From the IMG/VR virus record IMGVR_UViG_3300044796_000394: a DNA stretch of 64,000 bases; one strand, given 5' to 3'. Below are positions 1 through 64,000 of the stretch, piece after piece. The notes below the pieces were generated by a model, which saw only the letters and a program-made list of their open reading frames with translations, ran no database searches and had not been told where the DNA came from. Position numbers and translations under genes: made by a program. Every line of letters starts with the position of its first letter. Positions within the stretch are counted from its first letter, which is position 1. The stretch is from a virus (lineage: Duplodnaviria > Heunggongvirae > Uroviricota > Caudoviricetes).

Positions 1-1058
1 CATATGGCTTCATTTTGCATTAACGGAAACTGCGACAAAAAATAATATAAATTAACGTCTTCTTGATATGTTATTTCTAATAAGAACACGCCGGAGAGCT
101 CTTCCGATACTCCAAAATGAGTGGCTATTATACGTGTAGGTAATCCGTTTTGAGACATACCAATAATTATTGGTATGTCTTCATCTTTAATCTTTCTAAC
201 ATACTCTCTTGTTATTTTTTCTTTAATAATTAGCTTATATTTCATACTTTCGGGTATGTTAATATTCTGCCATTCATCAAGAAATCTATCTCTATTCTCA
301 GGGTTAAAGCATATTCTATTTGATCCCTTGTTGTTCATAGCATACAAAGAACATTTCAGATTTTTATTAAGAATACAAACAATTTGACATAATTGTTCAT
401 AACCAAAGCCTTTATTGCTGATGATGGGCGAACAATCGTTTCTGGTACCATCATCCAAATACCAAATTAACAGACCCAACGAATCTAATTGCTCTATTAG
501 TTCATACGGTATAGTATCTTTATCCTTTGACTTACCACTATAAAATTTGGTTCTTAATTCGGTAAAAATTGGATGAGAAGGTGTGATAATTGTTGGCTTT
601 TTTACCCAAATTTTTTCACCTTTTCTTTCAACCAAAGCATTTGATTCAAAATAATTAGGTTTAAATATTTCGAATCTATCTTTCTTCCAAAGAACATAAT
701 CACGTTGTTTGAAACCATGAGATTCACTAAAGATAAAATGTATGGCGTTTCCACCTCTCTTAATACACCCATCACCTAATATACTCCCAATTAATACCTG
801 CTTAACTTCATTGGACAAATCATCAAACTTTAAACTATGATCTAATTTGTGATATTTTGTTCTATCAACAAAAGTTTCAGCCAACTGACCTTGTCTTACT
901 TTACATGCAAGAGTTTTTTTAATCTTTAACTTACAACATTGCGTCAAGATAGAACCTAGACTTCTATGTGGTAAAAGTTTTTGAATCTCTTTTGTTAAAA
1001 AATCCTTACCAACTTGTTTCAACAAATCGGTTTCCTCATTTGTCCATTTTTTACCCAT
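1..1058 (-). CDS. Free-standing LAGLIDADG homing endonuclease, runs off the left edge of the window (not in the ORF track)
   Basis: Manual translation from ATG at 1058 gives MGKKWTNEETDLLK...QVLIGSILGDGCI...SLGLLIWYLDDG...IPESMKYKL. It has two LAGLIDADG_2-type motifs and stays open to the window edge. Confidence 0.85.
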   Translation of the reverse strand, partial: MGKKWTNEETDLLKQVGKDFLTKEIQKLLPHRSLGSILTQCCKLKIKKTLACKVRQGQLAETFVDRTKYHKLDHSLKFDDLSNEVKQVLIGSILGDGCIKRGGNAIHFIFSESHGFKQRDYVLWKKDRFEIFKPNYFESNALVERKGEKIWVKKPTIITPSHPIFTELRTKFYSGKSKDKDTIPYELIEQLDSLGLLIWYLDDGTRNDCSPIISNKGFGYEQLCQIVCILNKNLKCSLYAMNNKGSNRICFNPENRDRFLDEWQNINIPESMKYKLIIKEKITREYVRKIKDEDIPIIIGMSQNGLPTRIIATHFGVSEELSGVFLLEITYQEDVNLYYFLSQFPLMQNEAI

Positions 1059-1072
1059 AAAAATCCTTAATC

Positions 1073-2983
1073 TCAATTGTCATAACTAATAGTATCGCCA
1101 TTTGAAACGTCTTCAAAAGCAATATTGGTTTTTGTAGGCAAAAATGGCGAATTTTCATAGACGCTATTATTCGTGGTTTTGTGCTGACCTTCTTCGGCAT
1201 CTTCATAACAATAAACACCCCAAACTTGTTGCTTTTGTTCATCATAAAAAATGCCCATATCGGTATTATTTGATCCCCAATGTTGAACTTTCTTGTCAGC
1301 ATTAAAGGCATCTAGTTTTCTATACCAAAAACTTTTTGGTAATCTGCCGGTAATCTCACTAAGAATTTTCTTGGTTTCTTGATCACCTTCTTTTCGTTTT
1401 CGTTTTTCGCCATGCTTGTATGTCATATACAATTTGGTTAATTTGTCTATTTGTTCAACTTCGACCTTAATAACTTTGGCTGAAGTAATTTTAGATTCCC
1501 ACACTTCTGCTTCATATCCACCATTTGGTGTAATATAACTTACAGCCCTTTTGGCTTTAGTTTGAAATTTTTGAACTCGTGCATGCTTGGGAAGTGATCC
1601 ATCAAATTTGTAATTATCGATATACTCCTTCATTCCAACACAAGAAACAATCTTGGATTTATGTCGACCATATCCACACATTCTTCCGTAAAGTGCTTGT
1701 GTAATGGCTGCTATGTTTGATTTGCCTTTCGTTAAACTAAAAGAAGAAGCATCTAATGCTAATCTAATTTCAGGAGGAAGCGTCCACGAGCATTGAAGAA
1801 CATCTACAACTACCAAACAATACGATTTAGTAGGAATCGAAGGGAGTTTTTTTGTTAAACTGGTGTTCAAATGCTTGGGTCCATAATGCCTAATAACCTC
1901 TAAACCCAAACTAGTCATGTAATCCGCTGCCACATCGGCGGCTTCAATACAACTCCATCGACTTACATTGTGTTGTTCAAAATATTTTCCCTGATGGAAA
2001 AATTCTACTAAAGATCTAACTTTATTTTTGTCAATTTCACTGCCACTACGACCTGAATGATATTTGAAATTTGAAGGAATGCATTCTTCAATAATTACAT
2101 CTTCCTCTATGTAATTTTGATCACAAGGCATCTTTCTGCCGCAAATTGTTGATGGACCGACATAACCCAGAGCCAAATTCAACAATATTTCTTCCCACAA
2201 ATATTTCTTACTAGAAAAAAGTTGTTCAAAAGGCGTTGCCGATACAGTTAACATAGAAACAGCGGCATTCAATTCCATTTTTTCCAAAATTTTTCTTGAA
2301 AACAACCCTCCAACTTCCGTACCCCAATGAGACTCATCTGAAATTATTAAAATCGGTGATTTTTCAGTAGCTTGTTCAATATACTCATCTATTTCTTCCG
2401 CAAAATCTTTTCCTTTATTTAATCTACTAGCGATGACGTCACGACTATAATCTCTCACAGACGCCGTGTAAGCATATTGATCAATTCTATCCTTAATTTG
2501 TTTTTCCAAATCAGTTTTTCCATTCATGGAAATAATGATAATTCGACCACCTATCTTACCTTCATTTTCCCATTTCTTTAACATGATTTCGGCAACAACC
2601 AAAAAAACGCCAGTTTTACCAACTTGGAATGGTGCTGTAATTGATATGAACTTTTTACCTTCATTAAACGCCTTCACCACTCTACATGCTGCTTCTACTT
2701 GTGTTTTATAAGCTGGCATATTAGCAAAACGTCCCGTTCTCAACATTAATTTTTCTGCTTTTTGTAAATCATCCTTAAACATTCGGGAATCTGGTGTTGC
2801 CAAACACATCTCGCTAAATCTTCTTTTAGCGTAAGTCTCTTTTTTCATAGACTCGGTCAAAAACTTTTCTCCTAAAAACCAATCAGTACGATCATCACCA
2901 CCTAAATTAATTTTCAACAAATTTTGAATGGTTTCTCGTTTTTCAAAAATATTATAAGCAATCTCATCTTGTTTAAGCATCAT
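1073..2983 (-). CDS. SF2 helicase-like P-loop ATPase (resembles restriction-associated/Z1-type ATPases)
   Basis: Motifs are APFQVGKTG (Walker A), IISDESH (Walker B), VSATP (motif III) and QALYGRMCGY (motif VI-like). The start is placed at ATG 2983 (AAGGA upstream) because the track's TTG at 3040 lies in a promoter-like element. Confidence 0.7.
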   Translation of the reverse strand: MMLKQDEIAYNIFEKRETIQNLLKINLGGDDRTDWFLGEKFLTESMKKETYAKRRFSEMCLATPDSRMFKDDLQKAEKLMLRTGRFANMPAYKTQVEAACRVVKAFNEGKKFISITAPFQVGKTGVFLVVAEIMLKKWENEGKIGGRIIIISMNGKTDLEKQIKDRIDQYAYTASVRDYSRDVIASRLNKGKDFAEEIDEYIEQATEKSPILIISDESHWGTEVGGLFSRKILEKMELNAAVSMLTVSATPFEQLFSSKKYLWEEILLNLALGYVGPSTICGRKMPCDQNYIEEDVIIEECIPSNFKYHSGRSGSEIDKNKVRSLVEFFHQGKYFEQHNVSRWSCIEAADVAADYMTSLGLEVIRHYGPKHLNTSLTKKLPSIPTKSYCLVVVDVLQCSWTLPPEIRLALDASSFSLTKGKSNIAAITQALYGRMCGYGRHKSKIVSCVGMKEYIDNYKFDGSLPKHARVQKFQTKAKRAVSYITPNGGYEAEVWESKITSAKVIKVEVEQIDKLTKLYMTYKHGEKRKRKEGDQETKKILSEITGRLPKSFWYRKLDAFNADKKVQHWGSNNTDMGIFYDEQKQQVWGVYCYEDAEEGQHKTTNNSVYENSPFLPTKTNIAFEDVSNGDTISYDN

Positions 2984-3012
2984 TGCGTCCTTAAAAACGG
3001 TTTCTTGTGTGT

Positions 3013-3040
3013 AGTATAGTTCCTTAAAAACAATTTTCAA
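3013..3040 (-). promoter_or_regulatory. sigma70-like promoter
   Basis: Minus strand reads TTGAAA-N16-TATACT, about 30 nt upstream of ATG 2983. Confidence 0.45.
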
Positions 3041-3079
3041 TGCTCATTTGAATTTACTAATAAAAATTATAACTACGAT

Positions 3080-3643
3080 ATGGCAAAAGTTTTAGAGTTA
3101 TTCCACGGCACCCCTACTGATTTCAATACCTTCACCGTCGATAAGGTCGGTAATGGTCACGATCAAGAGGGGCCGGGCATATACTTAACAAACAACAGAC
3201 AAGATGCCCTTTACTACATGCGTGGCAAGGGCTTTCTTTTTACACTTAAAGTTACTTTGAATAAGGTTGTTCCACTGAAGGGTAAAGTCAACAGAGCACA
3301 AGTCATCAAGTTGATGAAAGCGGCTCCCAACCTAAATGACACACTTGAAAATTGGGACGAAAATCCACATCGGGCATTTTTGACCGCATTAGACGGCATG
3401 TTAAACAACGAAACACCCCATCAGGTGTTTCAAAGCGTCTGGTATGATTTTTACAAGAATACACCACAGAACTACGTAACCAACATGTATAGCATGTTAG
3501 GATACGATGGTGTGATTATACCCAAGCCTCAAAAAGTTGGAATGTTCCCTTCTAGCTTCGGCATGAAGAATCTCATCCACGTGATCGTATTCAATCCGCA
3601 CTCAATTCAGATTATTAACAAAGAAGCATTGATTGTAAGTTAA
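3080..3643 (+). CDS. ADP-ribosyltransferase-fold protein (ART-PolyVal-like)
   Basis: The pattern LFHGT...F..F...GPGIYLT...A..Y, GYDGVI and VIVFNPHSIQ matches H-Y-type ART domains found in phage proteins. Confidence 0.65.
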   Translation: MAKVLELFHGTPTDFNTFTVDKVGNGHDQEGPGIYLTNNRQDALYYMRGKGFLFTLKVTLNKVVPLKGKVNRAQVIKLMKAAPNLNDTLENWDENPHRAFLTALDGMLNNETPHQVFQSVWYDFYKNTPQNYVTNMYSMLGYDGVIIPKPQKVGMFPSSFGMKNLIHVIVFNPHSIQIINKEALIVS

Positions 3644-3654
3644 TAACCATATTA

Positions 3655-4452
3655 TTAAGTTTTTCTGACAGACTCACTCAATCGCCTTTCTATTAATTTA
3701 CAATACTCATTACTGATTTCCGATCCAAAATAAACCCTATTCAATGATAGTGCGACCTTGGCAGTTGTTCCGCTTCCCATGAATGGATCGTACACCCAAT
3801 CCTCTTCATTACTCCAACTAATCATATGGTCACGACAAAGGGACTCTGGGAAAATCGCTGGATGTTCGTGGGCAATCATTTCCTCTGCCACGCTACCACC
3901 CGACACCACGTAACTCCAAACATTCTGTAATTTGACTTGATCGTTAACCTTGACTTCTTTTTCCGTGAACACCCCGGCCTTGTTTCTGGTAATTGGCCGA
4001 GTTCTAACAGTTCTCTTATCATTCCATTTATTACGGCGTGGCTCAACGATTGGATTGAAGGTTTTCGGCGATCCTTTGGATATTATGAAGTTGTACTCAA
4101 AGGCTTGGTAATAGCGATTAGTTCCACCCACGGGAGGCGGGTTGTCCTTCATGTAAATCATCGTATCATGGATGTTGAACCCAATCTCTTTGAAGTAAAG
4201 GGCTTGCTTGAAACTCGTTAACGTTTCACTGCCGTCAACAGTAGCGTCATTGACAATCCATACGATTACACCACCACTTTTGACGGTGCGATAAAGTTCC
4301 TTGGCGATATTCTCAAAGTCAAACGAATACCCCTTATAATCTCTTAGATTATCGTAAGGTGGACTCGTAATCACTAAGTCAATAAAATCGTCTGGCGTAT
4401 TCTTGAGGGTAGCTAAGCAATTTTCATTATAGATACTGTTCGGCTGAATCAT
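3655..4452 (-). CDS. DNA methyltransferase, N4-cytosine/N6-adenine beta class
   Basis: N-terminal catalytic TSPPY, an HPAIFP motif and C-terminal SAM-binding DPFMGSGTT. Confidence 0.92.
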   Translation of the reverse strand: MIQPNSIYNENCLATLKNTPDDFIDLVITSPPYDNLRDYKGYSFDFENIAKELYRTVKSGGVIVWIVNDATVDGSETLTSFKQALYFKEIGFNIHDTMIYMKDNPPPVGGTNRYYQAFEYNFIISKGSPKTFNPIVEPRRNKWNDKRTVRTRPITRNKAGVFTEKEVKVNDQVKLQNVWSYVVSGGSVAEEMIAHEHPAIFPESLCRDHMISWSNEEDWVYDPFMGSGTTAKVALSLNRVYFGSEISNEYCKLIERRLSESVRKT

Positions 4453-4712
4453 AGAATCTCAAAGCAATTTTCCGGTACAAAAAAGATGTAATCCGGGTAA
4501 TCTTCATCCCCTTGATTGAGTAGGATGTTAACAAATCTCATCGACTTGGCTTTTTTCCCACTTTTGACGTTTCTTTCGTCGCTGAACCGGACTTCTTTAA
4601 CATCAAAGATTTCGCCTTCATCAAATTCCCACTCTTGCTCATCATTATACAGAATGCCGTAACATTCCAGACGTACGAGTAAACTGATCGTTTTCGTGAA
4701 TTTGATTTGCAT
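4449..4712 (-). CDS. hypothetical protein
   Basis: 87-aa ORF in a tightly packed co-directional run, overlapping the next gene by 4 nt. Confidence 0.6.
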   Translation of the reverse strand: MQIKFTKTISLLVRLECYGILYNDEQEWEFDEGEIFDVKEVRFSDERNVKSGKKAKSMRFVNILLNQGDEDYPDYIFFVPENCFEIL

Positions 4713-4719
4713 GAATTAT

Positions 4720-5151
4720 TTATTCAATGATGTGTTTTTGTTGAGGAAATTTCCCGCCGGTACGACCTGCTCCGATTTCCGAGGCATCGTGGATGTGAAG
4801 CGTATAAATACCGTGTGCGAGACGTTTCGGATCTGGTTCAGCAGAAAACCACATCTTTTTATCGGGGGCACAATCCATAAGAACGATAACAGTATCACCA
4901 TAATCTTTAGGAATAGTTCGCTGGATTAACTGTTTGCTTGCTTCGTCTTCTATGAAAATTGTATAACCGCTTCCACTCGACATAAGACGCCCAATATTTT
5001 CCACCTTTTCAGGCTGAAAGGGTGGATAGTTCATTGTGCAGTTCGTACAACATAACCCAAATAAAGCAAACAATAATATTGCCACCGAAATCAAAATTGG
5101 TGTTTGAAAAATCAAATAGAAGCGTTTCAAAATTCTCATCACTTCTCCCAA
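4720..5151 (-). CDS. hypothetical membrane-anchored protein
   Basis: N-terminal hydrophobic stretch ILISVAILLFALFGLCC. Confidence 0.55.
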   Translation of the reverse strand: MGEVMRILKRFYLIFQTPILISVAILLFALFGLCCTNCTMNYPPFQPEKVENIGRLMSSGSGYTIFIEDEASKQLIQRTIPKDYGDTVIVLMDCAPDKKMWFSAEPDPKRLAHGIYTLHIHDASEIGAGRTGGKFPQQKHIIE

Positions 5152-5825
5152 TTATACCGCCAAATTGGAACATTCGGCGGATAGTTGCCGTTATAAAAAT
5201 CTTCTTCACCCAAGTAATCAAAGATGGCAATTAACGCTTCTTTACGTGCGATGAAAGTATACTTTCTGCTATAAGGCATACCCGGATTGGAATCGCCTAT
5301 AGCTATCCGCATATTTCGCCAAAAATTCCAAAGCTCTTCTGACTCACCTTTAATTGTTTTGAATGTCTCTATTCTATCATTTTCTAATCCCGAATCAATT
5401 CTGGATTGGATATAAATGTTGAAATGATATGCGAATTGCTCTCTATCTATCGCCGTAAAAGCATTGACATAAAAGTTAAAGTGATTTGGATTAGGATATT
5501 TCCAATAAATGGCATTACGTCGCCTCATATCGGCAAAGTCGTAAACCGTATAAGAGTAATCATCATCATCTGTCAATTCATGTTTTTTGAATACTTCCTT
5601 AAGAGCTATCTTCAATCTCTTAACTTCGAAAGATTGTTCGTTGAGATACTTCTGTGGTTGTCCACCAGCAACCATATTTTCATAGGTTGTAGTCCACGGA
5701 GCAGGCAATTCGTAAATTGTGTTGTATGGACAATCTTGTTGTAAAAAAGATTCCGCCAAAGCGTAATCTTGTGGTGTTGGTTGCAAAAGGAATATAAACA
5801 AAAACGTATTTAAAAATGAAAACAT
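5139..5825 (-). CDS. hypothetical exported protein
   Basis: Signal-like N-terminus. The C-terminus reads RKEAL...LGEEDFYNGNYPPNVPIWRY. Confidence 0.6.
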   Translation of the reverse strand: MFSFLNTFLFIFLLQPTPQDYALAESFLQQDCPYNTIYELPAPWTTTYENMVAGGQPQKYLNEQSFEVKRLKIALKEVFKKHELTDDDDYSYTVYDFADMRRRNAIYWKYPNPNHFNFYVNAFTAIDREQFAYHFNIYIQSRIDSGLENDRIETFKTIKGESEELWNFWRNMRIAIGDSNPGMPYSRKYTFIARKEALIAIFDYLGEEDFYNGNYPPNVPIWRYNWEK

Positions 5826-5828
5826 AGA

Positions 5829-6245
5829 TTATTTAGCTGAGTCGATCTTTTTCCGCATTGCATTCACAGTAGGTACAAGACTGACGAACCCTTTATTGTT
5901 TTGGTGTCTTTCAAGGAATAACTTAGTTTTAGCGGCATCAATGCCAAAATCATTAACTATATCTGCGTATTCGCCCAACAAACTAGCAACTTCATCGGAA
6001 GATGCTGCTTCAAATCCTATCACTTGAAGAATCTTATAGTTCTTAATTGTACAGGTATTGCCGTGAAAACACGACAACATACAACTAACAATCTCTTCTT
6101 CATTCAGAAGTTCGAGATAATAAATCTTGGTTTTATCTGTCAACTGCTTTGCTACAACGCCCAAGTCCGTTGATAGACAATGAAGTTTGTAATTGAGCAG
6201 ATCAGATGGATCTTGTTTTCCATCAACCAATACATAAACTTTCAT
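5829..6245 (-). CDS. hypothetical protein
   Basis: 138-aa ORF in a packed gene run. Confidence 0.6.
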   Translation of the reverse strand: MKVYVLVDGKQDPSDLLNYKLHCLSTDLGVVAKQLTDKTKIYYLELLNEEEIVSCMLSCFHGNTCTIKNYKILQVIGFEAASSDEVASLLGEYADIVNDFGIDAAKTKLFLERHQNNKGFVSLVPTVNAMRKKIDSAK

Positions 6246-6247
6246 AA

Positions 6248-6592
6248 TTAACTTTCACTTTCTATGATTTCATCATAAGTTGGATATTTGTGTTCTAACC
6301 ACTTCATGTTACAATAATCGTAAATTTTTGCATCTTTCGGGATTGTATAAGAACAATGAAGATCCTTAATGGGAACGCCACGATAAGAAAAGATTGCCGG
6401 TTCATAAAATGGTCGCATTGCTTCAATGAAATCTTTTCGACATTGATGTTGCATTTCATATCGGAGGATGTCTTCTATTTCACCCGGCGTAATTGGATTA
6501 CCCCTTTGACTTCTAAAAACCCCCAAAATAAATTCTGGGCTTTCTACATCGGGGTTAAATAGTACATCATTAGACGTAAGTTGTCGCTTCAT
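6248..6592 (-). CDS. hypothetical protein
   Basis: Start moved to ATG 6592 (MKRQLT), which abuts the upstream stop at 6594. Confidence 0.55.
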   Translation of the reverse strand: MKRQLTSNDVLFNPDVESPEFILGVFRSQRGNPITPGEIEDILRYEMQHQCRKDFIEAMRPFYEPAIFSYRGVPIKDLHCSYTIPKDAKIYDYCNMKWLEHKYPTYDEIIESES

Positions 6593-6593
6593 G

Positions 6594-6974
6594 TTAACAT
6601 CCACCATCATCCAATTCCCATGTTTCCAAAATGACACAATCTTTGTTGATGCGACATCCCCAATCACCCTTGTAATCTTTCCAGTTAATTACTTGTCCCA
6701 TTTTATCCAAACTGTCGATCAAAGCATCTAACGCTATCTGTTGATGCGGCGTACAATCTCGACTGAAAAATTTGGTGTAATGCGACAATGGGCCAAATGA
6801 CGGATTGATTTCAAAACAAAAAGAACGAAATACACTGTCTGGCAAAGAAAAAATCTTGTGACGTTCATCATATTTAAAATGCGTAAAAATGAACCCTTCC
6901 ATTGGTGCATTGCTGTACTTAGACTTAGTCTTAGGGATCATTGGAAGAACAGAGCCAACGGGCATCATTTTCAT
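6594..6974 (-). CDS. hypothetical protein
   Basis: ATG 6974 overlaps the upstream stop (TAATG). Confidence 0.55.
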   Translation of the reverse strand: MKMMPVGSVLPMIPKTKSKYSNAPMEGFIFTHFKYDERHKIFSLPDSVFRSFCFEINPSFGPLSHYTKFFSRDCTPHQQIALDALIDSLDKMGQVINWKDYKGDWGCRINKDCVILETWELDDGGC

Positions 6975-7288
6975 TAGACAGCTCCGAACGCACAATTTTT
7001 AACTATTGCTTCTTTTATTGCGTCACTTGTAGAATGTATCCGATAAGTTCGGAATGTTCCACTAAGATTTTTTTGCCGACTTTTGCCCTCACCGACCAAA
7101 ACACGACCCCAAATGAAACAATGGTTGTCTATTCCATTGATCACTTTATCTTCTTGATTGAGCCAAGCGATTACACTTCTGCCGCTGTCCCCTACTTTAT
7201 CAACCACGCCGTAAGGAATATCGACAAAAATTTCATCGAGATTGCTGATCTTGCCAGCATCATCAAATTTGATTATAGGAAGACTCAT
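6974..7288 (-). CDS. hypothetical protein
   Basis: 104-aa ORF directly downstream of the PLP enzyme. Confidence 0.55.
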   Translation of the reverse strand: MSLPIIKFDDAGKISNLDEIFVDIPYGVVDKVGDSGRSVIAWLNQEDKVINGIDNHCFIWGRVLVGEGKSRQKNLSGTFRTYRIHSTSDAIKEAIVKNCAFGAV

Positions 7289-7289
7289 G

Positions 7290-8519
7290 TTACACCTTTT
7301 CTAATGCTTGTTCAATGTCCCAAATAATGTCATCGTGATTTTCCAATCCGACTGAGAATCGGATCATCTTATCCGTAATCCCCATCTTAACTTGCTCTTC
7401 TTGCGGAATAGCCGAGTGAGTCATGGAGTATGGGTGTTCGGCAAGCGATTCCGTACTGCCAAGGCTTACGGCCAACTTCGCCAACTTCAAACTGTTAAGG
7501 AACCTGAAACATTCCGCCTCGCCACCTTTGATGTCAAAGGAAATCATTGCCCCACCGGAAGTGTACTGGTTCTTCCAAATTTCAAATTGTTGTCCCGTTG
7601 AATATCCGAGAAAATACACTTTTTCAACTTTAGCGTGTCCTAACAGGAAACCGGCAACGTGTTCAGCATTCTTGGCTTGTGCTTCCATTCTGATCTTTAA
7701 CGTTTCCAAGCTTCGCATCATCATCCAAGCCGTCCAAGGATTTGCCATACTTCCCAAGTGGGATCGCAACTTGCGTACAGGTGCCATCATCGCCTTGCTG
7801 CTGCATACGGAACCGGCAACTAGGTCTGAGTGCCCGCCGATGTACTTGGTAGCAGAATAAAGCGAGTAATCAGCGCCATGCTTGAGCGGCTGTGACCACA
7901 ATGGCCCCATGTACGTATTGTCTACGGCGACAAGTGCCCCGTATTTGTCTGCGATCCGCTTGGCCATCCGAATGTCGTACAGAGTGTTTGTGGGGTTCGC
8001 TGGCGTCTCTACGAAAACCATCTTTGGATAAACAGCTCCCTTGTAGTTTTCCAGCATACTAATAATTTCTTTTTCCGTCTGATCGGGCCAATAGCCGATA
8101 GACTGAATGCCCAAATTCTTCAAGTAATGTTTAATGAAGAAGTGAGTTGCGCCGTACAGGGGATTGCTGTAAAGAACAAGATCGCCCGGTTTGAGGTTGG
8201 CGAGCATAACTGTGGAAATTGCTGCCATACCGCTTTCAAAGGATGCGCAGGCTTCGGCACCGTCCCAAATGGCCAATCTTCCTTCAAGGATTTCCAAGTC
8301 GGGATTGTTCATCCGACTGTAAATCAACCCGGTGGATGATGTGGGGGCTTTGCGACCGCACTGAATGTCAAAGAACTCTTTGCCTTTTTCGGCTGAGTCA
8401 AACACGAAAGTGGAAGTTAAGAAGACTGGAGGCTTGACGGCACCCTCTGACCACGCAGGGTTATAGCCGTGGCTCATCATCAAACTTTCAGGGTGAAATG
8501 CATGTGTCATTGAAGTCAC
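7290..8519 (-). CDS. PLP-dependent trans-sulfuration enzyme (methionine gamma-lyase / cystathionine gamma-synthase family)
   Basis: Motifs PPVFLTSTF, YSRMNNP, SGMAAI, ETPANPT, VDNT, SATKYIGGHSD (PLP lysine), AVSLGSTESL and RFSVGLE. Confidence 0.93.
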   Translation of the reverse strand: MTSMTHAFHPESLMMSHGYNPAWSEGAVKPPVFLTSTFVFDSAEKGKEFFDIQCGRKAPTSSTGLIYSRMNNPDLEILEGRLAIWDGAEACASFESGMAAISTVMLANLKPGDLVLYSNPLYGATHFFIKHYLKNLGIQSIGYWPDQTEKEIISMLENYKGAVYPKMVFVETPANPTNTLYDIRMAKRIADKYGALVAVDNTYMGPLWSQPLKHGADYSLYSATKYIGGHSDLVAGSVCSSKAMMAPVRKLRSHLGSMANPWTAWMMMRSLETLKIRMEAQAKNAEHVAGFLLGHAKVEKVYFLGYSTGQQFEIWKNQYTSGGAMISFDIKGGEAECFRFLNSLKLAKLAVSLGSTESLAEHPYSMTHSAIPQEEQVKMGITDKMIRFSVGLENHDDIIWDIEQALEKV

Positions 8520-8992
8520 TTTAATTGAGAATTTAGAAAATTATTAAAATCTGTTTGCGTATAATTAGCAATCCAAGTATAAAAAATACCGCCCAAGATA
8601 ATACAGCCCAAAAAACCAAATATGAAACATTTTATGAAACGTTTAATCCAATGAGGTTTTGGATTTGGATTATTTGTATGGTCTAAATACTTTTTTAAAA
8701 ACCCCGACTTCATACCGTATTGCTCTATAACCAATGAACCTTTTCCACTCAAAGACCAATTGACAAAAGATGCCAATTGGTTCTTACGATACAATTCTTC
8801 AAATGTTAATATTGCTGGTGTTGGCGGCGGGCCATTATAATGAATTAAGTTATATTGTTCAAGGAGTGATTTCGCTTGTTCAATTACTTGATATTCATAT
8901 TTTCCTTGCTCTAAAGCATTTGATGGGTGCCCATAAACAGGCTCTTTTGCAAGAGAAATCAATATTTCTTCGGCGCAACCTAGTAAACTCAT
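8516..8992 (-). CDS. hypothetical protein with C-terminal transmembrane helix
   Basis: Hydrophobic segment CFIFGFLGCIILGGIFYTWI. Confidence 0.55.
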   Translation of the reverse strand: MSLLGCAEEILISLAKEPVYGHPSNALEQGKYEYQVIEQAKSLLEQYNLIHYNGPPPTPAILTFEELYRKNQLASFVNWSLSGKGSLVIEQYGMKSGFLKKYLDHTNNPNPKPHWIKRFIKCFIFGFLGCIILGGIFYTWIANYTQTDFNNFLNSQLK

Positions 8993-10155
8993 TCCATTAC
9001 CTTTTGTTTATAGCTTAAAGTTATCAAGAGTAATCCGCCGAAACCCACTGACATAAACAAACCAACCATTTGCCAGTGAGTCAAAAAGTGTCCTATTGTT
9101 ACAGACAATGAACCAAACATAATTCCCAATCTACAGAAAACATTGCCGATTGCCATGTAGGAACTTCTGGCATCAGAGGGAATCATGTCAGCCATCAACG
9201 CTTGTTCTGACGGTACCATTACCAATTCGCCCATTGTAGCAATCGCCATTAACAAAATCAATATCCACAAGCAATGGCTGAATCCTGCCATCAAAGACAT
9301 TGCTACAATCAGTACACTTCCGCCAATATAGAGAACCTTGCGGTGATTGGTATTTTTGATCAAGTAGGAAGAAACGATCCCTAACAAAACGACCAACAAA
9401 GTATTTTCTGAAATCAATAAAGTGTAATTGAATAAACTACCTTCGGCGGCACACTTAACTGCCAAGTAGTTTCTGACTTGAAATTCAACAGAGCCGAGGA
9501 AAGCGGCCCCCAAACTGAAAAAGACGAACCGGCGGTCTTTCAAGATAGCCAAATAGTTCTTAACCATATTGTGCTTGGGTTCCGTACCAGCATAGAGTTC
9601 TTTGATGAAGAACTTCAACAGGCACCACGACAAGACAGCCCCTATAGCCATCATCATCATCAAAAGAAATTTGTATTCCAGAAACAGCAATCCGCCTACG
9701 AGACTGCCGCATAGGAACGCCAAATTGTGAAGCCAGTACTGTAGTCCGTAAACGAACTTGCGATCCTTTTCATCCGTAGCATCCAACGTCATTGCTTGTG
9801 AAGCAGGTGCCGAGAAGCCGAATAGGATCGCATTGAGAGAACTGCAAAGTAGCGTAACAACCGGCCACTCGACCAAGTAGTTCGCATAAGCCATACAGCT
9901 GAAAGAAAAGATTTGAATGGTCGTTGTAAACATTAACAGTTTGCGACGACCGAGTTTATCAGAGAGATGTCCGCCGTAGAAACCAGCGATTGAACCCATA
10001 GCGACGTTAACTGTAGTCAATATCCCCGACCACACTTCGCCGAAATGTTGGGCGTAGTAAATGATCATGAACGGAAAAACCATACAACCGAGCAAACAGT
10101 TAACAAACGACTCGAACAACCGTAATTTGATATTACGGTGCAGGGAACGGAACAT
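8989..10155 (-). CDS. Major facilitator superfamily transporter
   Basis: MFS motif A GHLSDKLGRRKLL, about 12 hydrophobic segments, 388 aa. Confidence 0.9.
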   Translation of the reverse strand: MFRSLHRNIKLRLFESFVNCLLGCMVFPFMIIYYAQHFGEVWSGILTTVNVAMGSIAGFYGGHLSDKLGRRKLLMFTTTIQIFSFSCMAYANYLVEWPVVTLLCSSLNAILFGFSAPASQAMTLDATDEKDRKFVYGLQYWLHNLAFLCGSLVGGLLFLEYKFLLMMMMAIGAVLSWCLLKFFIKELYAGTEPKHNMVKNYLAILKDRRFVFFSLGAAFLGSVEFQVRNYLAVKCAAEGSLFNYTLLISENTLLVVLLGIVSSYLIKNTNHRKVLYIGGSVLIVAMSLMAGFSHCLWILILLMAIATMGELVMVPSEQALMADMIPSDARSSYMAIGNVFCRLGIMFGSLSVTIGHFLTHWQMVGLFMSVGFGGLLLITLSYKQKVME

Positions 10156-10199
10156 CTCAAGCCTCTAGTTATATATGATTTACTAAAATAACATATAAC

Positions 10200-10556
10200 T
10201 TACTTGACATCAAGATAGAAAACTTCACGGGCAGTTTGTTCAAAAATCTTTTGTGCTTCTTGAAAACCTAATCGACTGTTAAATCCACCAGTGAATAATG
10301 GTCCAGCAGGTCTTTCATCAGAAGAACTTCGAAGAGAGTGTTGCTTGGCTTCAATCGTAAAAAAGTTAACAGGTAGTGGATCGTCTGTCAGATAATAACT
10401 TATCTGATACGTTTCCGAAAACAGGCTTCGTGCTGTTCTAACTGAATCCAACAAAACGTACTTAGTAGTTCCGTTGAAATCAATCACGGGTGCAGAAGAC
10501 AGATATGCGGCCACTTGATTGCGAAAATTTTTCATTCTAATGTTTTTTGATGACAA
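10200..10556 (-). CDS. hypothetical protein
   Basis: ORF in a packed run. The start is uncertain. Confidence 0.5.
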   Translation of the reverse strand: MSSKNIRMKNFRNQVAAYLSSAPVIDFNGTTKYVLLDSVRTARSLFSETYQISYYLTDDPLPVNFFTIEAKQHSLRSSSDERPAGPLFTGGFNSRLGFQEAQKIFEQTAREVFYLDVK

Positions 10557-10744
10557 AGCTTTTCAAGATTGTATTCTTTTATTCGTTTGGCCTCATCGAC
10601 AACTTTCCTAATCTCTTCAATTAAAAACATTGTTTCTTGAATATGATGCTTCTCTAATTCGTGGTATCGCTCTTCCCACGATTTATCTGGGTTCATCTTG
10701 TACGGAACAACCTTAATCCATTTATAACCTGAATAGTCTGACAT
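10532..10744 (-). CDS. hypothetical protein
   Basis: 70-aa ORF in a packed run. Confidence 0.5.
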   Translation of the reverse strand: MSDYSGYKWIKVVPYKMNPDKSWEERYHELEKHHIQETMFLIEEIRKVVDEAKRIKEYNLEKLCHQKTLE

Positions 10745-10751
10745 ATTAATC

Positions 10752-11135
10752 TCAAAGTGGTGGAATATAAAATGGGTTGCCGCTCAACAATCCCTTTGCT
10801 ACCGATTTAGTCTTTGATTCTTTGTACGACAACAACCAGTTTTCTTCATCAAGCTTCTTCATGGAAGTATTGAAAAATTCCCATGCCTCAATCGTATTGT
10901 CATAATGATCAACATTACGCAAAACGCCCGATGAAACATCAATTTCATTTAGAGTGTTAGAAAAACTTAAGGTAATCTTATCGGAAATAGGCACTTCAAT
11001 TGGGCCATAATCCGTAGCAACTAACATGTATGGAAAAACCGGCCTATGACTGATCTTGACATACATTTCAGGAAGACTAATACTTCCATGCTGATTACGG
11101 CCTTCAAACTTCCAGCGAAATTTTTTCTTTATCAT
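10752..11135 (-). CDS. hypothetical protein
   Basis: 127-aa ORF with a 4-nt overlap to the upstream gene. Confidence 0.55.
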   Translation of the reverse strand: MIKKKFRWKFEGRNQHGSISLPEMYVKISHRPVFPYMLVATDYGPIEVPISDKITLSFSNTLNEIDVSSGVLRNVDHYDNTIEAWEFFNTSMKKLDEENWLLSYKESKTKSVAKGLLSGNPFYIPPL

Positions 11136-11350
11136 TTTAACTTAACATTAGAGTTGGTTTCAATCCAAACGTGCGCACCACATTTCAACGGCTTGTCTGG
11201 GCTATAAATAATTCTACAAGGACCATCAATAATGACTTCTTTGGCATAATCATTTGATTTATAAGTTTTGACTGTAATCACCGGATCTTTCAATCCGGCT
11301 TTTCTGTTTTTCTTGATAAGATGTTGGTTAACGTGTATGATTTTTTTCAC
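11132..11350 (-). CDS. small conserved phage protein
   Basis: The pattern IHVNQH.I..N...PVITVK...YSPDKPL.CGA.VWIET is one I recall from large myophage genomes. Confidence 0.6.
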   Translation of the reverse strand: MKKIIHVNQHLIKKNRKAGLKDPVITVKTYKSNDYAKEVIIDGPCRIIYSPDKPLKCGAHVWIETNSNVKLK

Positions 11351-12758
11351 TTGATTTCACTCATTTGTAACATTGCCTCTTCAACATAAGGTCTTGAGGA
11401 GAATCTGGTTTTGAGGGTTTTTCCACCACGGGCTTCGCTGAGAAATCGTGCGAAAATCAAACCGTGCTTGATAGGGTCAACGTCGGTAATGCCTAAGACG
11501 TAGTTGCAAAGAGAAGCAACACCACTACCACGACCCGGCCCGACCGCTTCGTGTCCGGTACCCCATCCAAGATATGAGGGGCAAACCCGTCTCGCTTCAT
11601 CCGTGAACATCTTTTGAATGAGGAAGTAACTCGCAAATCCCTTGCGGATAATTAACTCCATCTCTTCCATTGCCCGCATCCAGTAAACCCGCTTGTTCAT
11701 CAAGCCACGCCATTTCATCCCCTGTGTGACGGCTTCTTTGAACTTCTCTTTTTCATCAGCAATGAAGGGTAGTTTGCTTTCCCTGTCAATCTCTACCCCT
11801 CTTGCCTTCTCACATATACGAACGCTATTCCTCTTGGCTTCCTCGAACATTTCAAGAGGAATAACATCCGAATACATTTGCTCCCACTTCTCGTTCAATT
11901 CATCTTCCGACTTCATCCATAGATTCGTGTCCTGCAGTTCAAAAATGTCAGCCTTCTCATCCGCCGCCAACTTTTTCTCAATGTCAGCAATCGTCGTCTG
12001 CTTTTGAATCATCAACATGTATCGCTGGTATTTGCTGTCCGCTTTGTCGCAATAGTGGCAATCCTGCGTCAGAACCAGTGGAATGCCGTACTTTTGATGG
12101 GCTTCAATCAACCATTTGTCGTAGGGTTTCTGTTTGACGAAATCCAGCAACATGAGTTCGAGGTAGAAATTCTTCCCGAACATTTCCATGTATAACTTTA
12201 ACTTTTCTTCCGCCTTATGGCCCGCATGGACAACATCGCCATTACTTGCAACCAAACCTCTATCAAATGCTTGTCCAATCTCACCAATATAACAACATGA
12301 GGAAAACGTTACGCCTTCCTTATGCTTTAAGATTTGTTCGTGAGTCACCCGTGGGTATCTATAATATCCGTTTGCCCATCCCCAACTTGATAATTGAACA
12401 AGGTTCTTATATCCAGTTAAGTTGTGGGCGACGGCGAGGAGGTGATAGCTTTTCTTATGCTCTTTGAATTCTTCGGGCGACATCGCCTTACGTTCATCTT
12501 CATCATTTGTGTGCTTATTTTGAACGTACAGTTCAATGCCATAAATGGGCGATAACGAGTGTCCCGACTGACTCATCTCGTCGCAGGCCCGGATTTGACG
12601 GGGTACAGAACCCATCATGCCGTGGTCTGTGATACACAAATAATGTTGGTCTATTTCTTTGGATCGCTTTGCATATTCCTCTACTTTTGCATAGCCATCC
12701 AATAAAGAAAATCCGAATGTCGATGAACATGCTCAAAGCCTGTTTTATTAAATTTCAT
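11347..12758 (-). CDS. dnaE: DNA polymerase III alpha, N-terminal half (PHP domain plus start of palm). It needs a -1 frameshift near codon 17 and lacks the catalytic PDID region.
   Basis: SD GGAGGT plus ATG 12758 gives MKFNKTGFEHVHRHSDF. The -1 frame continues SLLDGY...ITDHG...GIELY...GYKNL...TQDCHY...GPGRGSGVASL...FARFLSEAR, then a short tail and stop at 11347. Confidence 0.9.
12659..12714 (-). promoter_or_regulatory. Candidate -1 programmed ribosomal frameshift signal (slippery heptamer plus hairpin)
   Basis: G_GAT_TTT (12714-12708), a 5-nt spacer CTTTA, then TTGGATGGCTATGCA / 14-nt loop / TGCAAAGCGATCCAA (12702-12659), with 13 of 15 positions pairing. Confidence 0.65.
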
Positions 12759-13588
12759 GACGTACCTCCCATTCTTTTTAAGTTCTTAATATAATTTTCA
12801 TAGTCTGCTTTATCGTATTTGGCATTTTTTTTAGCGTTATCGCTTGATGACAATGGTTGAAGATTTGACAAATCATTAATGATTTTCAAATTCCAAACGC
12901 CATGATCAATAAACGCTTTGACGGGAATGATGTGATCAAGATGCCAATCACCATCTTTAACACTTAACCAATTGGGATGACTTTCGATGTGATCTTTGAG
13001 TTGTCGCCAATCATAACCCAACAATTCCAAAGTTCTAGCTGCTTTTTTCTTGCCAGTATACTTCAATGCATGAGTCAATGCTTTATGACAACGATCTTTG
13101 AAACTCATTTCAAGTGCTAATGCTTCTCTGTCTTCCCGCCATTGGTAATTATTTTTACCAGTTATACGAATTCTTTGACACTCTTTACATCGTCTTCCAC
13201 GCTGAAAATTATTCCATCTAATTATGGAATCGGTGCCACAAACACAAGTATATCTCATCAATGTTTGAGAGTCAATATATTCTTTTTCTAATAACTTACA
13301 GCCTTGTGAAACAAAATAGTCATGAACATACTCATGTGTCAAACCTCTTGTTTCTTTTAGTTTTTGAGCTATTTTTTTAAAGCCGCATTTTCTACAACGA
13401 TTACCTCGTTTAAAACTATCTAAAACGATCTTACTGGTATTGCCGCAACTACATCGATAATTTAAAGGCGTGCGAGCATTCTTGTACTCTTCATCTAATA
13501 ATTCGCACCCTTGATCCGCAAAAATTTGTTTGACATGTTCGTAGGAAAACTTTAACTTGTCTGCTGTTTTTTCATATCTTGTCTTCAC
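12755..13588 (-). CDS. HNH homing endonuclease with Cys-rich repeats
   Basis: Two QGC.LL..EY...Y.C.CG...F.RG.RC..C repeats and a C-terminal WHLDHIIPV...NLQPL...N..KN. Its stop overlaps the dnaE ATG (ATGA). Confidence 0.85.
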   Translation of the reverse strand: MKTRYEKTADKLKFSYEHVKQIFADQGCELLDEEYKNARTPLNYRCSCGNTSKIVLDSFKRGNRCRKCGFKKIAQKLKETRGLTHEYVHDYFVSQGCKLLEKEYIDSQTLMRYTCVCGTDSIIRWNNFQRGRRCKECQRIRITGKNNYQWREDREALALEMSFKDRCHKALTHALKYTGKKKAARTLELLGYDWRQLKDHIESHPNWLSVKDGDWHLDHIIPVKAFIDHGVWNLKIINDLSNLQPLSSSDNAKKNAKYDKADYENYIKNLKRMGGTS

Positions 13589-13845
13589 TCTATTATAACC
13601 ACTCCTTTGAAAACCTGAAAGGCTTGTGTGGAAGTAATCCTTTTTTCCAACTTAATAAAGAACGTGGTGTCGTCTGGCAAATTTTCATCTAAGATGAACT
13701 GCTTGATGACACTATACACTTTCTTCTTCAATAAATCATCATACGTTTGATCGACCATGAATCTAAAGCTTTTGTGCAAAGACGCATTCAGAGATTTGAT
13801 TCGTTTGGATCTGACCCACGTATTTTTCACTTTCATATTATTCAT
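13585..13845 (-). CDS. hypothetical protein
   Basis: 86-aa ORF in a packed run. Confidence 0.5.
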   Translation of the reverse strand: MNNMKVKNTWVRSKRIKSLNASLHKSFRFMVDQTYDDLLKKKVYSVIKQFILDENLPDDTTFFIKLEKRITSTQAFQVFKGVVIIE

Positions 13846-14092
13846 ACTTTTCTTTCAGAACCCGAACAGCATTCATGAACATCTTTGTGTTACGAGGATC
13901 ATCGCAAGCGTGATGCCAGACATTCAATAAGTCTTGGCGGTCTCTCCCTACGAGAAATCCCAATTGCTCATTGTAAAAATCCAATGCCGCACGCATATTT
14001 TCCGGATCGCTAATATCTGAATACCGCAATCCTTCTTCGTACACTGAAGTAGCAATATCTGCAAAAACTTCCAGCAACTCACTATTTTTCAT
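13838..14092 (-). CDS. hypothetical protein
   Basis: 84-aa ORF with a GGAG SD upstream. Confidence 0.6.
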   Translation of the reverse strand: MKNSELLEVFADIATSVYEEGLRYSDISDPENMRAALDFYNEQLGFLVGRDRQDLLNVWHHACDDPRNTKMFMNAVRVLKEKYE

Positions 14093-14175
14093 GGCAAGAA
14101 CTCCGGATGGTGAAAGAAATAAGCGGCCACTTAACTAACCGCTTATCATATAAGATAGATCGCCTATTTAGATTC

Positions 14176-15078
14176 CTACTCTTCAATTTTGTAAGGAATC
14201 AAAGGGAACTTCTTATCAAAGTCTTCAACGGCCTTTTTCTTGGGCATTGAAAGCAACTTTGTATCATCGACAGTCAAGTTTTTGAATGGCGTTGTATTCA
14301 GCACCTTTTCTTCTGGTACTTCAATAGAGTCATCCAAGATAAAATCTACTCCAGCTCTTTCCGCCCAACCCATGAGCCTTCGCATTGGAACGTACAATTG
14401 AAAGCCAACTCCAGCACTTCGGACGATCATACCAACATATTGGCCATCACTTTCACGGAACAAGCCGCCACCGGATGAACCGGGATATGCTGGTGCGGAA
14501 GTTTGATCAAAAACCGTATCATTCCTTACTCGTCCATATTGACTGACAAGACCATTCGTTAAGCTATTCGATCCTTGTTGCCCTAAGAGACTTCCGACAT
14601 GGAATACCTTCTGTCCGATGGGCAGAGGCTCTGGGTCTGTACAGAATGTTGTAGAATGCTTGAATACGTTTCTCTTGCGGACTCTGAGAAGTGCTAAATC
14701 TTCGCCGTGTTCGGCATCGCTGTATCGGATGACTTCGGCATTAAGTGCGATGTATCCGACCGATCTACCGTCTTCGTAGATTTCTTTGACAACCTTGGCA
14801 TCATCAAAAGTGACGATGTTTGGTTTTGGGGTTCGTTTGAGCGTTTCCAATACGTGTGCGCAAGTCAAGATGTAAGTAACACCGTCTCTGACTTTGACAA
14901 CACCGGAACCTTGCGAACTATCGGCATGAATTGTTACGCTGACATTTTGAAGGTGTGTTGGAATTTGTTCTGCTGTTAACTTCGGAACTTCAACTTTTGG
15001 AACTTTTGGGGGTTCATCGCCAAGTGTGAATAAACAACCACTCAATATTACCAAAGGAATTAAAAACCACTTTTTCAT
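14176..15078 (-). CDS. Trypsin-like serine protease, predicted lipoprotein
   Basis: Catalytic triad contexts TCAHV, DLALL and PGSSGGG. The N-terminus MKKWFLIPLVILSGC ends in the lipobox LSGC. Confidence 0.85.
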   Translation of the reverse strand: MKKWFLIPLVILSGCLFTLGDEPPKVPKVEVPKLTAEQIPTHLQNVSVTIHADSSQGSGVVKVRDGVTYILTCAHVLETLKRTPKPNIVTFDDAKVVKEIYEDGRSVGYIALNAEVIRYSDAEHGEDLALLRVRKRNVFKHSTTFCTDPEPLPIGQKVFHVGSLLGQQGSNSLTNGLVSQYGRVRNDTVFDQTSAPAYPGSSGGGLFRESDGQYVGMIVRSAGVGFQLYVPMRRLMGWAERAGVDFILDDSIEVPEEKVLNTTPFKNLTVDDTKLLSMPKKKAVEDFDKKFPLIPYKIEE

Positions 15079-15099
15079 AATTTTCCAAGAAATGAGAAT

Positions 15100-15129
15100 G
15101 CCAACGGGGGAGGTTAAGCCCCCGTTGGC
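15100..15129 (-). terminator. Probable intrinsic terminator after spoVR
   Basis: 11-bp inverted repeat GCCAACGGGGG/CCCCCGTTGGC with an 8-nt loop, followed by T-rich sequence on the minus strand. Confidence 0.7.
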
Positions 15130-15136
15130 GATTTTA

Positions 15137-16690
15137 TCAAACTGCTGGTTCGCCGACAGTCACCTGATCGTCCTTGCAGTAATACATGATCTGTTTTTCA
15201 TCCTTGTCTTTGGAAAGGATCGCACATGGCCCTCTCCAAATTGCGCTCAGCGCCCGCATGGTTTCCTTGGTCTTGGATGGGTGGAGTGTTCGTCCATCCC
15301 ATTCGTGTTCCATGAGGAAGATGCGTTGGCCTTTGTAGTTGGGTTCAACCAACTTGATCACGGGCAGGCCACGGTTAACATACTTCTGGATGAGCATCGC
15401 CTTGATCTTCTGAGCATCCCGCTCCATGATCTTGTAGGTACCATCAGGGAATTTCTTCCACTGATAGAATTGATGCTTGTCGCAGAATTCTTGGGTGAAG
15501 AATTCCGCCAGTGCGGTGACGTCGTTGTAGTGGCGACGGACTTCGAAAATCTTGTCGTGGCCGAGGCCGAGTTTCTTGTCCCACTTCGCCTTAACTTGTG
15601 CGTCTTCGCATTCATCCCATTCTTTGCCGAACTGTCCCTTGTTCCAACGTTCCTCAATGTCGGTGAGAAGCATGTATCCGAGTTTGTACGGGTTCATACT
15701 TGTCTTACCACCGAGAACACCGGCTTTGTGGGCGGCATACTCCACAATCCCGTCGTCTTTGGCGAGACCGTATTGAGCCATCATCTGACTATCGACTCTG
15801 GATGCCCAACCTTCGTTAAGCATCTTCGTCTGCCCTTGTGGGGCAAAGTACATTGCTTCTCGGTACATCATGCTGATGATGTCTTGTTGCCAAGGCTTCA
15901 ACGGGGCATGATCCTTGAGATAGCCGAAAATGTCCTTATCGGGCTTCTCAAACAATCCGATGCTCTTGCGGACTTCTTCATCCTTGATACGTCCGTATTC
16001 CGAGTCGATGTACTTCTGGTCGTTGATCCACTCTTCCATGTACTCATGTCCCTCTTGGACTTTGAGACGACGAGGATGTTCCACATGGCGGCGGACCGAA
16101 GGGATCGGGTCGTGCGAAATGCGGCGGTTCCAAGCTTTGGACGAGTCGATCAGCGTTTCCACCGACATGATGCGGTTGATGAAACGGTTAACATTTTCCT
16201 TGCCCCATTCCGCCGACAACTTGCGGATACGGGTACCGTGGTTCGCCAGTTCATTCATCATGTTCTGGGAAGTCTGGGAGAAGAAGATGTTGTTTTTGAA
16301 GAAGTCGTTGTGGCCGGTTGCGTGAGCAATAACAGTCACATGGTCAACCCACGTATTGGAGTCAAGACAGTAGATGTAGCACGGGTTCGTGTTAATCACC
16401 ATCTCGTAAATACGGTGCATGCCGTATTCGTATCCACGTGAGAGGTCTTCGTACTGTTCGCCGAACGACCAATGCGGGAAGCGGACGGGGAAACCGCCGT
16501 AAGCGGCCACTTCCGAGATACCGTCGTAGTCCAAGAATTCTACGACTGTGTCATAGAAGTCCAGACCCCAATCACGGCACGATTTGAGAATGCCGGGAAT
16601 TTCTTTCAGAATTTCGGGGGGAATCTTAACCCCCGGAATTGTATTGTCCCCTTTGAGTAGTTCAGGGGACTGCATCAGATTAGCAGCCAT
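15137..16690 (-). CDS. spoVR: SpoVR/YcgB family protein
   Basis: Motifs GFPVRFPHWSFG, IYEMVIN.NPC, VIAHATGHNDFFKNN, YF.PQ.QTKMLNEGWAS and NPYKLG, plus an AGAGGAG SD. Confidence 0.95.
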   Translation of the reverse strand: MAANLMQSPELLKGDNTIPGVKIPPEILKEIPGILKSCRDWGLDFYDTVVEFLDYDGISEVAAYGGFPVRFPHWSFGEQYEDLSRGYEYGMHRIYEMVINTNPCYIYCLDSNTWVDHVTVIAHATGHNDFFKNNIFFSQTSQNMMNELANHGTRIRKLSAEWGKENVNRFINRIMSVETLIDSSKAWNRRISHDPIPSVRRHVEHPRRLKVQEGHEYMEEWINDQKYIDSEYGRIKDEEVRKSIGLFEKPDKDIFGYLKDHAPLKPWQQDIISMMYREAMYFAPQGQTKMLNEGWASRVDSQMMAQYGLAKDDGIVEYAAHKAGVLGGKTSMNPYKLGYMLLTDIEERWNKGQFGKEWDECEDAQVKAKWDKKLGLGHDKIFEVRRHYNDVTALAEFFTQEFCDKHQFYQWKKFPDGTYKIMERDAQKIKAMLIQKYVNRGLPVIKLVEPNYKGQRIFLMEHEWDGRTLHPSKTKETMRALSAIWRGPCAILSKDKDEKQIMYYCKDDQVTVGEPAV

Positions 16691-16716
16691 TCGTAAGTCT
16701 CCTCTAAGGGTTGGGG

Positions 16717-17958
16717 TTAGGCGATTTCTTCGATCTTAACACTTTTCTTGCTGCTCTTGACACCTTTGCCGAGCAGTTCTTTCAGAGCGTTCTTGACGGC
16801 GGCGTCACGATTTTCTGGTGTGGAGAAGAAGTCCCAACCAGCATCCTTCGGACGATCAACCGACGTTGTGCGGACATGATCCGAGTACAACTTACCTTGC
16901 TCCAAAGACTTGTCCACAGCCGCCTTGAGTGTTTGCTCGTAGCTATAAGCCATGACTTGTGTGATGCCGAAAAGGTTAACCGCTTTCGGCCCCAAATCCT
17001 TCTGCAGCAACTTGATGAAGGTGCTGTTATCATTCATTTCGTTTTCGCCGTCACCGAAGTAGAAGGCGTAGATATTCCACTTGGCAGGATCGAACTTGCC
17101 CTTCGGCGAGATGAGCTTCTTCATCAAACGCAGAGCGGACGAACAACGAGTACCACCACCGTACCGCAAGTTGTAGAACACTTCTTGCGAAACTTCCTTG
17201 GCTTCCGTATCGTGCCACAGGTAGACGGATTCTGTCTTCTTGTAGAAGGTGCGAATCCAGAGGTCGAGCCACCAGCTAATATCGCTCACTACGTCGCACT
17301 TGTTAACATCCATCGAGCCGGAACCGTCTCGCATGAAGAAGATCACAGCATTGCTGCTAGGCTTCTTAATGATGTTGTATTGGCGATAGCGACGATCATC
17401 GTTGTTGGGGAGCAAGAGGGGAACGTTTTGATTGTACCCCAAGAGCGGGTGAAGCTCTTGCAAATTGCCTTGTGCGGCCATTCGCTTCATCGTTTGGCGA
17501 AGTGTTTTTCGCTTGTGGAGAAGTGCGTTCGGGCCAATCTTCGAGATGCCGTTATAAACGACTTTTTCATCTTCGAAGGTTTGGCTGGCTTTGGGTTGGA
17601 GATCAGGCAATTCCAATTCGTCTTTGAGCATCTTGACGATGTACTCAAGATCAACTTGAATGTTAATGCCTTCGGCGGGATCGTCCCCGGCATCGTGACC
17701 ATCCTTGCCCTTACCCTTGGCAGGATCTTTGCCGATAATATCGCCCGGCTTGCCCGGCCCACGACCTACACCATCTTGCGGCTTTCCGAAAGTGATGTGT
17801 GGGAGTTCAATGCGTGGGATCGTAATCCCGATTTTGCCGTTTTTACCACGTTGACGGAAGATTTGACCCGTCTTAATGAACTTCTTGAGTTCTTCGTTAA
17901 CCTTTCCGGAAACCGTATCACGGAATTCCTTGTGGTCTTCTTGGATGTTGTGCGATAT
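16717..17958 (-). CDS. yeaH: YeaH/YhbH (DUF444) vWA-domain protein with an apparent ATA start
   Basis: The frame extends 327 nt upstream of the track's ATG (SHNIQEDHKEFRD...IPRIELPHI.FG, then a Gly-rich linker). Motifs are DDRRYR, AVIFFMRDGSGSM (MIDAS), GGGT.CSSA and WNIY.FYFGDGEN. An in-frame TAA lies 4 codons before ATA 17958, with SD-like TAAGGTG. Confidence 0.9.
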   Translation of the reverse strand: MSHNIQEDHKEFRDTVSGKVNEELKKFIKTGQIFRQRGKNGKIGITIPRIELPHITFGKPQDGVGRGPGKPGDIIGKDPAKGKGKDGHDAGDDPAEGINIQVDLEYIVKMLKDELELPDLQPKASQTFEDEKVVYNGISKIGPNALLHKRKTLRQTMKRMAAQGNLQELHPLLGYNQNVPLLLPNNDDRRYRQYNIIKKPSSNAVIFFMRDGSGSMDVNKCDVVSDISWWLDLWIRTFYKKTESVYLWHDTEAKEVSQEVFYNLRYGGGTRCSSALRLMKKLISPKGKFDPAKWNIYAFYFGDGENEMNDNSTFIKLLQKDLGPKAVNLFGITQVMAYSYEQTLKAAVDKSLEQGKLYSDHVRTTSVDRPKDAGWDFFSTPENRDAAVKNALKELLGKGVKSSKKSVKIEEIA

Positions 17959-18136
17959 GGCAGCACCTTACTTTCTGTAGCTGGAATCAAATCATTTTTG
18001 GAACAGGATATTCACCAGCAAAATACCCATTCGCAGAACACCGTAATTGATACTTAACAAATTGATAGAAAGAAGATGATGCTTATGTGTTTATTTTAAC
18101 AATCAAAAATCAAAATGGAAGCGGAGTTAATTTGAT

Positions 18137-18171
18137 AAAAAACAGGGCAGTGGCCATTCCACTGCCCTGTT
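18137..18171 (-). terminator. Intrinsic terminator after prkA
   Basis: 13-bp stem AACAGGGCAGTGG/CCACTGCCCTGTT with a 5-nt loop and a T-tract on the minus strand. Confidence 0.8.
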
Positions 18172-18180
18172 CAATTACAT

Positions 18181-20283
18181 TCAGTCGCCGGTATCGCCAC
18201 GGGCGAAGATGCTCGCCACGTAGTTCAGAACGTCGGTGGCACTGTTCTCGTTGTATCCGAAGTTGCGGATCATACGAGTCTTCACAGCGTCGATCTTCTC
18301 TTGAAGGTCTTTGTCGCCGACAGTCGCACCCTTGGACAGAGCCGAGAGCTTGATGGTGTCTTTGGTGTCCTCAAAGAGCTTCTTCTCCAAAGCCTTGGCC
18401 AGCTTGGGATTCGAGTCCCACTTAACTTCCTTGCCACGCAAGTGAGCGGTACCGATGAAGGTAGCGATCTGGCGGCGGAAGTCATCGGCGTATTGCTCAC
18501 CGATTTCGGCCTTCTCTTCGATGCTCCGCATCAAACGTTCGTCCGGTTCTTCTTCCTTGCCGGTGAACGGATTGGTGATCTTCGTCTTCTCAACGTGGGC
18601 GACCACGTTGTCGATGTAGTTGGTGTACAACCGGACGATTGCGTTCTCGTCGCTCACCAGAGCCTTCTGCACTTCGTTCTTCAGGATGTCGTCCAGTTCC
18701 TTCTTGACGAGCTCCACGCAGTTGTCGTACCAGCTCTTGTCGTTCTCGTCCACGATGAGGGCGAAGTTGCCCAAACCGGCCTTGATTTCGTTCAAGACCA
18801 TGAACATGTTAACATAGCCGGGGTTGTCCACCAAGGCGTTGCTAATCTTGTTCTGGACGTATCGAGCCGACACGCCACGAGCCATACCTTCGTTCGGGTA
18901 CTTGTCCCGAAGTTCCTTCACACGGTCTTCCGTCCAGTTGGGCAAGCTGCGTCCGTCGTACAGCTTCGCCTTGTCCACAGGGCTGACGGAGTCCTTACCG
19001 TCTTGGAGCCGAGTGAGGATCGCCCACAGAGCGGCGATTTCAAGGGTGTGAGGGGCGATGTGGATGTGTTTAACACGATCCTTGCCGTAGTCTTGTTCCA
19101 AGACCTTGATTTCATCGCTCCACTTGAGCAGGTAAGGCACGTCGACCCGCACGGTGCGGTCTCGGAGAGCTTCCATCGTAACGTCTTGCTGGAGCTTGAC
19201 GAATTCGGGGTTGTTGGTGTGGCCGATGATGACCATGTCAACATCGATCTGAGGGAATTTCTTCGGTTTGAACTGGCGTTCTTGGCAGACGCCGAGCAAG
19301 TCGTACAGGAATTCCTTTTCCAGTTTGAGGACTTCGATGAATTCGATGAAGCCACGGTTGGCAACTTCAAACTCACCGTCGAACCCGAAGGCACGAGGGT
19401 CGCTGTCCACACCGTAGTGAGCCAGCTTGGTGTAGTTAATGTCACCGGTGAGTTCGGTGGCGTCTTGGTTCTTCGGATCTTTCGGTTGGAAGGTACCGAT
19501 ACCGATACGCTTCGATTCGCTCAGCACGATGCGGCTGACCCGAATGTGGTTCTCGACCACTTTGCCCCAATCGCCTTGATAGCGAGCGAGCAGTTTGTCC
19601 ATGAAGAACTGGCAGATCGGGTTAAGTTCGCCGCCGAGTTTGATGCGGTGCAGGTTGCCCTTTTCCGCTTCGGGGGTGATCTCTTCGTTGATGATGTTGA
19701 GCTTCTCTTCGATATCCTTGCGTTGAGCCAAGGCGATCAGCTTGAGAGGGTCGTCGTTCATCGGGCACTTAACTTCATCTTTGATGTCGAGTGCTTCGTG
19801 GATGGTCACGCCGTCGTTATCTTTCACGGCGCCGAGGTTCGTCCACGTATAGGTGTAAATCGCACCTTCGTCGGTTTGGCTGAAGCGTTCCAAGCCACGC
19901 TTCAACAGACGGCAGATCGTGGATTTGCTGCTACCCACAGGGCCGTGCAGCAAGAGAATCCGCTTTTCGGTGCCGTACCAGTCAGCGGCACCCTTAATGT
20001 GCTTGACCAAGCTGCCGAGGGTGTCTTCCAACCCGTGGATCGGAATTTCGACGTCGTTGAAGAATTTGTACTTGGTGACCTTCTTGCGGTATTTAACCGA
20101 CTCGTAGGTGCCGGGGGCAATCACCATGTTGTACAGCCGTTGGTAGGCGCTGTAGGCCAGTTTCGGTTGAGCGAAAACGGCGTCCAAGTACTCAGTGAAC
20201 GTCATGGTTTTGTTCAGCTTGTTGTACTTTGCACGGTCGAACTTCGCAGCCAGTTCCTCGAAACGGCGGGTCTTTGCAGTCAT
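18181..20283 (-). CDS. prkA: PrkA/YeaG AAA+ ATPase (annotated serine protein kinase)
   Basis: Motifs RILLLHGPVGSSKST (Walker A), GIGTFQPKDPKNQDATELTG, SDPRAF.FDGE..VANRG..EFIEVLK, IGHTNNPE and EALRDR. Start at ATG 20283 with a GGAG SD. Confidence 0.95.
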   Translation of the reverse strand: MTAKTRRFEELAAKFDRAKYNKLNKTMTFTEYLDAVFAQPKLAYSAYQRLYNMVIAPGTYESVKYRKKVTKYKFFNDVEIPIHGLEDTLGSLVKHIKGAADWYGTEKRILLLHGPVGSSKSTICRLLKRGLERFSQTDEGAIYTYTWTNLGAVKDNDGVTIHEALDIKDEVKCPMNDDPLKLIALAQRKDIEEKLNIINEEITPEAEKGNLHRIKLGGELNPICQFFMDKLLARYQGDWGKVVENHIRVSRIVLSESKRIGIGTFQPKDPKNQDATELTGDINYTKLAHYGVDSDPRAFGFDGEFEVANRGFIEFIEVLKLEKEFLYDLLGVCQERQFKPKKFPQIDVDMVIIGHTNNPEFVKLQQDVTMEALRDRTVRVDVPYLLKWSDEIKVLEQDYGKDRVKHIHIAPHTLEIAALWAILTRLQDGKDSVSPVDKAKLYDGRSLPNWTEDRVKELRDKYPNEGMARGVSARYVQNKISNALVDNPGYVNMFMVLNEIKAGLGNFALIVDENDKSWYDNCVELVKKELDDILKNEVQKALVSDENAIVRLYTNYIDNVVAHVEKTKITNPFTGKEEEPDERLMRSIEEKAEIGEQYADDFRRQIATFIGTAHLRGKEVKWDSNPKLAKALEKKLFEDTKDTIKLSALSKGATVGDKDLQEKIDAVKTRMIRNFGYNENSATDVLNYVASIFARGDTGD

Positions 20284-20511
20284 GCTCGCTCCATAATAGA
20301 TGGGTGCCGTTTGAGGCACAAGAAATGCCGAAACTTAGATTTCGGACGAATTGATAATGTGATGAAGAGACTTTGATAACCGACGTATTATTTAACCAAG
20401 CAAATTATTTATCAACGATAATTACTCAACCAACTGTCAACAAAAGTCATAAAGAAGATGATGTAAATTGTAACAAGAACCAAACCTTCAATCCATGCGA
20501 ATAAATCTTCT

Positions 20512-20751
20512 TTATGCTGCTTTTTCATTTCGTGAACTTGTCTCATCCTTTGTTGATTTTTTAACTTCCTCTACAAGCTCATCAAGAGTCATATGCTCTG
20601 TGCGGGAATAATAACTACCATCAATACCTGCTGCCATTCCAGCCCGAAAGATGACTCTACCTTCGCTGTCTATTTCTATTTTGGTTCTGTCGCTTTCATC
20701 CCGTTTCAGATTTGCGAGTAAAGCAACCAAGTGTTCAAGTTCCTGTTTCAT
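20512..20751 (-). CDS. hypothetical protein
   Basis: 79-aa ORF. Confidence 0.55.
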   Translation of the reverse strand: MKQELEHLVALLANLKRDESDRTKIEIDSEGRVIFRAGMAAGIDGSYYSRTEHMTLDELVEEVKKSTKDETSSRNEKAA

Positions 20752-20825
20752 ATTCGTCTCAGCGGTGTTGTGAGATCATCATACCACAAGAATTTTCAGT
20801 TTCTATCTTTTCCGATTTCAAGAAA

Positions 20826-21161
20826 TTAACCCTGTTGAGTAAAGGGATCAATATCTGCGATCTTGCCTTCGTATTTGCTAATGTCGTCAATAGCGTTGTA
20901 TTCGTGCTTATGCGTATTGTTTGCCTCTGCTACTCGCCGTAACGTTTTAGAATTTTCGTAATTCGTTTTAGCAACGTAGTCAAAGTCGTCTTCTTTTGAC
21001 GTTCCTCTCGGATCGGCAAAGATAACAGCACTTGGTCGAGTATTCAATCGTTCTGGTTTTTTAGAACACTTGGAACACTTAATTTTGTCAACTGCTTCCC
21101 AACGACAAATTTCTTCAAAATTGATAGAACAGGCTTTGCAATGAAAACAATAAATAGGCAT
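20826..21161 (-). CDS. FmdB-family zinc-ribbon protein
   Basis: MPIY.F.CKAC...FE...KCSKC signature and an AGGAG SD. Confidence 0.8.
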   Translation of the reverse strand: MPIYCFHCKACSINFEEICRWEAVDKIKCSKCSKKPERLNTRPSAVIFADPRGTSKEDDFDYVAKTNYENSKTLRRVAEANNTHKHEYNAIDDISKYEGKIADIDPFTQQG

Positions 21162-21203
21162 AGAATATCTCCTGACCTTAATTAGTGAGGAGATACTAAA
21201 ATC

Positions 21204-21728
21204 TTACAGTTTCGGAAGTTTGTCGGTATCCACTTTGGATGCGCTTTGGAATAGAACAGTACCAGCACTCAACTTGTCACGAGCTTCCATGAGGGCAGTA
21301 AACGCTTCCTTCGACTTATCGTGAATAGGAATCGCATACTTTTCAAGAGTTCGCAGAAGTTCGCCATAAATCATGTGCAGAGCCGCCGCACAATAGCGAT
21401 CTTCTTCTTTGATCACTGTTCTCGTTAACTTTTTACTTTCTTGATCAGTATTATCCATCTTGACTGCCAAGCCGTAATAGAAAACACCATCTTCTTTGCC
21501 GGGCTTGCGTATCAATTCAGGACAACGATCCATCCACTTTGCCAACTCTACACTGTCTACGCCCAACTTGGAAGCTAAAGAATTGGGAGTCCGCATGTTC
21601 CGGCCAGACTTTAACTCTTTGGCGAATTCTTCAATGAATTCTTTGGAGCCAATAGTACTTACAGAAGGGGACGAGGTCGTGCGTACGATGACTTCTTCGG
21701 TCGGAATTTCTCGTATATCCTGCGACAT
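21204..21728 (-). CDS. hypothetical protein, possible N-terminal winged helix
   Basis: RTPNSLASKLGVDSVELAKWM...FYYGL resembles an HTH followed by a wing. Confidence 0.5.
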   Translation of the reverse strand: MSQDIREIPTEEVIVRTTSSPSVSTIGSKEFIEEFAKELKSGRNMRTPNSLASKLGVDSVELAKWMDRCPELIRKPGKEDGVFYYGLAVKMDNTDQESKKLTRTVIKEEDRYCAAALHMIYGELLRTLEKYAIPIHDKSKEAFTALMEARDKLSAGTVLFQSASKVDTDKLPKL

Positions 21729-21769
21729 TTCTAACTTCCTTGGATGAGTATTAACTATAACCCATAAAA

Positions 21770-22270
21770 TTAGGAAATCAACTCATATTCAATTACAACA
21801 AAATCTTTATGGGCTTTTCGAGAAGTTTCACGGAAATTTTTAGGAACGAAAAAGAACTTGTTGCCGTCATGTTTGCCCTGAACCTGAGATAAGATTATCT
21901 TATTAACCGCTCCGGTTTCCAAGGCCAATTGATAAATCTCAGCACCACCAATAATGAAAATATCCTTACCTTCATTTTTCACAGCATCTTCCAATGCTTC
22001 AATCATATTTTTACAAAATATTGGCCCGCAAAGACCCTCTTCGATTGTTTTATGAGGATCGGCTCGAAGATTTTGACGACTGATTATGTAATTAACCCGC
22101 TTCATCAACGGTCTTTTTGGCAAAGTATCCCATGTCTTACGACCCATGATGACAGAATGTCCCATCGTAGTTGCTTTGAAGAATGCTAAATCTTCAGGCA
22201 AATACCAAGGAATCTTTTTGCCATCTCCGATAACCCCATTTTCATCTGCTGCGACGATGATCGTTGGCAT
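21770..22270 (-). CDS. folA: Dihydrofolate reductase
   Basis: Motifs IVAADENGVIG...IPWYLPEDLAFFK, IMGRKTW, RVNYIISR and FIIGGAEIY. Confidence 0.95.
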   Translation of the reverse strand: MPTIIVAADENGVIGDGKKIPWYLPEDLAFFKATTMGHSVIMGRKTWDTLPKRPLMKRVNYIISRQNLRADPHKTIEEGLCGPIFCKNMIEALEDAVKNEGKDIFIIGGAEIYQLALETGAVNKIILSQVQGKHDGNKFFFVPKNFRETSRKAHKDFVVIEYELIS

Positions 22271-22545
22271 AACCTATAACCCCTACGATAATTACTGAAA
22301 TGATGACATATGTAAAATAACATAGCCACCAGAGAATATCCAGAGAGGCTATTAAATCAACTTTTTCACTATCGTGTTTATTGTCCATTTGTTATTTTCA
22401 TTTGCAATATGGTTTTCTAAAACATAAGTTTGCGATTTGTACGTAATAACAATAAACTTCCAATAGGACTTACCCGAAGGCGTCACACCTTTATCACCAC
22501 CATAAATTTGTCCAAAGGCAAACAAATCATCGCTATTTGGTAACA

Positions 22546-22839
22546 TTAACGATAACCTTTTTCTTGCCACATACGATAAATGATATCAACTTCTTGAGGA
22601 GTGTAATAAACGCCCTCTACCGCATTTCTGGCAATTTTTATTTGTTCTTTGCGAGTCAATTTATGACGACCCGGATAAAGTCTGTCTGGACAGATATTTG
22701 TATCCATCAAACCGCCATTGATATACTCAACAGTCACACCCCAAGGCGTAATAACGACACGTTTGTTTCGTTTTTTATTGTAAACTAAATAGCAATAAGG
22801 ATAACTCATACTGTAACCGGCATTCTGATTGGAGGACAC
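22546..22839 (-). CDS. hypothetical protein
   Basis: ORF between thyA and folA. The true start is probably near 22809. Confidence 0.5.
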   Translation of the reverse strand: MSSNQNAGYSMSYPYCYLVYNKKRNKRVVITPWGVTVEYINGGLMDTNICPDRLYPGRHKLTRKEQIKIARNAVEGVYYTPQEVDIIYRMWQEKGYR

Positions 22840-23738
22840 GGATCATATCCGATAATGTTAAAATCTTCCATTTTATAATCAAAAATAGAATTCGCTTTCT
22901 TGATTTCTATCTTCGGAGAAAGTCTTTCTTCCCTGCTCAAATACTCCTTAACATCATCAAGTTGGTTAACGTATATATGAGCATCTTCGGTATGATGTAC
23001 AAAACGATATGGTTTATATCCAGTTTGTTGAGCCAACATGATACAGAGGGCACTATAAAACTGAATGTTAGCCGGTACACCAACAGGGAAATCACAACTT
23101 CTCTGATTTAATAATAGCGACATTCTTCCATCATTATCAATCGAAACGTGAAAACAATAATGACATGGTGGCAACCGCATAATCGGCAAATCCACCGGAT
23201 TCCACAAACTCACAATTAATCTACGAGAATCTGGATTGGCTTTGATTTCGTTAACTAACCAACTGATTTGATCTACGCCACCCGGCTCATATTTTTCAAT
23301 CCCAACCATATCCGCATACGAACCATCGGATCGCTCTCTGAATATGGCTTGGTCAGCACCGTGGCCGTACTTACCGCCGAAGTGCCTCATCTGGAAGCCG
23401 TAAACCGGCCCAAGATAACCTTCCGCAAATCCAGTACGTTCATAAAATGCTTTATTATCAGGATGTGCTTCGGAATCAGCCCAAGGTGTCCAGAAATTAC
23501 AACCTAATTTTTTCAGGTCTTCGTTACTTGTAGAGCCAGAAAGCATCCACAATAATTCAGCGAACACTGCTCTTGGAAACAATTTTCGCTTAGTAACAAG
23601 AGGAAAATGTTCGCTAATATCATAAGTTGAAGTGAGAGAAAAAACAGTTAAGCAATCAACGCCCGTCCTGTTTTTTCTAAGTTCACCGTTTTCAAGAATG
23701 TATCTTAACGAATCGTCGTATGGCTTCAGTATGTACAA
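22806..23738 (-). CDS. thyA: Thymidylate synthase
   Basis: Motifs NRTG, FPLVTKRK, ELLWMLSG, LGPVYGFQ.R, SRR.IVS.WN, LPPCH, QRSCD..GVPAN (dUMP-specifying Asn) and DAHIY. Confidence 0.96.
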   Translation of the reverse strand: MYILKPYDDSLRYILENGELRKNRTGVDCLTVFSLTSTYDISEHFPLVTKRKLFPRAVFAELLWMLSGSTSNEDLKKLGCNFWTPWADSEAHPDNKAFYERTGFAEGYLGPVYGFQMRHFGGKYGHGADQAIFRERSDGSYADMVGIEKYEPGGVDQISWLVNEIKANPDSRRLIVSLWNPVDLPIMRLPPCHYCFHVSIDNDGRMSLLLNQRSCDFPVGVPANIQFYSALCIMLAQQTGYKPYRFVHHTEDAHIYVNQLDDVKEYLSREERLSPKIEIKKANSIFDYKMEDFNIIGYDPCPPIRMPVTV

Positions 23739-23750
23739 TCAAATCTCGCA

Positions 23751-24065
23751 TTAACGTGAATAATCAAATGGATGTGCTGCTTTAGTATCCGGTCTATGAT
23801 TGCCGTAATCAGCATTCATTCGCATCATGCGGTACTTGCCAGCAGGCGATGCAAGTAATTCTTGGTACTCAGCATAGGCGGCTTGTTGATCGCCTTGATG
23901 CTTAACTACTAAGCTTGTCCAATATTTAAAGTATTGAGGATCAATTGGGCCGGGGGTTGTTGGCTTTTGAGCCGCCATTGGTGCTTGTGGTTTTGGAGTT
24001 AAGCCCAAAAAGCTACCTAAACCTTCATTGGTTTTTTGTTCTAGGAATTGGTGAAAATCTCTCAT
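23751..24065 (-). CDS. small probable virion/internal protein
   Basis: Starts MRDFHQFLEQ. It is preceded by TACATA-N5-ATG. Confidence 0.55.
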   Translation of the reverse strand: MRDFHQFLEQKTNEGLGSFLGLTPKPQAPMAAQKPTTPGPIDPQYFKYWTSLVVKHQGDQQAAYAEYQELLASPAGKYRMMRMNADYGNHRPDTKAAHPFDYSR

Positions 24066-24076
24066 GCAGATATGTA

Positions 24077-24103
24077 TGCCACGGCGGAAAAATCCGCCGT
24101 GGC
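24077..24103. terminator. GC-rich hairpin between genes
   Basis: 12-bp perfect inverted repeat TGCCACGGCGGA/TCCGCCGTGGCA with no clear U-tract. Confidence 0.55.
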
Positions 24104-24113
24104 ACATTAACTT

Positions 24114-24896
24114 TTACAGCATAGTTTTGAACTTTTTGAGAACAGTCATGCTGGCATCATTGGTTCGCCAATCGTACTCTGGGTGCCATTGAGTTGAGAT
24201 CCACTTATCACCTGTCATCAACTCAATCACGAATTTGCAGTCTTGGTGTCCCACGAATGAGAAACCGTAAACTTTAACGCCCTTCGATCCATCGTAATCG
24301 GACTTGCTTTTCGTACCGTAGTACATCAACCCTTGGTGGTGGAACGAATTCACCCACAGGGTTTCATTGGGGGTGATCTTCATGTGTGCATTGATCAAAG
24401 CTCGTTCAGCCGATTGAGCATAATCGAAGTTTGCCATGAAGTCTTCGGGATTGACGAGCGTGACGCTGTGGGTCGGTTCCCAAACCTTAACGTCAATTTG
24501 GCCGCTTGGCTGATGGCACACAGCGCCGCCCGTCAAGTCGGTGACGAGCTTCATCCCTTTACTGACGCCGATCATTTGATGACCACGACAAATGCCGAAG
24601 AGAGGTTTGCCCATCTCGTACACGTTGTTCAAAATGGCAAGCTCACGTAAATCACGCTTGTAATCAAAGCGTGTTAAGTTGCTGCCGTTCGTGATAGATT
24701 CGCCGTAAATGGTTGGGTGAATATCAACACCACCACACAAGATGACAGCGTGACACTTCTTGACCCATTTTTTGATGGTATCAGGATCGTTCATATACAG
24801 CATCAGGGGTTCGCCGCCGAGCATATTCTCGACCATATCGATACAGTCGGGCGTAAACTGACTCGGTCCAGTGAGTCCGATGATTGGCTTGGCCAT
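24114..24896 (-). CDS. Class I glutamine-amidotransferase-like gamma-glutamyl hydrolase (peptidase C26/PuuD-like)
   Basis: Motifs KPIIGLT, GGVDIHP..YG, RD..E, GICRGHQ, VNSFHHQ and QWHPE. Confidence 0.9.
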   Translation of the reverse strand: MAKPIIGLTGPSQFTPDCIDMVENMLGGEPLMLYMNDPDTIKKWVKKCHAVILCGGVDIHPTIYGESITNGSNLTRFDYKRDLRELAILNNVYEMGKPLFGICRGHQMIGVSKGMKLVTDLTGGAVCHQPSGQIDVKVWEPTHSVTLVNPEDFMANFDYAQSAERALINAHMKITPNETLWVNSFHHQGLMYYGTKSKSDYDGSKGVKVYGFSFVGHQDCKFVIELMTGDKWISTQWHPEYDWRTNDASMTVLKKFKTML

Positions 24897-24935
24897 TACC
24901 TTGTCCTAAAAAAGAGTAAAGCGGTTAGTGGTATA

Positions 24936-25328
24936 TTAACCCACGCTGTCGGTGGTTTCTAGTTTAGTTTCTGAAGGGAATGGAATAGTTTTTTCGCAAC
25001 CCTTCACCTTGAAAACCGGGGGCTTTGGTTCGTCTTTCTTTAACACTTCCACGGCCAAAGGATGCAACTTGGCCAAATCTTGAAGAAACTCCAATGTGAA
25101 CTTGGCCTGATCTTCATCTACCCGTGGCCCCCAAGTACTCACCATCAATTTCAAAAGCCCAGTATCCTGCCAACCAGCGACTTTAGCCGCCTGATAAGCA
25201 GCAGCCTTGGCCTGTGCAGAAGTACCAGCCCATGTTTTAGAACCCATGTCCATCCAATCTTCAATGTTGAGCTTAATGCCCTGACGTTGGATGTCGCCAT
25301 TTAGGCTTACAATAACAGGATTACTCAT
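24936..25328 (-). CDS. hypothetical protein
   Basis: 130-aa ORF with a GAGGT SD. Confidence 0.6.
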   Translation of the reverse strand: MSNPVIVSLNGDIQRQGIKLNIEDWMDMGSKTWAGTSAQAKAAAYQAAKVAGWQDTGLLKLMVSTWGPRVDEDQAKFTLEFLQDLAKLHPLAVEVLKKDEPKPPVFKVKGCEKTIPFPSETKLETTDSVG

Positions 25329-25335
25329 AAATACC

Positions 25336-25602
25336 TCAAAGTTGACCGTTGGAAATATCTGTTAATTGAATCTTGTAACGGGTTTTTGTTGGCTTGTAAT
25401 TAGATCGTTGAACTTTTTCTTGTCTGACTTCTACCATTCTACCACCAAAGAAATCCAATTTCACCTTCGGTGGCAGACAAGTATTACAAACAAACATCTT
25501 ATCATCATTGTATCTGTACGATCCATATTTTAACTGTACCGCATGGTTACAGAAGGCACATCGGGGAGTTTTGGCGATTATTGCTTGAACATTACTTTTC
25601 AT
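25336..25602 (-). CDS. hypothetical zinc-binding protein
   Basis: Cys pairs CAFC...CNTC. The start is uncertain. Confidence 0.45.
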   Translation of the reverse strand: MKSNVQAIIAKTPRCAFCNHAVQLKYGSYRYNDDKMFVCNTCLPPKVKLDFFGGRMVEVRQEKVQRSNYKPTKTRYKIQLTDISNGQL

Positions 25603-25624
25603 GATGTTTACTAAGTTAACTCCC

Positions 25625-26125
25625 ATGAAGTCTATTATTATTACAACACAATCGTCGCTCCACCATCAATGGTTAGCGTTTTCGTCTTGGTACTCTATCC
25701 ATCGCAATGCACCACACATTAAAGTTGGTGTTATCTTCCCAAGAACAGTCAATACCTTTCACTTCAATTGGCTTAGAAAATGCGACATTCCTTTTATCGC
25801 CTATTCCAAAGATCATAATCTGGCAGAAACAGGGAATCAATTGGAATTGATGAAATGCACCATGATTCCTGATTATGTCATGATGATCCGCTCCGATGAT
25901 AGCAACCTCGATCAATGGTCGCCGGTTACAAGCAAAGAACCAGCAAATCTAGTCGACATCAGACAATTCGGCAAATTCAGTTTTGATCAGTGGATATTAA
26001 CTGAAAAAAGCCATCCCTTTAACAAGACAGCTCAATTGATCGGAAAAGAAAGAACAGTGAATGAACAAAAAGTAATTAAGTTATGGCGACAAATGGCCGA
26101 TGCCTACGATTTCCTTAACCGCTAA
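25625..26125 (+). CDS. hypothetical protein, weak glycosyltransferase-A-like N-terminus
   Basis: IIITT...WLAFSSWYSIHRNAP..KV.V suggests a beta-alpha-beta arrangement. Confidence 0.45.
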   Translation: MKSIIITTQSSLHHQWLAFSSWYSIHRNAPHIKVGVIFPRTVNTFHFNWLRKCDIPFIAYSKDHNLAETGNQLELMKCTMIPDYVMMIRSDDSNLDQWSPVTSKEPANLVDIRQFGKFSFDQWILTEKSHPFNKTAQLIGKERTVNEQKVIKLWRQMADAYDFLNR

Positions 26126-26453
26126 CGCCCGTAGGAACCATTTCTTTTTTCTTGCCAGCCTTTTGATCTTCATCATGATCGTCTTTAACAAGATCCAAAC
26201 ACTTGCGAATACGAGCAGGCCAACGGGTAATCTTGTCTCTTGGTACACCTAGCAACTTTTCGGCCTCATCCAAGTTCTGCCCAAAGACGGCCATGAAGTC
26301 ATCCCAAAACGTTTTTCCATCAGTACGATCCGAGCGAATCTCTAAGCCACGACGTACCAACTCCTCACCACCAGATGTGTCACCTTGTGGATACCAAAAA
26401 TCTTGCCCAACTTTTTTCTGACTGTCTTCAAATAAACGGTAAAATGAGCTCAT
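26115..26453 (-). CDS. hypothetical protein
   Basis: Starts MSSFYRLFED. It is preceded by TACATA-N5-ATG. Confidence 0.6.
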   Translation of the reverse strand: MSSFYRLFEDSQKKVGQDFWYPQGDTSGGEELVRRGLEIRSDRTDGKTFWDDFMAVFGQNLDEAEKLLGVPRDKITRWPARIRKCLDLVKDDHDEDQKAGKKKEMVPTGVSG

Positions 26454-26510
26454 GTAGGTATGTAGCCCCCGTTAAATGAAAACAGGCACTCGCAGTGCCC
26501 GTTTTTTTAC

Positions 26511-26759
26511 TTATGCAGTTCCGCTAACGTAATCCAAGAATTTGAAATCACCGCTGGTGAAGTTGTTCAAAAGATACAAAGCTTGTCTACCGGAAATCGT
26601 AAGTTGATCCCCGTGCTTCAAATTGTGATTGTCCCGAAGGAAATCAGGGAACCAAGCAGAGCGAGTGAGTGCGAAATTCGCACCCTCTGTGCGATTGTAC
26701 GGCTGACGATCTTGCAAACTGTGAACAGTCGTAAGATTAACAGTAAAAATCATTGGCAT
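26511..26759 (-). CDS. small hypothetical (probably late) protein
   Basis: ATG 26759 with an AAGGAGG SD and CATAAATA upstream. A hairpin at about 26479-26505 lies downstream. Confidence 0.6.
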   Translation of the reverse strand: MPMIFTVNLTTVHSLQDRQPYNRTEGANFALTRSAWFPDFLRDNHNLKHGDQLTISGRQALYLLNNFTSGDFKFLDYVSGTA

Positions 26760-26837
26760 ATTAATACCCTCCTTGTAATATTTATGCTTCACCGAAAAAG
26801 TCTATTATTTAAGGAGCTTCATATGGATATGTAAGAC

Positions 26838-27026
26838 ATGCCAAACGATAAAGAAAAAGAAATTGAAGGATTGAGTTCACTTAAAGTTTTCTTCGATCAA
26901 TTCGGCGAAAATGACATCTATAAACAAATTTTTCTAGAGGAATTATTCAAGTTCCTCTACAAAGAAGTTGTCGGCAAACCTATGCAAGACTTTACTTCTT
27001 GCGACGACGGCGAACCTTGTCCTTAA
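26838..27026 (+). CDS. small hypothetical protein
   Basis: 62-aa acidic ORF. Confidence 0.4.
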   Translation: MPNDKEKEIEGLSSLKVFFDQFGENDIYKQIFLEELFKFLYKEVVGKPMQDFTSCDDGEPCP

Positions 27027-27171
27027 AACGTTCTTTGAATTCTTCTTTAGATTCTTCTTTGCGAGTCTCTTGAAGATTCTCCGCTAAGTCGCCCATACCT
27101 TCCTTGCTCAACCACTTCTTAAAATCGTGAAGTGAAAAGGTAGGATCTTCGTCTTCGTTATAATCGTTCAT
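26992..27171 (-). CDS. 59-aa hypothetical protein (below the ORF-track cutoff)
   Basis: MNDYNEDEDPTFSLHDFKKWLSKEG...DKVRRRRKK. It has an ATGA overlap with the upstream gene. Confidence 0.55.
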   Translation of the reverse strand: MNDYNEDEDPTFSLHDFKKWLSKEGMGDLAENLQETRKEESKEEFKERFKDKVRRRRKK

Positions 27172-27356
27172 TGTCCAGAGTCCAATTTAGTACCTCTTCT
27201 ATCTTGATCGTATCTAAAGAACGAAATAGAAGGTATCTTGTATTTATCAGGGATTATCTTATTTTTTGGCGGGGGAGCGCCGTTATCGGCCAATTTCTTG
27301 TCTCCTAATCCCTGCCCGCCCCACATTGCTCGCCACTCGGTAAAAGTTATCATCAC
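27168..27356 (-). CDS. small hypothetical protein
   Basis: Starts MITFTEW and is coupled to its neighbours. Confidence 0.5.
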   Translation of the reverse strand: MMITFTEWRAMWGGQGLGDKKLADNGAPPPKNKIIPDKYKIPSISFFRYDQDRRGTKLDSGQ

Positions 27357-28198
27357 CTAAACCACTCTGCTAGATACGTGAGTGATATATAGTCCGCATT
27401 ATTCAACTTACTACCATAAGAAGCATTTGCAACTTTAACATCAGCCTTCTTCATCCAAAATAACATACCATCCAAAATAGAGTCAGACATTACATGAGGT
27501 GAATAAGTAAACAAACCATTATCTAATTCAACAGCACCGGGCCTTGCCTTCTCAAACGACTCATCACATCCAACAATCGCCAACTGTGACACACCAAACT
27601 TGTACGCCAAGTGAGTCGCAGCACACACTGGATTACGATAATCATCTACTGTATAAGACGCTTGACGTTTTCCAAACCTAGCTGTAGGAGTTGGGGAATA
27701 TTTATAAGTCACAATCTTGCGATTAACTATATGTCTCACAAAAGCAGGATAAGTCCTATTACTGACAATCACCTTTGGAACCTTAGCCACACAAGGCAAA
27801 AACGACATACACTCAACATAAGGATTATTAGCGATGTAATAATTCATCCGCAAATCAGAAGGCCATTTATTCAAGACACCATTAACGCCGATAATAGCCA
27901 CCGAACGAGGCAAAGCACTCACTGCCTTAATGACTTCGGCAAAATTATGACCATCTGAAACGATAACAGCTTTTTGCTGCCGAATAGTTTCCATGTCAAT
28001 TGGTGCCATCCTCACCATTTGATTTTGAGATTCATTGGTTGCCAATAACCCATATTCTCTTTCGGACAAAAGATTGTTAATGTCCAGAGATTGCCCACCT
28101 TTGGTAAAATCTCTGATCCACAAACCATTGGCCGTTAAGACGTACTGATTTTGGTTCTTACTTTTTTTGATTATTGTTTTCACGTTATAACTTAACAA
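27353..28198 (-). CDS. MptE-like/Maf (DUF115) fold protein, possible glycosyltransferase
   Basis: AVIVSDGHNF, IIGVN and ATHLAYKFGVSQLAIVGCD are degenerate versions of the family pattern IxxxGPS...A..LG...I.L.G.D. Confidence 0.55.
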   Translation of the reverse strand: MLSYNVKTIIKKSKNQNQYVLTANGLWIRDFTKGGQSLDINNLLSEREYGLLATNESQNQMVRMAPIDMETIRQQKAVIVSDGHNFAEVIKAVSALPRSVAIIGVNGVLNKWPSDLRMNYYIANNPYVECMSFLPCVAKVPKVIVSNRTYPAFVRHIVNRKIVTYKYSPTPTARFGKRQASYTVDDYRNPVCAATHLAYKFGVSQLAIVGCDESFEKARPGAVELDNGLFTYSPHVMSDSILDGMLFWMKKADVKVANASYGSKLNNADYISLTYLAEWFR

Positions 28199-28418
28199 TC
28201 ATTGACTCTAAAAGGAATTTCGATTCACCATTGGTAAATTCAACCAAAGCAGCAAACCGACCACCACAAATCGCTGCCGTATCCCTTGGCAATATTGACC
28301 ACCATTGAATTTTTCCGTCAACCAACAAACCTTTGCTAAAATATCTTACTAAGTACCCAACAGGATATTTTTTTTCCAAAGCCTTTATATGAATTTCATC
28401 AAGCCATTCATTTAACAT
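28185..28418 (-). CDS. hypothetical protein
   Basis: Small ORF with an AGGAG SD before ATG 28418. Confidence 0.5.
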   Translation of the reverse strand: MLNEWLDEIHIKALEKKYPVGYLVRYFSKGLLVDGKIQWWSILPRDTAAICGGRFAALVEFTNGESKFLLESMIVKL

Positions 28419-28419
28419 A

Positions 28420-30291
28420 TTATCTCCTAGCACATGGCGTAATTACGACGCAAGGATAACTCTCATCAACTTCAGTACCAGCAGCACTGACAACTAAATT
28501 GATTTTAACGGGTTCCAAAGGAATTGGAGGGCCATTATAGAACATAGGAATTTTAGCAGACTCAGGTACTTCAACTTGAATCTTCGGCATCTTATTTGGG
28601 AACTCTACACCAATCGCAGGCATCTTCTCTGGGAACTCAACCTTAAGTCTCGCCAGATCAGGAACACTAATCGGAATAGATAAATTACGCAAAGGCTCCA
28701 AATTGAAATTCAAATCAGGTATATTCGGTACACGTACATGAATTTCTTCCGGAACGTTATGCTTGATTTGAATGTCTGGAATATCAGGTGGTAACAACTT
28801 GAATTCGCCATTGAACGGCACTTCTTCATGAGATACATTTTCTTCATTATCATCAGCTAACAAATTAGCACGACGACGACGCATCTTAGGACTTTCCAAT
28901 CTCAACACCGCATTCAACGTCGGCATACCACTCCAGTCAACTTTAACGTCTGGAATCTTGGGTACTTTAATTTTTACACTCTTGGCAAACTCTTGTCTGA
29001 ATTGCGTAAACACAGTACGAATAGATTCAGCATCAAACTCTAGCTTTGGTACCGCTTCAAATCTCAACGCAGTAGAAAGACTAATCATGCTTGGAAAATG
29101 AATAGAGCTAATAGCCCGTTCAATACCACGCAAGCTGATAGACTCCAAACGAATAACGCTAGGAATGTCAGCCCGAATAGGTTCTACTTGAAGTACCGGC
29201 AAATTACAAGGCCCAAACTGAATTGGCGGAATTGGCGGCGGTGGCCCAAACATCATCATCGATGGCGTATTCTTAAAATTCACAACACTCGGAATTACAA
29301 TACTCGGCCCAAAAATACGACTAGGTATTCTAATGGGTGGTGAGAACTTAATCTGACTCGGTATGTGAACCGGCGTAATCTTAATTTGACTTGGCGTGTT
29401 TCCACCACCACCGGGGATACTCGTAATACCCGGCAATAAAATCGGTGGTAAATTCAACGACGAAGCCGGTACGATCATACTAGGGATCGTAGTCGGTGGA
29501 ATTTCTGGTGGAACCGGAATGTTAATGGTAAACGGTGGTGGTGTCGTTGAAGGGGGCAACGGAACATTCAAAGTCGGTTCAGGCGGCAATACTGGACTTA
29601 CAACGAGCTGACACGATTGACCCTCTAAAACTAATACAGGCGTTATTGTTGAACCCGGCGAATAAACATGTGTACCACTTTTTTGAGAAGTCGTAAAAGT
29701 TCCATCGCCGAATTGAAGGTTAAACGTTGCGCTACCACGAATATCCAAACTATATCGGATAGTTGTACCAGTAACCGGACTGGCTGAAACTACCTCATAA
29801 ACAAAATCAACATCCGGACACAAATCATCCACCAAAAACGGAGAATCGGCCAAATGACGAATTCGCCAATCCAACGTCGTTACATCTTCGGAAAAGTTTT
29901 CGCCAATAAATGATTCAGCCAACAAAGTAGCATTAGCAATTTGATTATGATGTTCGGCGATTACAAAACCACGCACCCAAGTACCAGCCGCATTAAACTG
30001 CGTATTACGTCCACCAATTTGTCTGGTACACTTTTTGAGACGACAAACTTTACCGTTAGAATTCTTTTGTACTGAGCCAAAATAAAATAATTCGCCGGAT
30101 ATGGTAGCATAGCCATTATTTGGCCAAACCTCAGACTCGTCAAGTTTTCGTGGACGTACAGGGATTTCATCCGCCCAAGCATCGGTATCAACCGTTGTTT
30201 TCGATTCGGATGTGTTGTATACCTTGAATAGCGTATAATCGGAGTCTATTGCTACAGGGTACGTCGGTGATGGCGGAAACAAGAATGACAT
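28420..30291 (-). CDS. Probable virion structural protein with a PKD-like segment and long Pro-rich region
   Basis: It shares the N-terminal YP...D.D..L..V / AEHHN domain with its neighbours, has FGDG...HVYSPG, and its C-terminal half is Pro/Ile/Ser-rich. Confidence 0.7.
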   Translation of the reverse strand: MSFLFPPSPTYPVAIDSDYTLFKVYNTSESKTTVDTDAWADEIPVRPRKLDESEVWPNNGYATISGELFYFGSVQKNSNGKVCRLKKCTRQIGGRNTQFNAAGTWVRGFVIAEHHNQIANATLLAESFIGENFSEDVTTLDWRIRHLADSPFLVDDLCPDVDFVYEVVSASPVTGTTIRYSLDIRGSATFNLQFGDGTFTTSQKSGTHVYSPGSTITPVLVLEGQSCQLVVSPVLPPEPTLNVPLPPSTTPPPFTINIPVPPEIPPTTIPSMIVPASSLNLPPILLPGITSIPGGGGNTPSQIKITPVHIPSQIKFSPPIRIPSRIFGPSIVIPSVVNFKNTPSMMMFGPPPPIPPIQFGPCNLPVLQVEPIRADIPSVIRLESISLRGIERAISSIHFPSMISLSTALRFEAVPKLEFDAESIRTVFTQFRQEFAKSVKIKVPKIPDVKVDWSGMPTLNAVLRLESPKMRRRRANLLADDNEENVSHEEVPFNGEFKLLPPDIPDIQIKHNVPEEIHVRVPNIPDLNFNLEPLRNLSIPISVPDLARLKVEFPEKMPAIGVEFPNKMPKIQVEVPESAKIPMFYNGPPIPLEPVKINLVVSAAGTEVDESYPCVVITPCARR

Positions 30292-30318
30292 ATCTTATCT
30301 ATCGCTACTTGCTGTCCT

Positions 30319-32463
30319 TTAATAAACGGTCATATTGAATTGTTCGCCCGAAGGACGATCCGGCAATTTCGAGAAGGTCAAATCAATTTCACTGAATTTC
30401 AAGAAAGAGGAATTCGTGTAATCAAAACTCAAATAAGCGTTATGATTGCCGTCACCATTAGCTATCAAAGAATTAGCCGGGGAATCAAAGTTAACTACCG
30501 AAGAATCCTGTAAACTACTGAATGCTGGACTACCTACACCCGGACCGCCTGTTGACCAAACATTCGTCGTTGGATTATAAACAGCGACCTCACCAGTATT
30601 GTTGAAGAAATAAACACCGTTTGATAACGATACCAACTGACCTTCATGCTTGGTATCACCCGGAACATCAGGCAACTTACGTATGACCCTCATAGGATCG
30701 CCTAAAACGCCTTCTGTGCGATAAAAACTCTTAATGCGGAAATATTGTCCCGTACCATCATTGCGTGCTATAAAGCCCGTAGAATTGCGCCAGCAGGTTC
30801 GGTAGACGCTAAACTCACCATCGATACCATCCCCAACGTTACTTGTTAACTCCCCCGCACCATTTTGGAACATTTCAGGTCTAAGAGTTTGACCACCAAC
30901 AGTTAGCGTAGATAAATCTACAATTTGAAGGTCGGTATCCGTTATATCGGTTGGGCTACCGGGCCTCGTACCAAACATAAAATAAATACTACTAGGCGAA
31001 TTCAGAGATAGCCAATTCCAAGAGCGAGTTAAATAATTGGAAGTGCCACTAATATTCGGTGCCGAGAAAGTATCTGTAAAACCACTATACTCAGCAAATC
31101 GAATCACTTGCGATGATGAATAGTCAGCAGCACCTTCACTCCAATATAATATCGAAGCACCTTGATCGCCCGATGTAACCAATGATCGTGGCGTGAATCC
31201 ATTATTTCTTCTGAACTCTCGCTTCTGCTGATCTTCACTAGGTTGTCCAGTAAGAAATGCCGAATTGCGAGATACAGACAAGCTGGTAGCTGTTCTGGTT
31301 TTGAAAGTCTCGCACAAAAGACCGAATTCGTGCATTTGAAGGTTCTTAGTAACCGCAGTCGACATCGCCGAAGGATCAAAGATACCCATCCAAACGTTCG
31401 TATTTTCAACAACATCTACCACTTGAGGAAACGTTGTAATTCTGAATGAACCAAAAGTAGAATTTGCTCTCAATTTAATGTCATATAATCCACCCAAACT
31501 CCAAAGACCTTCAGCATGACTACCGGACGAATGAGGTACGTCATCCGACATACTCCAACTATAAGACACAATGGGATCTGAACTTTGTTCACCATTATCA
31601 AGTACTGCCATATCAACAGGCACATTCGCCTTTGTTTTCAGTACACCACCTATGAGTTGTTGTGTTGGAGAAGGATCAAATTCAATCGTTGCCTCATCTG
31701 GTGCAAGCGTTCTGGCTTGGATATAATTCGGCAAAACAATCGTATCTGTTCCATAAGGATTTGTTACGGTTAACGTCAAATCATACACACCCGGAACAGT
31801 GTAAGTTTTTGTTACATCGCCGGGGGTTGGGGCTACATCCGCAGTACCTTCTGCTTGACCGGGAACAAAAGCAAAATTCAATGTTTGAGTTGTACTGTCA
31901 CCAAAATCATAAACATATTGCGTTGGCGCTCTTAAACTCAAATCTTTGATGGAAATAGTAAACGGAACAATGCCAACTCTACTATTAACAGTTAGCCAAG
32001 CTTTGGGTTTCAATACCAATTTTCTAAGATAGTTAATTCTAGCTTCCATGCTCCCCGTCAAAGGAGTTGTGGAAATATCGCCTCTTTTGCCAGCAAATTC
32101 TTCAATATTAATCAGAGCGTCTTTGAGAGAATTGTGGTGATCGGCAACAACATTCATAGTAACGTTAGTCAATCGTTTCGGCTTAGCAACGTCGGTAAAT
32201 TCAGGCAACAATTCGAGACCAACAAACCCCGTAGAGGATTTACCGGTATAAGTAAACGAAATGGCTCGTAAGGTAACATCAAAGTTGCACTGTTCGGTCA
32301 ACGTGATGATACCAGTAGGCGGAAACTTAGCTAATGCAGCAGTATCGTCAACTGTCAAACTAACATCGCCGGGATTGTAATCTTCGGCAAGTTTGACACG
32401 CAAACTATCGTGTACTAGATGAAGCTCAGCATCGGTGTCTAATGAAGTAGGATAATTACTCAT
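30319..32463 (-). CDS. PKD-domain virion structural protein
   Basis: YVYDFGDS...KTYTVPGVYDLTLTVTNPYG and ADHHNSLKDALINIE. Confidence 0.75.
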   Translation of the reverse strand: MSNYPTSLDTDAELHLVHDSLRVKLAEDYNPGDVSLTVDDTAALAKFPPTGIITLTEQCNFDVTLRAISFTYTGKSSTGFVGLELLPEFTDVAKPKRLTNVTMNVVADHHNSLKDALINIEEFAGKRGDISTTPLTGSMEARINYLRKLVLKPKAWLTVNSRVGIVPFTISIKDLSLRAPTQYVYDFGDSTTQTLNFAFVPGQAEGTADVAPTPGDVTKTYTVPGVYDLTLTVTNPYGTDTIVLPNYIQARTLAPDEATIEFDPSPTQQLIGGVLKTKANVPVDMAVLDNGEQSSDPIVSYSWSMSDDVPHSSGSHAEGLWSLGGLYDIKLRANSTFGSFRITTFPQVVDVVENTNVWMGIFDPSAMSTAVTKNLQMHEFGLLCETFKTRTATSLSVSRNSAFLTGQPSEDQQKREFRRNNGFTPRSLVTSGDQGASILYWSEGAADYSSSQVIRFAEYSGFTDTFSAPNISGTSNYLTRSWNWLSLNSPSSIYFMFGTRPGSPTDITDTDLQIVDLSTLTVGGQTLRPEMFQNGAGELTSNVGDGIDGEFSVYRTCWRNSTGFIARNDGTGQYFRIKSFYRTEGVLGDPMRVIRKLPDVPGDTKHEGQLVSLSNGVYFFNNTGEVAVYNPTTNVWSTGGPGVGSPAFSSLQDSSVVNFDSPANSLIANGDGNHNAYLSFDYTNSSFLKFSEIDLTFSKLPDRPSGEQFNMTVY

Positions 32464-33437
32464 GATACGACCAGCGGGTCTACCGTCCTTACAATTTTCT
32501 TTGTACCATCGGCAAAAAGTACTAGGACGCTAGGGTTATACGTTCCTTTGGTTGTGTATGTATGGGTTGCAGTATGAATGTCAGGATCTAATACGGAAGT
32601 TGCATTGCCATCATCCCATTGCCAATAACGACTTGTAATTTGACCGTCTGTTTGATCGGTAAAAGTAAATACCGTTGATACAGTACCCGCCGAAGGTTCA
32701 TAGTAAAAGAAAGCGGGCTTATAATAATCACTCACCGTAATATAGTCTGTTTTAGTTGCATACCCTTGAGCACCCAACTTAGTAATCACATTAAGCTGTA
32801 CCGTATAAACACCATTACTTTGATAAGTATGTGTTGGAGCAGCTTCTATTGAAGTACCGCCGTCACCAAAGTCCCAAAAATATCGCAATATATCGCCACT
32901 GGAAAAATTCTGGAACTTAACTTCTAAAGGTGCTGATCCATAACGTGGCCCAGCTTGAAAAACCGGTCTTGGAGCAAGGAATCTGGTTTCAAGAGCTTTC
33001 AATAATCCATTCAAAGAAGCAGGAGCAGGATCAACATCAACACCAAGATTTGTTTCAATATTAATCAAAGCATCTTTAACGGCATTGTGAGGTTCCGCTG
33101 AAACAACCGCTGCTACCGGTGTTCCAATGGGCCATTGATCTTGTCTACTACCAGCAAAGCCTCTTTTAAGCCGACGAAATGAATTATCTGTTTTCTGATC
33201 ATAATAAACAGATTCGGTACCAACACAAATAATACCTTGTGCCGGAAATCCTTCAGTAGACTCTACAAGGAAATAAGGACTTCCGTAACTCGCACTTTGA
33301 GAAGTGGTTGTAATAGCATTGTTAGCAACAACGAACAATTGTTGGCTATCATCCTTTGCCACGGGATAAATACTTAAATCACCCGTTTTATAACCGAGGT
33401 CTGTGGAAGCAATTCTATCTACAAAAACGTTAGCCAT
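32460..33437 (-). CDS. Double PKD-domain virion structural protein
   Basis: YFWDFGDG...PTHTY.SNGVYTVQL, YWQWDDG...HTYTTKGTY and AEPHNAVKDALINIE. Confidence 0.8.
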   Translation of the reverse strand: MANVFVDRIASTDLGYKTGDLSIYPVAKDDSQQLFVVANNAITTTSQSASYGSPYFLVESTEGFPAQGIICVGTESVYYDQKTDNSFRRLKRGFAGSRQDQWPIGTPVAAVVSAEPHNAVKDALINIETNLGVDVDPAPASLNGLLKALETRFLAPRPVFQAGPRYGSAPLEVKFQNFSSGDILRYFWDFGDGGTSIEAAPTHTYQSNGVYTVQLNVITKLGAQGYATKTDYITVSDYYKPAFFYYEPSAGTVSTVFTFTDQTDGQITSRYWQWDDGNATSVLDPDIHTATHTYTTKGTYNPSVLVLFADGTKKIVRTVDPLVVS

Positions 33438-33443
33438 TATGCT

Positions 33444-34034
33444 TTATCTATCTTCCTTGGCGGAAATTGCTTGTTGAGAAGATGCCATAAGTTCTTTTCG
33501 GAGAGGGGCATTTTCAGGCAAAGCATTAATAGCCTTAACTGTCTCGATATCAATGGACAAACCAGATAAATCCCGAATAGCAATTTCATGACGGAACTTG
33601 GCATCCCAATATTCCAACTGAACATCGTATGATCCCCAAGGCTTTAGTGGTACATACGCAGCGATTGCCTTGTAAATCTGATGAAGATATTCTAACTCTT
33701 TTTCCCACCCACTTCTTTTAGCTTCGAGCTTTTCCGCTTGATCTACATGATTTTGAATTTTGCGATTCAACATACGCTTTTTGATAACCGACTCTTTGGT
33801 ATCCGATGGCAATTTTGCCAATTCAAGAGTTAACAATTCCACGGTGTCGGTAATTTCTGCCAATTCCGTATTCAAAGCTTTGATTGATCTTACACGACCA
33901 GACATTTCAGTAATGCACTTATGTAATTTTGCCTGATCGGTTGGCTCTTGACCTATAAGAAAATAGGTGATTTGAAACAGCGAGGTTTCGTTTCGCTCAG
34001 CCATTGAGGCCAATTTTTCAATTTCTGGATTCAT
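33444..34034 (-). CDS. coiled-coil phage protein
   Basis: FQITYFL...Q, a heptad-rich core and EYWD.KF. Confidence 0.6.
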   Translation of the reverse strand: MNPEIEKLASMAERNETSLFQITYFLIGQEPTDQAKLHKCITEMSGRVRSIKALNTELAEITDTVELLTLELAKLPSDTKESVIKKRMLNRKIQNHVDQAEKLEAKRSGWEKELEYLHQIYKAIAAYVPLKPWGSYDVQLEYWDAKFRHEIAIRDLSGLSIDIETVKAINALPENAPLRKELMASSQQAISAKEDR

Positions 34035-34038
34035 AAAG

Positions 34039-34563
34039 TTAAATTAGTCTTGCGCCTACGATTGCTTTGAATTGATAGCCCATTTCAATCGCCTTATTTG
34101 CCCACAAAAGTTTGGCAATCTTAATATCAGCGATAGAATCACCCATTGGATCAATATCTTTTACCACTTGTGTCGGCAACAACAATCCGTTAAGTGTTGC
34201 TTCGTCAAACGTCCACTTTCTGTCAACTACCGGAAACAAAATATCCGTCTCGGAAGTACAGAAATATTCGTGTTTCTTTAAAGTATTCAATCGCAAAAAA
34301 GTGCCACTCGTTACGAACAAACACCATTTTTGCTGAATAGACCGCACACCCACATCCAAGAGCGAAGTGATCGTTTTACCCCCTATAACAATGGGGCAGT
34401 GTTTCTTGATTTCCGGCAATTCGGCATTTTTACTGCCGACAACACACTTAAGGTTTGCTTGTGGGAAAAAATCCTTAGCCGTTCTCACCGTAATTTTCAC
34501 GGAAGACGGATCGCTCTCAGGATTCAGGATAACGATCCCAAGAGAGTCTGTAATTTTTATCAT
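34039..34563 (-). CDS. degenerate glycosyltransferase-A-like protein
   Basis: GIVILNP...T, ITSLLDVGVR...KWCLFVTSG and ILFPVV resemble the GT2 topology, but there is no DxD. Confidence 0.4.
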   Translation of the reverse strand: MIKITDSLGIVILNPESDPSSVKITVRTAKDFFPQANLKCVVGSKNAELPEIKKHCPIVIGGKTITSLLDVGVRSIQQKWCLFVTSGTFLRLNTLKKHEYFCTSETDILFPVVDRKWTFDEATLNGLLLPTQVVKDIDPMGDSIADIKIAKLLWANKAIEMGYQFKAIVGARLI

Positions 34564-35357
34564 TAGGAATAAAGAACGTCAAAATCTATGACTAAAACAT
34601 CGGAAAGTGTAATAGCGTCCGAAAGAACGAATGTACCATCAGTAACAATTCCATCATCATCAACACCCTCTGTGAAAGAGTATGTCGTCGGCACATAATC
34701 AGTACCGTTATAAATTGGAACATCTACAGAAGCATTTTGGCTGAGTCGGATGCCATTAAGATAAACCCTCAACGATCCAGTCTGGTAAGGCGTGGAAATG
34801 CTGGTGGTCTTATAATTCTTATAGTCAGGTGACATTAAATTTACTGGAACAGGATTAATTCCATAATAATGTGTATGTCTAACCGATGCCGGAAAAGCAT
34901 TATCAGCATACATATAACCGCCCTGATACCGCCAAGTAACCGTATCAGAACCCTTAATATTTAAGTTGCCGTAATCAAAACCCAGAATACCACTGATTGT
35001 TGTAAAACTTAAACCAAAATTTGTCGCACCACTATCAATCAAACTTAACTTAGATCGTTCACCGGTGGTCATTCTAACGAAGCCATCACTGTCCAAGTGT
35101 TCTGAAATCTTATGAAGAGCGTTATCAATCGCCACACTCTTAATACTGCCGTCGTCTTCCAAAGATTTATTCAATCGATTTGACAGCGTACCAGCACTTC
35201 CGATTGAGTCACGCAAAATTTGAGAATCATTTTCAACCTGCCCATTAACCATATTGATCCGAGTCACCAAAGCGTCAATCGGTATCTGATCGGCCAAATG
35301 GTGGTATGGCGTCATCGGCTGAAAAATAGGAACTGGAATTAATTCTAAATTTGGCAT
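34563..35357 (-). CDS. probable virion structural protein
   Basis: SLRVYLNGIRL and a beta-rich C-terminus, within the structural block. Confidence 0.6.
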   Translation of the reverse strand: MPNLELIPVPIFQPMTPYHHLADQIPIDALVTRINMVNGQVENDSQILRDSIGSAGTLSNRLNKSLEDDGSIKSVAIDNALHKISEHLDSDGFVRMTTGERSKLSLIDSGATNFGLSFTTISGILGFDYGNLNIKGSDTVTWRYQGGYMYADNAFPASVRHTHYYGINPVPVNLMSPDYKNYKTTSISTPYQTGSLRVYLNGIRLSQNASVDVPIYNGTDYVPTTYSFTEGVDDDGIVTDGTFVLSDAITLSDVLVIDFDVLYS

Positions 35358-36217
35358 TATCCTTTATTTACCGTCTCATCGGCTTTTTCGATAAGTTCAA
35401 TTTTTCCAAAAAACCTATTACCTTCTCGCATAAGTTTTTTCCCGTAACGCATAATATGAGCAGGCCCAAAAAGCGAATCACCAATAGGTTGAACAACATT
35501 CAAAGGAATATAAGGTGCCCAAATATAACTAGAATCCGTATATCTCTCACCCTTATAGCCAAACAAGATCGCATTCCATCTAATGGACTCAGTAACGTGA
35601 ACCTTATATCTGAACCTATAAGTTTGAAAAATATTGGTAAATCGATTGTAGATGATTGGATGTACTACGATCCAATTTGGAAACCGCCAATTATTTTCAT
35701 TTGAAATTTTATATGAAACTTCGTAATTGATTTGACCCATGTCCCGCCAAAGTTGCTCGGCAGTTAGATCCGATTGGTTGGTTTTGATTGTGGCACAATT
35801 ATTAACTAGATCGGTCAATATTTCACGATCAATATCATTTCTTATATCTTCTGCCAACAAATCAATATTACTTGGATCTCTCAAACCCTTGAATTTTCGT
35901 GTTACCGCAACACATGCTTCTTCTTGATCAAACGAAAATAAATTTGAATTTGGACCAAGTTTCGGCTGAACAGAAACCAATTTGAAAGCCAATAAGTTCG
36001 GATAAGACTTGGCAATCACATCTATGAATGATGAATTTCCCTGATGTGGCAATTGAGAATTCAATAAACTCTGATTGACCATCATCAAGGCAGTACATGT
36101 TTCAATGTGCTGGTCAGCATTATCTTTCAAATGACCAGATGCTTTCCATTTGTCAATTTGGGCTTCTGCCACCCAAGTGTTTTGTAACTTCTGCCAAGGT
36201 TCTAATTCTTTTGCCAT
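35357..36217 (-). CDS. Shortened T4 gp23/gp24-like capsid protein paralogue
   Basis: Motifs LVSVQPKLGP, IRNDIDREILTDL, NWIVVHP, GYKG...DSSYIWAPYIPL and RYGKKLMREG. It is only 286 aa from ATG 36217. Confidence 0.75.
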   Translation of the reverse strand: MAKELEPWQKLQNTWVAEAQIDKWKASGHLKDNADQHIETCTALMMVNQSLLNSQLPHQGNSSFIDVIAKSYPNLLAFKLVSVQPKLGPNSNLFSFDQEEACVAVTRKFKGLRDPSNIDLLAEDIRNDIDREILTDLVNNCATIKTNQSDLTAEQLWRDMGQINYEVSYKISNENNWRFPNWIVVHPIIYNRFTNIFQTYRFRYKVHVTESIRWNAILFGYKGERYTDSSYIWAPYIPLNVVQPIGDSLFGPAHIMRYGKKLMREGNRFFGKIELIEKADETVNKG

Positions 36218-36251
36218 ATCATATAATAATAGCTCACGAACTAAATATCGC

Positions 36252-37511
36252 ATGAATTTCAAAGTATGGCTTGTGAAAAACGACGATATGTTGGAAATGG
36301 CCGACATTCGCAACACTTCAACGGATGACGTTAAGCTAGAACCATTAAGTGATGATGATTTTGATGAAAATGAAGCCGAAGCGAATTGTGATCACGAACT
36401 TCGTTTTAATGATTATAGAAATGCCGAGGTTTATGATGTGCCAGAGGATGATCCTTCATTTACAACAGAATCACCTAGCGAATGGCGACATGACAACCCA
36501 CCACCAGACAAACACGATTACGAAAATTGGGAAAAAGACGAAGATTACATAAAAGATTTAGAGTCGTGGAAGCAAGAAAAAGCCGAAGTTGAACAACAGT
36601 ATAAAGTTGCTTCGGACGCATGGGAAAAGGAAATGAAGCCCAAGCGATACAAAGCAGAAGATGAAGAATCCAACGCACGTTACGAAGCTATTCAAAATTG
36701 CGTAGAAGAAAAAAGAGCAGAGTGGGAAAAAGAAAATGGCGGATTTAAATCAAAGTTCAATCATCAAGGTGATGATTTTGAAGTCAGCTTGGCAAGAAAA
36801 GAAATCAAATACGCAAACGAACCAATTCCCCACTGCTATGAGATAGAGTTTTCAGGTGCTAATGATTTTGCAACAACAGGCAAGGCGGGAATGACAGCCT
36901 CTAGCGTCTATACTAAGCTTTTATTGGTCATCAAAAAACTGATGGACACGCACGAAGTTAATGGATTGATATTCCGACCGTCTGAACCGGGAATGGCTAC
37001 AATTTACAACAGATTCTTTGATAAATTTCTTAAACGGGATTTCGTTAAAGTGTCAGACAAAGAGTGTGTTAAGAAAGCCTATATCCGGTCACTGCAATTT
37101 GATCCGAGACAAAAACAAGCGACGTATTTCCAAAGGTGGCAAGCAGGCCGCACCGTCCAAAGTAAATTGAAAACGATCAAAGCCAATAGAGAGTTAGTAC
37201 GACATGTCAGAAAACTTTCCCAAGTGTCTCTGGGAAATGTAGTTCAAACAACTGACGGGTTCAATATTTACGTGGCACAAATTAGCGACTCAGGGCAACC
37301 GATTGTACAAGGAATTTCAGACCGTGGCGGCGTTATCAAGGGTATCAAGTTACCCGTTCAATACGTCACAACGAATTTATCCACACCCGAAAATACAAAA
37401 ACAATACTGAGTCGTATCGTCAATGATCCCGACTGGTCAGAAACCATCGAGGAAGTTAACCCCAAAACATTCAGACCGCTCTTGCAAAAATACGGCTTAC
37501 ACCCAAGTTAA
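36252..37511 (+). CDS. hypothetical, probable head-packaged protein
   Basis: Starts MNFKVWL...LEMA after TAAATA-N4-ATG and has an acidic N-terminal half. Confidence 0.6.
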   Translation: MNFKVWLVKNDDMLEMADIRNTSTDDVKLEPLSDDDFDENEAEANCDHELRFNDYRNAEVYDVPEDDPSFTTESPSEWRHDNPPPDKHDYENWEKDEDYIKDLESWKQEKAEVEQQYKVASDAWEKEMKPKRYKAEDEESNARYEAIQNCVEEKRAEWEKENGGFKSKFNHQGDDFEVSLARKEIKYANEPIPHCYEIEFSGANDFATTGKAGMTASSVYTKLLLVIKKLMDTHEVNGLIFRPSEPGMATIYNRFFDKFLKRDFVKVSDKECVKKAYIRSLQFDPRQKQATYFQRWQAGRTVQSKLKTIKANRELVRHVRKLSQVSLGNVVQTTDGFNIYVAQISDSGQPIVQGISDRGGVIKGIKLPVQYVTTNLSTPENTKTILSRIVNDPDWSETIEEVNPKTFRPLLQKYGLHPS

Positions 37512-37988
37512 CTTCCAATTATAAACAAGCTGCATACTTGAAGTCTTGGAAGTATCACCAAAAGTTGCCATACTGAACAAGTCGCCATTGGCCAATTCAA
37601 GAGCCATTTCATTGATCGTATCGCCCACAAGTTCTGAGAACGTTACGGTTGTCGTGAAAGTAACCTGTTGTGGGAAATCGTCGTCAATAGACGCAATCAC
37701 GGGCTTAGTCAAAGTCGTAGGGCCAAACAATCCAGTGCGGTTATCGTCTACCAATCTTGGGCTTCCGCCTAACGTACCGCTGTTGCCGAACAAAACACGG
37801 GCAACGTAAAACTGAAATGGGCCTGTATAATCGTTGGCAAGCGTTCTAGCCAAGGCGTTTCTGCCCGACAAAAGAACCTTATTCTTAACGACAGTTTTGG
37901 CAATGGTACCGTCTAGGTTTTGAACGGTCAAAAATATTTTGCCGTATGAACCAATCTCTGTATCTTCTTTGATGATCTCTTGAGTCAT
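37497..37988 (-). CDS. baseplate/tail-collar protein (gpH N-terminal-like)
   Basis: N.VL.SGR.ALA, FG.SG, INEMAL...G.LFS..TF...KT...W. Confidence 0.65.
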   Translation of the reverse strand: MTQEIIKEDTEIGSYGKIFLTVQNLDGTIAKTVVKNKVLLSGRNALARTLANDYTGPFQFYVARVLFGNSGTLGGSPRLVDDNRTGLFGPTTLTKPVIASIDDDFPQQVTFTTTVTFSELVGDTINEMALELANGDLFSMATFGDTSKTSSMQLVYNWKLTWV

Positions 37989-37991
37989 ATT

Positions 37992-38693
37992 CTATGCCAC
38001 TCCTGTATTATCTCTATTTATAAACAATCGTTCTATTCTTTGATATTGCCCGCCACTACCCAAAATGTCGGTTTTTGTTGGTATGTTTAACACACTGACA
38101 AAATCTGGCGGGGCAACATATTCTGAAACATAAACATCATGCTTGCCAGACCAACCACGCACTACATCCCAAAATTCTTCAGTATCAAATTTTTGTCCGT
38201 GTATCTGCGTGTGATTAAGATAGGGGGGATCGCAATAAATCAGCGAACCATCAGGCAAATCCTGTATGTCTCTATAATCAGAATAAATAAAATTAACATC
38301 CTGAAGTTGAGCTGCCTTTTTCTTTAACGCAGACGCAGCATTCCCGCAAAAATTCCTATCGCCATCTCTAGCGTAACCACCAAACCATTTTCCCGCATAA
38401 CTACAACCAAACCCAACAAACGCCCTCAAAGCACTCGGTTGCGAATGCTTCAATTCAGAATATTGTTGTTCTGTAACCACTGCCGGATAATCAAATGTCC
38501 CTGCCTGAACTTCTTTGAGCAACATAATCAAATCGGGATGAAAATCTAAAGCTAAACGCTCTCCGTCCATAAGACAGAGAACATTGGCGCTACCCACAAA
38601 TGGCTCAACATAAACCTGACGATCTTTTCTAACACCGTTGAGGAAGTTGGCTATCTTTTTAGCGATACGTGCTTTGCCCCCAAAGTATCTCAT
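37992..38693 (-). CDS. dam: DNA adenine methyltransferase (Dam/D12 class)
   Basis: Motifs MRYFGGK, YVEPFVGSANV and IYCDPPY. Confidence 0.9.
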   Translation of the reverse strand: MRYFGGKARIAKKIANFLNGVRKDRQVYVEPFVGSANVLCLMDGERLALDFHPDLIMLLKEVQAGTFDYPAVVTEQQYSELKHSQPSALRAFVGFGCSYAGKWFGGYARDGDRNFCGNAASALKKKAAQLQDVNFIYSDYRDIQDLPDGSLIYCDPPYLNHTQIHGQKFDTEEFWDVVRGWSGKHDVYVSEYVAPPDFVSVLNIPTKTDILGSGGQYQRIERLFINRDNTGVA

Positions 38694-41623
38694 CGTCTCT
38701 CCACAGTACACCAAATCACTTCTTTGGCATGAACAACCTCATCCACGGCTTCACCATTATTCAAACGATTTAACATCTGCATACGGAAAGAGACAGGAAT
38801 AGGATCATGAGCCTGATTTACTTCAATCACACCATCTGTGCGACGATCAATCAATTGGAAATCAGTACCATCTTGCGTTGTTACTGGAATTTTCGTGAAA
38901 TTGATAAGAGAATAACTAATACCAGTAGTTCCCGCCAAACCCCAATCGATCACTGGCCCAAACAAATAAATATCATTACCATCAATGTTGGACATTTGAT
39001 AGTAAACAGAGTCAATAACTACCAAATAATTTTCCTTGAAGTCGCTGCTTTCAACAACATTCATTGGCGGATTGGCACCATTCTGAATTCCCAAAGTCGA
39101 TTCGTAATTGATCGTCGTAGTCAACTTCATTCCATTGAATGCTAATGTTCCGTAACCAGTATTGACCACTCTCTTGAGTGCTTGATAGTTAACGCTACCA
39201 ACAACATTACCACCGCTCCAGCCATCCAAGTATAAATTATCAGTCGCCCCACCCGAAACAGCGGAAATAATGCTGTACTGGTTAGAGCCAATCTTGATGT
39301 AATCATCTTGCTTGACATTCCATTCATTAACAATCGGACTCGTAACTAATCGTCCAACAAATCTAACATCCACTTGGCCAGCAGTTCCACTTTCAGCTAC
39401 CATACTACCCGGCGTCAAAAGATCATAATTCAAACCTGTTACAAATCCAGCCGTCCACCCACTAATCATAAGGCTATTGTTTGACTGTACGATGCTGATA
39501 GGATAAGTTCCGGCATATATGCCAGCGTTAACCCGAATAGACCACGTGCCGCCATCCACTATCGGATAATCCAACAATATTTCAGTAGCAGTAAACGTTG
39601 ATTGGTTTTCCTGATAGATGCTCGCCCCGGATTCGGTGAATAGCTGATTCGAAAATCGGAAACCAAATCCAGAACTACTCAATGGAAAATCTGTCAAACC
39701 AATAACTTCACCGCCAGCAGCTAAGGAATATTCACCAAGATGTGGCCCTGCTTGGATTTCTAAAAGGTTCGTCGTTCCAATACCCAAATCATCAAAATCA
39801 TAACCGGGTGCACTCAACATCACTCTTAGGTTAAAACCGTTCCCGTCAGAACCAGTAGCTACCGTTGAAGTGTTAGCTAACATATTCCGTTTTAGTTCAT
39901 CAGCATCCGACAATCCATCTTCAATAATTCTGTTGAAATCAAATTGTGAAACAATCACATTATCGTAAAGATCACAATGAATCAAACATTCAATTAATTC
40001 TTCTGGTGGTGGAATAAGTTCGTCTACCAATCCAACATAGTTAATCGTATGGAGAGGACTATGGAATGGCAAAAAGTCCTTAATGACTTCTTCGGCTTCC
40101 TGAATTCGATCATTTGACATTTTCTCAATCAAAACATCCAACGACACTTGACTACTACGGCATCCTGAACAAATATCATAAAAAGACGCATCGATATGGC
40201 AAGGTTCTTCCGAGTCACTGGTTGAACCGTTATACTCATCCATATTGTAAATGTTTTCCGAGTACGGAAACTCAGTTCGTCGCTTACCCCAAATAACAGG
40301 GTATTGAAAGGCGTGTTTAGCCGGACAAACCACATCAATCAAAGCATCATCTTCGGCAATCAATCTAACATTCCAGTTTTTCACCGGATAAGTTACCGTC
40401 ATCTCATCTCTATTATCCGACAACGGAAGCGACTGAATATAAGTCTCAATATTTTGGTCTTCGGGTTCGGCAACCTTATACAGTACTTTAACAATATCGC
40501 CAACTTCCAACAGATCGCAAATATCCGAATCTAATACCAATGTCGTGTAATACTCATTGCTTGTAGGACAATCATCAGTAGCCGTCGAGTGGTCAACGAA
40601 TACATAATTGGCCGATGAAACCTCAACGTAATTAGCAGAACTCTGTCGTCTATATGAAACGACAAAATTATAGCTATCTTCCGGCAACTTCGCACGCTTA
40701 GCTAATTGTAACGTACAGTCGCCCGTATAAACAATACCTTCTTGCCATGTCGCTTTACTCGCCACTTGCCAATAATGAGTCAGTTTTTTGAATTGAATAC
40801 CACATTGATCTAATGCTTCACGAAGTCCGCCAATCGTACCTTTTTTCTTGTAAAGTGGAATTGCACGCCGACACTGCCGACGCCACAAAATACTATCATT
40901 GGATCTTAACTTCCATCTAAAGAAATTGGCTATATAAGGCAGTAAGGTATCTTTAACAACATTAGCATCTTGTAAATCAATCAGTTGATTGGCCAAATCC
41001 TCTAAATCCGTAAATCCTTTAGCTACAGCCGAACTAAATCTAGCCAAGACATCAGGCGTCAAATCTCCTTGCCCCAACTGAAGTTTGAACATCTCTGGCA
41101 GATAGCGATCCAAAAGGACTTCGTACTTGCCGGGTTTAGTTAAGTGTCTAGGTGGTGCAGCAGGATGACTATCGGCAGTCAAGAAAAAGTAGAAAGATTT
41201 ACTGAGGGTGTTGCCAGCAGGTACAGGTGTCCAAGCATAACAAAGGAAATAATCACCTTCACGGGCAAGTTCTGGCGTCCATTGAAGTTGAAAGTGCCCT
41301 ACTTCCGGCATTCCATCAACGTCGTAAGGAATTCTTTCTATAACGGCATTAGGAGTATCAGAAGATAGCCAAGCGGGATAATCATCGCTGCCATAAACCT
41401 TGAAGGGAATGGCATCGCTATAAGTGAACTGCGTATTGCTACCAGCTACGAATTGAGTGATTTGATAGTACTGATCTGTGACGTAATTGCGTTCAACAAA
41501 GAAAATAGTGACCCGATCAACCTTATACGGATCAGATTGATTGCCTGATTCGTCGGTTGTATAGAGATCGAACAAAATCGTATCTCTTACTGTCGGGTTT
41601 TGGTTATAAGCTATTAGTCCCAT
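38690..41623 (-). CDS. Baseplate wedge protein (P2 gpI / T4 gp7-like)
   Basis: LLPYIANFF.W...RRAIPLYKKKGT..GL..AL. It follows the gp6/J-like gene. Confidence 0.75.
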   Translation of the reverse strand: MGLIAYNQNPTVRDTILFDLYTTDESGNQSDPYKVDRVTIFFVERNYVTDQYYQITQFVAGSNTQFTYSDAIPFKVYGSDDYPAWLSSDTPNAVIERIPYDVDGMPEVGHFQLQWTPELAREGDYFLCYAWTPVPAGNTLSKSFYFFLTADSHPAAPPRHLTKPGKYEVLLDRYLPEMFKLQLGQGDLTPDVLARFSSAVAKGFTDLEDLANQLIDLQDANVVKDTLLPYIANFFRWKLRSNDSILWRRQCRRAIPLYKKKGTIGGLREALDQCGIQFKKLTHYWQVASKATWQEGIVYTGDCTLQLAKRAKLPEDSYNFVVSYRRQSSANYVEVSSANYVFVDHSTATDDCPTSNEYYTTLVLDSDICDLLEVGDIVKVLYKVAEPEDQNIETYIQSLPLSDNRDEMTVTYPVKNWNVRLIAEDDALIDVVCPAKHAFQYPVIWGKRRTEFPYSENIYNMDEYNGSTSDSEEPCHIDASFYDICSGCRSSQVSLDVLIEKMSNDRIQEAEEVIKDFLPFHSPLHTINYVGLVDELIPPPEELIECLIHCDLYDNVIVSQFDFNRIIEDGLSDADELKRNMLANTSTVATGSDGNGFNLRVMLSAPGYDFDDLGIGTTNLLEIQAGPHLGEYSLAAGGEVIGLTDFPLSSSGFGFRFSNQLFTESGASIYQENQSTFTATEILLDYPIVDGGTWSIRVNAGIYAGTYPISIVQSNNSLMISGWTAGFVTGLNYDLLTPGSMVAESGTAGQVDVRFVGRLVTSPIVNEWNVKQDDYIKIGSNQYSIISAVSGGATDNLYLDGWSGGNVVGSVNYQALKRVVNTGYGTLAFNGMKLTTTINYESTLGIQNGANPPMNVVESSDFKENYLVVIDSVYYQMSNIDGNDIYLFGPVIDWGLAGTTGISYSLINFTKIPVTTQDGTDFQLIDRRTDGVIEVNQAHDPIPVSFRMQMLNRLNNGEAVDEVVHAKEVIWCTVERR

Positions 41624-41626
41624 ATT

Positions 41627-43177
41627 TTACTCAAATGTCAAAACGATATTAGTCGAATCGGGTCGTATAATTTCATAGTAAGCAGCCGAAACCGTATCGC
41701 CCACTTGATCTATATCGGAAGTCGTAAACGTCAAATTGATGCTGCTAATTTCCTTGATGTCAGCTAACGATTGACTGATTTCAACACCCCTCAACGGCTT
41801 GCCATATTCCCAATTGTTCAAAGAGAAAAACAAATTAATCCTCTGAATGACTTTCTGACGAATTTCTTCGGAAAATTTTCTGTAAAACTTATTAACATTT
41901 AAGTCAATCACAGTATCCACGTACTTCACAACACCATCTTTGATACAAAGATAATCGGAAATCATCTTCTTTTCTTCAAAGTAATTGCCCAATTCTACTT
42001 TCATCAAATCGTTTGAAATCATCAAACCATCGGTTCCATCTAAAGACAAGACGTAAAGGTCAATAACGTTACCAGCACAACCACTATTCCTCAATACCGC
42101 TGTGGCTTTTCCGATTTGTCCATTGGTTGCTGTCACAAACAATTCCGCTAAAATTTTATAATCCTCACCAGTTACCGCACGATCCTGTACTTTGTTGTAA
42201 GCAGGCAATTTCCGTCTAATTTCCTCAATACCATCCCCGTCATAACCGAATTCCCCACGGGTGTAATTCGTAATGGTAATAGGTACCGTTACACCGAAAC
42301 CCGGAACAATAAAACCAGATTGAACTACAATCGCACCACTGACGATATTACCACGACTTCCGCCTCCAACTCTGTAGGTAATACCAATTTGCGATCCTTG
42401 ACTTGGAATCGCACCCCCTACACCATCTCCAAATTGAATCGTCACATTATAAGACGAATCAAAAGAAACACGATATTCCTGTCTAGGTTGGCCATCGGTG
42501 AAAAAGTCAACCTGCGTCCAACGAGTACCGTCAACATCAACACGCACAGAATCAAAAAGAACAGGCGATTGTAAAGTCACATAAGCCTGATTGGTTTCAC
42601 CTGTACTGTTAAACTGATCACTGAGAGTTTGACCTTCTAGGCCAATAATAGCAGTATTGGTTAACGAACCTGCAGGAATGATAATATCTTGATCGTATAA
42701 AGGATTGTTCAATGGATCAGCAGGAAACAATTCATAATTAATCGTACCATTAGCACTGCCCGTAGACACACTAAACCCCGCAGGAATTACCATGTCGGTA
42801 GAAAGCAAAGAATTGATCGTGAAGGAAAATAAAGCCCTAGCTGCCAATGGAGGTGTAGGTTGAAATCCAACTTGATTAGCTATACGAAACGCATTTTCAA
42901 TTTCTGATACAGTATCAATAAACAGCTCATTAGCAATTTGATCCATTTTGAATGATAGCATATCAGCACAAAACGCCCAACTCTCCAATAACATTACGCC
43001 AAGATCAGCTTCAAAAAAGTCCGTAAAATCATTGGGGAACCGTTGCTCAACATACAATGCCAATCTGGTTTTGAGCGAATCAAAATCTTGATTAGTATAA
43101 TTAACGCTTGGCAGTACAGTTGGTGCCGAAGTGTTCGATTGCGTTAGCGGATTCAGAGAAATACAATTGTCACTCAT
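41627..43177 (-). CDS. Baseplate wedge protein (T4 gp6 / gpJ-like)
   Basis: NYTNQDFDSLK..L, FTDF...DLG.ML.E, QFGDG..G.IP, YRVGGG..GN and QDRAVTGEDY. Confidence 0.92.
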   Translation of the reverse strand: MSDNCISLNPLTQSNTSAPTVLPSVNYTNQDFDSLKTRLALYVEQRFPNDFTDFFEADLGVMLLESWAFCADMLSFKMDQIANELFIDTVSEIENAFRIANQVGFQPTPPLAARALFSFTINSLLSTDMVIPAGFSVSTGSANGTINYELFPADPLNNPLYDQDIIIPAGSLTNTAIIGLEGQTLSDQFNSTGETNQAYVTLQSPVLFDSVRVDVDGTRWTQVDFFTDGQPRQEYRVSFDSSYNVTIQFGDGVGGAIPSQGSQIGITYRVGGGSRGNIVSGAIVVQSGFIVPGFGVTVPITITNYTRGEFGYDGDGIEEIRRKLPAYNKVQDRAVTGEDYKILAELFVTATNGQIGKATAVLRNSGCAGNVIDLYVLSLDGTDGLMISNDLMKVELGNYFEEKKMISDYLCIKDGVVKYVDTVIDLNVNKFYRKFSEEIRQKVIQRINLFFSLNNWEYGKPLRGVEISQSLADIKEISSINLTFTTSDIDQVGDTVSAAYYEIIRPDSTNIVLTFE

Positions 43178-43180
43178 AAG

Positions 43181-43609
43181 TTAACTTCCAGATGGCAGAG
43201 GAACTTCTAATACTAAATCCTGAAACTCTGCGATATTATCTTCACTTCTAAACTGGATACGAATTGTTAAAATAGCGTCGCTTTGCGCCAAATCATCGTA
43301 AGGAGAAAGAATAGCTCTATCCCCACCCACAGTAACCTCAATCTGATCTACAGTTACTCTGGGTTCCCATTGATCAATCGAAGATGCGATCATGTCCTTT
43401 GCTCTATCCACTATCAATGCATCATTAGGATCAAAAATCAAATCTTTGAGCGGGGTACCAAAATCTGGCAACATAATCCTCTCGCCCGGACTAGTTAATA
43501 ACAAAATCAACAAATCTGCTTTGATTTGATCTACACCACTACTTCTTGAAAAGTATCCACCGGCTGATTTCTGTATTGGATAAGAAAATCCACGAAATGT
43601 ATTAGTCAT
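43181..43609 (-). CDS. Baseplate gp25/gpW-like protein
   Basis: LLLTSPGERIMLPDFGT...WEPRV. Confidence 0.92.
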   Translation of the reverse strand: MTNTFRGFSYPIQKSAGGYFSRSSGVDQIKADLLILLLTSPGERIMLPDFGTPLKDLIFDPNDALIVDRAKDMIASSIDQWEPRVTVDQIEVTVGGDRAILSPYDDLAQSDAILTIRIQFRSEDNIAEFQDLVLEVPLPSGS

Positions 43610-44027
43610 GTTTTCTTTCTAAGTACGCAATTGCACTTTTGAGAATTTTTACATCATCTTTACAACAAGACAATAAACGATTACATTTATTATGCAAAAT
43701 ACCTCTGATCTTGCCACTAGCATGACAATGATCGACATCTATTTGTGAAATTTCTTGATCTAATTTAACATTACAAATCGGACATAAGTAATTTTGATTT
43801 TTTAATATCACTTCATAATCTGCTAAACTAATTTTGTAAACATGTTTCAACCTCTTATGTTTTGTTCGCTTTCGCAAAACTTCTGGTTGTCGTGTCCGAA
43901 GTCGATGAACATAATTTTTTTCATACACAACGAATTTTTCTTTATTTTTAAGATACCATTTTCGCTGATAAGCACGACGCTCTTCAATTTCTTCTTGTGT
44001 TAAGTCAGAATATTTTTTCCAATTCAT
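43602..44027 (-). CDS. Endonuclease VII-family (homing) endonuclease
   Basis: CPIC...VDHCH.SGKIRGILH..CN..L...D...L..AI.YL. Confidence 0.85.
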   Translation of the reverse strand: MNWKKYSDLTQEEIEERRAYQRKWYLKNKEKFVVYEKNYVHRLRTRQPEVLRKRTKHKRLKHVYKISLADYEVILKNQNYLCPICNVKLDQEISQIDVDHCHASGKIRGILHNKCNRLLSCCKDDVKILKSAIAYLERKHD

Positions 44028-46114
44028 TGATGATTGTCCTCCGAAGCCGATGCAAATACACGATCACTTAAGCTGTTATATAATAGTTTTTTGTGCGTCG
44101 GATCATTTGGATCAGCCATGACACCAAAGTGAACGAACTGCGTATAAGGACAAACAAATGGATCTTTGCCAACCACTACAGGGTGAACACAAGGAACCTT
44201 ATTCAAAGGCAATTGATTAGGAACACCTCTCGCAGCCGACTCAGCAGCTATCTGTACATTCTCTAACGAACCAGATAATATATTGCTTCCCGTCGTATCA
44301 TCCGGCGGTGGACAATCACGCCCTGCCAACAAATAGATATAACTTTCGCTATGGAACATCGTCAACTTATTATGATTGAAATAGTAATCGCCACTGTTAA
44401 CAATATGCTTGCCAGTAATCTGAACTGATTTATTGCTTGGCGATTCCTTATCTTCCGTACCAACCGCCTCTTCATAATCATCATAAGAGTTAACTACCAA
44501 GTTACCACCAGCACGCAAGAATACCAATCCCGGCCCTTCAGCAGCTTCTTGAAAAATCAAGGTGTGATGTCCACGCTCTTTATTGTCGTATTGTGGAGCC
44601 AACAATTCAATTCGCTGTGTTTGTGTTTCTTCTTGACTACTGGAATCCATCATCATCAATTGTAAACCGTAACCAGACCGCAAAAGTACATATGCTTGAT
44701 CCGCTTTCGCTTGTGGTTCACCACCTTCTTGTCTCGGCAATCCAACTTGTTTATTTCCCTGATCGTGGAATTCCAAGCGATGCTTTGACGTACTTTCCAT
44801 CACAATACCACGCAAATCACCAGCCATTTCAGGATCACTTGTTTTTCCAATCGTGTGATCATAAAACTGCAACCGGTTACCCAAAGCAGTTTCAATTCTA
44901 ATGCCGTTCTTTTCACCACGAATCAAAGTATCCGATTCTTCATCATTCATCTCAAAAACGTGACCAGTTTGCGAACGAAGAAACATCTTCGCTTTGGTCA
45001 TATCAGTACAGCCGAAATCGTAATCCCTGTTCCAAGTTGGTTCGCCTTGCGGTTGATCTACGCTATCATCAATAACAAATTGCCCACCACCAACCGACTG
45101 AATTTGAATACCACTCTGAGGAAGTTCACATTTCGGGTTCTGATATTGGGCCAACGCTTCGGATGCCTGATAAAATCTCATTTCCTCTTGACGCTTATAA
45201 AACTTGTTGGCGAACGGCTCTTCGGTATCATTGGCCTTAACTGTATCACAATCAGTATCTTCGCCATCGCCGTTACAAGGGCTATCAGAACCTGCAGCCG
45301 TAAATCCCCATTGGCCAGCAGGATGTAAATGGTCATCCTTCATCATAAAAATGTTTGTCCGACCACTTGCGATTTCTACACGGCTCCATCGGTGGTTACA
45401 ATTGGCATCACCGTCAACCTGCTTGTAATAGTGCTTACCCGGTGTCTTAAAACCGTACTGGTGAGGATATGTTGCCAACTCTTTCGCATTAGTATCACTG
45501 TCAAAGTCTGTTTTGGTATCCCAATCCTTCATTTGATGATTATCGGTATTCCAAGGCATCTTAACTTGATCGCCTTCATTGGAACCCAACAAATAGCCAT
45601 TACGAGTACCTTCATAGAGTTTATCATATTCCGGCACCACGTAAGACCAAAGATCATGACGACTTTCATCTTCGTTTGTTGGAAGTTGATTATCGTCTGA
45701 GTTGTTGGCAGAAGCCTTGCCACGGGTACGAGTATAAAAAGTTCCAATGTAATATGCTTGGTTTTTATCACCATTTTCACAGAGTAAAGCCAACTTGCTA
45801 CCCGCAGGCGGCACCCACGTTACGCCGCAATCATCAAAGCCGCCAAACGGTGAAACTGGATAAGCCCAAGGTAAACCGCCAATCGGCGTTCCCGGTGCCG
45901 TGAAGAAAGGCGTGAAGTATTGTACTCGGCCTTCAGCTTGTGGATCAAGCGTACTCACACACAAAGCGCTGAACAAACTCGGTGTTGCCGAAGCAGCATA
46001 TTCCATTCGGTGGTTTTGAACCAATTCCGAACGTACAACTTTACGTGTATCAAATGTCGAATCCTGTAAATAGGCTTCGAGCTGTGCTATTCTTTTTTCT
46101 AGTTCTTTTATCAT
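44024..46114 (-). CDS. Baseplate central spike (gp5/VgrG-like OB domain)
   Basis: DPQAEGRVQ...WAYP.SPFGG...WVPPAGS...ENGD...YIG, followed by repeated short beta strands. No lysozyme motif was recognised. Confidence 0.8.
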   Translation of the reverse strand: MIKELEKRIAQLEAYLQDSTFDTRKVVRSELVQNHRMEYAASATPSLFSALCVSTLDPQAEGRVQYFTPFFTAPGTPIGGLPWAYPVSPFGGFDDCGVTWVPPAGSKLALLCENGDKNQAYYIGTFYTRTRGKASANNSDDNQLPTNEDESRHDLWSYVVPEYDKLYEGTRNGYLLGSNEGDQVKMPWNTDNHQMKDWDTKTDFDSDTNAKELATYPHQYGFKTPGKHYYKQVDGDANCNHRWSRVEIASGRTNIFMMKDDHLHPAGQWGFTAAGSDSPCNGDGEDTDCDTVKANDTEEPFANKFYKRQEEMRFYQASEALAQYQNPKCELPQSGIQIQSVGGGQFVIDDSVDQPQGEPTWNRDYDFGCTDMTKAKMFLRSQTGHVFEMNDEESDTLIRGEKNGIRIETALGNRLQFYDHTIGKTSDPEMAGDLRGIVMESTSKHRLEFHDQGNKQVGLPRQEGGEPQAKADQAYVLLRSGYGLQLMMMDSSSQEETQTQRIELLAPQYDNKERGHHTLIFQEAAEGPGLVFLRAGGNLVVNSYDDYEEAVGTEDKESPSNKSVQITGKHIVNSGDYYFNHNKLTMFHSESYIYLLAGRDCPPPDDTTGSNILSGSLENVQIAAESAARGVPNQLPLNKVPCVHPVVVGKDPFVCPYTQFVHFGVMADPNDPTHKKLLYNSLSDRVFASASEDNHQ

Positions 46115-47683
46115 TTATTTTGATCCACCATCTGGTGCTTTAACTGAAAGATCTTGTCCCGGTGTTAACATTCTTAATTTGAAGGTTGTAGTGAAAGAGC
46201 CGGGCTGAATACTATGAGAGACACCTTCAATCATCCAACTCTCATTAGAAAGAACAGAATTGCACGTTTCTATACCAGTACTCCAACGGCAATTATCTTT
46301 AATTGTGAATGGATTGATAACAATCACATTGACGAAACGATTCAACAAGAATAAAGGCATACTCATATTCGGGTTGCCTTGAATCGTCAATTCCGCCGTA
46401 ATACCGCCACCAAATACGATATTGGCGAGATTGTTCATATAAGTACAATTATAAGAATAACGCATCGCAGCGTTGATTCTTGTAGCCACTTCACCTTCCT
46501 GCATAACAATAGAAAGGATATTACCCAACGACATATTGTCAGTACCCTTACCATACAACTGAGGTTGAGACTGCTTATCATTAATTCCATCGGCTGGCCC
46601 TTTAGCCACCATGATCTTAGCTTGTGCACCACCTGCCGTTCCACCAACGCTATAAGCAGTTTGTCCACCTGCCCACTGAATACTCGGCTGAAAGCGAATT
46701 ACAGGGCTACAGTTGCCGCCACCAACCACATAAGTACCAATACTGTATTTGGCATACGACGTTACAGCTTGTAAGTGATCAGGAATATCACACATACATA
46801 TCAGGCGTGCTGGTTTGGTTGGTTCGTAGAAAAGCTTAATACCTTTTCCCGATTTCCCATCATCACACAATACAGTACGACACCACTCCATAATACATTC
46901 CAAAACCCTACGATTTTTACCTTCCCATTTGCGAATCGGCCCTTTAGTCTTAACATCCGGATTAGGATCATTTTTAGAATCAAATGTAAAAGGAACTGAA
47001 GTTGTCGGGCTGGTGAATTTCTTGAATTCTACCTTCAAATCACGGTCTTGAAATAACTGTGAAATCGCATCAGTCAAATGCATCGGCTTTTCATCAGTAC
47101 CAAAAACACCCTTCACTGCCGATTGTTGTAAATCCTGTAACATATCGATACAGTTAATAGTGTATTTGACCAAGCCACCCGAATAACTGAGGGTTACTTT
47201 TTCAATCAAAAACAAGAGTTCCGGACTACTCAAACCGGCTTCTTGTGATAATGGGTTAACTTCTTTAGGTGCTGGCCCCGGCCCTACTATACTTCCATCA
47301 CAATCGTTTGCAATCCAACCGAATCTTACAGATAAAAATGTACCTGCTGATGTACCACCACGGTTCAACTTTTCAAAAATAGTGGCAAACGATCCCGCTT
47401 CCTCATCCACAATTTCAATATCACAGCCAGCACCATTCGCTGAACCATAATGAAACGATTTGACTACCGCCGGTCTGGACTTATTGCCTACGCTAATAGT
47501 TGTTTGAATGCCCAAAACCGTGTCTACGTACTCACGAAGGATTGCTACGGCTGTTGGGCCAGAGTTTCCATCGGTTACCTTAACTATAACGAAAGGTGCC
47601 AGTACGGGCTGCTTGAGGGCAGTGTGGACAACGCCATTCTGCTTCTTTTGCCCACACAAACCCGTCAAAAAGCAATCGCTCAT
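46115..47683 (-). CDS. Baseplate hub protein (gp27/gpD-like)
   Basis: VRFGW, AELTIQGNP and W.I.GVSHSI..GSFTTT.KL, positioned directly before the spike gene. Confidence 0.7.
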   Translation of the reverse strand: MSDCFLTGLCGQKKQNGVVHTALKQPVLAPFVIVKVTDGNSGPTAVAILREYVDTVLGIQTTISVGNKSRPAVVKSFHYGSANGAGCDIEIVDEEAGSFATIFEKLNRGGTSAGTFLSVRFGWIANDCDGSIVGPGPAPKEVNPLSQEAGLSSPELLFLIEKVTLSYSGGLVKYTINCIDMLQDLQQSAVKGVFGTDEKPMHLTDAISQLFQDRDLKVEFKKFTSPTTSVPFTFDSKNDPNPDVKTKGPIRKWEGKNRRVLECIMEWCRTVLCDDGKSGKGIKLFYEPTKPARLICMCDIPDHLQAVTSYAKYSIGTYVVGGGNCSPVIRFQPSIQWAGGQTAYSVGGTAGGAQAKIMVAKGPADGINDKQSQPQLYGKGTDNMSLGNILSIVMQEGEVATRINAAMRYSYNCTYMNNLANIVFGGGITAELTIQGNPNMSMPLFLLNRFVNVIVINPFTIKDNCRWSTGIETCNSVLSNESWMIEGVSHSIQPGSFTTTFKLRMLTPGQDLSVKAPDGGSK

Positions 47684-48006
47684 ACTATAGAAGGTACCCT
47701 CAAAACTGTACCGATTTTGAGATCGAATACATCGGTGATGTTATTGGCTTCCATGATTTTCCACCAATAACCAATTAATTGTTTGCCGTAAGCTTTCTGG
47801 GCAATCCTATCAGGACGATATTGTAATCCTGCATTGATAATCAAAAACTTATCATTTGAAGTTTTCGTTACTGGACTTCTCTTGTAAGTCTTGAATGTCA
47901 AAATTCGCTTATCGCTCCAATAAACCACTTCGGAATTCAGGTAACGACTTGAATTCGATACGAATTGACTTGCTTTTTGCTCCGCTGGTTCTATTGAGTT
48001 TGCCAT
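47680..48006 (-). CDS. Baseplate wedge gp53/LysM-like protein
   Basis: YRPDRIA..AYG...WWKI.EAN.I.D...L..G..LRVP. Confidence 0.85.
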   Translation of the reverse strand: MANSIEPAEQKASQFVSNSSRYLNSEVVYWSDKRILTFKTYKRSPVTKTSNDKFLIINAGLQYRPDRIAQKAYGKQLIGYWWKIMEANNITDVFDLKIGTVLRVPSIV

Positions 48007-48009
48007 ATG

Positions 48010-48546
48010 TTAACTTATGATTTTATCTCTGCCGGGGAGATTGGTACTTGCGAAAACGGCTTCCCATTCCATCTCAACTGAAAACTTATAAGGGAGATAA
48101 GTTTCTTCGTCCCATCCCACTTCGGTAGGATAAGACACAGCATAACGTCTTAGTACGGCGCAAATCGCCTCATCTTTACCAGTAGCAAAAAGTCTCTTAC
48201 AGGACAATTTACAAATCGCAGGCGGGGCATATGGCGTTGAACCATTGGCCGATTGGTCGTATGGATAAACACAACTTTGAATAGCCTTCAATCCATTGAC
48301 TGCCTCTGTACGAGTTTGAGCATTAATAATTAAGAAATGCCAACGTACTGAAAAAACACGATTATCAGCATGAGAGAAAGTTTTAATTGGAAAAGAACGA
48401 CCTATAACCACTTCATCAGTATAAGATGCGGATTTAGAGTCGCTGATCTCCGGTAAGATTCTTGGAATTAATGTACCAGCCCCCGGAATGGATATAGTGC
48501 ATCCTTCGATCTGTGTCAATAGACCATTTGCATCTGTTGCTTTCAT
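48010..48546 (-). CDS. Tail tube initiator-like (gp48/gp54/CIS tube-fold) protein
   Basis: ISDSKSASY....IGRS.P...YP...Y.PP.IC.L, positioned before the gp53-like gene. Confidence 0.7.
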   Translation of the reverse strand: MKATDANGLLTQIEGCTISIPGAGTLIPRILPEISDSKSASYTDEVVIGRSFPIKTFSHADNRVFSVRWHFLIINAQTRTEAVNGLKAIQSCVYPYDQSANGSTPYAPPAICKLSCKRLFATGKDEAICAVLRRYAVSYPTEVGWDEETYLPYKFSVEMEWEAVFASTNLPGRDKIIS

Positions 48547-48572
48547 ATACTTCCGTTAGTAATAGGCTACAA

Positions 48573-49418
48573 TTATTGAGAAAGACCTATCAAATTACCC
48601 TGCCATGTCTGGGAATTGACAGGCGACGAGGGTGAACAAACCAATCTAATAGTTTGATTTGCGGGCAATGTGATCGATTGCCCCAATATAACGATGTCTT
48701 TGCCAAGGCCCATACTCGTTAATTGTGATGTATATAGTTTGGTACCTGCAGGACTCTCTAAAGAAACTTTGCCAAAAACCATGCTATAAGAAGTCATCTC
48801 TGACCAAACGTAACTACTCCAGCCAGATAAGACAAAAGATTTGGATGGCGTATAGCTTACAATGACCTGATCCGCATCAGAGCTACTGGTAATTAATTCA
48901 TTAGTTTGACAATTTGGTGATAAAGGAGTAGAACACGTAACGATAGCTCCACCGTCGGAAACTTTTATGGGTGCATAGGCACCATCATCAGTAATACCAA
49001 AATTGACCGCCCTTGTCGCTTCTGAAACGGTTTTGGCCGAAACACCGGAGGCAATAGACGTTCTACCACCATCTATAACTGATGTAGAGTACGTCGTTTG
49101 AAGCCTGAAATACTCTTGATCTTCGACTCCGTTAATGTATTGAATTCTAAAATATCTACCCCGTGGCCCTGATGAAGTATAATTACCATCACTCAAATCC
49201 AAAGTAGGAACTGGAAACGATCTATCAATGTCAATACCGTCAGTAGAAAATTGATAATTAAGCAAACCGCCTACATTGGTTCGCCATAGAGTATACAAAA
49301 TGGCAGACTGAGAAACATCTTCCCATTTGCCCACAAAAATTTCATTGGCCAACAATGGTTGAAACGTAGTATTATCAATAGAAAACGTGACATTGGAAGA
49401 TATGTTGGTAAATGGCAT
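48573..49418 (-). CDS. beta-rich probable virion accessory protein
   Basis: Start placed at MPFTN (49418). It contains RYFRIQY.NG...Q..FRLQT, and its C-terminal domain is similar to that of 50442-51215. Confidence 0.55.
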   Translation of the reverse strand: MPFTNISSNVTFSIDNTTFQPLLANEIFVGKWEDVSQSAILYTLWRTNVGGLLNYQFSTDGIDIDRSFPVPTLDLSDGNYTSSGPRGRYFRIQYINGVEDQEYFRLQTTYSTSVIDGGRTSIASGVSAKTVSEATRAVNFGITDDGAYAPIKVSDGGAIVTCSTPLSPNCQTNELITSSSDADQVIVSYTPSKSFVLSGWSSYVWSEMTSYSMVFGKVSLESPAGTKLYTSQLTSMGLGKDIVILGQSITLPANQTIRLVCSPSSPVNSQTWQGNLIGLSQ

Positions 49419-49744
49419 TAAATGAGCTCCGTTATCTGAGCGTTTCCTTGAGCGTCTTCCCAAATTCCATAAATATCACCAACAAAAACAGTCGTCGGCA
49501 TCTCATAGGTTGAACTAGGCAAAAGCAAAGCAGTAAACGATTCATTCGTTACGCCATTGCCAAACTTAATGTTTAATTTAAACAATGACTGATTATAAAT
49601 AATCACGCCCTTACGTGACGCATTGGCAGGCACCAAAAGCGTTTCCGAAGAATTAGCCGCTACGGAATTCACATTACACATCAAAGATGTCGTACCGGAA
49701 ATCTGAACAACAACATTGCCGGGACTATAATACTGGCCACCCAT
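49418..49744 (-). CDS. small beta-rich probable structural protein
   Basis: AN..RKGV.IYN.S...L...G...Y..P...G.IYGIW. Confidence 0.55.
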   Translation of the reverse strand: MGGQYYSPGNVVVQISGTTSLMCNVNSVAANSSETLLVPANASRKGVIIYNQSLFKLNIKFGNGVTNESFTALLLPSSTYEMPTTVFVGDIYGIWEDAQGNAQITELI

Positions 49745-50383
49745 TTATGCCTCCGTCCATAAAAATTGAACACCCATTCTCAAACCACTCAATAGTGGCG
49801 TCGCAATTTCAAGCCGCAATTCCCATCCTTCGGCAACACCGGCTCGACAAACAGGGCCGGAAACATCAATGGGAAAATCAAAAATAACACTTGATGTTGT
49901 GTTGCCAATAAATGTACTGGTACAAATATCTGTAGCTGCTCTCGTTGGGGCATTGGCACTAATTCTAACAGTAGCACCAGAAGCAGGCGAAGCGGAATTT
50001 AAAGCCAAAGGCACCAGCGTAGAGCCACCCGGCGTATTATTTTCGGCAGTAATTCTTGTTAATCTCACAGCCATTCTGGTACTGCCGCCGCCAGAATCCG
50101 TGTTAACAACAACCTTTTGTAGATTATAAGTTTTATTCAACGAAGAAGGATGCCACAAATAAGCCAAACTCATTGTGGAATTGACCGATAGTGACAGATT
50201 GGCATAAACGGTAGCTGCGGCATAAGTACTAGTGTCGCCAAAAATAACTACGCCATTATTAACATCTCTAACAACAAGTCCAGCTTCATTTCCCGTAGGA
50301 TCAGAAGTCATAACATCGGCAAAAATAGTACCATCTGTAATCAATACCGGTTCGGCAGATTGTAGTTTCGTAACATCAGACAT
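49745..50383 (-). CDS. Ser/Thr-rich probable structural protein
   Basis: Located in the structural block. The N-terminal Q..PV.ITD.T is shared with 50442-51215. Confidence 0.55.
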   Translation of the reverse strand: MSDVTKLQSAEPVLITDGTIFADVMTSDPTGNEAGLVVRDVNNGVVIFGDTSTYAAATVYANLSLSVNSTMSLAYLWHPSSLNKTYNLQKVVVNTDSGGGSTRMAVRLTRITAENNTPGGSTLVPLALNSASPASGATVRISANAPTRAATDICTSTFIGNTTSSVIFDFPIDVSGPVCRAGVAEGWELRLEIATPLLSGLRMGVQFLWTEA

Positions 50384-50395
50384 ATCTTATAAATG

Positions 50396-50421
50396 AAAAA
50401 GGACGGCATTTTGCCGTCCTT
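50396..50421 (-). terminator. Intrinsic terminator
   Basis: Stem AAGGACGGCA/TGCCGTCCTT with a T-tract on the minus strand. Confidence 0.75.
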
Positions 50422-50441
50422 GATCTAATTGTTAATATAAA

Positions 50442-51215
50442 TTAAATTTCGTGTCCGAAAATCGTCGCATAAACGTCTTGCGCAACACCAGCATTATTGG
50501 TAATTCTTACGTTTACCGGAACAGTAAGTGGAATCGGTTGAGCAAAAGTTATATCAAAATTAGGATCAGCAGCACTAAAAAATCCAACCGCAATAACCGT
50601 TTTGCTATCACCATAATCAATCACCACTTTACATGGGGCACCAGAAGCAGCGGCATGAATTTGTTTAAGGTAAAGAGTTTTGGCGGGCGTATATGTAATA
50701 ACGCCTGCAGCACCATTGACCACTGCCGATGCCGAACCAGAGCTAACAATAACACCAGAAGCCACTTCGCCAGTAGTAACCGCAACAGTACCAGATACGG
50801 CAACCGTACCAGATACTACTTGGGTTGATGGGAAGTTTGAAATCGCTACCGTGCTACTTGATGGGAAGTTGGAAATAGCAACAGTTGTAGGGAAGTTAGA
50901 AACTGCTACAGTCCCACTAACCGCTTGCGTAGTAGGAAAGCTTGGAAAGTTAGAAACAGCAATCGTACCACTAACTGCTTGTGTAGTAGGGAAGCTTGGA
51001 AAGTTAGAAACTACTACGGTACCACTTACTGGTTGAGTAGCAGGGAAGTTAGAAATGGCTACTGTGCTGCTTGATGGAAAGTTTGATACCGCAATGGTAC
51101 CACTTACCGGCTGAGTAACCGCTGAGCCGTCAACCTTTAAGGCGGTTCCTACGATAGCTACTGTATTAGTGTTATCGGTTATCTTAATCGGTAACTGTGA
51201 TTGAATATCTGCCAT
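50442..51215 (-). CDS. Probable fibre-like virion protein with tandem SNFP repeats
   Basis: AAGGAGGT SD before ATG 51215 and seven (V/I)SNFP units. Confidence 0.7.
   Translation of the reverse strand: MADIQSQLPIKITDNTNTVAIVGTALKVDGSAVTQPVSGTIAVSNFPSSSTVAISNFPATQPVSGTVVVSNFPSFPTTQAVSGTIAVSNFPSFPTTQAVSGTVAVSNFPTTVAISNFPSSSTVAISNFPSTQVVSGTVAVSGTVAVTTGEVASGVIVSSGSASAVVNGAAGVITYTPAKTLYLKQIHAAASGAPCKVVIDYGDSKTVIAVGFFSAADPNFDITFAQPIPLTVPVNVRITNNAGVAQDVYATIFGHEI
50780..51120 (-). repeat. Modular coding tandem repeats (VSGT.AVSNFP / SSSTVAISNFP / SFPTTQA)
   Basis: GGAAGTTAGAAA-like DNA units recur on the plus strand, including two near-identical 48-nt units. Boundaries are approximate. Confidence 0.8.
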
Positions 51216-51308
51216 AATACCTCCTTGGAATATCAAATATATATCCTAATTTTGTTCACTTCTATTAATCGGCCTACCATAAGAGTGACCAATCAACGTA
51301 TATAAGCT

Positions 51309-51731
51309 ATGGAACCCTCACAAGACAATAATTCGCTCCCACAAGTTGCTATGAACATCAATGTTCCAGCCGCCGATCCAAAAAGCGAACTCATCAAAGC
51401 TGAACAAATCGTCGGTATGTGTCAGCAAATTGCAGCAGACATCGAAGCCGAAAAAAGTGAAGTTACGGAAACTCTCAACAACTTCGCAGAAATGGTATTT
51501 AACGCTGGTGATGCCACATCTGCCAGCAAAGAAGCTCTAGTTAACCTTTTCAAGTTACGTTCTGATTTGATTGATAAAAAAGCCAGATTAGGTGAAATGA
51601 TGATGAAGGTATTCATGAAAGACGGTATTAAGAGCGTTACTGCTCACCAACACAATGACATCCACATCACAGACAAAGGAAAACTCATCCGAGAACTAAA
51701 TAACTTGGATAAGGAGAATAAAGTACAATGA
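51309..51731 (+). CDS. helical protein, possibly terminase small subunit (gp16-like)
   Basis: Two long helices followed by VTAHQHNDIHITDKGKLIREL, reminiscent of gp16 C-termini. It is preceded by TATATA-N4-ATG. Confidence 0.4.
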   Translation: MEPSQDNNSLPQVAMNINVPAADPKSELIKAEQIVGMCQQIAADIEAEKSEVTETLNNFAEMVFNAGDATSASKEALVNLFKLRSDLIDKKARLGEMMMKVFMKDGIKSVTAHQHNDIHITDKGKLIRELNNLDKENKVQ

Positions 51732-52516
51732 ATAGAAAAATGAACCGTATGAATCGCCACAAAGCGGTTCCGGCCAACAGTACGACAAATCCTATCCAGA
51801 TTTTGACGAACTTTCCACCAATGGTGGAAACGAGTGTTATCAATCAAACACAAACGAATTACGAACTTTCGAGCAGTGGAATCATCTCCCACAAAAGGCG
51901 AGCGGCAGATACGTCGGTAAGGCCAGCCTTTGGCGTCATAGCTAGTATTATCATTTACGCCCCCGGAAAACCCGGCCCAATTACTGCGTACGACTTCGCT
52001 GGTGCATCCGCTGATGGCTCTCCCGCAGCAAGACGTACATATACCAAACTATTTCAAGTAAAATTCGGCAAAGGATTTCATTTAGCGGCGTTCTTCTTAA
52101 ATAGTATTCCGCCAATTGATGGTACACAAACACTGGTATTCAAGCACCCGCCATGCAAAAGAAGAGCAATATTGGCTGATCAGATAGTTAACGTAACCGG
52201 CGTAGACCAACAAGCATTCAAAAGCAGCAATAAAATGAATGCTCAAATCAATAGCGGGCCGACAAATGAAACGGCAGTTGATTCAGAATTAGTTTATGGC
52301 GTAATAGCATTCGGCGGAAACTTCAAGGATTATATCGCTCCGGCAGATTATATTCCAATCAATACCGCTTCAAGTAACGTAGACGAATTTGATGTTTCGT
52401 TGCGAACTTATTATAAATTAACATCCACGACGGGAAGTTTTAGGATTGGAGCCACATCTACTGGCGATTTTCAAGCGGCAGCAGCTGTGCAAACATTCAA
52501 GGCATTGACTCTATGA
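51728..52516 (+). CDS. hypothetical beta-rich protein
   Basis: 262-aa ORF coupled to its neighbours. Confidence 0.55.
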   Translation: MNRKMNRMNRHKAVPANSTTNPIQILTNFPPMVETSVINQTQTNYELSSSGIISHKRRAADTSVRPAFGVIASIIIYAPGKPGPITAYDFAGASADGSPAARRTYTKLFQVKFGKGFHLAAFFLNSIPPIDGTQTLVFKHPPCKRRAILADQIVNVTGVDQQAFKSSNKMNAQINSGPTNETAVDSELVYGVIAFGGNFKDYIAPADYIPINTASSNVDEFDVSLRTYYKLTSTTGSFRIGATSTGDFQAAAAVQTFKALTL

Positions 52517-53796
52517 ACAAGAACAATTGGCATTTTTGGTACGAAGCAGAAATTCCCACGGGACAAGCGGGGCAAGCCCCTGCATCCGATCCCAACGCAC
52601 CGGGACAAGGCGGTAGCGTTACGCAACAACAACCCGCAAATCCGCCACAAGACGGTAGCGATCCCTCCGCACCTGCGCAACCAGAAGATGATGTAACGCA
52701 AGATCCACAAACCATTGAAACACCAAAATCAAATGACAAGGATTTTGAACAATGGCGTCACGACTTCATGGAAATGGCAGAAAAGTGTGATAATACCGAA
52801 ATGATGAATTCCATCAATTCAGTACGTGATATGCCCGGTCTGGAATCACCACAACGAAAATTTGTAGAAGATAACTTCCAAATCTTCTCGTTCCGCAGAG
52901 ACTCCAATATCCTCAAAGCGTCTACTGAAATCCGAAATAACATCAAAAAGGATTTGGATAGAATTAACCCCGGCACTACAGTGATGCAGCACTTGTGTCA
53001 AGCATTAGACGAACAACCACTGCTTTATCAGAACATCATCAAAATGGCTGGTACATTCGGATGGAAGAGTGATCTCCACCGTAAATGGTTGGCTGCTTTG
53101 ATGGGGGCTGTTCAAATCGGCGGCGGCGGTGTTATGAAAGACTTGGTCTACAGTGCCAAAGACTTCAACATTAACTTCAGCACCCGATTCGCAACCCAAT
53201 TCGGCGAAATCAACCTCAGCCGTTGGTCGCTGGTACAAGGCGATCCAAAACAATATTTGAAACCAGATGAACAAGAAAGCCTTCAAGAAGGTAGTCCAGA
53301 AGAAAAACAAGTACTCCGTCGTAAGATCATTATCAAATCCATTGGCGAAATGTTCCGCAAAAGAGCATTCTTGATCAATGTGGTTAACACCGATGGTACC
53401 GTGTACTCAATCGGATGGGATTTGGGCAATAGCCTCTTGGAATCCTACAAGAGTGGCAAGATCGTCGTTCGTGGCCAAGAAAGCGAAGACAAGGAAGTAC
53501 TGATCGGCGATGACGGCAATATCATTCCAGTGATCGACTACAACATCATGTTTGTTAAAGAGACCGGTGAAGTGGACGATGACGGAAGGCCAGAAACAAA
53601 CGAAGTGCCATTTATTCAAAGACGGGACAGTATTCTGTATCTCGTGGCCGATTTGGATACCATTCGTACTGCTACGGCGGGCATGAGCGGTATTTTCTTC
53701 AAGGAAACGCCTTACGGTGGAAATCCTGCTGAAATCCTGCAGCTACAACGTTCTGTACCGGGATTATTTGAAATCATCTTCCGACAAGTGGTGTAA
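52513..53796 (+). CDS. hypothetical phage protein with Pro/Gln-rich N-terminus
   Basis: 427-aa ORF with biased codon usage. Confidence 0.65.
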   Translation: MNKNNWHFWYEAEIPTGQAGQAPASDPNAPGQGGSVTQQQPANPPQDGSDPSAPAQPEDDVTQDPQTIETPKSNDKDFEQWRHDFMEMAEKCDNTEMMNSINSVRDMPGLESPQRKFVEDNFQIFSFRRDSNILKASTEIRNNIKKDLDRINPGTTVMQHLCQALDEQPLLYQNIIKMAGTFGWKSDLHRKWLAALMGAVQIGGGGVMKDLVYSAKDFNINFSTRFATQFGEINLSRWSLVQGDPKQYLKPDEQESLQEGSPEEKQVLRRKIIIKSIGEMFRKRAFLINVVNTDGTVYSIGWDLGNSLLESYKSGKIVVRGQESEDKEVLIGDDGNIIPVIDYNIMFVKETGEVDDDGRPETNEVPFIQRRDSILYLVADLDTIRTATAGMSGIFFKETPYGGNPAEILQLQRSVPGLFEIIFRQVV

Positions 53797-54269
53797 TGAA
53801 GAAGTTTATCTTATCATTAATTTGCTGTTTGAGTCTTGCTACCTATGCGGTTTCAGTTGATACGAAACCGCATATGGAACACAGTACGTCTTTCGTAGCA
53901 TTTCCACAAGATTGTAACGCCAATCCGCCAATGGTTTTCGGAGGGAAACTATTATCCGAAATGGATAGATGTGCAGGCATTACGACAAGAAGGTTTCTTT
54001 TTGCTTCACCCGTTGGTGCCAAAGATGCTGTAACGATTGCAATCAATAATGTCAAGTTTCACAAAAGTGCCGAAGTCAAGGATTTATTAATCGTAACGGG
54101 AAAAGTAATCAAGGTTGGTGAAAAGTCCATAACAATCAAAGTAACGATAGAAAAAGAAATGGCTGACGGACTAGAACTGGTGATTGAAGGGGAATTTGTG
54201 TTTTGTGCTTACGACCTAACACAAAAGAAAGCCATACCTCATGGAATAATACTCGAAGAAGGTAAATAA
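53796..54269 (+). CDS. Hotdog-fold acyl-CoA thioesterase (YciA-like) with N-terminal signal peptide
   Basis: FPQDCNAN..VFGGKLLSEMD..A, VTI....V.F...A.V.D and VG.KSI. The N-terminus is MKKFILSLICCLSLATYA. Confidence 0.85.
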   Translation: MKKFILSLICCLSLATYAVSVDTKPHMEHSTSFVAFPQDCNANPPMVFGGKLLSEMDRCAGITTRRFLFASPVGAKDAVTIAINNVKFHKSAEVKDLLIVTGKVIKVGEKSITIKVTIEKEMADGLELVIEGEFVFCAYDLTQKKAIPHGIILEEGK

Positions 54270-54272
54270 GAC

Positions 54273-54788
54273 ATGAGAAGATTTTCAGGCTTTATGGAAC
54301 GCAAAGATCGGGAAAACAAGAACAACCTCAGAGTACTGAGTAAAGTTCTTGAACGTGCCGGTTTTACTGTTCATGACCACCTCGATCACCATCAAGATCC
54401 ATACATTTACATTGAAAAACCCATTGGCTTTGATCCCTTGATTGAAAGTTTGACTTTCGGCGGCATCAGAGTTTACACACGTGGTACTGATATTGTCAGT
54501 TTTCGTCCGCAGAACAAAGAAGCCGCTGAGCCTTTTGGATTAGCGTATCTGTTGGACGTAACTGGCATGTATAAAGATTTGATCCGTGAACAAAATACGG
54601 ATAAAATCGGCCTCGATCTTATTCGCTATTTAGTTGAAGAAGTTTCTAACTTTTTCGTTATTTCCGCCAAGAAGCAATCTGATGATGAAGGTGATAAAGT
54701 TATTGACTCAATGGGTACGGTTATTAATGGCAGTACGGGCGGTGCAGGAAGTAAGGATTACGGCAATTCAATAAGTAACCGTGGATAA
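54273..54788 (+). CDS. hypothetical phage protein
   Basis: Starts MRRFSGFMER. It is preceded by TAAATA-N4-ATG. Confidence 0.6.
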   Translation: MRRFSGFMERKDRENKNNLRVLSKVLERAGFTVHDHLDHHQDPYIYIEKPIGFDPLIESLTFGGIRVYTRGTDIVSFRPQNKEAAEPFGLAYLLDVTGMYKDLIREQNTDKIGLDLIRYLVEEVSNFFVISAKKQSDDEGDKVIDSMGTVINGSTGGAGSKDYGNSISNRG

Positions 54789-54797
54789 TGGAGTTAA

Positions 54798-55493
54798 ATG
54801 CCACCATCACAACCGCCGCAAGGCCCAATTGGAACTTCGCCCGGTCTTACTGCTCAAGACCTGCTCAATAATCAACAAAATGCTCGACAGGCCAATCAAC
54901 AATCTGGCGAGCAACAACAGCAAAAGCTCCAAAATAACGCCGACAAATTCAAAAAGTCGATATTCAAAAAAATACAAAACAAAACGATCCAACCCGGAGC
55001 GTTAATTGTATTTCGATACAATTTTTATAAACACGATCCTTCCCCCCTATGTTTAGTAGGACGGATGGGAATGAACGGAATGTTATCTGGTCTCAATCTA
55101 CATTATTTGACATTTAGGTATGTTAAACAGCTAGTACAGATGTATTGCGGCAAAAACTTTAATTACCAGTTAATCAAAGGCAACAAATACATAGTTAACG
55201 CTTATCGTAGCTATAAGAGGGAAGGCAGAAAAGACGTTCAGGTTCTTGATTGTGATTTTCTACTAGGAGTATTAGGAACAGTTAGGTCGTTCAAACCGAG
55301 CGAACTGGAAGCTATAAGGCAATCGGTGCAAAAGCAATTACAGGAAAAGATGCACCCAACTGCCGAAGATGTATCAAAACAATACCAAAATTACGTACGA
55401 CCGCAAGATCATACGGCATTTGGAACGAATAAAGAAATGCCGGATGCTCGCATGAACCCTAATAACATGCAGCAACCAGAATTACCTCAGTAA
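54798..55493 (+). CDS. DNA end-protector-like protein (T4 gp2-like)
   Basis: PG....F.Y...HDPSPL.L....GLNLHYL...AYRSY. Confidence 0.6.
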   Translation: MPPSQPPQGPIGTSPGLTAQDLLNNQQNARQANQQSGEQQQQKLQNNADKFKKSIFKKIQNKTIQPGALIVFRYNFYKHDPSPLCLVGRMGMNGMLSGLNLHYLTFRYVKQLVQMYCGKNFNYQLIKGNKYIVNAYRSYKREGRKDVQVLDCDFLLGVLGTVRSFKPSELEAIRQSVQKQLQEKMHPTAEDVSKQYQNYVRPQDHTAFGTNKEMPDARMNPNNMQQPELPQ

Positions 55494-55496
55494 AGT

Positions 55497-58400
55497 ATGG
55501 CGAATTTTTCTATATCTGATGAAAACGGTCGGTCGAGCAATTTTGATGTGCCGGATGGAATGTCACCGGCTGACCTTGCCAAAGCATTAGCCGACTCACT
55601 CAAAGGGCCGGTAGGCAAAGCCACACCATACAACAAAGGCAAATCCCCAGAGCAACAAAGGGCAATTGAACAACTCAAGCAAATTGAAAAGTTTAACGAT
55701 GGATTGAGTGAAGCTAATGAATCCCTAAAAAATATCCTATCTGTTCTGGCAACTAAGGGCAGTGGCGGAAGTAGAGGTTCAACGGTTCGTGGATTCAGTA
55801 ACGGTCGTGGTTATGGTGGTGGCAGTTCTGGAGAAGTTGGCATTGGCGAAGCAGGTTCTGCAAGAGTTGAACGCACCATGACCAATATCTCCCATTCGGC
55901 GCATGACATCACAAATGAAATGCGATTGATGAAGGGTCATGCTGGTACTTACGGTACCAAACTCAAATTGCTCAAAGGCGACTTCGCAAAAATATTAGGC
56001 GATCTTGAAACGAAAATTCACTTTGACAAAGAAGATGCTGCACTTATGGAACGTGGTTTAGCCAACTTCCATAAAATGAATGCCGAACAAAGAGACTTCC
56101 TCCAAAAGCGTGCTCACGATCTACAAAAGATTCGTGTTGAATTGGATGCGATGGCCGATGGACAATCCAAAGATTACGCAGCAGCCAAGTACGAAGACCG
56201 ATTACGGGACTTTGTAAGAAACATGTCTTACGCTGCCAATGCTTCCATGACGACAATGATGGACAGACTCCGCAGCTTTGGTTCGGCAATGAGCAGTGTC
56301 GCCAAAACATTAACTGTCAAAGACCTAGTACAAGTAGATTTTCACCTAGACCCCGGACAAATGGCCGATGAGTCCGTTAAGTGGTTGCGTGACATCAATC
56401 AAGCCATGTTTGACGCTACCGGCAATGCGGAAGACATGCGAAAGTCCCAAAAGGGCTTCTACACCGACATTTATAAGTTGGGCTTAGATATTGAAAACAT
56501 CTACGCTGAAACTGGACAAACCGCAGCGGGATGGCGTAAAGAGCTAATGATTATGACCCGCCAAGGTATGCGGGGCGGAAAACAATTAGAGAACACAGTT
56601 AAAGCCGGTTTGTCATTGGCACATCTGATCGGTACTGATGCTACAGCTACCACGCAGGAAATTGGCGGATGGGTACAAGGCTTCGATCTATCCAATGCCG
56701 CTGCGATGAACCTGACTGCTAATATTCGTCAAGTTGGACGAATGACAGGCATTACAGGTGAAAGTCTCTTACAGGCAACTCAGAATGCTAGAGCCTTAGC
56801 TAAGCAAATGTTCAACTTCGGCATGTATAGCGAAGCAGGAACAAAGTCGTTGATCGGCCTGTCGGCGCAAGCCAAGAGGATGGGTACTGAAAATAAGTCT
56901 AATGAAATCATGATGGGGTTGATGGGACAACAAAACCTTTACGAAAGAACCTCACCGGGCATGAGAGCATTCATGGTACGTGCTGCTTCGCAAGGCGGCG
57001 TCATGAATCAACTTCAGAATGGCGAAGTACTTAACGATGCTGGTTCCAAGAGAAGCTTTGCTGGCGGCATGAGAGGATCACTGAATAACTTCTTGGGTAT
57101 GATGGGTGTATCAAACGTTTCACAACTCAAGGGACAAAACCTCATCAGCGCCAACAATTTCGCCAAGGGTAATGGATTTGATGGTATTATTGAACTCGAA
57201 CGCACAATTAAGAGCTTTGAGAATTCAGCACTTTCAATCGAAGATAAGATTGCCAGCATCACAAAGGATATAGCCACCAACGTTTACAGTACGAAAGAAC
57301 TTGAAGACCTCAATAAAGAGGTTGAATTGTTACGTGCTGGTAAGACCAAAGAAGAATTTACGGATGCGATCACCAAGCTAATTGACGAGTCAAGATCAGG
57401 TGTTAATGTTGAAGATAAGCTAAGAAATGCTGTTGATATGCTCAACAGAAACACTAAAAAGAAGATTACAGAAAAGCAAATCGGTGAAGCGTTAGCTAAA
57501 GGGCCAACTGGCTTTAAGGATTTATTAGAAGATGTCAGTAAGGCTTTACAAGATTCTGATCTTGAGGATAAGCAAAAGGGATTAGATCCAGCGACAGCCG
57601 CAACTAGAACTTTGGCCGACCAGATGTTGGCAATGCAAAAACAAGTAGAAGCACTAAGACTCGTAACGTTAACACAAACCGAGTTGGTAGTTCGTGCCAA
57701 TACTGAAGCAATTGTTGACTTGATGAACAAACTAATGGGCTTCAAGGATGAAATGGTTGCCTTGAAACATGCCGTTGTTGCATTGAGCGGCGTTAATGCT
57801 GCTAAGATGTTGGCTCCGGGTGGAATGGGTGGTGGAGCAGGCGCATTGGGTGTGGGTCTAATCGGTGCCGGATTAGTAGCAACAGTTGATCAACGAGTCA
57901 AAGCCGATAAAGCCGACACGGCGCAATACGAAAAGCAAGTACTTGACCATTTTGGCAATCAAAATGGTGTGGCTCAAGCGGCCTTAGACGAACAACTGAA
58001 AAAGACACAAAATGCTTTTGAACAAAAAATCATTCTGAAGCAGAAGGAATTGACCGATAGAACGAATCAAGTATTGGCAGATTCCGCAAGTTGGGACAAA
58101 CGGTCAAATGACAAAGATGTCCAAATTCAGCGTGGATTAGGAGGTTGGTTCAAGAATCAACTTGGTTATGAAGGTCGTAAAGAACAAAAGGCCCAAGATG
58201 CCGAAATGGCGAAGAAGTTAACCGACGAAGCATTGTCGATTAAGGGTGAACAAGAAGGATTGAATGCCCTTAGAGGGAAACAAAACGATGTTGCTAATGC
58301 ACGTGAAGCTTTCCGTCTCAAGATGGGAAGCAAGGCCGGTGATGAAGCATGGAATAAGTACTTCACCGAAGCTGCAAGCAAGAAGATGGGCCAAAACTTC

Positions 58401-59030
58401 GCAAACTACCATTATGCTGTAATGGGCGTGTCGCCGGAAGCTGGTAAAGCCATCTTTAATGAATCTAATGGAATGGGACCGGCAGGTGGTGTTGAATCGT
58501 TGGATGATTTGGGAATTAAGACCAAATCATTCAATGATGCTATGCTAAACATGAACGATCTAGCCGCTGCTGGATTGAAGCCGGGATCAATTTATGTTCA
58601 CGATACTCACTTGGAAGACCTATTAAAGAATGTTCCGGGTTACATGCAAACGCTAACTACTGCGCCTATGGAAATGGCACTAGCTAGGCCGGAAGAGGTT
58701 GCGGTTGCGGTTGCCGAACAATTGAACCAATCGGTACTTCACAGACGGATTGAAACGGAATTCGCAGGTATTGATGTCGATGCTACGATGCATTTAGCCA
58801 ATGATTTGTTGGCTCAAATTGCCTATAGCAATAAAGAACAAGTGGATTTGATGAGACAACAAATTGGTGCCTTGATGGCAGTTGTCAGATCATTGGGTGG
58901 TGCTGCTGGCCCGGCTGGTAGTACCACAAATCCCGTTGTACCTTTGTCAACGCCTTCATATTACCAATGGAATATGAGACAGATGAATATGGCGAATTTC
59001 GGTGGCGTTGAAAACTATGTTCGAGGATAA
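55497..59030 (+). CDS. Tape-measure-like protein
   Basis: 1177 aa, Ala/Gly/Met-rich and predicted helical, with one hydrophobic Gly-rich segment. Confidence 0.6.
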   Translation: MANFSISDENGRSSNFDVPDGMSPADLAKALADSLKGPVGKATPYNKGKSPEQQRAIEQLKQIEKFNDGLSEANESLKNILSVLATKGSGGSRGSTVRGFSNGRGYGGGSSGEVGIGEAGSARVERTMTNISHSAHDITNEMRLMKGHAGTYGTKLKLLKGDFAKILGDLETKIHFDKEDAALMERGLANFHKMNAEQRDFLQKRAHDLQKIRVELDAMADGQSKDYAAAKYEDRLRDFVRNMSYAANASMTTMMDRLRSFGSAMSSVAKTLTVKDLVQVDFHLDPGQMADESVKWLRDINQAMFDATGNAEDMRKSQKGFYTDIYKLGLDIENIYAETGQTAAGWRKELMIMTRQGMRGGKQLENTVKAGLSLAHLIGTDATATTQEIGGWVQGFDLSNAAAMNLTANIRQVGRMTGITGESLLQATQNARALAKQMFNFGMYSEAGTKSLIGLSAQAKRMGTENKSNEIMMGLMGQQNLYERTSPGMRAFMVRAASQGGVMNQLQNGEVLNDAGSKRSFAGGMRGSLNNFLGMMGVSNVSQLKGQNLISANNFAKGNGFDGIIELERTIKSFENSALSIEDKIASITKDIATNVYSTKELEDLNKEVELLRAGKTKEEFTDAITKLIDESRSGVNVEDKLRNAVDMLNRNTKKKITEKQIGEALAKGPTGFKDLLEDVSKALQDSDLEDKQKGLDPATAATRTLADQMLAMQKQVEALRLVTLTQTELVVRANTEAIVDLMNKLMGFKDEMVALKHAVVALSGVNAAKMLAPGGMGGGAGALGVGLIGAGLVATVDQRVKADKADTAQYEKQVLDHFGNQNGVAQAALDEQLKKTQNAFEQKIILKQKELTDRTNQVLADSASWDKRSNDKDVQIQRGLGGWFKNQLGYEGRKEQKAQDAEMAKKLTDEALSIKGEQEGLNALRGKQNDVANAREAFRLKMGSKAGDEAWNKYFTEAASKKMGQNFANYHYAVMGVSPEAGKAIFNESNGMGPAGGVESLDDLGIKTKSFNDAMLNMNDLAAAGLKPGSIYVHDTHLEDLLKNVPGYMQTLTTAPMEMALARPEEVAVAVAEQLNQSVLHRRIETEFAGIDVDATMHLANDLLAQIAYSNKEQVDLMRQQIGALMAVVRSLGGAAGPAGSTTNPVVPLSTPSYYQWNMRQMNMANFGGVENYVRG

Positions 59031-59066
59031 AAAAATAAAATGCAAAAGTTGACAATACATAATGAT

Positions 59067-60353
59067 ATGACTTCTATTCTTGAATTAATGGGCTGCAATT
59101 TTACCAACTTTGTTAATTACAAAGAAGGCAAAGATACAGCAGCTATCGAACCCCACGTTATCAAAGCTGATCCACCGATGAAAATTCCGGCTGGATTGAA
59201 GAGATTGGCTGAAGCCTTCAAAAAGGCCAAGGAAGTTTCTATCGGCAAGGAAATCGATACGAAAGCCGGTGGCGAAAAAGACGTTACGCTTAAAGCCAAA
59301 CGCCTCTTTATCGTAGGCGGTGCCGTACGTGATCACATGCTGAACCACACGCCAAAGAACTTTGACTTGGCTACTGATGCCCACCCAGAAGAAGTCACTA
59401 AGATTTTACAAGCTGCAAAGCCTTCTATTCAAATTGTCAAGCAAGACCCCAAAAAGGGCTGTACGACAGTTAAAGTTGACGGTGAAAGCTACGAAATCCA
59501 AACTCTCAAAAAGAAGAGCGATAATAAAGAAGAAGGCGATGTTTTCACGGCAGAACCGGGCGAAGATAGCCAAAGTCGTGATTACACAGTTAACGCCCTT
59601 TATTACGATATTTGTGCCAATCAAATCATTGACCACGTTGGAGGATTGCGTCACCTTCAAGACGGTACTGTAAAAGCCATTGGTGGTGCGGATAAACTCA
59701 AAGCTGATGGGATGACGAAATTCAAAGGCATGAGATTATTGAATACCATGCCAAACGGTAAGTTTGATGATGAAACCAAAGCGGCAATGGATAAACATAG
59801 CGGTGATGATGAAGACCTCAATCCAGAAAAAGTGAGAGAAGAATTCTTGCGAGGATTGGAACACGCCCACAGTGATGTTAAGAAGTACATCCAATCTTAT
59901 GCACAACAAGGATTGCTGGCAAAGGTGTTCCCAAAACTCCAAATTTCTAAGGATGTTCCAGATTCAATTTCCAAGAGTCGCCCCCTCGTTTTGGCTTTCT
60001 TGTTAAAAGACAACAAACCTTCCAAGTTGGTACCAGCATTGAAAGCTTTGAAGTACAGCGATAGAGAAATCAAAGATGCTGTTTACCTTATCAATCTGCT
60101 TTGGTTCGCCCCAGACTTTGTGTACGAATTCAAGAAAGAACTTTTGAATACGAGTCTCACCCGTCGCCAAATTCTGGATTGGGCTAAATTAGTTAAGCTC
60201 GATAAAGGCATGATTGAAAAATTGGTAGATTATCAACTCAGAATTAACGGTGATAATGTTCCCAAGTCGCCCGGTGAAGACGCTACTGCTTCCCGTGAGA
60301 AGATTAAGAAGATGGAAGCCGACGAATTCAAAAAAACCTTATCGGAGAAGTAA
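59067..60353 (+). CDS. tRNA nucleotidyltransferase/poly(A) polymerase family protein, catalytically degenerate
   Basis: LFIVGGAVRD..L...PKNFDLATDA and ED...RDYTVNALYYD...D.VGG...L. The DxD reads NxD, RRD reads SRD and EDxLR is absent. Start placed at ATG 59067 after TACATA-N5. Confidence 0.8.
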   Translation: MTSILELMGCNFTNFVNYKEGKDTAAIEPHVIKADPPMKIPAGLKRLAEAFKKAKEVSIGKEIDTKAGGEKDVTLKAKRLFIVGGAVRDHMLNHTPKNFDLATDAHPEEVTKILQAAKPSIQIVKQDPKKGCTTVKVDGESYEIQTLKKKSDNKEEGDVFTAEPGEDSQSRDYTVNALYYDICANQIIDHVGGLRHLQDGTVKAIGGADKLKADGMTKFKGMRLLNTMPNGKFDDETKAAMDKHSGDDEDLNPEKVREEFLRGLEHAHSDVKKYIQSYAQQGLLAKVFPKLQISKDVPDSISKSRPLVLAFLLKDNKPSKLVPALKALKYSDREIKDAVYLINLLWFAPDFVYEFKKELLNTSLTRRQILDWAKLVKLDKGMIEKLVDYQLRINGDNVPKSPGEDATASREKIKKMEADEFKKTLSEK

Positions 60354-61249
60354 TGGATAGTTTTGAAGAATATCGTAAACTTCACGAAGAAGAACAGCCG
60401 GGGATCGACCAAACCGGCTCAATTGAGCAAGTCCCACAACCTGCCCCACCCGATCACACCTTAGCTAACGTACTGAGTAGTGCTGGCTTGGGTTTAGTGA
60501 TGGGTGTTTTAGGTGCCTATGGCCTCAAACAAGTTCAAAAAGCATTATATCGCAGCGGTTATGGTTCAGGCCCACAAGCCTTTGTCAGATACGCCAAAAA
60601 TCTCGTTGGCATTAAACCTTATCAACCCCATAAATTTACGCCAGAAGAACAAAAGGCTATTAGTCGTAAGTTCTCTGAAATGATGAGTCAAGAGCGTGCA
60701 GCGATGCGTGGCAAAGACGAAGCCAAGCCAACGGAAGACAATAATCCCTTATTGGCTGACCGCATCAAGGATTTTATCGGACGCATTTTCAATCCAGCAA
60801 AATCACCGAGACGAGCTACGGCGGCACTTGCTAGAGCGGTTATCGCATTCAGCAGAAACGCCCAACCAGAACAAACAGATGTCCAAACAGTTCTCGGTGC
60901 CTTGTCTAGCGGAAGTGCTTCGGACGAATTCAAGACTTGGTACAGTGCCAACGCAACCAAAGCTAAAGACATCAATAAGACGATTGGTGCTGGTAAAAAC
61001 AAACGACCACTTCAATACACCAAGTACGATCTTGGCAAGTTGCCAATGAAACAAATTGATTTCGGTTTGATAGTTAAGTTCTTCCGATCAATTTACGGCC
61101 ATCAAATGAGCGGCAAGACACCAGAAGACGCCAAGCCCCAAGCAAAAGTTATCGGACTTCAAAGTGATGCTGAAAAGCAAGCTAGGGATCATAGACTTGA
61201 CGTAACGGCGAATGCCCTACAAAGCAATCGTGGCGAACCTGCTGTATAA
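60353..61249 (+). CDS. hypothetical, probable head-packaged protein
   Basis: Starts MDSFEEYRKLHEE and has one hydrophobic segment. Confidence 0.6.
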   Translation: MDSFEEYRKLHEEEQPGIDQTGSIEQVPQPAPPDHTLANVLSSAGLGLVMGVLGAYGLKQVQKALYRSGYGSGPQAFVRYAKNLVGIKPYQPHKFTPEEQKAISRKFSEMMSQERAAMRGKDEAKPTEDNNPLLADRIKDFIGRIFNPAKSPRRATAALARAVIAFSRNAQPEQTDVQTVLGALSSGSASDEFKTWYSANATKAKDINKTIGAGKNKRPLQYTKYDLGKLPMKQIDFGLIVKFFRSIYGHQMSGKTPEDAKPQAKVIGLQSDAEKQARDHRLDVTANALQSNRGEPAV

Positions 61250-61250
61250 C

Positions 61251-61279
61251 AAAAAAGCCCCGCATTGCGGGGCTTTTTT
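61251..61279. terminator. Bidirectional intrinsic terminator
   Basis: AAAAAAGCCCCGCA-T-TGCGGGGCTTTTTT between convergent genes. Confidence 0.9.
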
Positions 61280-61455
61280 CATTTATTGATTTTTTCACTC
61301 ACTGTGGAATCGCCTTCTTGAGCTATCCAAAGTAATTCACCAGTGTTGGAATTCCAGAAGGCAATACCATAACGGTTCTCACACACTTCATTCCAACCTA
61401 TATTTGCTCTGATTTTGTATGCTTCTTCATTCGTAATGGGGCGAGACTTGTACAT
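61279..61455 (-). CDS. 58-aa hypothetical protein (below the ORF-track cutoff)
   Basis: MYKSRPITNEEAYKIRANIGWNEVCENRYGIAFWNSNTGELLWIAQ..., with an AAGGA SD and a strong promoter upstream. Confidence 0.55.
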   Translation of the reverse strand: MYKSRPITNEEAYKIRANIGWNEVCENRYGIAFWNSNTGELLWIAQEGDSTVSEKINK

Positions 61456-61481
61456 GATGAATCATCCTTTTGGAAAAGAAC

Positions 61482-61511
61482 ACTATATCACAAATTAATG
61501 CCAATTGTCAA
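61482..61511 (-). promoter_or_regulatory. Strong sigma70-like promoter
   Basis: TTGACA-N18-TATAGT with an extended -10 TG. Confidence 0.65.
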
Positions 61512-61978
61512 GTCTTTTTATCAATCACCCACGCTAAAGGATAATTGCCATGAACCTGTAAATATTCTTTTTCGAAAACCTTTTTCTCAAACCATTGTTT
61601 GGCAACCATACCCGATCCTAAGTCATCGTGGGCATTCACAACTTGGAACGAAAAAAGACTTTGCTTAACTACTAACATCAAGTGAATTTGTGGTTTCCCA
61701 TCGTAATACCACTTGGAAGAAATTGCGACTATCGATCCCTTTTCCAAAGCTTTCTCAATGTCGGCAAGCTCCATTTGGCCGAACATATCAAATTTGGCAT
61801 CAAGGGTTTTCAACGTCCGAACAAACTCTTTAGGCGAAATGCCGTCTTTATCGCATTTCATTTGCTCGACAAATAATTTATATTGCTTTTCATACGTCCA
61901 AGGTAATCCCAACCATTTCCCAATATTAATAATTGCTATGGGGGCGCAAGAAAAAGAATTGCGTTGTTTAACGTACAT
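61508..61978 (-). CDS. Peptidase C39-like cysteine protease
   Basis: Q.NSFSCAPIAI.N, HLMLV and VVN suggest a Cys-His-Asn arrangement. Confidence 0.7.
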   Translation of the reverse strand: MYVKQRNSFSCAPIAIINIGKWLGLPWTYEKQYKLFVEQMKCDKDGISPKEFVRTLKTLDAKFDMFGQMELADIEKALEKGSIVAISSKWYYDGKPQIHLMLVVKQSLFSFQVVNAHDDLGSGMVAKQWFEKKVFEKEYLQVHGNYPLAWVIDKKT

Positions 61979-61993
61979 CTTAAATCTTCCATG

Positions 61994-62353
61994 TTACTTT
62001 GGAAACTTCTTTTCTGAATATTTGCGAACCACTTCAATCATTTGGTCATTTTGTTTTCGAGTTGACAAATTCTTCCATTCATCGCCTATTAACTTTATAT
62101 GAGCAGCAACAGCACTATGTATACCGTCCATCACCCCTCCAATAGCTTTCCCCGATTCCACAGTTGTAATTAATTCTGCTTCGCCGCCATCATTGGAACA
62201 AACTTGTTTTAAGGCTTGTTCTTCAGTCATACCACGCTCTTTGAGCTGTAAGTATCTTGGGAATGAAGTAGACCACAACTCACCACGAAAATGTCCACGA
62301 CTTTCCGTAAAAGGTTTAGTAGTTTTGGTCTGAAGAATGATGTAATAAGGCAT
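61994..62353 (-). CDS. hypothetical protein
   Basis: 119-aa ORF with an AGGAGG SD. Confidence 0.6.
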   Translation of the reverse strand: MPYYIILQTKTTKPFTESRGHFRGELWSTSFPRYLQLKERGMTEEQALKQVCSNDGGEAELITTVESGKAIGGVMDGIHSAVAAHIKLIGDEWKNLSTRKQNDQMIEVVRKYSEKKFPK

Positions 62354-62355
62354 GA

Positions 62356-62697
62356 TTAATGAGTCCTCCTGAAACCCATCATTTTGTCAAGTAATTCAGT
62401 CAGATTGGCACCCGTCATGAAAGTTGCTTTGCCAATCTTCCAATAAGTCCACAACTTTCTACCCTTATAAAATCTCATGTTTTCATTGAAGGTTAATCTT
62501 AAACGCATTATTTTGGTTTCATGTTTGGTCAATGTACCATAACAAATCATGGCACCTTCCAAATTGCCACCGGCACCCATTTCACACGATTTACTACATT
62601 GGTGAATGGGCATTCCAGCAAGAGTTTCATAATGATGAGGCACCATGAACAAATCTATAGGATGCCCATTACAACAAGTTTCTGGCCATGTATCCAT
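62356..62697 (-). CDS. hypothetical protein
   Basis: 113-aa ORF with an AAGGA SD. Confidence 0.55.
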   Translation of the reverse strand: MDTWPETCCNGHPIDLFMVPHHYETLAGMPIHQCSKSCEMGAGGNLEGAMICYGTLTKHETKIMRLRLTFNENMRFYKGRKLWTYWKIGKATFMTGANLTELLDKMMGFRRTH

Positions 62698-62709
62698 TGA
62701 AAGTATCCT

Positions 62710-63270
62710 TTAAGTCTGGGCACAAAACAATAACTTGCCGTCTTTAATAACGGTTACGGATGCATTGCCAATGATCTTATCCGTCTTTGTTGACATCTTT
62801 GCCACAAGATCCAGAATGGGCGATAGGTGAGTAACAACGATTGAATATTTGGGCAATTCTTTGATGAAGCTACCCATGTCTTCGTAGTACTGCTTCATCG
62901 TTCTCGCATCTTGCGAAACGCCACTCTTGGGGAATGATCGCCAATCGTAATCGGGAAACTCTTTGTGCCTTGAAATCACATCCGTTAACTTCAATCTCTT
63001 GTACGCCGCATCAGGCGTTTCCGCAATCCGATGATCTACCGTGAAGTTAATGCCGATCTTATGAAGGGGCATAGCAGTGTGCAGTGTACGCAAGAATGGA
63101 CTGACAAACCCCCGAAAGGGTAAATCTTGCCATTGGTCACCCAAAAGGGATTTTAAACTTAACGTAATGCCTGCAAGCTGCTCTTGTCCTTTTTTGGAAA
63201 TATCACAATCGTGAAAATCCGTCTCATGTGCATTTAACAAAGAATGAACATGTCTAATAAGAACCAGCAT
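62710..63270 (-). CDS. Histidine phosphatase (phosphoglycerate mutase family)
   Basis: LIRHVHS..N, SPFLRTLHTA, RIAE and IVVTH, with an AGGAGG SD before ATG 63270. Confidence 0.8.
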   Translation of the reverse strand: MLVLIRHVHSLLNAHETDFHDCDISKKGQEQLAGITLSLKSLLGDQWQDLPFRGFVSPFLRTLHTAMPLHKIGINFTVDHRIAETPDAAYKRLKLTDVISRHKEFPDYDWRSFPKSGVSQDARTMKQYYEDMGSFIKELPKYSIVVTHLSPILDLVAKMSTKTDKIIGNASVTVIKDGKLLFCAQT

Positions 63271-63454
63271 CACTTTCCTCCTTGAGGATTTCACAGGTAA
63301 TTTTGGATTTTGACCGTCGCAACGTTGGGGGAAGTATATCACGAAAAACAAAATCTAGTTCTTCGGTAGTAAGCTGTCTGCTACCATCTATTCCCCTAGC
63401 CGTTGCACGGTCAGGTCTTCCGTTTGTCATCGCAAATTGAATTTTGATTGACAT
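63254..63454 (-). CDS. small hypothetical protein
   Basis: 66-aa ORF between aspS and the phosphatase. Confidence 0.45.
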   Translation of the reverse strand: MSIKIQFAMTNGRPDRATARGIDGSRQLTTEELDFVFRDILPPTLRRSKSKITCEILKEESDAGSY

Positions 63455-63456
63455 AA

Positions 63457-64000
63457 TTAAATCTCCGACGGCGCATCCATCACGGAAGTTTTACCGCTGC
63501 CCGTCATCGGGAACGGAATGACTTCTTTCATAGAAGTTTCGCCGCATACCAACATCGCCAACCTGTCTATTCCCAAAGCGATACCACCGTGCGGAGGCGT
63601 TCCCAAATCGAACGCTTCCAACATATGCCCAACACTCGCATTGATTTGAGCGTCGGAATATCCCATCACACGATAAGTAGCAGTTAACAATTCCCTACTG
63701 TGAGAACGAATGCTACCGCTACCGATTTCCATACCGTTACAAACCAAGTCGTACTGGTATGCTTGGATTTCGGCAATGTTTTCGCCTTTTTTGTGCCATT
63801 CGACATGTTCATCGATTGGCCGACTGAACGGGTTGTGCATGAACGTCCAGCCAGACTTACTATCTAGCTTGTCAATTTCTTCTTTGGCTTGCTTGAACAT
63901 CGGGAAGTTAACAATCCAACAGAAAGCCAAATCCCCGTTCGCCTTTTCCTTCTCGGTACGAATATCGGGTTTATCCGTGCCGTACTTGTCCATCGCCTCT
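63457..64000 (-). CDS. aspS: Aspartyl-tRNA synthetase, C-terminal part (5' end lies beyond the window)
   Basis: Motifs YGTDKPDIR, WIVNFPMF, HNPFS, YDLVCNG.EIGSGSIR and PPHGGIALGIDRL (motif 3). Confidence 0.95.
   Translation of the reverse strand, partial: EAMDKYGTDKPDIRTEKEKANGDLAFCWIVNFPMFKQAKEEIDKLDSKSGWTFMHNPFSRPIDEHVEWHKKGENIAEIQAYQYDLVCNGMEIGSGSIRSHSRELLTATYRVMGYSDAQINASVGHMLEAFDLGTPPHGGIALGIDRLAMLVCGETSMKEVIPFPMTGSGKTSVMDAPSEI

Follow-up and report, generated by a model that had tools for sequence, protein, structure and literature searches.

A one-base break near the start of a phage dnaE gene, probably compensated by −1 ribosomal frameshifting and lying beside an HNH endonuclease gene

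The gene for the N-terminal DnaE subunit in a 64,000-nt stretch of DNA from a peat phage (here called the window) is one base short within its first metal-binding motif. The explanation we favor, with a probability of about 60%, is a corrective −1 ribosomal frameshift on U_UUU, aided by a hairpin, with the lesion itself probably favored by an adjacent HNH endonuclease gene. At codon 17, a small share of ribosomes would move back by one base on U_UUU, and the predicted hairpin 5 nt downstream would stall them, yielding the full 470-aa subunit. Such a shift would be corrective and would not constitute a regulatory gate; the initial annotation had proposed that recoding limits polymerase production, for which no support was found and which fits less well than a compensated lesion. 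The same motif is broken in several different ways among relatives, and the alleles that resemble ribosome hops are enriched beside genes of this HNH family; the break is best read as a compensated lesion tied to the upstream HNH gene. The features concerned are:

13585..13845, minus strand: conserved 86-aa neighbor at the upstream edge of the HNH insertion; its homologue lies directly 5' of dnaE in relative G001
12755..13588, minus strand: free-standing HNH endonuclease gene, 277 aa, open frame (PHROG 559/681)
12764..12769, minus strand: Shine-Dalgarno (SD) sequence GGAGGT, 5 nt 5' of the dnaE ATG and within the tail of the HNH gene
12681..12758, minus strand: zero-frame ORF of 25 aa bearing the first PHP motif, HVHRHSDF
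12708..12714, minus strand: candidate shift site G_GAU_UUU, one base shorter than the intact spacing
12659..12702, minus strand: predicted 3' hairpin, 5 nt past the shift site, with 13 of 15 stem positions paired and a loop of 14 nt
11347..12708, minus strand: −1 frame, encoding what remains of the N-terminal DnaE subunit, with the PHP domain and the beginning of the NTPase domain

The SD sequence, the ATG at 12758, the 25-codon ORF, the G_GAU_UUU heptamer, the 5-nt spacer, and the 13-of-15-pair hairpin described in the initial annotation are all present. The duplex of the SD with the anti-SD is predicted at −13.1 kcal/mol, a strength that none of the 66 intact alleles of relatives reaches, and the dnaE ATG shares the tetranucleotide ATGA with the stop codon of the HNH gene. 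Translation in the zero frame gives MKFNKTGFEHVHRHSDFLYWMAMQK and terminates at a TAG at 12683-12681 (minus strand); the HVHRHSDF in this peptide agrees with the HxH of relatives. The U_UUU tetramer lies in phase at 12711-12708, in codons 16-17 and inside the heptamer. With the DG dipeptide as anchor, usable in 103 of 103 alleles, the distance from the second His to DG is 17 nt in the window versus 18 nt in intact alleles, and reading −1 at the T run brings back both the canonical 18-nt spacing and HSDFSLLDG. From SLLDG onward the −1 frame continues to 11347, and the trans-frame product of a codon-17 shift is 470 aa, which upholds the earlier claim that the conserved PHP motif is completed only by −1 reading. 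At the position of the shift, 9 of the 63 intact alleles counted carry a run of five T's; the window carries four.

The missing base is real and not an assembly slip. Two public runs contain the stretch, X1 (DNA) and X2 (an RNA library from another study), and their Logan contigs, rather than reads, both cross the shift site without an indel and show four T's at 12708-12711. Over 20 kb, two differences from the window appear: both runs have an inserted base at position 98, and one run has a SNP. Detection of the 1-nt difference at position 98 establishes that the contig comparison is able to reveal single-base errors. Assembly recovered the four-T form from two samples, at 10-17x; the RNA-library contigs, which may derive from DNA, are covered in all 30 bins at about 5-16x. 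A T5-to-T4 homopolymer error, named earlier as the main alternative, is by this comparison largely excluded. An assembly or sequencing error in the T run would gain some credit from the window being one base off both contigs at position 98, and from the possibility that X1 is the window's source, with contigs, which lose rare variants, being compared; given that both contigs match at 12708-12711 and that one comes from an Illumina library of a different study, we regard such an error as very remote. X2, although a separate study, samples the same population (one SNP in 20 kb versus the window), too close a sample to speak for persistence of the allele over time. Position 98 itself lies in a minus-strand ORF of 362 aa that extends from 1076 to the left edge of the window; as the two Logan contigs carry an additional base there, the window probably has this ORF's C-terminal frame mis-assembled. 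A screen of the 74 of 223 called genes that have a homologue, blind near gene ends and thus at the dnaE site, turned up no other colinear frame switch.

The protein sequence of the subunit is undecayed. It matches Pfam PF02811 and PF07733 and positions 9-393 of the 1022 in TIGR00594, it carries 5 conservative changes across 145 conserved columns, where 108 homologues have a median of 4, and it displays no rate excess relative to G001 (chi2 0.44 and 1.19). The virus record that holds the break, G000, is 174.7 kb in size, estimated as 35% complete, and labeled a provirus in IMG/VR. An identical 451-aa product is encoded on a 614-kb contig and the complete relatives are 527 and 572 kb, from which G000 probably belongs to a huge phage. 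In the two complete relatives there is no PolB match and only a PolA-like frame of 408-423 aa, so DnaE is likely the replicase of this phage family. Of five relatives, three encode the two dnaE halves as separate genes with 10-22 kb between them, one has them fused, and the fifth is a fragment with the N-half only; the C-half is absent from the 35%-complete G000, which is no sign that it has been lost. The split falls just past an F.RFLS motif (window 11347-11400; also L039, L040, L041, and L043), and no intein was seen at the split. Host-like genes occupy window positions 7290-10155 and 15137-20319, among them an MFS transporter (Pfam), what we take from its motifs to be a trans-sulfuration-type PLP enzyme, and a presumed PrkA-YeaH-SpoVR-like trio that flanks dnaE in relatives too. 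A single tRNA-Leu(TAG) gene was found at L031:8597-8671.

How unusual the break is became apparent from a wide sampling of relatives' DNA, in which 253 anchored loci yielded 103 distinct dnaE 5' ends of the window's family; left aside were L267 (another family), L171 and L207 (no anchor), and L185 and L186 (distant). These alleles comprise 66 that are intact, 32 with short gaps, 4 with inserts of 223-240 nt, and the window, which is the sole −1 allele. The first PHP motif is nevertheless a break hotspot, as 36 of the 102 other alleles are broken there. That the window carries a plain lesion had been suggested by the first 24 relatives, all in frame, and was overturned by this wider sampling. 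The alignment of relatives' 5' ends, proposed earlier as a check, revealed neither a conserved −1 break (0 of 102) nor a conserved 3' hairpin (present in none), an outcome that the initial annotation had itself listed as refuting, and the conservation expected of a bacterial −1 frameshift is lacking. A −1 frameshift stands as the most likely rescue of this one allele.

Targeted IMG/VR scans for other −1 or +1 dnaE alleles returned a single match, which was by chance and in an unrelated gene. At the protein level, P0040 and P0032 back-read as one base too many at the F-S step where the window is broken; IMG/VR held no DNA for P0040, and a search of the region yielded no further +1 proteins. If the breaks are recoded, gene callers truncate polymerases of this family; 27 of the 120 top homologous proteins have abnormal N-termini. 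The N-termini of P0002, P0010, P0017, P0022, and P0052, close homologues at 59-73% identity, are abnormal, and P0002, the closest relative found, may be interrupted too; the four closest alleles with DNA are intact. The 223-240-nt inserts (L046, L049, L162, and L269) occupy two positions of the same PHP motif and resemble ORF-less group I introns, as judged by eye from their motifs. In L162, the intron-like insert is accompanied by an upstream HNH gene, which suggests collaborative homing.

The 32 gap alleles appear to constitute a family of candidate ribosome hops. Their gaps measure 5-8 nt in 26, 40-47 nt in 5, and 54 nt in 1, the last as the total of two inserts. A stop codon directly follows the last in-frame codon in 28 of the 32, and the final gap triplet equals that codon at 2 or 3 positions in 31 of 32, compared with 37 of 160 comparison triplets. 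The 54 nt up to the take-off codon fold with a median of −21.5 kcal/mol, as opposed to −8.6 kcal/mol for the 66 intact alleles at the best of four positions, and the 5' stem ends within 3 nt of the take-off codon in 30 of 32. When 14 of the 21 His-stop alleles were aligned (three rows being short at the 5' end), 92% of the cells paired and four pairs changed on both sides, whereas slid controls gave 38-56%. On a quick tree covering 100 of the 103 alleles, the hop state changes 18 times, at least 13 of which are forced by well-supported branches. A strong SD score of hop alleles was discarded as confounded by the GGAG in their hairpin arm.

Several forms can be told apart among these alleles. 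Candidate minimal hops consist of a His codon, a stop, and 2-5 further bases, mostly ending NAY (L044, L050, L058, L061, L062, L064, L077, L087, L097, L102-L105, L127, L131, L137, and others); they are preceded by a covarying hairpin of 12-14 bp, with its 3' arm terminating at the His codon and its 5' arm lying over the likely start region. Six alleles (L181, L183, L184, L100, L106, and L115) carry an in-frame Leu-stop-Leu at two different motif positions and are candidates for natural in-frame stop hops, with readthrough as the alternative; none was known according to a 2016 review (PMC5009743). In L048, L055, L057, L063, L079, and L081, the gaps of 40-47 nt contain a second, internal GC-rich hairpin as in gene 60, and L081 has two separate inserts within the same PHP motif. 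The window has none of the hop signature: one base is missing, there is no gap, no stop precedes codon 26, and its 5' fold reaches only −6.7 to −6.9 kcal/mol at codons 14-17 versus the hop median of −21.5 kcal/mol. Judged from its sequence, the window allele does not belong with gene 60-type bypasses, which its relatives do resemble.

The HNH gene supplies a possible reason for breakage at this site. In L001, L009, and L010, no HNH gene lies between the same flanking genes and a gene of 80-83 aa adjoins dnaE instead; by gene order, the HNH gene of the window is an insertion relative to the closest relatives in its clade. The window HNH shares 45-52% identity with the best dnaE-adjacent HNHs of other clades, and a paralogue with 38% identity is found at G000 24206-24970 (L027:5206-5970). 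Among hop alleles, 11 of 32 have a homologue of the window HNH adjoining dnaE; the figures are 1 of 3 for the intron alleles that could be assessed and 2 of 66 for intact alleles. For hop versus intact, Fisher's p is 5e-5, and with near-copies collapsed, the sole means by which relatedness was handled in the Fisher and rank tests, the counts are 10 of 27 and 2 of 62. Some of these dnaE-adjacent homologues are remnants. L135 and L145 have an intact dnaE right behind open HNH frames, with a junction as in the window, which shows that presence of the HNH gene does not force a break, and the link between HNH genes and dnaE breaks is best described as an association. In two of the seven sister pairs compared (L062/L090 and L077/L182), upstream similarity picks up again in the hop allele only after an additional stretch of about 860 and 1090 nt, and this stretch contains both the HNH gene and a different dnaE 5' end. 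The replacement 5' piece was seen in these pairs; the window's nearest sister is only 74% identical, with no near-identical one at hand.

Turning to the shift signal itself, the hairpin arms are at 12702-12688 and 12673-12659, the spacer reads CTTTA, and the zero-frame stop sits in the loop. At 5 nt, the predicted hairpin falls within the 5-9 nt at which 3' structures of bacterial −1 frameshift sites lie, and U_UUU is of a form expected of slippery sites (X_XXY_YYZ, or Z_ZZ.N in phase). With a window size picked after the hairpin had been seen, its z-score is −3.8 against dinucleotide shuffles, 0.8% of 3000 synonymous shuffles are equally stable (p=0.008), and 4.6% of 1294 coding windows of the genome are equally stable (0.046). 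It ranks 31 among 453 overlapping windows of its own gene, the z-score is the lowest of 103 same-register stretches, and the hairpin is more stable than the equivalent in 23 of 23 relatives of similar GC content. The hairpin is an independent clue for the shift, though by these folding models it is only moderately unusual. The slippery motif is weak evidence, because a one-base deletion in a five-T run creates U_UUU automatically. A loose heptamer of the G_GAU_UUY type occurs in 10 of 64 intact relatives, and the window's G_GA is also loose, not strict; a loose heptamer together with an equally stable fold occurs at 24 of 40,082 codons in G000. No internal SD was found 5' of the shift site (−1.4 kcal/mol). 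GGAUUUU is a plant-virus frameshift heptamer and had been offered earlier as a precedent. A closer one is the bacterial U_UU.U tetramer, which, according to Sharma et al. (PMC4066793), is third among E. coli −1 tetramers and depends on a 3' structure; six good tetramers with the IS3 pseudoknot gave 0.26-5.6% shifting there, and tetramers without a 3' structure gave 0.147% versus a background of 0.112%.

Two further explanations deny the signal a role. The window allele could be a recent loss-of-function deletion that is dead or nearly so, the hairpin being fortuitous and the phage defective, dormant, or complemented by a polymerase of the host or a co-infecting phage. Its uniqueness among 103 alleles, the derivation of both samples from one population, the ease with which base loss from a T5 run yields U_UUU unaided, and the provirus class of the record are all as this explanation would have it. 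The provirus label, however, is also attached to 2 of 5 relatives and the protein is found as well on the 614-kb contig, a whole-genome size for this family; the four-T form was assembled in two samples at 10-17x, no further frame switch appeared in the 74 genes screened, the hairpin has p=0.008, and the lesion falls within the stretch broken in 36 relatives. On balance, we consider a dead allele unlikely. Alternatively, rescue might be unprogrammed: slippage on the T run at background level, whether in translation or in transcription, would suffice while the hairpin stands idle. A four-T run is short for polymerase slippage, the RNA-library contig, though perhaps DNA, has no extra base, and ribosomal shifting on tetramers lacking a 3' structure barely exceeds background in the figures just quoted from PMC4066793. 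The apparent +1 of P0040 and P0032 at the same step hints that single-base changes may be tolerated, and 'Savior' indels with low compensation are described in PMC5009743; even so, we rate unprogrammed rescue as distinctly unlikely.

Ribosomes might also produce a subunit by other routes. One entails no change of frame: ribosomes that terminate at the TAG would begin anew at UUG 12702, or at an AUG further on, and generate a 451-aa subunit without the HxH strand, and hence a polymerase with weak or no proofreading. An in-frame TTG does lie 21 nt ahead of the stop, and gene callers begin there (P0001), but this UUG has no SD (−3.3 kcal/mol) and sits in the 5' arm of the hairpin, and preservation of the HVHRHSDF motif together with its SD would be hard to account for; we rate restart as very unlikely. 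A forward hop, the usual solution in the window's dnaE family, could take off from AAG (codon 25) before the UAG and land 5 nt on (GAG) or 17 nt on (a matched AAG) in the −1 frame. The stop after AAG, the matched codon, and the correct frame are suggestive, yet LYWMAMQK would replace SLLDGYAKV with loss of a conserved Asp, and the 54 nt up to AAG fold at −10.6 kcal/mol versus the hop median of −21.5 kcal/mol, leaving a forward hop with little to recommend it. Against the preferred −1 rescue itself, it must be noted that a single allele permits no covariation.

If corrective −1 frameshifting indeed operates here, tRNA-Phe would re-pair from UUU to UUU, perhaps with near-cognate slippage of tRNA-Asp as well, at a frequency on the order of a percent, and the very strong SD and the coupling to the HNH stop would offset the low shift rate. 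The HNH endonuclease would cut intact dnaE alleles near the PHP motif, and the missing base would render the phage's own allele immune, by analogy with T4, in which the 50-nt gap in gene 60 protects against MobA nicking according to bioRxiv 10.1101/2022.08.31.505936. It is enticing to extend this proposal to the whole family, tentatively and at somewhat less than even odds: the HNH family would target the first PHP motif, and carriers would escape by hops, by group I-like introns, or by loss of one base and gain of a new −1 signal, all of these routes (gaps of 5-8 or 40-47 nt, introns, a single base) converging on one 24-nt site. If true, this would be the first −1 frameshift serving as nuclease immunity and the first required for any full-length replicative polymerase subunit, and it would point to an origin for recoding signals in which a selfish nuclease favors any break in its target and translation adapts later. 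Few cases of natural programmed bypassing are known (T4 gene 60 and its homologues, Magnusiomyces mitochondria, and Hau3). In this family there are 32 hop-like alleles, which have a covarying 5' hairpin ending at the take-off codon, as well as the −1 variant, and the location of these breaks within about 25 codons of the start makes them suited to short reporters. A search of PMC open-access and bioRxiv text, with subscription journals outside its scope, returned nothing on frameshifting or bypassing in a phage dnaE.

Among known systems, E. coli dnaX shifts at about 50% late in the gene, on A_AAA_AAG with an internal SD, and a shorter subunit results. The window resembles it in having a candidate −1 shift site, followed by a 3' hairpin, in the gene for a Pol III subunit, and differs in that the shift would occur at codon 17 and be required for any full product. 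With IS3-family −1 frameshifting (Sharma et al. 2014, PMC4066793), the window shares U_UU.U, the prospect of cognate re-pairing, and a 3' structure at 5 nt; in that work, both products of the IS elements are useful and a pseudoknot served as the stimulator tested, whereas the window has a predicted simple imperfect hairpin, a 25-aa zero-frame peptide, and no internal SD. By analogy, the window allele would work like IS3-type frameshifting, yet it departs from such systems in conservation. The 10-nt bypass in Streptomyces phage Hau3's terminase gene and the Magnusiomyces byps, with short gaps and a slow A-site codon as described in PMC10732093, come nearest to the relatives' 5-8-nt gaps and not to the window allele, which has no rare-codon sensor. 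The remaining comparison is with the T4 mobA/gene 60 cassette. The target is dnaE in the window and topoisomerase in T4, and the likeness to MobA is one of arrangement; the window is one base short, without the gap, A-site stop, and take-off or 5' stem-loop of gene 60, and its rescue would be a −1 frameshift, while its relatives have gaps of 5-54 nt. In its genetic layout, the window nonetheless aligns with a MobA-type cassette, the HNH gene lying next to its putative target and being absent in sisters. Going by bioRxiv 10.1101/2022.08.31.505936 for the T4 cassette, both have a free-standing HNH gene (about 270-280 aa) that overlaps the start of an essential replication gene, a target broken in a conserved motif such that recoding would be needed, and a patchy spread, with sisters that have or do not have the element and decayed remnants of the nuclease.
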